This document shows positions 1 to 64,000 of a DNA stretch of 64,000 nucleotides, piece by piece. Every line of letters starts with the position of its first letter. The stretch's first letter is position 1. Source of the stretch: Chlorokybus atmophyticus (taxonomy: Eukaryota > Plantae > Mesostigma and Chlorokybus algae); NCBI GenBank assembly GCA_009103225.1, contig RHPI01003041.1, positions 140,308 through 204,307 on the forward strand. Direction: 5' to 3'. The translations under genes were made by a program, and so were the position numbers. The notes under the pieces are model-generated. The model saw nothing but the letters and a program-made list of their open reading frames with translations, was not told the DNA's origin and made no database searches.

Positions 1-1354
1 AAGCCGGTTGTCGCGTAGGCTGTCGAGTGCCCACTTGGTCACGTTGAGAGACACGACGGCGAGGGGGAAGTGCTGCTCAGCGTGGCGGGACAACGCCTGC
101 AGACGCCGCGCAAACTCCGGCCTGGTGGGTTCATTGATCAACAGAAACAATGACAACAGCAACAACAACAACAACCCAACATGCTCACATTGTGTCTGCC
201 AAATACAGCAGCTGCAGCAAGCCGAGCATCCCACACGCCCTCAAGTCCGTGCCTGGATCCAACCCTGCACAACATCCCAACATTATCCCAACATCCCACA
301 GGCACACACATCACCAACACAGCATATTCCTACCCTCACCTTGGAACCCGATATCTTCCCAATGTGGTCCCGTGCGCGCGACAACAACTCCTTTTGTGGT
401 GGTTTTTCCCATAAGGCACACGTACACGCCTGCGAGGGTGGCTTCGTGGCCAATATCTTGCATGGCGGATGATGACAGCGGCGTGCGCGCGAGGCATTCC
501 AACATGATGCGAGACTCGTGCATGAGGGGGAGAAGCTCGGGTGGACCGAAGAGTCTTTTCCACACGCGGGCGGGGAAAGATAGTTGTGTCGTTGTTGGTG
601 TTGTTGATGTTGTTGGGTTGTTTTTGGGTGGTTTTGAGGTCAAGTATGCCCAGGCTTCGGCGTATGTGTATGTTGGTGTGGGTGTTGATGTTGACGTGGA
701 GGTGTTGTTGTTGGCTTCGTTGCGGCGTTGGGCGGTGACAGCATCCCACTCTTCGCTCGTGGCTGTTGGGATGATGTTGGGTTGTTGTTCTTGTTGCTCG
801 TTAGCAGCGTTCGTCTTGTCCTCCTCTTCCTCCACCTCATAGCTAACTTCAGTCACAGTACTGAGTGGGTGGTAAACCGCTGGCAGCATTGGTGTTGTGG
901 CTGTTGTTGTGGGCGCATGCGATGTGGGTGTGGGTGTGGGTGTGGGTGTGGGTGTGGGTGGCGAGGTTGTTGTTTTGGTGGTGAAGCGGCTGAAATCAAA
1001 GGCATAGTCGAACTCATCGTCCTCTTCATTAACATCCTTGTCCTAGAGAACAACCAACCATGCATAAGTGTGCATGTGCGTGCACACGCGCACGTGCACG
1101 CACACCTATAAGGGTGTAAGGGTGCTTGTGCGCATGCGAGTGCGTGCTTATGCTAGTGTGTGCATGCATTCACTCACATGGACCCAGCTTTGACCAAGCA
1201 CACAAACCTGCAAGCAAGTGCCATTGCCTTCCACCACACGCTCCTCCTCACTCCTGTCAATCTTCGATTTCGGCCCCGTATTTGGCGACATTGTCACGGG
1301 CGCGTGGTTGGACACAATATCAACGGAGGCCATGATACCAACAGAAGTGACCAT
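1..1354 (-). CDS. ELMOD3: ELMO-domain protein, ELMOD3-like ARF/ARL GAP (multi-exon, 3' end outside the window)
   Basis: Spliced minus-strand exons (~1354-1208, 1042-340, ~264-190, ~122-1) join in frame to give ...RTGPHWEDIGFQGLDPGTDLRACGMLGLLQLLYLADTMPEFARRLQALSRHAEQHFPLAVVSLNVTKWALDSLRDNRL. This matches the ELMO_CED12 W-x-x-x-GFQG-x-DP-x-TD-x-R motif and the ELMOD3-type 'LSRH..Q.FP....S.N.T' segment. Confidence 0.85.
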
Positions 1355-1946
1355 GTTATATCACACTCCTCTTCAAAAAGTGCCTGCGACAAACTGTTTG
1401 AGAGGCGTGTATGGATGCACGCTATGCAATGCATTATTACAAGCAGTTCGCGCAAGAAACCAGAAAAACGAGGCGAATGATAAGTTAGAATGCGAGTGCT
1501 GTGTTGTGTTGCTTGACAGCATTGACATCAACAGAGCCCTGTGTGCTGACTTGCGCTCATTGATGCACAATGTTCACTTCACTCGCTGCTCGCAACATCA
1601 GCTCACAACAAAAAGCAGAAGACAAGGAAGCAACACATGGTTACGCAAAGGGCCAGACCTGAAGCAAGCAGTCCCACTACGCTGCCACGTGGCTCTCACC
1701 CCTGCTGCCGCCGCCGCCACCTGGCCGTTAGTGAGTAGTGACAGAATGTAAGATTTTCAAATCTATATGTGGAAGTGTTCACGGAACAACTGAGTAGGGA
1801 AGCAGAGAATGCAACGAAAGCCTTTTTAACTAACCAAGAACGCTGCCTTCCGTAAAGACTTCCCTTCCGCTCACCGTTAACAAACACCCGACCAGACCAG
1901 GCCATCACCAGGCCAGGCCGGGCGGCGGCGGCGGGCGTCCGCCTCA
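1355..1946. promoter_or_regulatory. Putative bidirectional promoter between divergent ELMOD3-like and glycosyltransferase genes
   Basis: Head-to-head ATGs at 1354 (-) and 1947 (+), about 590 bp apart. No specific motif was identified. Confidence 0.4.
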
Positions 1947-4900
1947 ATGGCTCTGATGTCTCGCGGTCCCTCCGGCCGAGGCGTTGGCTCTACCACTCTA
2001 CTCCCCTCCTCCTCCTCCTCCAGGGCTTGCCTTGTGGCGGCTGCGCTGGTGGCCTTCCCGCTGCTGAACCTGCTTCTGTTCGCTTATGGGGCGAGGATGG
2101 GCGGCGGCGGAGGTGGTGGGATGGGAGAAGGGTTGTCTGTGGCGGCGCTGGCCGGGGGGATGACGACTAAAGTGAAGGGGGCGTGGGGGAGGGCAGGAAG
2201 GGGAGGAGGGGAGGAGCAACAGCATGGGGTGAATGCAGGAGTCAGGATGAGTGCCGTGTGCATGCGTCTCAATTGGGCATTAAAAACAGACCAATCAGTG
2301 ATTCCCGCATGCCCACCCACCCTCACACACGAATGTCCACAAAGTGTGTTTTCGCGCTCAGAGGCATAAACCTACACGCGCACGCACACGCATGCGCAGT
2401 GTCTATGTGACCTGTCGTGGAGTCTAACTCTCTCTATGTGCAGGCACGCACGCTAGCGGAAGCGCACGTAGGTAGCAGCAACACCAACGCAAACACCACC
2501 ACAAGCACACAGACAGCTGACACCCGCCCTCACCGAGACAGGATCCCCACCCTCTTGGAGGCTGTTCAGCCTCACCCCCGCTTCGCCGCGTACTCCTCCC
2601 TCTACACCAACTCCCAGTCTTTCCTCCTCGACAAGCACGGCCGCGCCTGCCTCGTGAGCGACGCCTTCGCGGGCGCGATGGATGGTGCTGACTTCGCGGG
2701 GACGTATCTCGGGGCGGTGGCGGAGATGCTGGCGGCCAACGGGATGGAAGTGACCGCGGTGTGGGTGGGGAAGGAGGGGGAGAAAATGAGCGCGGAGACG
2801 GTGAGGGAGAGGGTGTGGGTGTGAGTGTGGGTGGGTGGGTGGGGGTGGGGGTGGGTGTGTCAGTGCTTGTGCCTGCGCGCGGACACGCATGTGCACATGC
2901 GTGTGCGTGTGTGTGGTGCAAGTGCGTGCACGCGTGTGTGCATGCATGCGCGCATGCGTCGATGTGTATGTGCATGTGTGTGTGTGTGCGCGCGCGCGAG
3001 CGCGAGCGTGTGCGTGTGTGTGCGTGTGAGCGCGTGAGTGAGTGAACAGGTGATTAACTTTGCATCCCCACCCCGCAGATCGCCTCCTACGAGTCCCGCG
3101 GCGTGTCCCTCCTCTCCCTCCCTCCCTCCCCCTTCCCGTACGACACGGCCGCGACGGACGCGCGCGATGGTGACGACGGGGGCACGGCCGCGTCGCACCG
3201 CACGTGGGAGTGGCTCAGGGCGCAGCCGCCGTTCGACGTCATACACTTTGGGGAAAGGGGGGTAAGAATGTGCTTGTACGTGTGTGCGTTGGGAAGTTGT
3301 CTGGGTGCGCAAGCGTGCACACATATGCTTGTTCGCGCGCTTGTGTGCATGTGCATGCGCATGCGTACGCACATATATGCGGCACTCTGTGCGCAAGCGA
3401 ACGCGTGCATGTGCGTAGCGGTGTAGGGGCCTGCGTGGGTGTGTGTATGTTTGCCTGTGCTTGTCTCATGCAGTCGTTGTGGGACAGGGTTTGGGGTACT
3501 TCTCTGGTCAAGGGAAGGCTCAAGGGCTTGGGCTGACGCTCACCCCGCTCGTGGTTCACCTCACCGAACCCAGCGACACAAACACCCTCCAGGCAAGGGA
3601 CAACGTTACCACTCAAGTACCTCAAACCTAGCACCACATGTTGCACTGTACGCACGCACGCACGCACGCGTCGTCAAACAAGCACACGTACACACCCCAA
3701 CACCCTCCTTTTCCAGCTTCCCGTCTCTGTTGGTGACCTGCTCCGTGAGCACTTGGAGAAAGGCGCAGCCGAGGCAGCGGACTTCCGGGTCGCCACAGGA
3801 CGCTGGCGTGCCAACATGGCCGCAGAAGAAGACAAAGACGAGGATCATAACAACAACAACATTAACGATCTCATGGTCGGTGGCGTGATAGTGCCTTCTT
3901 GGCTTCAGGGCTTCAAACCCCCCACGCGCATGTCCACCTCGATCGAGGAGGTTGTGTACTTTGCCCGGCTCGAGCTCAAGAAGGGACTCGCGCTCTTCTG
4001 CGATGCAATCGACCGCCTCGCACGCAAGCTTGGCTCTGATGATGATGATGTGGACACGCCGTCTCTCATTGTCACGTTCTTCGGCCACGCACCCAACAGT
4101 GAAAGTGATGATAGTGATGAGGATGATGATAATGGTGGTGGTGGTGATGGTGGTGATGAGTATGTGAAACGTGGAGGTGGGTTTGGGCCTGCTGGTGAGT
4201 TTGTTGCGGACAGGGCTGCCAAGTGGAAGGGGAATATCAGGTGGCAGATTTTGAACGATGCGAAGGATGCGCAGGTGTGGGACACACATTCAACATGCAT
4301 GTGATGCTGGTTGTATTGCATGCGACAGATCTGAGCAAACTGATGTTGATGCTGTCTTGCAGGCGAGGTTGAGCTACATGAGCAAGCCTGGACGGTTGGC
4401 GGTGATGCCGTCTCTGGTTGAGAACACACCTTACACTCCAATAGTAAGTAATGTCACGCACGCGCACACACGCACGTGCACGCACGCGCTGTCATTCACA
4501 TAATATGTTCTTTCCTTGACAGGAGTGTCTTGTGGCGGGTGTGCCGTTTGTAGCAACTGACGTGGGTGGCGTCAAAGACATGCTCAACGACATGCTGCCC
4601 AACATGGAGCAGGAGATCCAGAACGTGCTCGTTCCTCCCGAATCCGCACACCTGGCTGAGAAGCTTCTCCAGGTATGCATTCAGAGGTCTCTGTGTGTTA
4701 TAAATCATACACGCGCAAGAGTGCGCACACACTCATATGTTTGCGCACGCTTGCACGCCTGTGAGCATCAAAATGTACGGTTCCACATGGGCACGCGCAC
4801 GCATGCACGCGCGTGTATGTGCGTGCGCGCCCACGCACCCACGCGTGCGCACCCACGCACCCACGCGCACACATGCTCACACCCACACCCACCCATCCAC

Positions 4901-6513
4901 ACAGTTCCTCCGCACCCCTCCCTCTCTCCTCCCTCCCCCCTCCCCTTCAACCTTCTCCTCCCTCGAGCGCGCCTGGATCGCCTGGCATCACATCATCCTC
5001 AACGACCCAAAGACCCCGCGCCTCAACCACATGTTGGGTAATGTTGGCGCGAAGCCCCTCGTGTCGGTGTGCATGGCCACGTACAACGGGGAGAAGACGC
5101 TGAGACAGGCGCTGGACAGCATTGAGGAACAGGATTATGCGCGGTATGAAGTGATCGTCGTGGATGACGGGAGCACGCAGAGAGAGAGCGTGGAGTACTT
5201 GAAGGAATTGGAGGAGAGGTTTGAGAGCAGAAACTGGTAGGTGTGAGTGATGCAGGAAGGGAGTAGTGTATGTGCGTGCGTGCATGCGTTCGTGCGAGCG
5301 TGCGTGCGTGCGTGCGTGGGTGGGTGGGTGAGTGGATGTGCGTGTGCGTGTGTGCGTGTGTGCGTGTGTATGCACGCGCGCTTTCATGCGGGCACGCATG
5401 CACGCGCACGCACGCACGCACAATCACACGCGCACGCGCTGCTAAGCATACACACCCACACATGCACACACACTCGCAAACCTTTTGCTTCCTTCTGTTC
5501 ATCAGGAAGGTGTTGAGGAAGGAGAACGGTGGTCCCGGTGCTGCGCGCAACCTGGCGGCCAAGCACGCGAAGGGGGAGTACCTCATGTTTATGGACGACG
5601 ACAACATCGCCAAACCACACGAGCTGTCCACATTTGTCGGGTGAGCAACCCACACTATGAACAGTATATCACACCTATAGTACACCACACCAACTTACAT
5701 GGTAAACATTGTGCAGGGTTGCTGAGAGGACGGGTGCGGATGTGTTAACGTGCTGCAACGATTACTTCTACGGCGACGATCCTCCCAAGAAAGGTGTGCG
5801 TTGTTGTTGTTGTGTTGGCCGGGGCGCGACAACATGGACACAAACATACGTTTTGTGGTCTTAGGTGCGGCGCCTGCGGGGCGATGGGTCCCGTTGGGCG
5901 CGGCCAAAACCGTCGGCATGTTCCAGAACTACTATGGCGATACGAATCATCTGATACGCAGGACCGCCTTCATGCAGGTCAGTAGAAGTCAACACCCACA
6001 GTCAGCACACAGCCATGCTCGCACGCGCGCGCACACACATACAAACACACGCGCACGCGCGCGCGCGCGTACAGATGCGTGCATGCCTGTGCACGTGCAC
6101 ACGCATAAGCACCTACGCAAATACATCCATGTGCGTGTATACCTTCACGACAAAAGGGTGGGATGCGTATTAGACGCTGGCATGCATCCCTCCACCCGCA
6201 CATTATCTCAAATCCACGTGTGCTTGTGTGTCCCACCCATCAGGTGGGCGGTTTCCCCTCCGACGCCGGTTACGCCCTCGAGGACCACGAGCTCTTCTCC
6301 CGCGCCGTCCTCTCCTCCCACCGCCTCGCCCTCCTCGCCGTCCCCGACTGCCTGTACCACTACCGGCTCCGCGCCGGGTCGCACTCCAGGAACACGCCGA
6401 GCTACTACAACCGGATGAGGACCATGAGACCGTATTTGGAGAGCGAGTACGTGCCGAGACATTTACATTATCTGGCGAGATTCGCACAGGTAAGGAGGTG
6501 GAGGTGGAGGTGG

Positions 6514-6546
<33 letters not shown>

Positions 6547-7911
6547 GTGTATGCGCGCGTGCGTGCGTGGGATGCGACCGTCTCAATTGAAGCCAACGTG
6601 CGTGTTGGGTTAGGGTGTGAGGGGTGTGGGTGAGGAGGCGCGGGAGGAGGCGAGGGTGCAGCTGGCGGCGGGGGAGAATGCGCGGAGAGGCGTGAAGGCA
6701 CTTGCGGGGGCCGTGCAGAAGCTCTGTGCGACGGCGGACTTGGGTGCGTTATGATGTAGTCGTTCTATGCATCAAGCTGTGTTTTGTGACGTGGTTGCGT
6801 GCACATACGGACACGCTTACATACGCACCCACACACACGGGCACCCACATGCATATGCACAGTAGCACGCGCACACACGCTTACATGCGGGCACATTCGT
6901 ACGCACAAGCGCAACACATTTTCCACACACACGCACGAGCGCGCAGACATGTACACACATGCACGACTGTTTTCAGGCCAAGAGTCCCGCAACTTGGTGG
7001 AGAACAGCGGTTTTGAGGTGGTCGTTGATGCCAAATCCGATGGCGGCAATGTCGGTGCGGGTATCGAGCACAACAACATGCCACACATTGGTGCAAAGGG
7101 CTGGCGAACCTACGAGCAGGGATACACCGTGGACACGAGTGCGTGATGATGCTACTTGTTGTTGTTGTTGCTGTTGCTGTTGTTGTCGTTGTTAACCCCT
7201 CCAGCCTTGCAGCTCACAGTCGTGCAAACGGCGTTCACTCCATCAAGATGACCAACGTGAACGGCAACGACGTGCATGGGGCAACGCAGCAGGCAAGCGT
7301 GACACAACAACGTGTAGCCAACAACTACACACACATACTCTGACCCGAACTTGCAGGTTATGTTGTACCAAACTTCTCCGGAGCCGGTTGTTGTGTCGGG
7401 TTGGTCACGAGCGCAAGGCGTGTCCGGACATAATAAAGACGCGGGTTACGCTCTTTACGTGGATATCACATACAACGATGGTAAGCGTGTGGGAGTACTC
7501 AAGGATTATTGGCTAGATGATTGTGGTCATGTGGTAATGTTGCGTCTTCGATCCTAGGGTCAAGGAGGTGGGCGTGGTCGGTGGAGTTCACACCCGGCAC
7601 GCACGGTTGGGAGATGAAAGAGGGTGTGATAGAGGCCGGGGAGCTGCCGATATCTTCGCTGCAGGTGTACGCGATGTTCCGATACCACACAGGAACCGTC
7701 TGGTTCGACGACATCGCTGTTGCGAATCTAAATGAAGGTGAGTGCCCATGGCATACGTGTGCCTGTGCGTGCGTGTGTGCAGCTGCTTTTGGCATACTGA
7801 GGAGCAAGCTGTTGCTTACAATGTGTATGCGCAGGTGTGTGTGACTATGCGCAGTTGCTGCTAGAAGGCTTGAAACAGCCCGTTAGATCGACCAGGAAAC
7901 AGTTGATATAA
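1947..7911 (+). CDS. Type II membrane bifunctional glycosyltransferase: GT4 (GT-B) + GT2 (GT-A) + C-terminal carbohydrate-binding-like module
   Basis: N-terminal anchor CLVAAALVAFPLLNLLLFAYG. GT4 motifs FDVIHFGERG|GLGY and PSLVENTPYTPI|ECLVAGVPFVATDVGG (EX7E). GT2 motifs PLVSVCMATYNGEKTLRQALDSI..Q.Y..YEVIVVDDGS and NGGPGAARN...AKGEYLMFMDDDN. CBM-like tail RNLVENSGFE...VSGWSRAQGV...YALYVDITYNDG...FTPGTHGWE...GTVWFDDIAV. Stop TAA at 7909-7911. About 16 exons. Confidence 0.85.
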
Positions 7912-8559
7912 TTGTAAATGTTGGTATTATTGTAAGCGTTGTTGTATGGTATACAGCTTCATTCCCCATCGGTGCTCATTGGATGCAATGCCTGTTAGTG
8001 GCTGCTTGAACCGTCCGTCACTTTACTCCACCAAGCGCAGATGCACGCATGCACGCACTCGCACACGTGTGTGCAAGTTTGCACTCATTGGCGCAACACA
8101 TCTCCCGTGCGAGAGTGCTCAAGCGGTTGGCACCAGTACTAGAGTACATGGACTGCTACATCTCTGCGTGTATGTGAGCAATAACAGAACCGGCATGCAG
8201 TGCTGCACCATGTGGTCCTTGTGAGTGATGGTTTGTGCTGCTTCGTTTGCAATGATCTTGCACGCCAGTAGACTGCAATGATGGCAAGCTGTGACCTCGC
8301 GAATATAGTTTCCTACGCAAGCTCAAGCAGCCATGCATGCTTGTTAAAGCTGTTGGGACAGGGGGTGCAATCCTGGATGCTTGAGTGCGTGTGTGTGTCC
8401 TCAGGAATGCGGGTGCATTGCCCCACCAAACCCTGCAAGCATTTGACGACTAGCTTCGTTGGGGTGCATGTGCTCCGTGCTTGGCTTTACCATGCTTCAT
8501 GCTAGCCTATGTGGTGGTATGCTTTTGCCCTAACAGCTTGATTGTCAGCAAGCATGCGC

Positions 8560-11500
8560 ATGGGATTACCAGTATAGTATATGTTGCTGGCAATTGCAGA
8601 TTTAGTGCATAATTGCGTGCGGTTACACATATGACTTTTAAGATGTCGACCAGATTTTGTAACTTGTAGCTGCCATGCATCGGTTGGTGCAAGCACATAC
8701 AAGGTTGCTTGCGCGCAATCCAAGCAAGGCTAGACTATGTGCAAGCCACCTTACTAAGTTCACCTTCATCTATGTACGGTATGTTTATAAGCAATGACAA
8801 ACTTGAAGTAGCTCGTCTCCACTATACAATGGTGCTACAGCCCATTACGCACAAGGCAAGACTGGTACTGAACAATGACAGGGCAATTATGTAGCAAGGG
8901 CATGACCATGCACCCAAACACCCAAACAAGTGCACCTTCTTCACCCACAAGGTACCATATCAGGGGCACATGATTGTGCCCAATGGGGTGTATGTCCAGC
9001 AGGCAAAAGTGGAGGCATTCATTTCCATCCCAACGTCCACTGAGTTCACTTGATTATAAGCCTTCCTCGGGCTCGTCAACTACTATCGGTGCTTCGTTGT
9101 AACACTTCTCACTCATCTACCTGCTAGTCGGCTTGGCACACTGATGCACAAGCACCAAGGACTTGCAGTGGAAGTCCACGAGCACCACGGTGCACTATCA
9201 CGCAGAGGAAGTTGCGGCTCAGCACCAAGGGAAGCGAGGGTGACCACCGGCCTTTCCGCGCAGCTCACCTCTAGGCACACACGTGCTCAACCACCATACA
9301 CCACCCCACAAGAGATGAGGGGGAGAGCCCCTTCAACAGCTACTAGCCAGGCACCTCACACAAGAGTAGTAAGACTAGCAGTGCACGCACATAATACCCA
9401 TCATGACAAGTGATGCCCATTAATAACTGCAACCAAGCTCTGATACCCTTGCTGCTCTCCACACACACACCGATGGCTCACAAGCCCTTGCCAGTGTGCG
9501 CTGACCTGTCAACACATGCTGACACATTCCCTGCATAGGGATCATCACACTCCACCTCGAGAGTATCCGATTGACAACCCAACTCGGGATTATCAATTTA
9601 ACATGGCAGGTCCAACCTGTCACACCAATGGCAATCCGCAAGTCAACTTGCGGTTTGCCATGTAGGCTCACTCTGTTGAAGCTGTCACATCATATGGCAA
9701 TTCATAGTTCAATAAAAGAGGCTTATAGATCATAGGCATTGACCAGCTTTGTGCTAGCCCTTATTCATGCCTTGTGTGGTGAGGTCCAAGCCTCCTCGTG
9801 AAAGCGGATGCAACTCAATCTCGACAGGCTGTGAGGCTATTAAACACTACACAGCTCAATAGGCGATAAGTCCAGAATGGATAATTTCACAGTCACACTC
9901 TTATTATAAAATCGAGTTACAGCGGATGACTTCCGCCAGCCCGCATATGGGCATGACATTCGTGAAGGATTTTACTAAGATTGCCCGTCCGCTCAACGAA
10001 CTACTCAATAAGGAGACACATGCGAGTGGAGAGAGGCGCAACATGAGGCCTTCTGAGCTGGTATAGAGGCTTATCACGGCAATAACATCGCAACAACTGA
10101 ATAACACCAAGCCGTTCATGCTGCACATGGAACAAGCTTCAAATGAGCGCCGTGTTGGTCTCGCACGGCGATAACAAGTAGGAGCGGGTGGTTGGTCTTT
10201 TACGCCAATCGCAGCAACAACAGTGCCGCGACCAACTACATCAGCTACGAGAGGGAGTGTCTTGCATATGTGTGGGCTATCTCTTTCTGCCGCCCTTATC
10301 TATGTGGACGACATTTTAAGTTGGTCACCGGCCATTACCATCTCATGGGCTGAGCCTTTTCGCTGGCTAGTAATCGACCAGAATTGAACCAAGAAGCTGA
10401 CGAGGTGGGCTTTCCTTCTGCAAGAGTACGACTTTGAGATTGAGTACCGTGCGGGTCTTGCCAATCAGGGCGCTGATGGACGTGCGTTGTGCTCAAGCTA
10501 GCCACCATGTTCGCCGTGATGGCATTGCGCTCAAGATGCACCACGGCTGGCGAGCCAACTACAACCACTGCGCCGCTTGACGGTGACGAGACAGCGACAA
10601 CAAGCTGTGCAAATCGATGCTAGAGCTCGAGGCTCAAACCACCATTGTGCCGCTGAAATGGCACCCGTCCGACGGCGACGGTCGCCACAGGCTGAACACC
10701 TCTTGCCCCACCTATCTGCACACGCAAAAATTTCCCAAAGGCCTCAGCGCAAGGTGTGACATAATCGAGTCAACCAGCTTGCGAAGCACTACCGCTGAAA
10801 TGACGGCCATCTTTACCATTGGGGTTCAACCGGAAGTTCTCAACAAGAACAAAGAGGTGCCTGCGCCTCAATTGCGCGAAGACATCATTCCCACGTGCAC
10901 CCTGCACAGCGAGCTGGAGTACTTCGGCGTGAAGCGGACTGCTAGTCTTGTTTGTGCCAAACATTGGTGGCACAGGTTGTAAAAACAGGTGCGCGCCTTC
11001 GTAGGCAACCGCCCCCGGTGCGACTTCGTTCGTGCCAGTCTTGACACCATCGGTGTAACTCTGCACCCTCTCCCCGGGAGGCGATATGCTATAGTCGGCA
11101 TGTTCTACCATTGGAGCCTAGACATCCTCGGAGACTGGTCGTCATCGGTTAGAGGCAACAAGTACATCCGGATCCTCGTCATGATCAAGCACTTCTTTAG
11201 CACTTCTTTAAGTGGAGCTCGTGCCACTACCCGACAAAAGAAAGGGGGTAGCTCAAGCCTTCCTCAGCTGCGTCCTTGGCCCCTTCAGCTCCTGCGCCAA
11301 AGTGCTCACCAACCAAGGCTCTAAGTTCAGGGGCAGATTCGACACGCTTGAACCACGCCTATATTAAACGCCGCACCTCCCGAGAATATCCTCAAGGTAA
11401 CGGCCTGACAAATCAAGTTGTCACAGCGCGCTCTGAACAGCGTCCAGACCAGCTAAAAGGCGCTGCGCAAGTAAGTCATTGAGCATGACCAGACAAACTG

Positions 11501-12300
11501 AGACGACTACATCCCCTTAGTCGCCCTAAGCTACCGCGTCTCCAAGCAACTTGCTTGAAGCTGTTACACGCAAGTTCAGCCCTTACCAAATGCTTTTCAA
11601 ACGCGAGCCCCTGCTCAGGGCAGTCCCCTTTTGCGCACATTGAAGTCACTGTAAAGCATGTGCTAAACAACCGCGACAATCCTGATCAGATGCATCAGAA
11701 TCTAATGTCCCACGCTAACTTGTTCAAGCATTGCATCCCCATGGTACTGGGCAACCTGCGCATTGCTCAACACCGTGACACTGTGTGGCACACGATGTGT
11801 GTCACACATCGCTATGAGCGGGTGCGCAGTGGCTTCTACAAGCAGCGCAGCCGCAAATTCAACGTTGGCGACCACGTCTATCGCATGATGAAGACTAAGA
11901 CACATTAAAAATGAGCGTCCGCCGCACTATCTGCAAATTGCTCAAGGTGCTTCTTTCAAGCGTGCTGCTAGCAGCGTCCGGGACTTGCTGGGCCAAGACG
12001 ACGACCGCGTGACTCACGCTTAAAAGACTATATGGGAAACTGCATCTCTAATCATTTTCCACAGATTGCCGGCTTCAACATCCGTCATTCACGCCCTAGT
12101 TGTAGCCTGCAATGCGAGAATTGTAGCAGCACCGACGATGCACGAAAATGATGCTGTGCGACCTCTGCAACAATGGCATGCACTGCTACTGTTTGGACCC
12201 GCCGAAGCACAAGGTCCCAGTGGAGGCATACTCGTGCGAGGATGCCACATCAATGGTCCTCCGCACTCTCGTTGAGCTGACCACTGCCGCATGCACTGCC
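8560..12300 (+). mobile_element. Degenerate Ty3/gypsy LTR retrotransposon pol (RT-RNaseH-integrase) with C-terminal PHD finger
   Basis: Frameshifted motifs: KCTFFTHKVPYQGH...AFLGLVNYYRCFV|KDFTKIARPLNELL (RT); ATNYISYERECLAYVWAI..CRPYL and LQEYDFEIEYRAG (RNase H); H..LEYFGVKRT..WW..QVR.FV..RPRCD and FYHWSLDILG...RGNKY (integrase); C.NCSSTDD..MMLCDLCNNGMHCYCLDPP..KVP (PHD, ~12110-12250). Confidence 0.85.
9098..9958. mobile_element. 861-bp TG...CA insertion (solo LTR or deleted LTR element) nested in the Ty3 RT
   Basis: Starts TGTAAC and ends ATGACA, flanked by an exact 5-bp TSD TTCGT (9093-9097 and 9959-9963). Removing it restores the RT reading YYRCFV-KDFTKIARPL. It contains an iMet-PBS-like GGGTATCAGAGC on the minus strand near 9435-9447. 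Confidence 0.75.
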
Positions 12301-15300
12301 TCCATGCTCCAGGGGGGTGGCTTGTTAACTTGCTGTTATTGCAGTCTCTATGTGGAGCGCATGCATTGCAATTGTTTGCTCTGCTCTTTGAAATTGTGCG
12401 ACGTCACACCATGCTTTTCATGCCATGAAAACACCAATGGTGTAATCCGTGGGTGGGGAGCTCCCCACCCAGGCATCTTGAGGCATCTTTTGCCTTTACC
12501 TACTGCACACCTATCATTCTAGGGCTTTCAGCAAGGAAGGCCTTCCACTCAAGCTATGACAATTTTAGTTAAAGAAGGAGTCGCTCCCGTGAACACTTCT
12601 CCAGACAGCTGCGTTGCCGACCATTAACAATTGTCCAGTCTCATCGTTCATGCCTACAGCCAGCTCCTCACCTCGGCTGTCAGCATATGCATCGCATGAG
12701 CCATCGATCAGCAGTGGGCTACTTCTCGATATCTGTCGAGATGTGACTTATTCATTTTCAAGTGCTCTCAATAGCCGTTAGGACTGAATGGACTGTTAGT
12801 GATTGCTTGTGTTGCATTTGAATGCTTAATATAAGTAGTAGGCTCAGTCATTGTGTGACTTAGTAAAATTTGTGAGTAAGCTTGGGCATAAAGATCATGA
12901 GACGATTAAGTTTGTAACACGCCACCCTTGTTGCAAAGAAACCTTCACCGTGTGATAGAGTATGCATGCTTCCGTGAGCATTGCATTGCACGTGTTGTGA
13001 GCTTGGGGGTGCATGGTTGCAGTGTGTTTGTCTTCTTTGGTCAGAGCATAGCATTCACGGGTTACGTGCTCATTTACCTCGCTTGATAGACACATTCATC
13101 CGCTCATGCAAATAGCTGTGACACAGCACTACTTATAATGGTGGCTTGTTATCTTGCTGTTATTGCAATATGTATATTGGACGCAGGCATTATTTGCACT
13201 GCTCAAACTTTGTGTAACAGCACAATATGCTTTTTATAGCGCACTCCATGGGTGGGGAGGCATCCTTTCGCCTTAGGCTACCGCACATGCACAGTAACCA
13301 AGGCTTCCAGCAGAAGGCCTTTCATTCAAGCCATGGCTTATAGTTCGAGGAGTCTGTCGTGCAAGGAGGCCTCGACTGCGGGGTGTGTCTCGCGTTGGGA
13401 GTGTGTACACGAATGTGTACAAGTGTTAAGAACGAGTAAAATTATTGGGCAGCGTGCAAGAGGCCAAGCAGGGGACACCGAAGCTGTAATGTAGCAGCGT
13501 GTGCGGGAGACTGTGAGGAGGCAAAATAACTGTGTAGTCCCCTTAGCTTGATAGAGAGTGGTGGTCACTCAACAAGCTCCTGAACAAGGACGCTTGGAGA
13601 ATGCACACAGCGGTCATGCAATGTATGTATGCGAATATGGGTAGCTAAGTAAGACGAGATCACACACTACAAGCACCTAGCATGCGGATGCAAGCAAGCA
13701 AAGTCACAAGTGAACAGCGAGTGGGGGGCAAGCAAGCAATGCAGCAGTGTAGAGATGATACAGTGTACAGGTAGCCAATGCGATGGCCACTAGCATGAAA
13801 GCAAAGTGTACACTCAGAAGTGTATGGGCAAAGGTATGTTCGGGGGGAAGAACACTGTTTGTCGGAATAGCTAGCATGCTAACAGCGTATACACAACTAT
13901 CACTGAACTGCTGGTGCTACTGGGATCTACGTCACTGAGCCTTGGAAGCTCATCGGCTCAAGGTGGGCCAACTGGTAAATGTCGGACAGTGCCACCGCCG
14001 CTTCTGCTCCAGTCCGTCTACTTGCAACTCATTGCCGATGCCTCTGGCGGGAGTTGCCTAAGTGGGGTGTCAACGCAGCCCGCTGCCCAAGGGACTGCGT
14101 CCCTATTGGTGGAGGCCGGTGCTGGTAGTCGGCTGTCACGCGGCCTGCCGACGTAAGGATTGCGTCCTGATTGGCGGGGCTAGGGGCCAGCAGTGTGGGC
14201 ACGGATCTATCGATCCGGATGTTATTAGGGCAACACTGGTGGGTGATGAAGTGTGAGGGGGAAGTGCGTGTCGAGGGTTAGCACCGTGATAAGTTGCTCC
14301 CGTAAACACTTCGCCCGACATCCACCCTGTTAACTCGCAAACTTTGTTTACATTTATTAATTCTTTTGTGCATTTTTGTAATGATGCAACATGCCATCTC
14401 ATTGAAGACTATATCCATCTTATCGATGGCATCATCTGTTGCGCATGCATGTCCTACACTTATGCAGCCTACCAGCAATGACAACAACTTTGTCAACATA
14501 AAACACTCGAACCTACCATAGCACAAACCACGAGCATTCTATACCTGACCACGTCACACAACGAACCGATAAGCGTCGTCACGCGCGGCATCACGCTGCA
14601 CGGGTCAACTTGGAACAATGCGGCGCGTGCGTTGCTTTGTTCGTGCTGCTTTATCAGCGCAGAATCTGCAGCGATGATGCAGCAAAAGAGGCAACTTCGA
14701 AGTTGCCGTTTATGAACGCTAGTAGCGCCTGGTGCATGTGGGTCGTGAAGTTCAGCGGCACGCCAAGCCGCTGGTCCTTCAGGCGTTGCATCATGAAGGT
14801 TCAGCGGGTGCCCTGCTATCGGTAGCGCTGAGAGGCTCATGCACAGGAAGTCATGGTAGTATTAGATGAACCATAGGACCTACAGGACACACTCCAAGTT
14901 TTCATGTCCGCCTTAAGCCAGGAGATAACATGCAGACTCCTGTCAGCAGCTCGAGCTGACAGGAGAGAAGCCAGGCAGTGGATGGATCAAGTACATAGGC
15001 AACGCGGTTGCCGCAACCGCATGCGATGTGACAGCCGCAGCAGTTTCTTCTCCACTCCTTGATCGCACCCCGATCGGTACATATTGAACCCCACAGGGAA
15101 AGCTGCGGATAGTTCCAGGAGTTGTGCAAGCTGCAAGCGGCCAGCTGGAGACGTGAACCAGGCTTTTGCCTCCTCTTCAGCGACAGCCCTCGTCGCCGGT
15201 ACGTGCAGCGCTGTGTGTGATTGTGAGTGTGCGTATGTGTGTATGTGTTCAGGTGCGCATGCGTGTGTGGGTGGATGGGTGCGTGCGTGCGTGCGTGCAA

Positions 15301-15369
15301 GCAATGCGACAGCTAGTACGTGTCCACTGGAAGAGCGTGATCCACCGTGTGTTGAGCAGCGCAAGAGCC

Positions 15370-20522
<5,153 letters not shown>

Positions 20523-22089
20523 CCCAGCCCCTTTAGATTTTAAGGTTTTGGCCTTGTAACCAGTTGCTATGCCTACGCCTGCTGCTATGACTGTGCGTGT
20601 GTGCAAGTGCAAGCTTGAGTAAATTTGTATGACGATTTGATCAATTTTATCAGTGTGCCCTATGTTAAACAGCAACTGTTGCATCTTCAATAAACTGAAA
20701 CTTTATACCGTACTAGAAACATGACATACAAAGATGATATGTTGTACGATATTTGGTCGACAACCTTGATAGCATGTACAAATGCATATCATGTATGTAA
20801 TGTCTACAAGACGTTTTTAACTATTTTAAAATTTTTTAAACCCGGAGTCGGTGAAGGTTTCAACTGTGTCATATGAATTATCATAGGTACTCACAATTTT
20901 CATGCATATCTATGTAGTCTCATTAGCATCAGCTGGAGCTGAGCTCAATACAAATCTCATTTGACAGTGTCAACAATAAAAGGAAAGAGTAAAAACTCAA
21001 GCAAGGGCTCAAGTTGAATATGTTGTATGTTCCCTGTCTTACCGCTTGAACGAGCCTTGATGAATGGCTGCTCCGCAATTGCATGCATGCTTGGCTCTAA
21101 CGGCTCCAAGATTGGCCTGCAGCTGTTGTGAGTTGTGTTATAACATGTATATGAGAAACGTGTGAAACCCTTAATGGCGAGGGGCTGGCACGTTGTGTAA
21201 GTCATCAAGGATGTGAGACTTGCGCAACTGGCTCAACCTCTCCCTTTGCTGCTACCCCTCTCCTTACAGGTAGTGCGACCACCCCATTCCCTTACTCACT
21301 TACTGCTACGTGCCGGGGGGTAGGGCCTGATGCATTTTGCACGCAGGCTCTAACCCCCGTAGCTTGGTGTGGTTGCGTGTAATAATGTTGGTCAATTATG
21401 GCTATAGTGAATGCCATCGTCGTGTGCATGTCCTGCCTTTGTGGCCCCCTTTTTGTACACTATCATACGACCCTTGTCTTATTGTACTATAAAATAACAA
21501 AAAGAGCATGGCACTGCCCTTGATGGCAGTTATAGGCTATGGCAGTCATAGCCTATGACTCATAGGTCACATCCCCTTGTGACGCGTATTGCATGCGTCA
21601 CGTCACGCTGTGGCTAGGGCGGCTTTACTACTGATGTTCAGTGAGCATGATGATACACGTCGAACCGGATCCACACCAATCTAGTTAGGCGCCTGTATTA
21701 GATTTTCATTGCAGTCTATAGGTTAAGGATCACCAACGACAGTGCTTAACGTAATTACGGACGCGACAGTAACGTACCTACTCAACCTGTTCGGAACCAC
21801 CACGTGCTGATGAAACAAACTCCACAATGAGCCGCGCTCTAGGGCTAAGCTAAGCTAAGGACGAAAAAATACCAACCACGGCGCCAGCGACATCCACGGC
21901 GACACCGCCGCCGGAGGGAGGGGGTGAAAAGCCCGGGGCGGAGGTAGGGCCAGGGCTTGGAGCGAGTCTGGGGCCAGGGGCAGGGGCAGGGGCAGGGGCG
22001 GGGGCAGGGGGAGGGCAGGAAGAAATGACGTAAATCACGAGCTCAGAGATTTCCTTTTACTTTGGGGGGGGATTATCCCTCCCCCCTTG

Positions 22090-25000
22090 ATGGCTTTGCC
22101 TGAGGGCGGCGTCACCGGCAGCTGGCTGTCCGACATCGCGGGGCACCTCCGGCGGCGGCGCCTCCGCCGCCGTCGTGTGGCGGGCATCGTCCCGGGGGAG
22201 ACGGAAGGCACCGCCCCCCCCGCAGGGAAGCCACCAGAGGAGGAGGCTGGACCTGGGATGGGGCCGCACATAATGGATGCGAATGGGTGTGAGGGGGTAA
22301 ATGGGGTGGGGATGGGAGGGGAGAAGGCGCACATCAACAATACTGCGCCTGGATTAGGGGCGGATGTGCTCACGCCACAGCTGTCGGAAGCAGGGAAATG
22401 CCCGTTCCTACATGGCTCTGTGTCCTGCAGCCCTTACCCAGGTAGGACACCTCATTGAGGGTATGTGTGTGTGTTTGTGTGTGTAGGGTTTCATCGCTTG
22501 TTTCAACACGCAAAAGTACGCACGGAGGACAGTGATAGTATCATTCACATTGGGGGGCTGCTTGCAATAACTATGTGTTGTGACTAAGTGCATTGCCGGT
22601 GGCAAACCGGGCAGGGGTGGTACACATACACTGCTTCTTCATCCTGAGATTGCAGAACCAGTGTATACACTCTTGTACATCCAGGAATATATATCATTTT
22701 GGGAGTGAATTCACACATACTTATACGGGCATACAACCGGTCCATTTTTTGAGCTGGTTTTGTTAATGTGAGTGCCTGCCCCCTCTCACACAACCACTTG
22801 TGAGTTCTTGTGTTGTTGATGAGTCGGTCGTATTGTCACAGGTTATGTTCATGGTCGCCATCCGGAGGTGTGTCCCAACGGTTGCCGGCCTGATGCCAGC
22901 GTGGGTAAGGGTGAGACGAAGAAGCAGACGCTGCTGCGGGAAGCCAAAGAGTTTCAGGTGTGTGTGATTGTGTATGTGTCCTGTCCTTGACGCGATGCAC
23001 GGCTACAAATGCCGTAACTTGTTGCAGATTTTGTACCATCGAGAGCTCAAGTTGTCGGCTGAGACAGAATCTAGGCGATGGGCTGCCATTGCTCAGGTCA
23101 GTCTCGCGCGCAGGCCTGTGCGTGTATGTGTTTGTGCAGTCACAGGCGCACACGCTCCTCTATGTACTGCTGAGTGCTACACAAAGCTTACCACTGATGT
23201 TCGCACACATCAATCTGCAGGAGATAGAGACTACTGGCACATACACGCACACATTGGAAGAACTCGAGCACGGTAAGGAAACACATGTACACACGTACAC
23301 ATGTACACATATGCACACGTACTCCATCAACACACCCGTTGTTGGTAGTGTTGGCCTTATTGAACTTGGAGTTTACAGGGGCGCGTGTTGCATGGAGAAA
23401 TGCCCCCAAGTGCAGCAATCGCAAGTTCTGGAGCGAGCTGACGCTTCTGGACCGGCGTGACGTGACTACTGCGCAAGGCATGCACACGGCGTGTTTGGAC
23501 ATGTTGGAAACAGCCACACTGCACGGCGCAACTGAAGTCTACATCAGCGTCTTCCCACCTACACACCCAATCACCGGTACACATGTTGTGCTGATGTTGT
23601 TGTTGTTGTCGTTGTTTCGCACATAGCGCCCACATTGCCAGATACCTGCAAGTACTAATGATAGTATTTGACATGTTGCGGCGTGTACACTGCTTACACG
23701 GCGTGTCCACGTAGGTGAGGGCGGGCCGAGGATATGGAACACTCAGTTGATGCGTTACGCGGGTTGGAGATTGGAGGACGGCTCGTTGTACGGTGATCCG
23801 GCCGAGGTAAAGTTCACGGAGCTCGTCACCAGGAAGTTCGGGTGGAAACCGGCGAGCGGGAAGCCCTCGCGCTTCGACATACTACCGCTCGTACTACAGG
23901 CCGACCCACGACAGGCACCCGTCATGCTCGATGTGCCGCCGCAGTACGTGTCGGAAGTCCCTCTAGCACACCCTCAGGTGAGAAAGGATTCACGTGTATG
24001 TATGTGTCTGAAGGTGGGTGGCGCGCGCGTGTGTGCATGCGCGCGCGTGTGTGCATGCGCGTGTGTGTGTTGTGCGCGTGCCCGTGTGTACGTAAGTCCA
24101 TGCGCGTGTGCATATGTGTCACTTGATTGTGCAGCACAACACACATATCACTCTCACTCGCTGACCCAACATCACAACATGTGCAGTACCCTTGGTTTGC
24201 GGAGTTGGGTTATCGTTGGTATGGTCTGCCGGCTGTTTCCAACATGGAGCTGAGTCTCGGCGGAATAATGTACACGGCGGCTCCGTTCATCGGGTGGTAC
24301 GCAGACACGGAGATCGTGCGCAACCTCAGCGATGAGAGCCGATACAACACGCTGCCGGAGATTGGAAAACTGCTCGGATACTCCATCACAGAGAACTCAA
24401 ACCTCTGGCGCGATGCAGCACTCGGTAAATGTGTTGTATCATGCTTTTCCCCATGTATAGTCAAACACATGTGTGTTTTACCACAATGCAACTTGGTTGC
24501 CAAGCCCGAGTGTGCTAACAGCACTTGTGCGTGCATCTGAGTAGACACGCACACGTGTGCATGTGCGTGCACGTGCACACATGTAAGTGTGCGTGCGCAC
24601 ATGCCTGTGTATGTCTGTACGTGTGTGCGTGTCACTTGCGTACTAACACTACTTGTATGTGTGCTTGTGTTACAGTGACGCTCAATCAGGCGGTGAACTA
24701 CAGTTTCCGGCAGGCCAGCACGGGCATTGTGGATCACCACACGTTGATGCAGCAGTTTTGGGAGTGGCACAACAAGGAAAAGCAGAGCCGAGGGTACAAC
24801 CCCGGCAACTGGAAGTGGATCATCTCGCCCGTTGCCGCGTCCACAAGCAGATGCTACCTGGGACTCAATAAGATGACTGAGTACACACTCAAGCCAGCGT
24901 AAGCAGCCCACTCCCATGCGTGCAAGTTGTTGTTGCTGCTGCTGCTGCTGTTATTGATTGTTGCTGTTATTGATTCTTGCATGTATGTGTGCACGCACAT

Positions 25001-28000
25001 GCTTCAGCACATATGTACACGCAAGAAAAGCGTGCACACATACTCACATACGTAGAAAACAATAACACAACAACAGCAATGCACGTGTGCGTTATGTATT
25101 GTGTACATGTGAGGGTGCACGTGCACGCGAGTGTGTGCACACATGCATGTGGGCGCGTGTGTGCATGTAAACATTAGGTGTTAACAATATATTTTCCCTG
25201 CTGTACAGTTATCTGTACACTCCAGGGTTTGCCAAGTATGCTCAGCAATGGTTTGGCGACCGATGGGACCTCAGCGAGCTACCGCTGAGGCCGGTCACCA
25301 CCAACCCGTACGTCATCAAGATGCTCGGCAGGATGCAGACCATCGCCCACTCCTTCAGCGCTAAACCCCGCATACTGATCGTGTACGCAACTGTTTCGGG
25401 CACCGCCAAAGACTACGCCTCCCGCACTGCTCAGGTACATACTTCCATGTATACGATATGTGTACACTTGAAGCTACACATGCACGTACACATACACATA
25501 TACTGACAATAAATGCCACAGGATCTCCAATGTACATTCAAGTATTGGTATTAGTAAAAACTACAATGCACACATGCACATACATATATATGTACACATA
25601 CACACTTGTTAACTCAGCGTCAGTGAACATGGAAAACACAATCATAACAACGAAACACCACACTTGTCAACACATAAGGTGTTGCTGCAATGCCATAGTG
25701 CATGACTCCTATGCATACATGACAGATGCTGAAAAGCGAGTTTCAAGTAATCCTGTTGGATGTTGAGAACTTCCAGCCAGAAGACCACCATCCCGACACG
25801 TACCACTTGCTCATCATCATCTCATCAACGTATGGGGCGGGCTCACCGCCCGCCTCAGCCTTCCGCTTCTTGAGATGGCTCACATTGCAGGTAAATCAAC
25901 CAATCACCATATGTGAACATTGTATGGTGTTTCAATGCAGCGAGCGGTGCGTGTGCGTGTGTGTATGGGCATGTGCGCGTGTGTGCGCACGTGCGCATAA
26001 GCGTGTGCATAAGTGTGTGCAGGTGTGCATGCTCATACGCGTGCGTGTGACTTAACATAATTGTTATGTGGCATGCTGTATGGTAGTTAACACTGATACA
26101 TGTGTGTGTGTTTGTAGCGTGAAGCGGCCTCGCTCAAGGGTTGCTGCTTCTCGGTGTTTGGCATCGGCAGCAGCAGCTACCCTCGTTTTTGCGCTGCGGC
26201 TGACACGATCCACGCGATGATGCTCGCGTCCGGCGCAAAACCCCTCGGCAACCCGGGCAAAGGCGACGCCATCGGCGGGAGGGACATGGCTTTCAAAGAC
26301 TGGCTCACGGCCACAATGCAATCCTTCAGAGACCATCTAACGGTATGTGGACTTTGCGTGCACAACAGCAGCAGCAACAACAACACTGATGACAACATGT
26401 TGCAGACTGCGGGTGGGATGGAGAAATGCGATAGAGTTATCAACTTGATACAAGACACAGCCGTCACGACCTTCCAGCAGATATACAACTTGGTTCACCT
26501 CTCAGGCATGCATGTTTACTATCACACTGTGTCACTCGTGCTTACCCATCTACATAAGAGACACGCATGAGAACGTGTGTGTGTATCGTTATCTCTCAAC
26601 CAGGTGCGATGAAGTTGGCTCACGACACGCGGTGGCTCGTCGCGCCGATCACGGAGGTCGCCGAGGTTTTGCCTCCCGAAGCGCAAACAGAGGGGCGGTC
26701 GGTGTGTTTGGTCAAGATAGACTTGTCCGACATACCAACAGCGCTTTACGCCCCTGGTGAGTATGAAACCCACAAGTGTATGTGTGGTTGTGTGTGGGCA
26801 TGTTGATACTGATGTGTGGTGTTGTGATGATCAGGTGACCATATAGCTGTGCTGCCAACCAACCATCAGCTCAGCAATGCGGAGTTGGAAACCCTGGCTG
26901 AGCATCTGGGCATTGAGGACCTCGACGGGGTGTTTGACCTCGAGGTAAAGTGTATCTGTGTGTTTGCGCGCTCGTAGGTGTGGGTGTGCGTGTGCATGGG
27001 TGGGTCATGCTGTTACAGAATTTGTTGCTGACCAACAATACTCCGTATCAGGTGCTTGATGAGGACGGGGCGCTTGAGGCTGGTTTCAATGGGAAGAAGT
27101 TCCCTCTTCCCAACACGTTCCGTGTGATCCTGGACGAGCACGTGGCTTTAATGAGCCCTGTCGCTGCCGCGGCGCTGCCCGTCCTCGCCCAATACGCCGG
27201 CACAGACGCCGACGCCCACGAGCTCGCCGAACTCGGACGCAGCGAACACGCTGCAGAGACGTGGCAAGCCCACAGTCAGGTACACAACATCAACAACAAT
27301 TCAACGTATTATGTAGTATGTGGTACGAATTGTGCCTTGTGACAGGTTCGGTGGGCGGATTTGTTCCAAGAGTTTCCTTCCCTTTCTGGGAGGGTCCCGT
27401 TTGAGGTGTTTCTGCAGCTGGCGCCGGCGCTGTACCCGCGATACTACTCGATAGCCAGCAGCAACTGGGGCAGGGTAAGACATCTGTCTCATGTGACTGG
27501 GGATCAGCGACCACTGTAGTGTCCAGCTGATTGATTATGCTGCGGATGGCATAATTTGTGAGCTCATGTAGATAGAATACACATGCACACATACACATAC
27601 ACGTACATGTACATAAGTACACACGTGCATATGCACACACGCACGCCCATGCGCGAATGCACATGCACATGCACACACGCACGCACATGCAGCCCACATA
27701 CTTAGCATAGCATTCTCAACTGCAACCCTTTCATCAGGAGCGGCCTGGCGTGCACGCGCTGGTGGGTCTCCTTTCCTACCAGCTCCCTTCGGGTCAATCC
27801 CGTCTGGGCCAGTGTTCGAGCTACCTTGTCCACGCGCGCGCGGGGTCGTACGTGCGCTTCAGGTTGACCAAAGTGACGTCGTTCCGGCAACCGATGAAGA
27901 CGTCGAGTCCGATCATCATGGTCGCGGCGGGGACGGGCATCGCGCCGTTCCTCGGGTTCATACAACATCGCATACAGCTCGGAAGACAGGGGAACATGGG

Positions 28001-31000
28001 ACCGTGCATACTTGTATTTGGCTGCCGCACGCAAGCAGACCGACTCTGTTGGTACGCACTGGCTCACTGCTACTCTGCCGCAATGTTGTGCAAATGCACA
28101 GGCGTGTCCGTGCACACATATACGGACACGCATGCACACATGAGCGTGCATGCCCACCCACGCACGCACACATGCGCGCCAGAGGGCACATCAACACGAG
28201 CACTCATATGCACATGCACGCGCATGCATCAATGCGTGAGCGTGCGCTTGGGACCACATACAGGCACACGCACACATGCACGCGCACGCGCATGCGCCTG
28301 CACACATGTGCTTACAGAACAGCAGGTGCATTCGCACAATTGCGTCGTTGGGTTTGTCATGCCTTTGTCTGCGCTAACAGGGAGGAAGTGGAAAGGGGGC
28401 AAGCATGTGGTGCACTCAGCGAGGTCATCCTCGCATACTCAAGAGAACCCGGCAGAAGGAAACACTACGTGCAGGACGTGATTATGGCGGTGAGTCACTT
28501 TACAGATACACTCACGTCTACATACCAACACATGGCTCACATAAGCTCACACAACCACTCGCCAACAAAACAGGAAAAGAAGAAGCTAACAGCCCTGCTG
28601 AAAGCACCTGACGCACACATATACGTGTGCGGAGACAGCCACATGGCCAGCGCCGTATCCTCTGCCTTCACATCCATCATCGGTACACACACAACACAAC
28701 ACCCTCAAACCTGCACCCACTCCAATGTGGCAATGTTGTCTCATGTACGTGCGGATGTGTGTCAACAACTCAGGTACTGAGGCGATGACGTCGATGACGG
28801 TGGAGTGCCGGTTCCACGAGGACGTGTTTGGCGTGGTGCTCAAGTCGGCGGACAGGTTGTCTGTGGCGCGACACATCGCGGCCGACCGCAACGGACACAG
28901 GCCCATACTTAAAGCCGCGCTCGCCAACGACCTCGCAGAGGTGAGGGTTGGGTTGGGTGCATTGCTGCAACAGTGCAATGGTTGGTTTACTTTGTTGTGT
29001 GGTAAAGTTGCAGGTAGAGTGGTAGGGCATGCATTGCAGTAAGTTGCATGGACACAACATGCTTGGGTGACTTACATGACAGCAGCACTTGTTGCGTACA
29101 GTGTGGTGTTGGTGCACATAGAGATCTGTACACACGTGTGCGTGCTCCTTGCTTGTGTGTTTGCATATATGTATATGCGGGCACACGCACACGTACATGC
29201 GCGCACACGTGCACACGCGCGTATGCACTCGTGCTGCTGATGCATATCTGCCTGGACCCAACCCATTTGCTCGGCAGGTTTCTCGGTTGTTGGTTGAGGG
29301 CGCGGACATCACTGCGGCCGACAGCGACGCCAACTCTCTGCTTCACATCGCTGCGGAGATCGGCTCATCAGAGTTGACAAGACTTCTTCTCCAGTACAAC
29401 GCGCCTCTCAAGTCGGTCAACAACTGGAACCTCACGCCCGCCGCGCTCGCCCAAGTGCGAGGACAGCCAGACATACGCGACGCCATCATCGAAGCGGGAG
29501 GAACACTCGCGAGCGGCATGCATCGATGTTTTTACCCACTGCACTCTGCCGCCGTTGAGGGCACAGCTGAAGGTGTGGGTGTGCGCGCGTGTTGTTGTGT
29601 GGGTGTGCGTGTGCGCGTGTTTGTGTGTACGTGCGTGTGCGTACTGAATATGTGCGCGCGTATGCATGTGTGCAGGTTGTTGTGCACATGTGCGTGTGTA
29701 CTGCTGTGTACTGCAAGATGCAAACATTGGGCACTTGCTGAGTGTGTGGCGTTGTGTTGGGCAGACATCAAGCGGTTACTGGCCCAGAACGCGGACCCGT
29801 GGACGGCCGACTACTACGGTTGCACGCCGCTGCGTATGGCCGCGATGACGGGCAACCTGGACACGCTGTGGACTTTGCTTCAGGCTCCTGATGCTGCGGG
29901 CATCGTCAACGCGGTGGACAGGTACGGCCACACGGCGCTGGCGGCCGCGCTGGCGTTCCAGCAGTACTCCGCCGCCAACATGCTCAAGCCCGTCGGGGCA
30001 CGCATCACTGCCTCGAGCACCAACTTCACGGCGTGGCCGAGCCTCAGCCACTGGAGCCCGAGCAACAGCCGAACACTGTCACCAGCACAGATCACCCGAG
30101 CGCAGGCCTTGTAAGTGCACATGCACACATGCACACACATGTGCGCTCGCACACGCACCCACGCACATGCACAGACACACGTGTGCACGATCATATGCGC
30201 ACGCACACACACCCGTGCACATGCAAGCGCACACTCGCATGCACGCACACCTCTTTGCATATCCACCTGCGTGTATGTGTATATGTGTATATGCTGTGAG
30301 GCGCAAAGGTCTAATCTCGTGGGTGCTTGGCAGGTGGGGGGCCATTGCTAGCAACAGCTTCCCCGAAGAGACCACGGCCGCGCTCACGAGCGCCGGCGTG
30401 ATGCTCTTCAACAACCTGTTTGAGATGTCGCCGCACGTGTTGGATCTGTTTCCTTTCAAGGATGACACCGGAAAGCCATTCCAACAGGTGCCCACACACT
30501 CACCCTCTTTCTCGTACATCATAATGCATGTGTACCCAACAAACCAACATGTCGTCATCATGCAGGTGTTGGAGGCTCACGCGCTTCAAGTGATGACCAC
30601 GTTGGGTCGCGTGGTGGAGGGTCTGAACGACATCGAGACGCTGGTGCCGTTCCTGCGGGACCTCACCGCGCGCCACGTCCCGTACGGCGTGGAGCTCGTG
30701 CACTACGACATCCTCAGCGCCACGCTGCTGCGGACCTTTGAACAAACGCTCGGCAACCTCTTTACGCCGGTACGCATGCGTGGGTTGGATGTTGGATCTT
30801 TTCACACCCTCCTCATCTCTTCATGTTTGCATGCGCGTGTGCCTGTGCGCGCGTGCGTGTGCGTGCGTGCGCATTATACCATGTTACATTTACATTGCAC
30901 AACTGGTGGCATTGTCTGAGATTTTTTGTTGTTATGTGCAGGAGGACAGGGACGTATGGCAGGCGATGTTCGACATCATAGGCAGCGTTGCGAGGGAAGC

Positions 31001-31013
31001 GTACCCGCACTGA
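22090..31013 (+). CDS. NOS: Nitric oxide synthase with C-terminal ankyrin repeats and globin (oxygenase-FMN-FAD/NADPH-ANK-globin), over 20 exons
   Basis: Oxygenase: [18 protein letters not shown]|[78 protein letters not shown]: [44 protein letters not shown]: PG|[62 protein letters not shown]. These are followed by ankyrin and globin domains; stop TGA at 31011-31013. The start codon is the least certain part. Confidence 0.95.
28880..30010 (+). other. Ankyrin-repeat domain of the NOS fusion
   Basis: [60 protein letters not shown]|[54 protein letters not shown]. In frame with RFHEDVFG across canonical introns. Confidence 0.9.
30073..31013 (+). other. 3/3-fold globin domain at the NOS C-terminus
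   Basis: [12 protein letters not shown]|WGAIA (A helix), [21 protein letters not shown] (B/CD1 Phe), [15 protein letters not shown] (E7 His), [18 protein letters not shown] (F8 His), FTP|[13 protein letters not shown] (H helix). Confidence 0.92.
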
Positions 31014-32965
31014 TATTTGTTGGGGTGGGGTGAGCAGTATTTATTTGGGATGGGTGGGTAAGGGTATCTTGTAGTTTTTTTATTTGATGGGAAGAAAGCG
31101 CCTGATGACGGGCGCTCTTCTTCTTTACTAGCAGTATAGCGCCCGGTAGCGGTAGCGGTAGTGTGCGTACTGCCTTGATTGTGCGCGGCTTTGTTTCAGC
31201 TGGGCTGCACATTGCGCCGCAGCTTAGGTTAGGGACAACACATTGTGAATAACTACGGTATGCATGTGTGCGCGAGGGTCTCTCAACACAATGACATAGG
31301 TGCAAGTGGCGAACCAACATCATTGCGTAGTTGAAACAAATGTAAGTAGGGATGTGAAGTTGTGGTTGGTACGAGCATTAGAGGTTTGTTGGTATGATGT
31401 ATAATTGGTGTGCAAAATGTTAGGTCAATCGAGTAGGGTGGTACGAGAGAAACGTCTTATGATGATTTAACTTAATCGCTCAATAAGGTTGTTAAGCGAC
31501 TTAGTTGATGCATATGCAGCCACTCAAACCTCAAACAATGCGTTGTACACAAAGTGGCGAGGTAAATGCACTTTCTTGGAAATGGGTTATTGCTAATTGT
31601 AATGCATAAAGCCATGACTTAGTTTCACGGGTTGATGAGTCATATAATCAGCAATCCTTCAGATTCTCAATTGTTGAAACCATTTTAACATACATAAAAC
31701 TCATACGCTATATAATTGCAACTTTTGTTAACGAGAGTGTATTTGCAGACAAAACATTGATGTGCTATGAGTTAAATACAGCGTATTAAGATGTTTTTAT
31801 TCCATTGGTAATGAATTATTGCAAATGCAATCAATAAGCATGGCGCATGGGTTGTGACAAAACCTAATCAATCATCAATGTATAACACATGCGCAAAATG
31901 TTTGTGTATGTCCCTATGAAACTTGTCAATTTCAACATGTATATTATAGCATACCGACAGAAATAATTTCAAGACAACAAATGTAAGACACAATCCTTGA
32001 ATAGGTGCCCGAAATCTAGTGTGAATTTATGACTAATAATGTATACATAAACTGATACGTGACTCACCTGCTTGCTGCAGCCTTTATCAATGTAGGCTAC
32101 ATGATGATGATAAGCCGAGAATGAAAGATATGTACACTTTATAATATGATATTACAAGCAACAACTTGTGTGTACATTATGAAATATATATAATGTATAC
32201 TACTCAAACGTTTACGATAATGCATATGTACGTATGCGTCAATGAAAACTTTTGTCGTGCTTAACTTGTCCCATTTACTCAAATCAAAGCCATGTCTCAA
32301 TAAAGCCCCGTGTTAAAAACCGCGTGCGGCTTGAGATTTAAGAGAGGGGGGCTTTTTCAGAGCACATACGTTATAGAGGTTATAAATAATATAACAATAA
32401 CATCAGTAATCAAGGAAGTTAGACAAGCTTGTAACGTGAAACACGAATGTAGTCATACAACATGAACGTCACCAATTTGTCTATTGTCGAACACTAGACC
32501 TCGTTGAACACCCTTGTCACAGGCCCTTGTGTCCCAAGGCCGTACCGCCGACCACCGACAACCGACGTCGGCCCTCTTAGGTCGATAACCACCTGATTTT
32601 GTTTTTGTTATATTTTCCCGTTCTTTCCTTGGCCTTTATTTCCCCAGATCCAAGCACACTGCTTTGCTCCAAGCGCTTGGGTGGGCGGGCGGGCTTGCAA
32701 ACAATCAGGCCAGCGGCGTCAGGGCGCAAGTCAGTCGTGGATGGACTCTTGATTGGAGCTGTGTGGTACACACACGCACACACATACTATTCTGTATACA
32801 CAACCATCTGCCTACACACACTCTCCAATATTCTGCTTCCAGACATACAAAGAGCCAGAGTTGGCCAATTCGTCAAATGGTTTCGAGATAATCTCATTAG
32901 TCAAATTTAGCAACAGCAGCAGAAGAGTAGTGCTAAGGTAGAGTTAGCAGCAAGCAAGCTCAGAT

Positions 32966-35349
32966 ATGGGAGCTCAAGGCGCTGATGACGACGGTGATGA
33001 CGACGACAACAACAGTAACAACAACAACAGCAGCAACAGCAACAACGTTCTTCACAACAGCAGCAGCAATGTTGTTGGGAACAACAATGCGGGGAAGAGC
33101 GCAGCGGCGAGTAATCTACTAATACCCTACTTGACACCACTGTAAGCGAGACTTCAGGCGTGCTCATGTTTCCACGCACGTGCGCCAATATGTGCGTATG
33201 CGCGTAAGTGTGCGAGTGCGTGCGTGTATGAATGTGTATGTGCGCATATGTACACGCTTGTGTGCGCAAATACACACACAGGAGAGCGCGCGTGCGTCTG
33301 TAGTATATGCGTCTGTGTGCCGTGTGTATGGGTGTGTCGGTATGCGCACGTATGTACAGGTGTGATGTGATCGCGTGCATATGTGCACGTGTGTGCGCGT
33401 ACATGCGCATGTGTGCACGAGCGCATATGTGCACATGTGTGCGTGTACGTGTTTGCTTGACTAACTGATGCGTGTCTTTCCTTTCCTCCCACGCGTGAAG
33501 GCACGCGCGGGGTTTCAGTGTGAACCGCGACAATCCCCGCCAGTGCGTTGGGTATACATCAGACCACACAATCGCATACCCCATCGGAGCCGTCCTCACA
33601 CTCCGCGGGTGAGACACTACTTGCATCGTAGTTCATTATGTTGTCACAGATACATGCGCACGCATCGTCACCGCACTCAGCTGTCTTCTTGCAGGCAACA
33701 GCAGATGCGCTTCTCCACGCCCATTGCATCTGTGAAGGTGCTGATGTTGTTGTTGTTGGTATTATGGTGTAATGAGACACATGTAGTCCATGTAGTTTTC
33801 AGCACACCAACATGAGGTTGGAATTCACTCTCTCTCTCTCTTCCTTCAGGCCATACTTGCACTGGCGGTTTCTGCCAACTTGCACCACATTGCCGTGTGC
33901 GAGCGCGTGCAGGGCCACGCTCAGGTGAAGACCTTGTGAGCCATGAATGTTGGGTCGTATGGACACTCTATGTTTTGGATGACGTTCGTGGACACAACAT
34001 ACATACCCACATCACAGATATGCATAATGGATGCAAGGACGCTTAAGCGAGTAAAACTTCTAACGGCGCAAAGCGTAGGAGGCAAGCCTTGTTGTTGCAC
34101 TCGTACACAGACGTACGCACGCGCACGCTCACGCACCAATTGGCAAGATTCATGCCAGAGACCAACATATAACCAATATATGGTCAACATGTTGGAGTGC
34201 AGATTTCACGGCGTGCGCATGGTCTGCGGGTGACGCAGATGTGGTGGGTGTGACGGACTGCGAGGGCGCGGAGAACAGCAACAAGCTCCACGCTTACGCC
34301 CTCGACAAGGCCAAGATGCTCGGATCCACCTTGGTCGGCGCACGCGCAACCGCCGTCTCATTTAACCCGCAGGTATGACTTGGTGCGTGTGGTTGCACGA
34401 TCGCATACACACACACACACATACGCATACGCGCACTTACGCAGGCGCGTATTCACACATATGTGTACGCGCACACAACGAAACACGCTCACATCCACCA
34501 CACACACAAACACGTGCCTGCCTTTCTTCGTTCAAAAATAACTCGCACGCACGCACGCCACCCACCCACACACGCACATACGCATACATACCCAATTGCG
34601 CCCCACAGCAAACACCAACATGCAACACCCAACAGCAACCCACCAACTCCATCTCTCCTCTCAGGCCTCCCACCAGTACTGCCTAACCGGTCCCTCCCTC
34701 TTCCGCCTTGTCCAATTCAAAGACAGCGTGTGGCGCGACCTCCCCGTGGCCGGCATCAACTCCCCCAACACCACCTCCCCCACCAACACTAACACCAAGT
34801 CCCTCAACGACAGCATCAGCAAGCACACCCACATGGAGTTCACGGCCCACGCGTGGCTGCCGCGAGGCGGACTTGTGGTTGGGACGAATAGGAGCGGGAT
34901 ACTTGTGGTGGTGAATAGGAGCGTGGCGCAGAGGTTGGAGAGCACGGGACCCGTCATGACCATTGCGCCGACGAGTAAAGGGTTCATGACGGGAGGGGTC
35001 GCGGGACAACTGTGCACGTATAATTGTCAGGTGGGTGAGGTGTGGGTGGGGTGGGGAATGTGCGTGTGCATGTGCGTGTGCGTGTGACTGATGCAAAATG
35101 TGCGAACCACAGCAAGAGCATGAGCAGACTTATGCCCTCGCCGAGACCTCCGACGCGCAGTGGTACGTGTGCAAAACACAATTGTTGGGTTCTTTCACCC
35201 CCTTATGCTAACATCCAACAATGCCAACAACAACAGCGACGGCGCCATCAACTGCATCGTCGTATCACCCTCAGAAGTAACCGCCGCATGCGCAATAGAG
35301 GTACAAGTACATTGCAAACCCTCCCCCCCAAACCCAATACACACACACA

Positions 35350-35380
<31 letters not shown>

Positions 35381-38300
35381 TCCCTCCACAGGGCCAAGGT
35401 CTCCTCTACTACTCCCTGACCCAGACCTCCTTCAACCCTCTCGCCATCGGTTCCTTCTCCCCGGCCGCTTCCGACCACCACCGCGTCGACGGTTCCACGG
35501 GGGGAATCGTGGGGATGGACGCGTGCGCCGCACGGTCCCTGCTCGTCACGGCGGGAGGGGACGGGAGCGTGAGGTTGTGGGACTACGAGGAGATGAACTG
35601 CGAGGCGGTTTATCAGTGAGTGAGGGGGGCTGTTGGTGGGGGTGATGGGAGAGCGACGCACACACGCACGCACGCACGCACGCATGCACGCTTGCACGCC
35701 CACAACATGTGTCTTTTCGCACAGGTCCCAGCTGGACGTCCCTCTCTGCGTTGGCATCAGCTCCTTCGGCTACGACCTCGCCGTCGGCTTCCCTCTCAAA
35801 CTCTCCGTCTTCCTCATCCTTGCAGACGGGTAAGTGACTACACATCTTCTCTACAACCCAACAACACTCCCCACCCCACCCCACCCCAACACCCACACAC
35901 CCACATACCCCCATAGGCTCTCCCTCGCCCACGACATCCCGATGAAATCCGTCAACGAGGTCCGTTACTCTCCCGGTTCCCACATGGTCGCCGCGGCTAG
36001 CGGCCGCGACATCCACTTGCTCTCTTCCCTCACCTGGTCCATCACTTCTACCTTACGTGGGCACCCTCGCCCCGTACGCGCACTATGTTGGTCTGTGGAC
36101 GGGTTGCACTTGGCGTCTGCTGGGGTAGATGGGACGCTGTACGGGTGGGAGGTGTCGGGCGTGGGGGGGAGGAAGGTAGAGGAGAACTGCGTGAAAGGGA
36201 GTAGCTACAGTGGGATCGTGTATGCGAGGGATAGGAGCGGGGTGATTGCGGCGGGGGGGGGAGTGCCGATAAGGGTGGTGGATACCGTGGTGAGTGTGAG
36301 GGAAGGGAATCAACATAAGAGTGGGAAGGGTGCGGCGGTGCCGGGAGGGGGAACTGTCAACAATAATAATAGTAGCAATAGTGGTAACAATGTGGTGGGT
36401 GGGGGAGAGAGTGACGTGTATCGAGCCAATATTATCATGGAAGGAGCCACGCACGCGCAAACGGATGTGCCGCTGGGACCGGCGGGGGACCTGTCTGCCC
36501 GAAGTAAGTGCACAAGTGAAGAGTGTGTTTGTGACATGTAACATAGTATTAACTGTACACAGTTCTTTAGCATACGCGCGCACGTACGCGCGTACTATCA
36601 CGTACGCATGCACACACGTCCACGCAAAGGTGTTTTCGTGTGCAGTCCTCGGGGTCTCTGTGTGCGCGTTGGCGTTGAGTGCAAGCAAGTCCGCCCTCGT
36701 CTTGGGTACGGGCGAGAACACCTCAATGGGAGGAGGTCCTCAGCAACAGCAACAGGAAGACCCGCGCGGGAAGAATACAACACGCTCGAGCAGAGGCGAA
36801 CTACCACCACCACAAATACAACCATCATCTCCACAACAACAACAGCAACAACCTCACTACAACCGGCCTGGAGCTCTTGTCATTCGGCAATGGCCTCTCG
36901 GGGCCGCAGACACCAGCATCGATGGCGTAGGGAGATGGTACTGCTACCACACGACCGCTGTCACAAAGGTGGATGTGGAATATGTAACATCCTTCTTGCT
37001 GTTGTTGTGGAGGTGGTGGTGGTGCGTTTACCGGTAGTACGACGTGCAGGTGTGCATCTCGGCAGACGGGAGACTCGTCTTCAGCGCCGGCGCGGACGGC
37101 TGCGTGTTCGTGTTCGTCCTCACTGACCACCCAGAAGAGAAACCAAGGGTAGATACCAACAAACAACACCCTCCTGCAATGTTGACCCACCCACCCACTT
37201 AACCCCTCTCAGGTCCGCGACCCCTTAGCCTCTTCCTCGAGCAGTCTCACGTCGGACTTGGACGCCACTCGTTCTTCTTCTTCTTCTTCATCCACTGGTC
37301 CCCTCGTCCTGCTGTTCCGCTCGACGTTCCAGTCGCAGCTGTCGGAGATCCGGGAGCTCAAGAGCACCGTCGAGAGGATGACGCTGGGGGCGGATTATAG
37401 GCTGCATAGGACGGAACAGGAGTGGGGGAATAAAGCGAAGGTGGGTGGGTGGAAGTGTTATTTCAGTCACGCGTGCGCATAGAGACAATCGCACTTGTGC
37501 GCGTGTGTGTGCGTGAGTGCGAGTGTACGCGTGCATGTGTGAGGTACGTGCACGTACATACACCTGCCGCAGACACGCACATGGGTATGTGCATGCGCGC
37601 GTGCGTGTGCGTGTGCGTGTTCAACGTCGGACGTCAACATCAACCTGTATCCCCCCTGCCAGCTTGCTCAAGACGAGTACGAGGCCAAGCTGGAGAAGCT
37701 CAAGAAGCAGGTGGCGGAGGCCCAGCGGCGCGCCAACTTCCAGACCATTGAGTTCGAGCGGATCGCCGCGAGGGAGGCGGAGGACCGCGCCAACGAACGG
37801 GACGCGATTGAGGCCAAGGTGGGTGGGGGGAATTGTGGTGTTTGTGCGTGTGAGAGCGTTTGTATGTGTACGTATGCGCACACACACGCACGCACGCGTG
37901 CGAGTACGCACAGCGTACCCACGTGCACAAGTCCGTGTGCGTGTGCGTGTGTGTGTGCGTGTGCCACACATACCCATGTGTGAGCACGCACACACATTCC
38001 ATACCCACACGCGTCCTGCCCCTCAGGCCAACGCCCGTCTTGCCAAGGAGCTTGAGCGCACGGATTCCTTCCAAGCTGAGCTCGCCCTCCTCCGCGAGCA
38101 GCTCGACCAGGAGCGCGCGGACCACCTCGCTGGCATGGAGAACCTGGTTGAGGAGTCCCGTCTTGAGCGCGAGGCCCTCGAGGCCGCGCACCAGGAGAGT
38201 ATGAGGGAACTGGTCAAGGAGATGGAGGAGATGGAACACGGGTACGACGTGGGAGCCAGGGTGGAGAACGAACTGCATGAGGAGGAGATGCTGAGAGTCA

Positions 38301-38498
38301 CCACGTACTCGAGAGCGGAGGTGGGAGGGGATGAACTCTGTGGTTGTGTACACTGTGTGCGCGCGCGCATGTGCGTGTGCGTGCCTGCGCGCGCACACGC
38401 ACATACATTACCGCGCGTGTGTTGTTGTGTGCGCGTGCGCGTGCCACAATCTTCTTCAAAGCACAGTTAGCTCGCAGGCAGGGATGCATTCTCTCAGA

Positions 38499-38538
<40 letters not shown>

Positions 38539-41119
38539 TAGAGGGATACACGCTCCCAACGCATCCCGTGTCAAACATGTGTTGAAACATCCGTACCAAC
38601 AGGTCGCTCGCGCTTCCGGCGGCGCCGAAGCCGCCCGTTCCGGTTTCCTGTACTGGCGCACGACCGCGTCGAAGCTGGAGGCCCGGCTGAAGGACGCGGC
38701 GCGCAAGGAGAGGGAGGACGAGGCGGAACGGAGGGGATTGGAGGGGAGGGTGGCGGAGTTGAGCAAAGCGCTGCAGGTGAGGGGGGAGGAGGGGTGGGTT
38801 TGTGCTGTTGGTGTCTGGGAAGGATGAGATAGAAAGAACGAGGAAGGACATGGAGGACTTCTGTTCTGTCATGTGCGTGTGTCGCATGCACATGTCACTT
38901 CGAAACACACACACTGACATGTGTGCATGGGTGTGTGGGTGTGGGGTGTCACACATGTGTTACTGTGCCAAACACTGACGTGTGTGTGCTGGGCTGGCAC
39001 TGACACCCACATACCACCTCACAACACATGCATGTTGTGAGGTGGGAGCGTCGTCTGAACACCCACAACACATGTGTGTTGTGCGGCTGTGTGTTACTGC
39101 GTGTGTCTCTTCTCAAACACACACAAATCAACCCAAACCCCTCCCCCCCTCCGCAGGTCGAATCCGACCGCGTCCTCCAGCGCGACCTCCTCCTCGAATC
39201 CCACGACGACCGCATCGCGTCGCTCGTCCGCCAGATCCGCGACTTCGAGACGTTCAAGGCGCTGCGCGAACAGCAGATACTCAAACTCAAGGGGGGACAG
39301 GCGCCGGTGGTGGAGGCGCTGGAAAAGCAACGGGCGAGAGTAAAGGTAGGGAGGAGGGAGTAAACATGCAGTCACTTATCTTGTACTGGTACTAGTACTA
39401 TGATACTACAACTAGTATAACGATACTGATTGCAGCACAGTACAACTACTATTGTACTCCGATACAATATTGCACTGATACAATGATACAATCAACGATA
39501 CAGTACAACAACACCCTGATGCAATGCACTGATACCTTGATACAATAATGCAATAACAGTACACATATCAATAACACCAACTACTCATCTCCCAGGAGCT
39601 TGAGAACAACCTCAACGACGCAATCGACGCCCAGTCCCGTCAGACAGAGTCGATCAAGCACCTGACGGCGCGCGTGGCCGGCGCGGAGATCGGGCGGCTG
39701 AGGACAAGGGCGAGCGAGAGGCAGAGGAGGCTGGAGCTGGTGCTGGGGGAGATAGGGACGATCGTGAGGGAACAGGTGAGAGGGGGGAGGGAGGGCGGGA
39801 GGGTGTGTGGTTGTGCATGCGTGCATCCACCCAGATGCACACAAGACACCATGCGCACGCATGTATGCATGCGCGCGCACACACACGCGCACACGCACAC
39901 GCGGTCAGGTGGGTCTGGTCAGTTCCCACCCACCCACCCACCCACCCACTCTCCTCCCCGCAGGACCCCTCCGAGTGGTCTTCTTCCCTACGTTCCCTCT
40001 ACCGCACCTACGTCGCTTCCGACTCCCGCTCCTCTCACCCCCGCTCCTCCTCCTCCCAACACCAACTCAACTCTCCCCACCCCAACGCCGTGGCCGAGTT
40101 CCAGTCACAGCGCCTCGCCTTGGAGAGATTCGTCGTGCTGTTGAGGAAGAGCAAGGGGGTGAGTGAAGGGATCAACAGGAAGGACAAGGTGAGGATGTAC
40201 AGGGAGAACGCGGAGTTGCTGGGGGAGATACACCAGATGAAGAAGCAGAATAAGGAGATGTGGGAGGCCATGACGGAGCTGCAGTCGGAACTGCTGAGGG
40301 AGAGGAATAGGTAGGGGAATGTGGGTGGGTGGGTGGGTGCGTGGGCGTGTGAGTTGTATACGTGAGTGCGTGGGTATCTCTGAGTTCCTGTGGCTCTCAG
40401 CACGCATGTGTGGTGCTGACTGCAAGTGTATGCCTTGTTGTTCCCATGCCTGCACGCTTGAGTGTGTTGCGTACTTACCAACACGCACTGCACGCAACAG
40501 GGCATTTTTAGCACGCAATGCTTCTTCCCCAACCTCGCCTCCAAGACAATCCAGGAGTCCGTCACCCGAGCCACCAATCTCTCCCTCGCCCGACCAAGCA
40601 CATGAAGAACAACTACAACAACAACAGCAGTCACGGCGCAGCATGAGCGTGACAGGACTCTCGCGCACACCCTCACCGCTGCCCATGAGGTAAAGCATGC
40701 GTGTGTGTGTGTGTGTGCACGCGCGCGCACATGCACCATCTTCTCATGCGAGGTACGAGTCAATTGTTACTCAAGTGTCGTTACATGAGTTGATACTATA
40801 TTGTTCATTGTTGATGTTGGTCCAGGCCTGAATCCACTCCTCCCTCCCACCGCCCCTTCCCCCCCTCCCTCCCTGTCTCCCCCCATCGCGCGTCGTCATC
40901 CTCCTCGGACCCCGCAGCCCTCCGCGCCGCCCTGGCAGAGAACCGCGCGCGCGTCGAGGTGCAGCAGACGCACATACAGAGACTGGAGTACACGCTGAGC
41001 AGATTACTGAATACCTCGAGAGGGGTGAGGAGTGGGCGTTGGTGTTGGTGTGTGTAGGTTGTTGTGCTTGTTGTGTAGAATGAGTATGTTGGTATTACTG
41101 TTGATATCATCGTTGCTGT

Positions 41120-41170
<51 letters not shown>

Positions 41171-41781
41171 CGCTGTTGCTGTTGCTGTTGTTGTTGCTGT
41201 TGTTGCTGTTGTTGCTGCTGTTGTTGTCATTGTTGTTTTCTTACCTCACAACCAACATCTGTTCCTAGGCTTCTCCTTCTCTCGGCATCGAGTTGTCCTC
41301 TTCTTCCCCTTTGCAATCAGAACCCTCCACTTCCTCTTCCCTCCCTCCTCGTCCCCGCACGCAGGCCAGCTTCGGACGGAGTAGTACAAGTAGCAGTAAC
41401 GGCGGCAGCGGGCGGATACGAGCCATCAGCGCGAAGAAAAGGGCGGCGGGGAGAGCGAAGGCGGCGCCGCATTGGGGGGCACAGGTAGGGGGGTGGGGGT
41501 GCGCATGCGTGGTGTTCTATGTGTGTGTCTGTGCGTGCATGCTGGTTTGGGTTAGGCACGCACGCACGCACCTGTTGTATGCGTGTGTTGGTCAGTTGTT
41601 GTGCGGATGTTGGCATCATATCCATTACTTTTGATTTCCTATTCAGCCTGGGGTGTCCATGGGTGAACCAATTGCTGCGAGTGGTGGATGGAATACGGTT
41701 GAAGACACGCAGGGGATGGATCCGTTTAGTATAAGGGAGGTGGTGATGGCCAAGCGCGCGGCTCTCGAGGGTGGGAGTTGA
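32966..41781 (+). CDS. CFAP57: Cilia- and flagella-associated protein 57 (WDR65/FAP57): WD40 repeats + long coiled coil
   Basis: LTPL|HARGFSVN...DHTIAYPIG; FTAHAWLPRGGLVVGT; LLVTAGGDGSVRLWDYE; LAVGFPLKL; TLRGHPRPVRALCWSVDGLHLASAGVDGTLYGWEV; HTTAVTK|VCISADGRLVFSAGADGCVF. The C-terminal QDPSEW...LYRTYV...EFQSQRLALER...KVRMYRENAELLGEI matches the CFAP57 tail. Start and last exon are moderately certain. Confidence 0.9.
41113..41225. repeat. (GTTGCT)n intronic microsatellite
   Basis: Direct reading; it produces the spurious poly-L and poly-TA ORFs. Confidence 0.9.
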
Positions 41782-42099
41782 TGTGTAGTACATCAAATGA
41801 ACGATGGTGGTGGTTGGTTTAATGACTTACTAGTGACTTAACTGAAGCGATTCCACGCTCCATTTGCATCATGTTGCTGCACGTATTGGTGTGCTAGTGA
41901 CGTTGTGTCAAGGCTTCAGCTTTCTGCAATCACAAGGTTTCTACTTAGAAGGCTAAGTACTTTGCACGCAAGTACAATGTGTTCATTAAGCGGAGTGGGC
42001 CGTGCGCTGTCTAAGGAGGCACCTTCTTGATGCACATTCTCACACGCGCCCATTGTAGTCTACGAGGCGCAACGCACTGACACACAGGTACTGGTCCAT

Positions 42100-44420
42100 A
42101 TTCGCACACACATCAGTGATGACAAGCACACCCTGTGGGCGTGCGTGTTACATCATGCTTGCCGACAAAATGGTCCACAGGATGGTCCATGCCCATCCTG
42201 TGGACATGCATGGACAACACAGTCATCGGAAGGAACGCCCCCCTTCATGCGTGCCTGCGTGAACAGCAAGGCAGCTGGCAGCGATGGCGATGGCGGTGGA
42301 GAGCTTCAGGGCGTGGGCGCACGGGGGGGGAGGAGGAGGAGAAGGGTGATGAGCTGGTGGGTGGGCATGGAGGCAGCAGGCCTAGCTTGGCTCTGCTTTG
42401 GTCTCTGAGCAGGGGTTTGTCGTCTCGCCAGCGCTGCTTTTCTCCGAGGTGGTGCAGCACAGCAGTAGCAGCAGCTGATGCAGCTGATGCCGCTGATGCA
42501 CCACCTCGGAACGAAGCAGCGCTGGCGAAGGGAGGAGAATGCCCAGAGTCCGCTGGGCCGAGGGTGCTGCATGAAGGGACGGGGCTCAGCCCGGCGATAT
42601 CGACAACACCTCTGGTAAGGTGTGTGTGCATGTGTTGCCTTGTCTGGTCTGTGTTTCCTCTCCATGTATCCTCTCCACCGCTGCTGCGCATGTGGCTTGC
42701 CGAGCTGAGTTGTCCGGGGCGTGCAAGTTTGCGTTGTGATGAGTGTGCCTTTGTGTCAAGTACAAGGAGGGAGGCAGGGGGAAGGTTGCAGTCTGCAACA
42801 TGCGTTGCTGCGCGTATTGCTGGTTTATCAAGTTGCAGTTGTCGTCGCAGCCTCCCCTCCATTGTTGTTGTGGGTGTAGATTGTGGATGTGGATGTAGAT
42901 GTAGATTGTACCACAATGGGCACAACACCTTGAGCGCAGTCCGACTGAGGTCCTGGTCGCACACATCAGTGATGTTACATGCACGCCCTTCCTACGTAGA
43001 CAGCACAGCCACCTTCGGGCAGGCTTTGATGTGTGCCGGTGTGAAACAGCAGGGCAGCTACCAGCGATGGTGGCGGGGAGCTTCAGGGCGGCATGGGCGC
43101 AGGCTTGAGGGTGTGCGTGTGGGGCGCGTTGAGTGGCAATGACGTTGGCGGCAGCGGCGGGCCTGGCTTCTTCTGCCTTCGCCAAGCTAAAGGGGTTGCA
43201 CCGCCACCGTGATGTGCTGTTCTCGCTGCTTCCAGTTCGTGCTAAAGCAGCTGGCTCAATGCCATCCACAACGCTTAGTGCTTTTGTCTACCTCGGCATA
43301 GCTCTAGCTCTCTGACGTAAGACGTGCGTGCGTGCGTGTCACAAGAGACATGGGCACACAGCCTTGTCTTTTCTTGTGGAACTGACAAGATGTGTCGGTC
43401 TCACTCAGGGCCACGTTACAGCTCGTCTATTAGCCTTTGCAGCCTGCCTTGTGAGCCAAGGTAAGTCTTGCTGCTTGTGCAATGGAAGCTCTTATGCTGT
43501 AGTTTGGGTGGGCACCTGTTATTAAACCATTGGAACCGCTTGTGTGTCTCCCATGCGCACAGTCACTTCACTCTCGTTTGCCCAAGTCAGCATCTGCTTA
43601 GCAACGCTGTGATCATCTCGCGTGTGCAGGTGTACTTGTACTTTTGCACGTGTCACATGTTGGTTCATGTCACATTGCTGTGCAGAACGGCTAGGAATAG
43701 AGTTGACAGGCTCTCAAGCGCTGGCGGGCGCAGTCAGCTTGGTGTTCTGCTTGGTACTACCAGCAAGCAAAGTGCTGGCTTGCCAACACAGCCTCAAATT
43801 CTCAACACAGGTACCGCACATCCACATGAGAACGAACATGCACGCATGCACACACGCACAACCACTCTGTATACACACATGCGCGCGCACTTAGCATTCC
43901 ATGCTGTACAAGCACGCAAACCCAACATGGCAGCCAGGCAGACTGCGTGCGGGCTTTGAGTTCCTTTCACTGGGGAGCTTCAAGATTAGGTACAGGTCCT
44001 GCTGTGCGGGCTGTTTGTATACAACGTCTGGGTGTTGTGCGCCCCCGTGATGGTGTCCGCGGTGCTGGACCTGGGTGCACATGACATCGTCTTATCAGGT
44101 AGTTTACCGCTAATGCAACTCTCTTTGTATACACGCGCATCCAGCACACACCACATACACTGTAGGTGCGTTTTTTGATGACTGGCAGTCATCAAAAAAC
44201 GCACCTTTAGCAAGCTTGTACGCGTGCCGGTGCGAACGGCAGGGGTGAGAATGGGTGAGGGCGTGTAGTCGAGCTGCGGCGATGATGGCTGCGGCAATGG
44301 CGGGCCTGGCTTCTTCAGCTTTGCAATCGCTCAGCGAAGGGCTTACGTCGCTGGCATCGGAGGTGGTGCGGCGCAGCAGCAGCGTCCTCCTGCACCTTCA
44401 CACATTAGAGCGGACTACTC
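42100..44420. repeat. Degenerate ~0.8-1 kb repeated units (about three copies)
   Basis: Shared blocks: cacacatcagtgatg (~42107, ~42960); cagca(a/g)ggcagct..cagcgatgg...gagcttcagggcg (~42264, ~43048); gcgggcctggcttcttc (~43157, ~44301). Confidence 0.55.
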
Positions 44421-46359
44421 TGGGTCAAGCTTGCACACATATGCATGTATGCGCACACACACATTCGCAGGTACCTTGGGGAGGTGACAGAGGGCCCGCT
44501 GTACTACACGCAAGCCAATGTGATGCAGGGTGTGGGGTCCGTGCCCACGCCAAGATGTGCGAGCTGATGATGTGACGGCATTGCTGCCGTCAGCTGCTCC
44601 CTCCCCATGCTTAGGGTATGCCATGATACATGCTTGTGATCGTCACAACTAACACGCACAGGCTGTGTGTGTTAGTTGTGTGAAGGAAACTGATGCCCAT
44701 GTCTATGCGTGTGCAGTATGCCCATGCGTACAAAGGGTGCCAACACCCCAACGCGTGCGCAATCTATTACAAGGTATGATTGTGACTATGTGAGTGTGAA
44801 GGAAATTAAGGCCCATGCCGGTTCGTGTAGTCTGTCCATGCGTACGAAGGTTGCCAAAAGCTTGACACGTGCGCAGTTTATCACAAGATATGCGTTCTTA
44901 CTTGCATGCATGCATACACGTACATGCGTGCGAGCATATGTGCATGCGTGCACCTGCATACATATGATGTGTGCAAGCACATGTGCAATGTGTATGCGTG
45001 CACAAGTACAAGTGACCGCTTAAAAACGTCTCCACACTTGTCAAACTCAACTCCCATTAATGTCTGCAGATTATCGAGTCTGGTACCAATGAGTTTGGTA
45101 GCATATCTCGCGGCCTCTTCAACTACCTTATATCTCCATTCCTCACAGCAGATGGGCGAGTTAATGGTGCCCGTGAGGATAGTGTCCGCGCGCCATATGT
45201 CCTCTTTATCACGCTTTGGGTATCGCACTCCTCGTTTGTGCCAGACTAGAGGTCACGCACAGTCAGGTCACAATTGGTCTCAAACTTTTTGCGTGTCTCC
45301 ATCGTCAACCGCTTGACCACTTCAGTTGAAAAGTAGTCGATCGGTCTAGCCCCGACCATGTCCTTAGAGACTTTGCTGGTGGGGGAATGTTTCTGAAAGC
45401 CTCGAAACTGTGAAATTCTCTATAACTAGTCGCCTGCAGGCTAACTTTCTCAAGACCATTGTAGGATGTAGCTTGGGACCGGTAACGGAGAACACTTAAG
45501 CAACTCGAGGCTTCTGTCGGGTCGAGGAGAGTTGAGGGTCACGCTGTCTCGGACAGCTGCAGGGAAAGACATGCTTGCTAGCCATGCTACTACAACATGC
45601 TGTAACGTGTAGCAAAAGCAAAAGTTAACCCAGCGCTTATGGTGACAAGTGCTTTGTGAAGCTGCTCCGCTTTTGCTGAATGATACGGACATGTGGAGCC
45701 GGTGTCCTCATTGGTGTACATGCTGTGCTGTAGGACACACAGTCAACAAGCCACTACTATAGATAGAGCGGTTTACACAGTTCTTTGCACGAGTGGAAAA
45801 TTTGTTACACTGTTAAATGAGGTGAATGAGCAAGCAACATGTGGATACTATGCCCTAACTGATGCTAACAAGCACACCGCAACCAGGCACACCAAGCTCA
45901 CAGCAATGACAAGCGCAATGCACACGAGCATGCACAGGCTCTCACGGTGAGGGGTTTCTTGATAACCGAGACGGTGTGTTCATAGTTCAAATCGCTTCAC
46001 AAGCTCTTAGCTTTCTCACTCACATTGTCACCAGCTGATCCGGTGAACACCGTGACTACTTATACAAGTCAAATCATGACTGTTCAGAAAATAAGCTAAC
46101 GGCCATATCACGTGAATCACATCAATACACGCATGCGCAGTCACAACGGCCCTCGCTTATTGATCTTGCAAAGAGTATGTCGTTGGAGGGTCTGCAGCGC
46201 AAATAAGACGGCAGTGCAGGCGATGTTGACTACTACGCCCTATGTAGTAATCGTGGCAGCAACAACCATGATTCTAGGTTGGGGTATTCAAGCATTAAGC
46301 TATGCTTTTCCAACGCCCCTAAGCTCAAACCAGCTGAGTACGGTTTCCCCTGTGCAGAG

Positions 46360-46600
46360 CTTGCAGCTGTTGTTGATTGCCGAGGCGGAGCAGGCCACAA
46401 GGTGTAGGGAGACAGCATCTGATAAGGTGAAAAACCAAGGGGGAGGGGGGCTGTCATGAGCTTGTTGTGGAGAGTGCATTTGACATGTGCAGATTGTGGT
46501 AGCAAGAGCAGGCGTTGGGAGAGGCAAGCCGCCTTGGAGCATTCCTCAACATCATCCCTACCAGCTGCCATTGTAGCTGCAGGCCAGTGGACACACGCGC
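46360..46600 (+). mobile_element. 3' end remnant of an LTR retrotransposon (PPT + LTR start)
   Basis: Polypurine tract aaccaagggggagggggg is immediately followed by c-TGTCATG near 46453. Confidence 0.35.
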
Positions 46601-46733
46601 GCGCACACACGCACACGCACACGCACACGCACACACTCTAATGTACCTCATATGACATAAGGCGGTAGGTCATTGCATATGAGTGGCAACTATGCGTGTT
46701 TCAATGGTCTCAAGAGTGCGTGTTTGTTGACAG

Positions 46734-46901
<168 letters not shown>

Positions 46902-47744
46902 NCAGAGCATACATATGACAATCCCATGTACGGGGACACACCACATAAACAGCGCACACACCTACACATGCATGTGTGCGCAGGCGCACACACAAACTGC
47001 TGTACAAGTGGCACACAATGAAGAATGGCACTCTATGTGTGGACGCGCGTGCAGGCCCTACAAAAGCGATTGCAGTTGCACACGTGTTCGTGCACAAGCC
47101 GAGCACACTAGCCAATGCGCGCATACTCTCAATTGACAGTCGCACACGCTTACACGCATGTACACGCGCATGCAGACCCTGCAATGTTCACCTTACATCT
47201 ACGATTGCCACTCTTGCCCTTTGAGGACAGGCGGGCTGTCGGGAGGGCACACCAATGCGCAATGGTGAGGTGTGTGGCCTCGCTTTGCTGTATCTCAGCA
47301 ACATCAACATCAACATCAACAGGTGAGTGTGTATGGATGCGTGGTGTACATGTGCGCATCTGCATCTGCGTCTGTGTGCAAACATGGGTGTGCATATGCG
47401 TGAATGTTATGTGCGAGTGCAAGCCGAGACATATTCGTTCACCACCAGCGCCAACAACCACAAACACAACCACAACAACAGGCGCTCAATATCTTGACAG
47501 CCGAGGGCTGTCAAGAGGACTGTTGGATGTTGACAGCCACACACGTGTGTGCGCTCACATAGATTACTAACAGTTGACAAGCACAAGCGTGCACACAGTT
47601 ACATGCAAGCTTGTACGCATGCACAAGCATGAACCCTCAGACTTGCACACACGTGCATGATCACACACGCGTGTGCGCACACTTGCACAAGCACATGTGC
47701 AGGCCCTGCCAATTAGCCGAAGTGTGACATCAGTCGGGGGCAAA

Positions 47745-47887
47745 TGTTATGATCCGGACTAGCCCACTCGGCTAGCCTCGCGCGAGGCTAGCCGAGTGGG
47801 CTAGTCCGGATCTCAACAAAAAGTGGTCCAGACATGTCAGCTAGCCTCGTGCGAGGCTAGCCAAGTGGGCTAGACCGGATCATAACA
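47745..47887. mobile_element. 143-bp MITE with TGT...ACA termini, ~37-bp TIRs and a 5-bp TSD
   Basis: Left end TGTTATGATCCGGACTAGCCCACTCGGCTAGCCTCGC; right end GCGAGGCTAGCCAAGTGGGCTAGACCGGATCATAACA. TSD GCAAA at 47740-47744 and 47888-47892. Contains a perfect 62-bp palindrome at 47751-47812. Confidence 0.85.
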
Positions 47888-50800
47888 GCAAACAGGAAGA
47901 GCGGTTGCTACATTGAACACCAGGTACAATGTGTATATTGTGCTTGCGACTGTGAGCTCTTGACCACCACCTATGCGCGCACACGAATATGTGCATGCGC
48001 AGAACGTGTCCATTAGCAAAGGTGTGGGAGTCTTTAGGGACATCATTATATTATGAGGAGCGGGATCTTAGGTGCAAGAAAGGTAAAAGTTTTGTGTGTT
48101 GTGCTTATGTCTTTGCGTGTTTAAGAGCTCACTAACTCCTGTTGCACAACATGCAAGCTCGTGTGTGAGACTTGCTTCCATAATGTTAGTTTGTGACATG
48201 CACTTGATGTGCAGGCTTGGGGTGGTCTATTTCGGTATTAGGTGTAGCTAACAACAAAATATTGATTAACAATGTTTTTTATGCTTTTGTTCCTGCGTGC
48301 ATTGGCATTGTCAACAGCAGCAGGCAACGGAAAGCATGGCTATGGCCTGGTTGTGCTGGCTTGGTCGCCACTAGGCCAGGACGACCAGGCCAGCGGACTA
48401 GCCTGGTCGTCGTGGTATGGGCACCAGGCCGGCCGCCAGCAGCGGCGGCCGAACCGCGGTTAGCTGCTGCTCAATCGCAGCTGACCGCAGGTAGTCGTTA
48501 AAAACACGGCTAAATAACCACATTCTGACCGCCACTGGTGCAGTCTCTCTAGCTGGTCCGGCTGCACACGGGTTTAACGCACCATTACTACATGGTCACA
48601 GACACGGTAAAACCGCGTACCATACATGGTCTTGTAGCGGCGCATGCTTGTTCACAGGGTCTTAATAGGGCCGCATTATCAACATGCTCTTTGTCAGACA
48701 GCGAGGCCACGCGCGCCTCGATAGAATGCACAGTAGATATTGCATTAGCCAATAGCATGCATTCCTTTTCTTATCTCTTTCGCATACAGACGCATTAGCA
48801 ACATGCCACAGTTGTGCCCTATTTAAGCGGGCACCTTTCTCATTCTTAATTTAATCTGCTTGACTATACCGCTCAGTGTGCCCGTTCTATATGCATGTCG
48901 TCGATATTCTACCATTATTGTAGTTGCCGACATTACATTGGTGGAGACACGGATTGAGTGCCAATTCATCACTCACTGCCCATTATTCTTGTATGGTATA
49001 ATAATCTACATCTTTTTCGGCCTCGGCATAAGCTTATACTCGGCAAGCGTAATTATTCCAACGCCAACCGCGTTGACTCATGGCTACGACACGTGCTGCG
49101 GTAGCCGCTACCGACGCTGCAGCCGGCGGCTCAACGATAGTGGCAGACTCTTCGTCCGCCGTGGCCATCGCACTTGACCATATTGTGGGCAGGCTCTAGC
49201 GGATGTCTGCCACGAACGATGTCGCCGCCGCACAATCCGCGACTCAGGCGGGGCGTGATAAGCGGGCGCAATCTGAAAAGTTTTTGGGTGACCGCACGAA
49301 GGAGGTATGACACTGGCTTGTCGAGCTCAGCCAGTACGCCGAGTACCATGGTTGGGAGGATACTGAACAGTGCCGTGAGGGCTCCCTTCTGCTCACTGGT
49401 ACTGCAGCTGTTGGTTAATTAATAAACCTACATACATTGAAACCACGTGGTCCAAGCTCCGTGATGCTGTACTATTTGCATTTGGCTACTCCAGCTACTT
49501 CCACCTCAGCGTGGTCACACGTATTTACCATGAAGCAACGTGACTCCGAGTCCATTACCGAGTATATTGTGCGCTTTAATGAACATTGGTGTTTGCGAAT
49601 GATAATCGAAGGGGAAAAAGGATAGGCTTGTTTTGAGCAACCGTAAGGCCACATTATAAAGACAGAGTTGCTACTACTCAAGCTGACACTTTGAATGAAG
49701 CATCTGGTTTAGCGAGGAGAGTAAAAGCCACCATTAATGACTTACAGCCCAGGCAGCTGCAAAGGTGACCTTGAATGCCTAGTCAGCTGCACCAAGAAAC
49801 AACAATCAGCTTAACCGCACACAACCACGCCGTTTCCCACGCCACAGTGGCGCTACTGTACGTCAACCGCAGTTTCGTGGAAAATCACATGCACAGTTAC
49901 GTCAACCAGGCCCTCAGCGTCCCATGCCCAAGTTGAACCAGCTTCGCGAACCCAGATGTTTTAACTGTACTAAATATGGACACTATGTCAATGGTTGTTG
50001 CTTGGCAGGCCGCCCACGCATACAGAACGCCACAGTCGGGAAGCCGGCGGGGGTCGCTACAGGCGTTCCATTTCTCTGCACAGATGATGCCGGTTAAGTC
50101 GCGATGACGTCTTTTCAGTTAGCTTGTTGATGGTTGTAATATGTCGGTGATGGTGATGTGAGTTGCAGCGCGGTGACGTGACGCCTGTCGATGCACAGGC
50201 GACAGTGTGATGTAATTCGCGTCGCGTCGACGTCAGCAATGCGCAATAGGTGTCAGCGTCGTAGTTATCGCTGGTTGTTTTTCCCGCGCATCTAGGGTTT
50301 TGGCGCCATAGCTGGTGGCATACTGCGGAGGGCGGCGGGAGTTGTGTGGGGTCATAGCGGGCGCTGATGATGAGGGTGGCGACGCAAGGGGGGGGGCGGC
50401 ATGGGCGCCGGGGGTGTGGTTAATAATCGTGCGCAGACTGCTGTCGTTGCCGCAGTCATGGACTTGTCGGCGATGGTGGCCGCTGCACGTGGTGGGCGAC
50501 CGGCGCCTAAGCGTCGTGGTGCTTCGGCGACAGCTGCGAAGTGCGCACCTGTGGTGGATTGTGCGCGTGATAAGCGTCGCCCGCCAATGTTATCCGTTCA
50601 TAAGGGATACCAACTTCTGCTTTCGCGACATGCAACAGGTGTTTGCTACCTCGCTTGTTTGTTTGCAACCAGGTGTTTTTAGCTTGGCTGAGGGTGAGTA
50701 CAGTTGTGCATGGTTAACATAGCCCTTTCCTGTTGGTAACGCTGCCGGGGCTAATGATATAGCATCGCAAGATGGAGGATGGCGACCTGGAGACACTGCA

Positions 50801-50949
50801 CCTCAACTTCTGCAATGGGTTTGAATTAGCCATCACCGCGCATGTAAAGCAGCCTAACCCTAAGCGCTGGGGTTCCGTCTTGCTTGACGTTGATACCTAT
50901 TGTAAGGTACCTAACGAGATGGTGATCACATTTTATCAAATGTGACACT

Positions 50950-52290
50950 AAATAGGCTTGAATAAGCGGTTCTACACCCATTGGGACTTATTTAAGCTAT
51001 GATAAAGCATCAAAGCCTTTATAAGCGAGGAACCGTAGAAAAGAGGTATAAATAAGCATATCTAAATACTTATTCATACAAAATGTGTTATTTAGGTAGC
51101 AATAATACCCCTATTATTATTGCTCCCGTTACAGCTGCTGTATGCAGGGAAGACCACCTTGTGTTTGGCATAATACGCGCAGGGAATGAGGCGCAGCAGC
51201 AATGCAGTCCCTCCCGCTTCATCAAGGTGTGTATCTCCGGTGATGAACTTTGTTTCTCTGCATAGAACTTCACCAGTAGAAGTGTTTACTAATGCCAGCA
51301 AATTAGGATGTGTAGTCAGAGCCTGTGCCAGCGGAAATCAATAGCAGGAGTTTGGCACGTTGGTGCTCCTCAATGTGTTTGAGTTGTGGAATTTGTGACA
51401 GTTGCTGGAACAGCTTGGACAAGTCCAGGAATGGTGGCCTCGCAGTGCTCCGTGAAGCAAGTGCCAGCTGCACAAAGACTTGCCTCCGTGGGTGCCACAG
51501 CTCCAGGGCAGTCATGCCGATAACGGACACATCTGTGTCCGGAGAATAGATGAGTACAGAGGCAAAGCCACAACGGTGCGCATGCAGCCATACACGGCTG
51601 TCCGCTTCTGCATGATTGCATTGGTATTGCGAACTAATGTCGTAACGAATGTCTGCAGGTGTGTGGATGACAACCCTGGCCACGTCTTTAAGGTTTTGGT
51701 GGTCTGAGCCGCCTGCTATGATGAAGCTCTGTCCGGGGCGTAGGTAGGGTGCGACCATCTCTGGCAGGTGAGCCGTCATCAAGTTGCAGAGGCTGCGCTT
51801 TAATCCTCTGTCAGCCAGCAAGTCACGCCAGGACCTCGGCACTTCACTTTGCAGTGTCAATGTCCTGCTTGTCCGCGCATGCCCATTGTCGCGTGATGCT
51901 TGCAGACCGCTCTTAATTCCAGTGGCATGTGCAGGGTCATCAAATACCAAGTGCAATGACGTAACACTTGGGTTAAAAAGGCGTGGTAGTAGAGAGGTGC
52001 GCACTGTTTGCTGCAAGTAGTCATGCATGGTCTCCACACCGCTGCTGGCAGGACCTTTGTTAATGACAAACATGCCCTCTGCTATGATGCACTCAATGCC
52101 AGAAGGGTGTTTGAAGAGTTGTGCATCAGAGCAAGTAGATGCAAGGTCCGCCAAAAACTTGGCCTTGCAGCCTTTGCGCATACCACCGTTCTCTGTGAAG
52201 ATGGCGAGAGAAATTTCTTGATATAATGCCATCACTGCATCCTGAAACGCTTCTAACTTGGCCATCTGCTTTGGGATAAGTGTCTTAGTT
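50950..52290 (-). pseudogene. XPG/FEN1-like (PIN) nuclease ORF of an AcademX-like DNA transposon, inactivated
   Basis: ORF 52265-51303: IFTENGGMRKGCKAKF, CIIAEGMFVI, LHLVFDD, NHAEADSRVWLHA, IYSPDTDVSVIG, GTGSDYTS*FAGISK. These carry the acidic active-site set and the H3TH GxDY motif. An in-frame TAA and a downstream frameshift are present. Confidence 0.7.
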
Positions 52291-52683
52291 TTGTGAAGTT
52301 TTGTGTATCGTGCAACTATGGCGGCTACTAGCGGCTATTAGGGGGGGGGGGGGGGGGGGGCNAGTAAGCAACAACCTAACGACCTTAGCACTGACTGACT
52401 AGACTACAACGACACAACACACGGTGAGAGGTGTATGCTAAGTACATTATATAATTACTACATACCTCTATTCACATGCATAGTGCACACGCAGAACTTC
52501 CTCATAGGCCGCACATGAACAGTGCGGCCTATGAGGCAGCATACAGCAACTGGCTCATAGGCCGCACAAGACAGTTCAATCTATGTGTAACCCCACCATA
52601 GGCTTGAGCACTTAGCTCTCACCTAAGAAGGTGATGCACTCTACTTCGAGCACGCACTCACAAGTGCAAGCACTCACTCACAC

Positions 52684-53210
52684 TGTCACAGCCCACTCGA
52701 CCACAAAAGACTTGGTGCTTTTATAGTCCATTTGTGGTTACATAATGTACCTTCCCGTTACATTCCCCCCCACTTAAGAACGCTGACGTCCTCGGCAGCT
52801 AGCTCCCATCAGCTAGGGAATCATCCCAGGGGTTTGCTAGGGTCGGCCACCGGCCCCAACACCCAAGGACCGGCCAATTTAGGCCCATACAGGTGAACGC
52901 GCGCATAGCGCACCGCTGCCGGCCCCACAGGACGCGTCGCCGCGATAGGCAGGTCGCGCCCTGCCGCGCCGACTGGTCAGTCCGACGCAACTGCCATTAG
53001 GCAAGTCGCGACCTATTGATGATGACACTTATGAAATGACCATTTACGACGTTATTGGATCGAGAAACGACGACTGCGGAATTCGTGTGCAAGGCAGGAA
53101 TCGAACCTGGGTCTCAAGCTCCGATGACCAATGTCACAGCCCACTCGAGCACAAAAGATTTGGTGTTTTTATAGTCGATTTGTGGTAATTTAATGTACCT
53201 TTCCGTTACA
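52684..53210 (-). mobile_element. 527-bp TRIM (miniature LTR retrotransposon)
   Basis: Two 79-bp LTRs (53210-53132 and 52762-52684, TGTAAC...GTGACA on minus). PBS-like TGGTCATCGGAGC after the 5' LTR and PPT AAGTGGGGGGAA before the 3' LTR. Exact TSD CACAC (52679-52683 and 53211-53215). Confidence 0.85.
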
Positions 53211-53758
53211 CACACCGTGCATACACTCTCACAACTCCAAGTGCAAGCACTCACACCGTGCATGCACTCACACACAAGTGCAAGCACTCTCTCACACCGT
53301 GTATACACTCACATAGAAGTGTAAACACTAGTGCACATGCTACCGTAGGTGGCACCCTTGCCTACACACTCGTGCACACGCACAACGAGTGCTACACAAG
53401 GGGAGGCAACACACCTTGTGAGCTTGATGATGAAGAGCGTTGGCACCCCCTTGATTGGCCTCTTTCACGATCATCCCATTAAGATGACCCACACGAGCCA
53501 AATCGATGGACTGATGAAGAGCATCATCTTCAGCCGAGGCATAGCTCAGCACCTACATCACCTCCTCTACCCTATGTGTAAGGTATTGTTAAGGAGCCCG
53601 AAATATTGATAGGCAAAGCCCATGTGTGTGTCACGGCAGGGCGGCCCTGCCATCATTGGTTACTTGCCATTGGGGGGGGACATACGCAAGTGATGTGGAA
53701 GTGTAATACTTCAAGCATGTCACCCCCTGTCACCATACATTACCTGCCACAAAGATGG

Positions 53759-54477
53759 NNNNNNNNNNNNNNNNNNNNNNNNNNNNNNNNNNNNNNNNNN
53801 NNNNNNNNNNNNNNNNNNNNNNNNNNNNNNNNNNNNNNNNNNNNNNNNNNNNNNNNNNNNNNNNNNNNNNNNNNNNNNNNNNNNNNNNNNNNNNNNNNNN
53901 NNNNNNNNNNNNNNNNNNNNNNNNNNNNNNNNNNNNNNNNNNNNNNNNNNNNNNNNNNNNNNNNNNNNNNNNNNNNNNNNNNNNNNNNNNNNNNNNNNNN
54001 NNNNNNNNNNNNNNNNNNNNNNNNNNNNNNNNNNNNNNNNNNNNNNNNNNNNNNNNNNNNNNNNNNNNNNNNNNNNNNNNNNNNNNNNNNNNNNNNNNNN
54101 NNNNNNNNNNNNNNNNNNNNNNNNNNNNNNNNNNNNNNNNNNNNNNNNNNNNNNNNNNNNNNNNNNNNNNNNNNNNNNNNNNNNNNNNNNNNNNNNNNNN
54201 NNNNNNNNNNNNNNNNNNNNNNNNNNNNNNNNNNNNNNNNNNNNNNNNNNNNNNNNNNNNNNNNNNNNNNNNNNNNNNNNNNNNNNNNNNNNNNNNNNNN
54301 NNNNNNNNNNNNNNNNNNNNNNNNNNNNNNNNNNNNNNNNNNNNNNNNNNNNNNNNNNNNNNNNNNNNNNNNNNNNNNNNNNNNNNNNNNNNNNNNNNNN
54401 NNNNNNNNNNNNNNNNNNNNNNNNNNNNNNNNNNNNNNNNNNNNNNNNNNNNNNNNNNNNNNNNNNNNNNNNNNNNN
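53759..54477. other. Assembly gap (N run)
   Basis: Direct reading. Confidence 1.
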
Positions 54478-54749
54478 GGGGGGGGCTACGCATTGAATGC
54501 TTTTGTGATCATTCATAAAGAAGCAACACGAGCAGCAGCTAGCCAAGTTAACAGTTGCAAACGCCCACAAGATGATGCCACACTTAAAACTGTTTTTCGG
54601 CACCCATGAGGGGAAGGGCACAGATTCTGGCGTTACCGCGCGTGATTTGTTGTCTGGCTGCAAGCGTGTGCCACACGCCGGCAGTGCTGCATGCCGCGGA
54701 GGTGTTGTCTATAAGTGAGGCCAAAGCTGTGTCGCTTTAGCATCATACT

Positions 54750-55250
54750 TGCATGGCAAAGCTCAGCTGCGGGCGGCCCGCATGTGGGAGGGGGCTTCTC
54801 CACACCGTGTGCCCACGCCGTGTGCGGCGCGTAGACTCAACTCCTGAGGCCGCTGGCAAGGATGTCACGAGCTTAGACGTGTTTGAGATTGCTATGTTGC
54901 AGGCCTATGGGGGTGTGACTCGTCACAGAAGGCGCGTGACAAGCTACGCCGTGAGTTACTTGGACGTCAAGCCCAACCAATCAATTGAGGACTTTACTGT
55001 GTACTTCTTGTCTTGTGCGGTGTGCCAGAGTTGGCCCCAACATGCTCTTGTGAGAGGCAAAGAAGATGGACAGACACTTGCCTGAGGATGTATACGGCAA
55101 GGCAACTTACCTCCAAAAAGAGACTTGAGTCCTTCACGCATGCTGTTTACGATTCAAAGAAGGGCATGGCTGTGCAGTATCACAACCAATGCACGACGCG
55201 TTGGCTGTTGTCTTACCAAACACCAGGCCAAGAAATCAACCATTGTTCAA
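54750..55250 (+). mobile_element. Degenerate retrotransposon gag fragment
   Basis: FEIAMLQAYGG...SYLDVKPNQSIEDFTVYF resembles the Retrotrans_gag core; broken by stops. Confidence 0.4.
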
Positions 55251-56320
55251 CCAGTGGTAGCTTGTAGCCCTCCTCGTCCACTCCTGCTAAGGGAAGTGGC
55301 AATGGGAGCAACAGTCGCAAGCGCGGCTACCCTAACTGCATCATACTAGCATACCGTTGTTGAAAGTATTTGTACTGCTAAGTTTATAGTACTAACTTTA
55401 TCTCATCTCTATAAAAATACTATTGGATACCAATACAATAACATCACTGAAAAACCGCAGCACGCACATGATGCACTTAACGGAATACACATACGAAAGT
55501 GTGTGCGCACATACTGTGTACGCACAGTGGCACTCATTATTGTTCTGCTGCATGCAGCTGTTGTTTTGAGGTGCTAGGGTTTAGCAATGGTTGCATACAT
55601 TGTAATATCAGTATTAATGGAGCATCACTATTGCCAATAATGATATTTTCGCACGATGTGATATGATAGCACATTGTGCAATGCATTATTAGTGATAATG
55701 TATTACGTGAGAAGTCGTGTTTGAATTGTTTCTAATCGTGGCTGTGCAAAAATGTAATAAAATACCCGTATCGCAGATTCCCGCTGCTGCAACCTACGCT
55801 TCCTCTTAGCCGCCTCATCAGCTGGTGAACTGGCTGTGCGTTCTACCACACCCTCACGCCTACGCGCACGACCAGCATTAGCCCGAGATGCATCCTCACC
55901 GCCATCCCCAGCATGGTCTCCACCCACATCAAGGTCTGCAGGGGAGTCAAAAAGACCACCGCCCATCTTACCTCCACCCTCACCCTCAACGCCATCACAC
56001 TGGCTATCCATCGCACCATAAACGCCACTGTCCGCCACCAACAACACCTCGCCGCCCCCCTCCGCACTCTGCACAATAGCCAGCACCAACGCACTCCTCG
56101 CTACCTCACCTCAATGCACCCCGTTAGATCTGGCGAAAAGCGCGCAATGTTGTTGATACCGTTAGAACGCCGACATCGTCGACAGACACAAACAGGTATC
56201 ATACATTATAAGTCCCGTACATACGTCAACAAAACACAACTGGAGGCGACAGAATCCACCCCTGCTCGCGTCACCCAACTGCGAACGAGTTAGATCGCAG
56301 TTAACAAACTTGAGATAATC

Positions 56321-56412
<92 letters not shown>

Positions 56413-57738
56413 NTACGTACAAGCTGTGACGGCCTCTGCTGCGGCTACCAGTGGCGTGTGCACAGTGCAAGGACTATTTGAGAATGATCTTGTGAACATT
56501 CTCCTGAACACCGGCTCGTCCAATTCTTCTATATCAGAGGCGCTTGTCACGCTGCTTGGCTTGCCGATGACGATCGTGATCGCATCACATTACAGTTTGA
56601 TGACGGCAACATCATCGCCGAGTCCTCTACGTCCTGCTCAGCCCCCTTAGTGATTGGGAGCAGTACAACAAACGTTACCGCTTCCGCATCCTGCTTACTC
56701 AGCTGTTTGACGTTGTTTTAGAAACTGATCGGCTGCGCACGACCGACTGCAGCGTATCTACGCACGCACTGCTGTTTTTTGGCGGGGGCGTGACGCTCCT
56801 ATCACCACCAACCACTGTATGTTTTGCTGCTGCTGCTGATCCAAATCAGTATTAATAAGAGTGCCTCAACCTTAGCCACAGCCTGAGCTAATGCTTTATA
56901 CTGAGACAGATGCCACCAACGTCATCACAGGTCTGTTACGCGAGTTTTCCGTACTGTTTACAGTGCCTGATGCAAAAAAGTGCACCTCTGTCGTAAAGCA
57001 CGTCATTGATAGCAGAGATGCCAGACCTATTCACACCAGACAATACATACGCTCACGACAGAAAGATCTTCTCATTGACGACCTTGTTAAAGATCTTCTC
57101 GAGCACGGCTTCATCGTGCCCTTATCCTTGGAGTGGTACAGTCAAGTGTCCTTGCTGCCAAGCTAAACGTTACAAAACGTTTTTGCATCGACTACCGAGC
57201 ACTACATAAAATGACGGTAAAAGATAAGTACCATGTACCAAGCATTGATGCCATATTTGACAAATCACAAGGGTACAGTGTATTTTCCAAGATGCTGCAT
57301 CGGGCTTTTTGCAAGTACGTGTGCACGCCGACAGCCTTTCAAAGACAGCTTTTCCTTTTTTCCTTTTCCTTTTTTCCTTTTGGCTTCGCCACAGTGTCAG
57401 CTCCCTTGCGTGCACTCATATGCAAGGACGTCACCTTCAGCTAGACAGAGGATTGCCAGGATGTGTTCGACAAGCTCAAGTCCGCGCTGGCCTCCACACC
57501 TCTGTTACATTTTTCGGATTTCTCATCGAGCAAAGTGTTGCGCACGGATGCAAGCAACTACAGGCTTGGCCTCATGTTGTTGCAATACTCCTATTCTGAT
57601 GACACGTATGCGCCACTATTATCCACGTCGCGCTCATGTCACACTGGCGGAGAAGAACTACATTACGACACAATGCGAGTGTCTCGCGGTGGTGTGGGCC
57701 TTCAACAAGCTTCATCCTTATCTACATGGCGCGGATGT

Positions 57739-59260
57739 CACCGATAGAATTGGCCCCCCAACAGTTCAGTCTTGCCCATAACTTAAATGGAGGTCCAGCT
57801 ACAACTCACTTTGGGATCCATATGCAAGCAATATATCGATTTTTGCACTTTTTCCTGCTGCAGCCAAAACTTAGTTTGGTGTTCAGCTGCCATTAAGGTC
57901 AAGTAGTTGGTGTGCCATAAGTTTAATATCCGTCTCTTCTTGAATTCATAAATGGCCACATCCTATACTAACTTTTAGTTATATCATGTATTAAGGGGAT
58001 TAATCTTAATGCGTGATATAACCAAAAATGTTATGGCCGCAACCCGCGGCAAAAAGCCAAAATTGTCGCAGCACCGCGCATTTCCCATCTCCAGCGTCAG
58101 GGTTTTAACTTGCGCGCATGAGTCTGTTGGTTTAGTAAGCAACAACCTAACGACCTTAGCACTGACTGACTAGACTACAACGACACAACACACGGTGAGA
58201 GGTGTATGCTAAGTACATTATATAATTACTCGCTCCGTCAATTATTCCATGTGCCAGTTGTATTGCATTCATGTTTACGCAATGAACAACATGTGTCCCG
58301 CGACGCATGCACCACGATTACATACAACAGCACTACACTGTACACTGTACTAGTAACCAGTATTGACAGGTGTTTGCAAATTTTAATTATATTATGTCTA
58401 TACATACCGGTAATATTAAAAAGAAAAACATTACATGTCTATACATTATTTGAAGTACTGTTGACACCTCGATAAGTAGCTTATTATCATTAAACATCTG
58501 AGTAGGTGTTTTAACTTTAAGTTGTTGGTCTGCGGGTGGCGTGGAGACTTTAATCTGAGTTAGCGACGCCAAGCATTCGATCACAGCATTGGTTGTAGGG
58601 CATGCTGTTGCCATAAACTCCCTGTGTCACCTACCATCGGCAAGTTGCGCCGGTGCGTTACTAATTGATAGAGTGGTCAATGACCACTCTATCAATTAAT
58701 CATAATATGTTGCGTCATCATTACGGCAAGTATCAGGTAGGCCGCGGGCACGCCTGTAGGTACTTAAGTACCTACAGGTAAGCTTGGACTGGCGATATAT
58801 TGATGACCAGGTGGTAAGTAATGCAGGCGGTTTTAATGGTGCGGTGTAGCGACCCGCGTTACAACTTTATGATTGCTAGATCCATGCATCAATGACGGAA
58901 CCAACCAATTACGGTCGCAACAATGATTTATATCGGCCATTGTTTTACCTAAATGCATTGTAATATAACCACCGTGTCCCCAACGGCGTCAGGGAAGTGG
59001 TCAATATTCTGATAAAAATTCGTACAGGTCTTGATCACGACCATGGTTGTTACCAATCGTAATGCGCGGTTCTCAACCAATTTAGAGATCTGGTACAAAT
59101 CAAGCGATCGGCCGATGGCCGCTTGTGACAGGTTCAAGCTTATATAAAGATCTAACTTAATATTAATTAGGGTTCTTGTGAATCCTTAACAAACTTTGCA
59201 CTGAATCTCTATTAAAGTTAAGGATCCCGCCTGACTTGCCGAAACCCATTTCCAACGGTG
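57739..59260. mobile_element. 1.5-kb non-autonomous DNA transposon with CACCG termini (CACTA/EnSpm-like) inserted in the Ty3 RNase H
   Basis: Imperfect TIRs CACCGATAGAATTGG / CACCGTTGGAAATGG and a 3-bp TSD TGT (57736-57738, 59261-59263). Excision restores YLHGADV-YIETDNSAL. Confidence 0.8.
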
Positions 59261-62200
59261 TGTGTACATCGAGACAGATAATAGCGCATTGGTGCAACTC
59301 TTCCGCACGAAGCAACCCACAGGTCGCATGGCACGGTGGGTGTTGTCATTGCAAACTTATGACTTCATTATCACACACCGTCCGGGGTTGTTGTGTGGTG
59401 TTGTTGATGCACTCTCACGCACACTGGTGGATGTTGTTGAGGATATATAAGCATCATTGTGGGTGTCGGACATTTCACAGCCACCATGCAGAGCGAAAAG
59501 CAGAGTGACACGCTCACATGCATTTAATAGTAACAATGCACGCTAGCGATAGGAGACAGCGTCAGTTGCCCGTATCCAAGCTGCAAGCCATTCTACTAAC
59601 ACTTGGTCGCTCGTTCCTGAGCTCTACCGAGATGTTCCTGCTGGTTCCTACAACCCTACTAAACCCTACGAGGACAACCACAGCGACGGCGCCCTCGCCG
59701 CAGCTCCTGTGCAGCTGCCTGCACTTCTCTATCAGATCGCCCTAAGCACTACCCCTCAGCGTATTCCTGCTGATCTTGCAGCCTACTGCACCTCCGACGG
59801 TGCAACCATGCCAGTCACCTGCTATGCTACCTGCTCTAGGTGATTCACATGAGCAACCGCCGCCGCCGCCGCCGTTGGCTACACCACAGACGCCACCGCC
59901 GCCGCCAACCTTTCCGAGACCGACCAAGGCAGACCTGCCCAGCATTATTGAGATACAGCGGGCCCAGATGACGAAACCAAAATTGCTCGCCATGCTAGCA
60001 TCTGGGGTCCTAAGTACCGTACCTGCTTGTACCGGCGTCACGTACATACTGCACGGCAATTTTGACAGCGACCTGCTGTACGTGTACGTCGCAAAACAGA
60101 GCCGCACCTGGTCATTCCGGAGCGCTTTTGCCACGTGTACCAGCTTGCCATGATGACCCCCTGATGGGGCATCTTGGACTTTACAAAACCTCTTCTAGCG
60201 CATCCGCGCCTCGTACTTTTGGCACGGCTTGCGTGCTGACGTGCACAACTTTGTCAGAAGCTGTGACACAACGCCGCGCACGGCAAGACCGCGAGAGAGC
60301 TTCAGCTCATCGTCGTTGGCAAGCCGTTCGATCTGCTGTCGTGGGACATTATCGGCCCTTTACCAACCGCGATGGGCGGCAATCAGTACAAGATTGTATT
60401 GTATGTGACACATTGGACAGAGACCGCGGCCATCCCTGCTGTCAACGCTGATACAGTGGCATCATTAAGCGCCACGGCTGCCATAAAACGGCGTGATGTA
60501 ATGGCTCACGTTGCAGCCGCACTTGGCATCGCTCAAACTTTTACTTCACCATATCACCCGCAAAATGACGGGCTTAAGGAGAGGATGAACCGGACTTTGA
60601 AGCGGTGTATCGCCAAATACATAAATGCATACCATACCAACCGGGATATGAATCTGGGAGCCGTAACATTTGCTTAAAACACATCCATTCACGCCTCCAC
60701 TGGTCATACTCCTTTTCGCCTGCTGTATGGGCGCGAGGCACAGCTCCCGCCACTAGCTCAGTTGCCCTCGTACGGTCCTGCCATTGACAGCTCCGCTTGG
60801 TACCAGCAACTCTCACAGGAGTTGCTCGTCACGCGGGAGGTGGCAGCCGAAAACCTACGTGCGGCACAGGAACGCTAGAAGAAAAATCATGACGTCCGCC
60901 ATAGGACAGTAGAGTACGCCGTGGATGATCAGATATTTGTGAAGACTGTGCGCATGACTACCAAAAAAGCAAGTTTGGTCACAATGGGGTCATTTATTAA
61001 ACGGCAAAACTCAAGCCCAGATGGTCCGGTCCTTATGTAGTGTTGGAACGCACTCGCCCCAACACATACAAGTTGGAGAGGAGGGACTACACACCCGGTG
61101 GGAGGAAGACAAAGAACATTCAGCATGTTTCCAACATCACGCCTTATTTCGAGCATAGCAGCTCCTTATAAGGGGTAATGTAGCGGCGCATGCTTATTCA
61201 CAGTGTCTTAATAGGGCCGCATTATCAACATGCTCTTTGTCAGACAGCAAGGCCACGCGCCTGAATATAATGCACAGTAGATACTGCATTAGGCAATAGC
61301 ATGCATTCCTTTTCTTTTCTCTTTCATACAGACGCATTAGCAACATGCCACAGTTGTGCTTCACTTAAACAGGCACTGTTATCATACCTAATTCAATCTG
61401 CCTGACTATATCGCTCAGTGTGCCCGTTCTACACGCATGTCGCTATGCCGCCATTATTGTAGTTGCCGCCATTACTGTATGCTAACTCACACCCAAACTC
61501 ATGACAATCGCGCGCCATACATGGTGCCCGCAACCTAGACAAAATATGGCTTCATTCACGTAAGAACTGGATCATGCATAGTCGCTGAATTCATTTAGCA
61601 GACCCCAATCTCGGTCCAAAAGTACGAACCATGCATGGTTGTTTGACGTCAGGTGGTGTGCTACCTCGCGCCTGAAAAGGCGCAACTCTTTCATCTTCTG
61701 ACTGGTTTGTGGCGGGAATGTACGCCGAAGCGCGTATGTATAGATCCTGCAAGGGTGGTGATGGCGAGCGGTCCACACTGACGGTGAGGGCAGGTTCTCG
61801 CATGCTGACACATGCCGCGGACAGAGGGTCGTACTCTGCTCGCAAGGTAGTGATTGCTTGCAATTGTATTCTGTGTCCCATGTGTTGTTGTCTGAATTGG
61901 AGTCTCAGGTGCAGCGGCTCGTTGTCGTGCTTGTATTGCTTTTTGTGCCGCTTTTTGCTTTGCCATCTTCATCAACTAAATGCCCGAAGTTGCAACTGAG
62001 ACTGCAATGCTTGCTGCGTTGCTGCCAACTCGCGGTCAACCAGTGCAGGATTTAATGGTGGTATGTCTGCTTTAGCTGTCAACTGCGCTGCGACCAGGGC
62101 TGTCGTAAGAGTAGGTCCTGCCAGCGGGGCACCCGAAACAATGGGAGTGACAGGAGCAACAGGGGTTGATGCAACAATGGGCAGAGCTCTGGTGCCAGCC

Positions 62201-63399
62201 AAAACTCCGTACCCTCTTTATGCTGTGCAGCAACTGACCTCCACACCTTATGTGCCGCATAATCTAAGCACTTTGCGACAATGCGCAAAGACATTTCATC
62301 TGACTAATTTAGGGTTTTAATTGCATGGTAGCACACTTTTGAGTTAAACTTGATGATCCATTTGTTCAATAAGGTTGTGCTAAGGCGTCCAGAGAGGGTG
62401 AGACCATGGGTGGAGCCTGCTGACTCCATCTCCTCGTTGTCGAGTGGGTTGATGAAGTCTTCAGCTCGATGACGAGACGTGGTATGTATAAAAATGTGTG
62501 CTGGCGAAGAATGGGAATTGCCGCTGTTGTTGTCGTCCTCTTCTTCACGGTATCGTTCGTAGGACAGGTTTGAACCCATCCAGCAATCAAAGTTGCTAGC
62601 GTTTTCCTCAGCAACAGGGGAAGGCCCGAAGTGGCGAGTGGACTCTTTGTATACTAGGGACTCACTCATGCAAGTAGCACGGTGAGCAAAGGAGAATGCG
62701 AGGCAGAGTGTGTGTACTCCGCTGCAACTCCCCCAATGCTACTACTCAGCTCACCAGTGCGTGTAGTTGCACTATGTGTTGCCAATGACACAATACTGAT
62801 GAAATTAATGCCATTGCAAGTATGCAAGCAACATTGATGCACGACGCTCACTTATATAAGGAGGATGACAATGCAAGTTAATAAGCCACTATCACAGGTA
62901 TTGCTGCTTGTATAGTTCCTTCTAAGAGGTCAAGATAATTCCACTGTTAAGTGAGGTGTATGAATGCGGCAACACGTGGATACCACAATCCGATGCGGAC
63001 CAACACCATGCGCCCACGCAGCCACACTGGATCACGTCAAGTGATCAACAATGCATGTTTGTGTATGCTGTACGCACTCTCTCTCGTGTAGATGTGTCTT
63101 GGCAATCGGGGCGCCGAGGTGATGCAGTTACATCATTAAGCCACAACCTTCAAGTGCCAGTTCAGAGCACTCTGAATATCAACTTTCGTACTTCTCAATA
63201 CTCAATACCCAAGTTCTTACTAACAGTGTCATCAACGTGTGAAAAGTAAGTGTCAAGCCTTTATAGTCGAGTGACAGCTGCGCAGGCTTGTGTTAACGGC
63301 TAGTTTATGAAATGATTTGAATAAGGCCTAAGTTAACTCACAACGGGTCAGCTAGTACGGGCTATGACTTTATGTTAAATACCTACGAGAATCCCCTCA

Positions 63400-63970
63400 C
63401 AACTTGTAACGATCCCCTCCCTTGGTGCGCTTTTGCAACTTCCCGTGCACCGTGGTGCTGGTAGGACTTCGGCTGTAAGTCATAAGTGCTTGTGCATAAG
63501 TTTGCCAAGCCCCGACCAGTAAGTAAGTAGTGGTATCGTTACATAGTGTCTTTGGCATTACTCTTGCAACAAAACACGTCCATATGCTCGGCGACGCGAA
63601 TGGCCTCAGCAAAAGACTTGGCGTTACAAAGCTCAACTTCCTTGCGACAAAGAGTCTTCAACCCGCGCGTGTAGCGGTCCAGCTCCTCCTCCTCAATTAT
63701 GTTGGGTATGGAAAGCACAAGACGCTGAAATGCAGAGGTATAGGCCATCACGGACTGCGTTTGCACAAGTGTAGAGACTTGATCGCGTGCAGTCTCCATG
63801 CTTTGCACCGGTGCGAGCTGTTTCTTCACCTTAGCGGCTAGCTTAGCCATGGTGACAAAGGGAAACTCAAGACTAGCTTCCACACAACCACAACAATGAC
63901 GCCACACAAGTGCAGCTAGCTTAAAGAAAATAGCAAACAAATTGACATGGAGATGTACAGATACCACGGT
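63400..63970 (-). mobile_element. Ty3/gypsy gag (Retrotrans_gag) remnant
   Basis: ARDQVSTLVQTQSVMAYTSAFQRLVLSIPNIIEEEELDRYTRGLK...KEVEL...SFAEAIRVAE; a PBS-like TGGTATC lies upstream near 63960. Confidence 0.75.
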
Positions 63971-64000
63971 GAGCTTTAACGAAGAGAGACAGCCCCCCCT

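Follow-up and report, generated by a model that had tools for sequence, protein, structure and literature searches.

The window analysed here, a 64,000-nucleotide stretch of the genome of the early-branching green alga Chlorokybus atmophyticus, contains at positions 22090-31013 of the forward strand (to which all coordinates below refer) one intact nuclear gene in which a nitric oxide synthase (NOS), ankyrin repeats (ANK) and a globin are fused, as was confirmed from the sequence. Start (ATG at 22090) and stop codon (31011-31013), both read from the sequence, lie exactly where the initial annotation had placed them, and its proposal of a single polypeptide was upheld, with 25 exons splicing into one frame (4623 nt, i.e. 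1540 codons plus stop, without internal stops) that ends at this sole stop. The splice model, guided by tblastn of a Chlorokybus paralog (Chrsp180S02868, P0010) and of KnNOS2 from Klebsormidium nitens, comprises exons 1-5 (22090-22441, 22842-22957, 23028-23096, 23221-23272, 23379-23576), 6-10 (23715-23977, 24187-24424, 24676-24898, 25209-25434, 25726-25890), 11-15 (26118-26342, 26406-26505, 26604-26756, 26835-26944, 27052-27279), 16-20 (27346-27474, 27738-28051, 28381-28489, 28574-28682, 28774-28946), and 21-25 (29278-29572, 29765-30110, 30334-30487, 30566-30769, 30942-31013). GC content is 0.60 in exons vs 0.49 in introns, and alternating purine-pyrimidine tracts make up 34% of intron sequence vs 2% of exon sequence. 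Twenty-three introns are of the GT-AG type and one (98 nt, 26506-26603) is GC-AG; this junction was chosen because no other yields a peptide that matches the paralog (HVSGAKRLAPD) with the spacing of KnNOS2. Downstream of the stop, a first TGTAA motif occurs at 31341, followed by AT-rich sequence. Least certain in the gene model is the start, which may be either Met1 (22090) or Met57 (22258), as the public JGI model begins at the latter and the paralog shows no conservation over residues 1-100. The N-terminal region with its Arg-rich stretch (aa 1-102, 22090-22395) is unconserved, with 23% identity to the paralog.

The gene itself and its architecture were already known, since the JGI Chlat1 model Chrsp63S00556 was named “CaNOS” and grouped with KnNOS2 as NOS-Globin chimeras by Chatelain et al. 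2021 (PMC8728061). Judged by sequence, it is a member of this algal NOS-Globin class and of the KnNOS2 type. The initial annotation had pointed to a NOS-ANK-globin layout in KnNOS2 and an N-terminal, NO-oxidising globin in cyanobacterial syNOS, and both statements were borne out by the literature (PMC8728061, PMC6104048, PMC12922734). Its description of the architecture as rare and uncharacterised rather than unprecedented was therefore correct, the published CaNOS and KnNOS2 sharing this architecture (PMC8728061). New here are the improved gene model, the exons spanning domain borders, transcript-derived fused relatives, and a globin tree. The independent public model (P0151) joins the same domains as our 25-exon model, and all of its 1419 residues align to the latter, 1418 of them identical, with the sole mismatch at a splice junction. 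Our model is 121 residues longer (56 at the N-terminus plus seven internal segments). Homologues have residues at all seven of these segments in the alignment, and animal NOS also carry residues at two of them, one being VPLAHPQ. On this alignment, our model is the better one, as it restores seven conserved internal segments. Alternative isoforms are nevertheless possible because the JGI model differs in splice sites at these seven places.

All NOS modules are intact, as had been noted, with oxygenase, FMN, and FAD/NADPH domains in order and with catalytic and cofactor motifs conserved relative to animal NOS. A profile scan run per exon recovered each of the expected families (NO_synthase, Flavodoxin_1, FAD_binding_1, NAD_binding_1, Ank, Globin) in collinear order. 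The oxygenase (aa 103-510, exons 1-9, 22396-25227) matches NO_synthase (PF02898) at profile positions 55-116, 117-200, 198-280, and 283-352 on exons 5-8 (E 5e-15 to 2e-30). It contains the hook CPFLHG with Cys104, and alignment with bat iNOS and shark nNOS places the haem-thiolate Cys208 (23411-23413), the arginine-binding Glu392 (24310-24312), and the pterin contacts Arg395, Trp475, and Trp477. At the place of the dimer-interface Zn motif, Cys-X4-Cys in animals, the protein has Cys-X3-Cys (CPNGC, 128-132; 22871-22885) as a putative metal site, a spacing kept in all green-lineage relatives aligned and already pointed out for KnNOS (PMC8728061). The following linker (aa 511-555, 25228-25362) holds a candidate calmodulin-type amphipathic helix, which has no Pfam match and aligns where mammalian enzymes have their CaM-binding helix. 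The FMN (flavodoxin) domain (aa 556-709, 25363-26342) matches Flavodoxin_1 (PF00258, profile 25-74 and 80-140 on exons 10-11) and lacks an autoinhibitory insert when aligned with animal NOS. The connecting, FAD, and NADPH domains (aa 710-1146, 26406-28832) match FAD_binding_1 (PF00667, profile 87-147 and 156-190 on exons 15-16) and NAD_binding_1 (PF00175, profile 1-42 on exon 17 and 85-108 on exon 19) and display the reductase motifs RYYSIASS (938-945), GTGIAPF (1014-1020), and RFHEDVFG (1139-1146). From these features the protein has a complete eukaryotic-type NOS core that is predicted to form NO.

The NOS runs in frame into the ankyrin repeats and from there into the globin, with no stop until 31011, as the initial annotation had described. 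Exon 20 (28774-28946) encodes the last reductase motif, RFHEDVFG, and continues without a stop into the tail, of which it covers the first 38 residues, while exon 22 (29765-30110) runs from ankyrin repeats 4-5 through the linker into the first part of globin helix A. Each of the two exons thus crosses a domain border, and NOS, ankyrin, and globin therefore cannot be separate genes. A linker helix and five to six ankyrin repeats (aa 1147-1366, 28833-30015; Pfam Ank_2, Ank, and Ank_4 on exons 21-22) are followed by a conserved linker (aa 1367-1386, 30016-30075), whose identity (88% to the paralog, 61% to KnNOS2) exceeds that of the flanking domains. An AF2 model of the KnNOS2 tail, which is homologous, shows the ankyrin part as a solenoid (pLDDT 76) with DARPins and ankyrins as Foldseek matches, and predicts disorder for the equivalent of the linker. 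The C-terminal globin (aa 1387-1540, exons 22-25, 30076-31010) is complete, as had been claimed, with a Globin match (PF00042, profile 34-99) on exon 24, Phe1423 (B10), Phe1437 (CD1), the distal His1454 (E7, 30578-30580), and the proximal His1486 (F8, 30674-30676). Against PDB sequences, the globin of the paralog matches a Methylacidiphilum globin (1.8e-15), neuroglobin (1e-9), and also Vitreoscilla Hb and plant nsHb1. In the first of these alignments the Phe and His of the paralog lie opposite a Tyr and a Gln, which we take to be helix positions B10 and E7 of the Methylacidiphilum globin, and Phe1423 and His1454 share these columns in the multiple alignment. In terms of sequence, the tail globin is a neuroglobin- or non-symbiotic-haemoglobin-like 3/3 globin of the M-family.

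Several known systems resemble this protein. The paralog Chrsp180S02868 has the same architecture, is 62% identical overall, and is the sister in both core and globin trees, but it lies on a separate scaffold, differs from Chrsp63S00556 at the N-terminus, and is incomplete in the ankyrin and FAD regions of its public model. As the tail is as conserved between the two paralogs (ANK 61%, globin 64%) as the reductase (FMN 64%, FAD 61%), it appears to be under constraint. KnNOS2 (KFL_006460015 / GAQ90485.1) has NOS, ANK, and globin in the same order, 42-64% identity per domain, a globin of the same clade, and the conserved linker (ARVTASST..WPS..WSPS). It belongs, however, to another lineage, its public model is truncated N-terminally, and in the core tree it pairs with KnNOS1, which has no tail, while both Chlorokybus paralogs kept the tail. 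Animal (iNOS-like) NOS have the same oxygenase-FMN-FAD/NADPH core and catalytic residues but no tail, as do the tail-less algal KnNOS1 (in our set) and OtNOS (from the literature). Flavohaemoglobin (Hmp) carries a globin and an NAD(P)H/FAD reductase on a single polypeptide and works by the functional logic that we propose for the Chlorokybus protein. In Hmp, the FNR module directly follows the globin, whose pocket is of the Tyr B10 / Gln E7 type. Membership in this family was rejected given the reversed domain order, the intervening ankyrin repeats, and Phe B10 / His E7. syNOS of Synechococcus PCC 7335, known here from papers, likewise combines a full NOS and a globin in one polypeptide, and its globin is an NO dioxygenase that converts NO to nitrate and is reduced once NADPH is added (PMC6104048, PMC12922734). 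Its globin is N-terminal, ankyrin repeats are absent, and Ca2+ control is exerted via a C2 domain, whereas the globin is the last domain in Chlorokybus. Assignment to a syNOS-type Globin-NOS was rejected because of the C-terminal globin and the lack of the C2 family among the Pfam matches of both P0151 and the Chlorokybus exons. Among the 150 representatives closest to the window's globin, no protein of syNOS size had an N-terminal globin.

Given the analogous cases of syNOS and flavohaemoglobin, it is reasonable to regard the enzyme, as the initial annotation did, as a combined source and sink of NO in which the reductase would also recycle the iron of the globin. Electrons from NADPH would pass via FAD and FMN to the NOS haem, where NO is formed from arginine, and the same diflavin reductase would hold the C-terminal globin ferrous. 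Like the syNOS globin, the oxy-globin could then dioxygenate some of this NO to nitrate, so that the enzyme itself would determine the NO/nitrate ratio. A role as rigid spacer or docking surface is conceivable for the ankyrin block, and one as hinge or docking peptide for the conserved linker. Delivery of NO to partners bound by the ankyrin repeats is a further possibility raised in the initial annotation. We put this joint mechanism forward tentatively, as the leading proposal but with slightly less than an even chance of being right in all its parts, and we infer the NO dioxygenase role of the globin by analogy. Against the analogy, the globin is located at the end opposite to that of syNOS, with ~240 ankyrin residues separating it from the reductase, and has Phe B10 / His E7 instead of Tyr B10 / Gln E7 of flavohaemoglobin. 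Pockets of the Phe B10 / His E7 type are often hexacoordinate.

This haem pocket might instead point to a regulatory sensor, where O2, NO, or redox state at a probably hexacoordinate haem shifts the tail and gates electron flow from FMN to the NOS haem, providing feedback on NO output. Phe B10, His E7, and His F8, as well as the neuroglobin and nsHb matches, are typical of hexacoordinate signalling or scavenging globins, the strongly conserved linker with its predicted disorder could act as a switch element, and another control element would make sense in a NOS without autoinhibitory insert. On the other hand, features of sensor globins were not detected in the Chlorokybus globin, and the sole characterised NOS-linked globin, that of syNOS, is catalytic. 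The observations made here fit a sensor and a dioxygenase alike, with the sensor possible but the less probable role. Neuroglobin and plant class-1 haemoglobins, which the globin resembles, have been reported with nitrite reductase activity. A flavin-reduced, deoxy-ferrous globin might hence turn nitrite into NO under hypoxia as a second, O2-independent source that complements the NOS, but such a function is improbable, as in air it would be redundant rather than complementary with the arginine-dependent NO source.

The same layout was found in Klebsormidium, Mesostigma, Chlamydomonas schloesseri, Micractinium, and Edaphochlamys, and in Apatococcus with a partial globin; altogether, the fusion occurs in eight or more species. 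Two of the fused relatives are transcript-derived, i.e. Logan contig L001 with a single ORF of 1485 aa and the MMETSP protein P0316, a reductase-ANK-globin of 1032 aa. As the Chlorokybus fusion was read from genomic DNA and the MMETSP isoform P0066 (325 aa, labelled complete) spans just the globin and some of the ankyrin region, a NOS gene and an adjoining ankyrin-globin gene could have been read together during annotation. We regard this as very unlikely in view of the border-crossing exons 20 and 22, the frame kept at every junction, the fused ORFs of relatives, and the clustering of P0066 with P0316. An unexpressed or decaying duplicate, conceivable given two paralogs and evidence from genomic DNA, is even harder to reconcile with 4623 nt free of stops or frameshifts, catalytic motifs that are all intact, and even conservation across domains.

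In the core tree, which includes KnNOS1 and KnNOS2 as the initial annotation had suggested, the Chlorokybus gene groups with both of them, the paralog, and Apatococcus (100/99), and all tail-bearing NOS fall within one green clade, though with support of only 85/84. Every NOS-attached globin was placed in a single clade (96/84) vs the 121 closest other globins, which speaks for a single ancient origin and subsequent losses of the tail. A free-standing ANK-globin family was not found among 5.8 billion proteins. Chatelain et al. 2021 suggested the possibility that NOS-Globin genes are independent chimeras (PMC8728061). From the trees, the tail appears to have a single origin in an early NOS of the green lineage and several later losses, often after duplication. 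Candidate cases of such trimming are KnNOS1 beside KnNOS2 in the tree and a tandem pair in Edaphochlamys. We give an even chance to the broader scenario, in which the fusion would be a single green-lineage invention that predates the streptophyte/chlorophyte split, was passed on together with its conserved ankyrin-globin linker, was repeatedly trimmed to plain NOS, and was lost before land plants. Overall confidence in the explanation given here is high, with the lower odds stated above applying to the mechanism. Should the globin act as an internal NO dioxygenase, the ancestral NOS of the green lineage would have turned arginine into nitrate or limited its own NO output, instead of being a plain source of NO.

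The forward strand between 22.0 and 31.1 kb of the window carries numerous short open stretches in three frames, whose translations give, one after another, peptides of NOS oxygenase, flavodoxin, FNR, ankyrin and globin type, with low-complexity tracts rich in TG, CA and GC between them. Splice junctions were fixed by anchoring on conserved peptides, enumerating all frame-keeping GT/GC...AG pairs and selecting among them by tblastn with four full-length relatives. The revised model comprises 25 exons (4623 nt, 1540 codons), starting with the ATG at 22090 and closing with a single stop at 31011-31013, bearing out the continuous NOS-ankyrin-globin frame that the initial annotation had claimed for 22090-31013. 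Its introns are GT-AG in 23 of 24 cases; the remaining one (26506-26603, +) is GC-AG with the donor CAG/GCATGC, the sole non-GT donor, and is backed by homologue alignment. Alternative splice choices that conflicted with the homologues were discarded, among them the GT-AG pair 26514/26615, which yields HLSGMHLAHD. GC content is 0.60 in exons vs 0.49 in introns, and alternating purine-pyrimidine tracts (TG/CA/GC runs) occupy 34% of intron sequence (22442-30941) vs 2% of exon sequence. On both strands, these intron tracts translate into long ‘CVCVRAC’ ORFs that are spurious.

All domain families that the annotation had proposed were matched when single exons were scanned with Pfam, and the matches are collinear with the profiles along the gene: NO_synthase in exons 5-8 (profile 55-116, 117-200, 198-280, 283-352), Flavodoxin_1 in exons 10-11 (25-74, 80-140), FAD_binding_1 in exons 15-16 (87-147, 156-190), NAD_binding_1 in exons 17 and 19 (1-42, 85-108), Ank families in exons 21-22 and Globin in exon 24 (34-99). 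Statements on the whole protein are based on single exons, local scripts and the public model of the same gene, JGI Chlat1 Chrsp63S00556 (P0151), which was built independently and unites the same domains. A domain border falls inside each of two exons. In exon 20 (28774-28946), the final reductase motif is followed without a stop by the first 38 tail residues, and exon 22 (29765-30110) covers ankyrin repeats 4-5 and continues through the linker into the first turn of globin helix A. Chlorokybus transcripts were sought by exact look-up with P0151, which returned no contig, and by an exon 22 search among fragments of 63-200 aa, which returned none. No transcript from Chlorokybus itself was found in this way, and a single mRNA for NOS, ankyrin repeats and globin in this alga is therefore rated as very likely.

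Compared with bat iNOS and shark nNOS, the haem cysteine (Cys208 in WRNAPKC) and the substrate glutamate (Glu392 in GWYADTEI) are in place, and the pterin residues Arg395 and Trp475/Trp477, the FMN motifs, one further motif and the C-terminal RFHEDVFG are conserved. The zinc motif departs from these animal enzymes, being Cys-X3-Cys in the Chlorokybus gene and all green-lineage relatives; moreover, the autoinhibitory insert is lacking, and alignment places a candidate calmodulin helix at the usual position. The globin carries Phe1423 (B10), Phe1437 (CD1), His1454 (E7) and His1486 (F8). A single frame holds every component that NO synthesis and haem binding by the globin require.

All 1419 residues of P0151 align with the revised model and 1418 are identical, the sole mismatch lying at a splice junction; the window thus belongs to the JGI Chlorokybus genome. 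The JGI model starts at Met57, so that the revised model adds 56 uncertain N-terminal residues as well as seven internal segments skipped by the other splice sites of the JGI model (23957-23977, 26118-26138, 26491-26505 with 26604-26612, 27738-27782, 28941-28946, 29528-29572 and 30078-30110). All seven restore residues that homologues have at the same places: two are shared with animal NOS (the oxygenase segment VPLAHPQ and one in the FAD barrel), and two others, in an ankyrin repeat and in globin helix A, are conserved in every tailed relative. Expressing this gene calls first for a correct full-length model; a protein cloned from the JGI model would lack globin helix A, one ankyrin repeat and a portion of the FAD barrel. 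Near the putative N-terminus, an Arg-rich stretch (22144-22185), found in neither the paralog nor the JGI model, may represent either a targeting signal or untranslated leader sequence.

For the homologous tail of Klebsormidium nitens KnNOS2, an AF2 model (pLDDT 76) predicts five to six ankyrin repeats preceded by a long helix and joined through a disordered linker to a seven-helix 3/3 globin; its pTM of 0.43 means that the relative placement of ankyrin repeats and globin is not reliable. Foldseek with this model retrieved only designed and natural ankyrin proteins, nothing specific. The globin of the Chlorokybus paralog (Chrsp180S02868) matches solved structures of Methylacidiphilum globin (1.8e-15) and neuroglobin (about 1e-9), as well as Vitreoscilla haemoglobin and plant class-1 haemoglobin. 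Between the two Chlorokybus paralogs, tail and reductase are equally conserved (61-64% identity each), and the ankyrin-globin linker (30016-30075; 24 residues) is 88% identical to that of the paralog and 61% to that of KnNOS2, exceeding either flanking domain. The tail is thus under constraint. The linker, predicted to be disordered in the equivalent KnNOS2 stretch, may be a hinge or docking peptide.

The same layout occurs in the paralog, KnNOS2, Mesostigma Mv07497, Chlamydomonas schloesseri KAG2450636, Micractinium tetrahymenae, a second Edaphochlamys gene and Apatococcus lobatus, whose public model (P0152) ends within the globin and contains it only partially. P0152, from a trebouxiophyte, is nested in the streptophyte NOS group (100/99) and not with other chlorophytes, which suggests old paralogy or gene transfer. 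Among transcripts, the Logan contig L001 (SRR29268390; 4687 nt, an Illumina adapter at its end) holds one uninterrupted ORF of 1485 aa, and the alignment of MMETSP transcript P0316 with the revised model covers residues 542-1535. The marine protist transcriptome containing the latter (MMETSP 57863 / 57864, P0066 / P0316) has a 1032-aa reductase-ANK-globin ORF and a 325-aa ORF; the latter (P0066) is labelled complete, starts inside the ankyrin region and may represent either an isoform with an internal start or a fragment of the longer transcript left by assembly. In Edaphochlamys debaryana (L082:10001-29266), two NOS genes stand in tandem on the same strand: the first (1279 aa) has no tail, and the second, which lies 3 kb downstream, encodes NOS-ANK-globin (1519 aa); a tail remnant was looked for after the tail-less copy and none was found. 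Multi-globin proteins of sea urchin, starfish and a dinoflagellate topped the representative search and were set aside, as their high scores come only from many domains. An oxygenase-profile search of genome contigs gave only bacterial and archaeal NOSoxy loci. Its sole cyanobacterial match (Dolichospermum sp. UHCC 0259, L049:18-1931) combines an N-terminal FNR-like reductase module with a NOS oxygenase domain and has no globin, a layout different from that of the cyanobacterial Globin-NOS, syNOS. Loci of the haloarchaea Natrialbaceae MAG (L002) and Halovenus rubra (L003) had the top prokaryotic identity (60-63%) to the algal oxygenase exon 7.

Independent origins of the fusion have been raised as a possibility (Chatelain et al. 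2021, PMC8728061). Our NOS core tree (33 rows, 1044 columns) places all tail-bearing proteins within one green-lineage clade (85/84), mixed with tail-less ones; both Chlorokybus genes are sisters (100/100), as are KnNOS2 and its tail-less counterpart KnNOS1 (100/98). Compared with the 121 closest other globins from 1.84 billion representatives, the eight NOS-attached globins and two context-less fragments form one clade (96/84). The tail profile, searched against proteins of 222-707 aa, revealed no free-standing ankyrin-globin family: apart from P0066, all matches were generic ankyrin proteins. Together, the core tree, the Edaphochlamys tandem, the globin clade and the absence of such a family favour one origin of the tail followed by several losses. 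This evidence is moderate, since support for the core clade is not high and several public algal models are incomplete.

The closest studied case is syNOS, whose globin becomes reduced upon NADPH addition and oxidises NO to nitrate (PMC6104048, PMC12922734). By analogy, the enzyme's own diflavin reductase would feed the C-terminal globin, which would then act as a built-in NO dioxygenase, a tentative reading to which we give slightly less than even chances. A sensing or gating role, performed by a probably hexacoordinate globin, seems rather unlikely, and reduction of nitrite by the globin is improbable.

NOS-Globin chimeras that combine an ANK motif with a globin of the M family were described from seven species (K. 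nitens with KnNOS2, Gonium, Chlorokybus, Mesostigma, C. incerta, C. schloesseri and E. debaryana) by Chatelain et al. 2021 (PMC8728061), who named this exact accession (‘CaNOS, chrsp63S00556’) and called for functional work. Literature searches on NOS-globin chimeras, Chlorokybus and KnNOS yielded no later characterisation of an algal NOS-Globin chimera. Architecture and accession are therefore both already published and not new in kind, and the cautious interpretation of the initial annotation, rare and functionally uncharacterised rather than unprecedented, holds for a feature that is real and was correctly read. What we add are a corrected model, exon-level proof of the fusion, new class members and the single-origin result.

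Land plants are not known to possess NOS, and the streptophyte algae in which it persists offer the closest living view of how NO was once made and removed in the plant lineage. The Chlorokybus gene is one of few complete NOS-ankyrin-globin enzymes, in a host among the earliest-branching streptophytes. A single origin would shift the question from repeated invention in algae to the role of an ancestral fused enzyme and the reasons for its trimming or loss.
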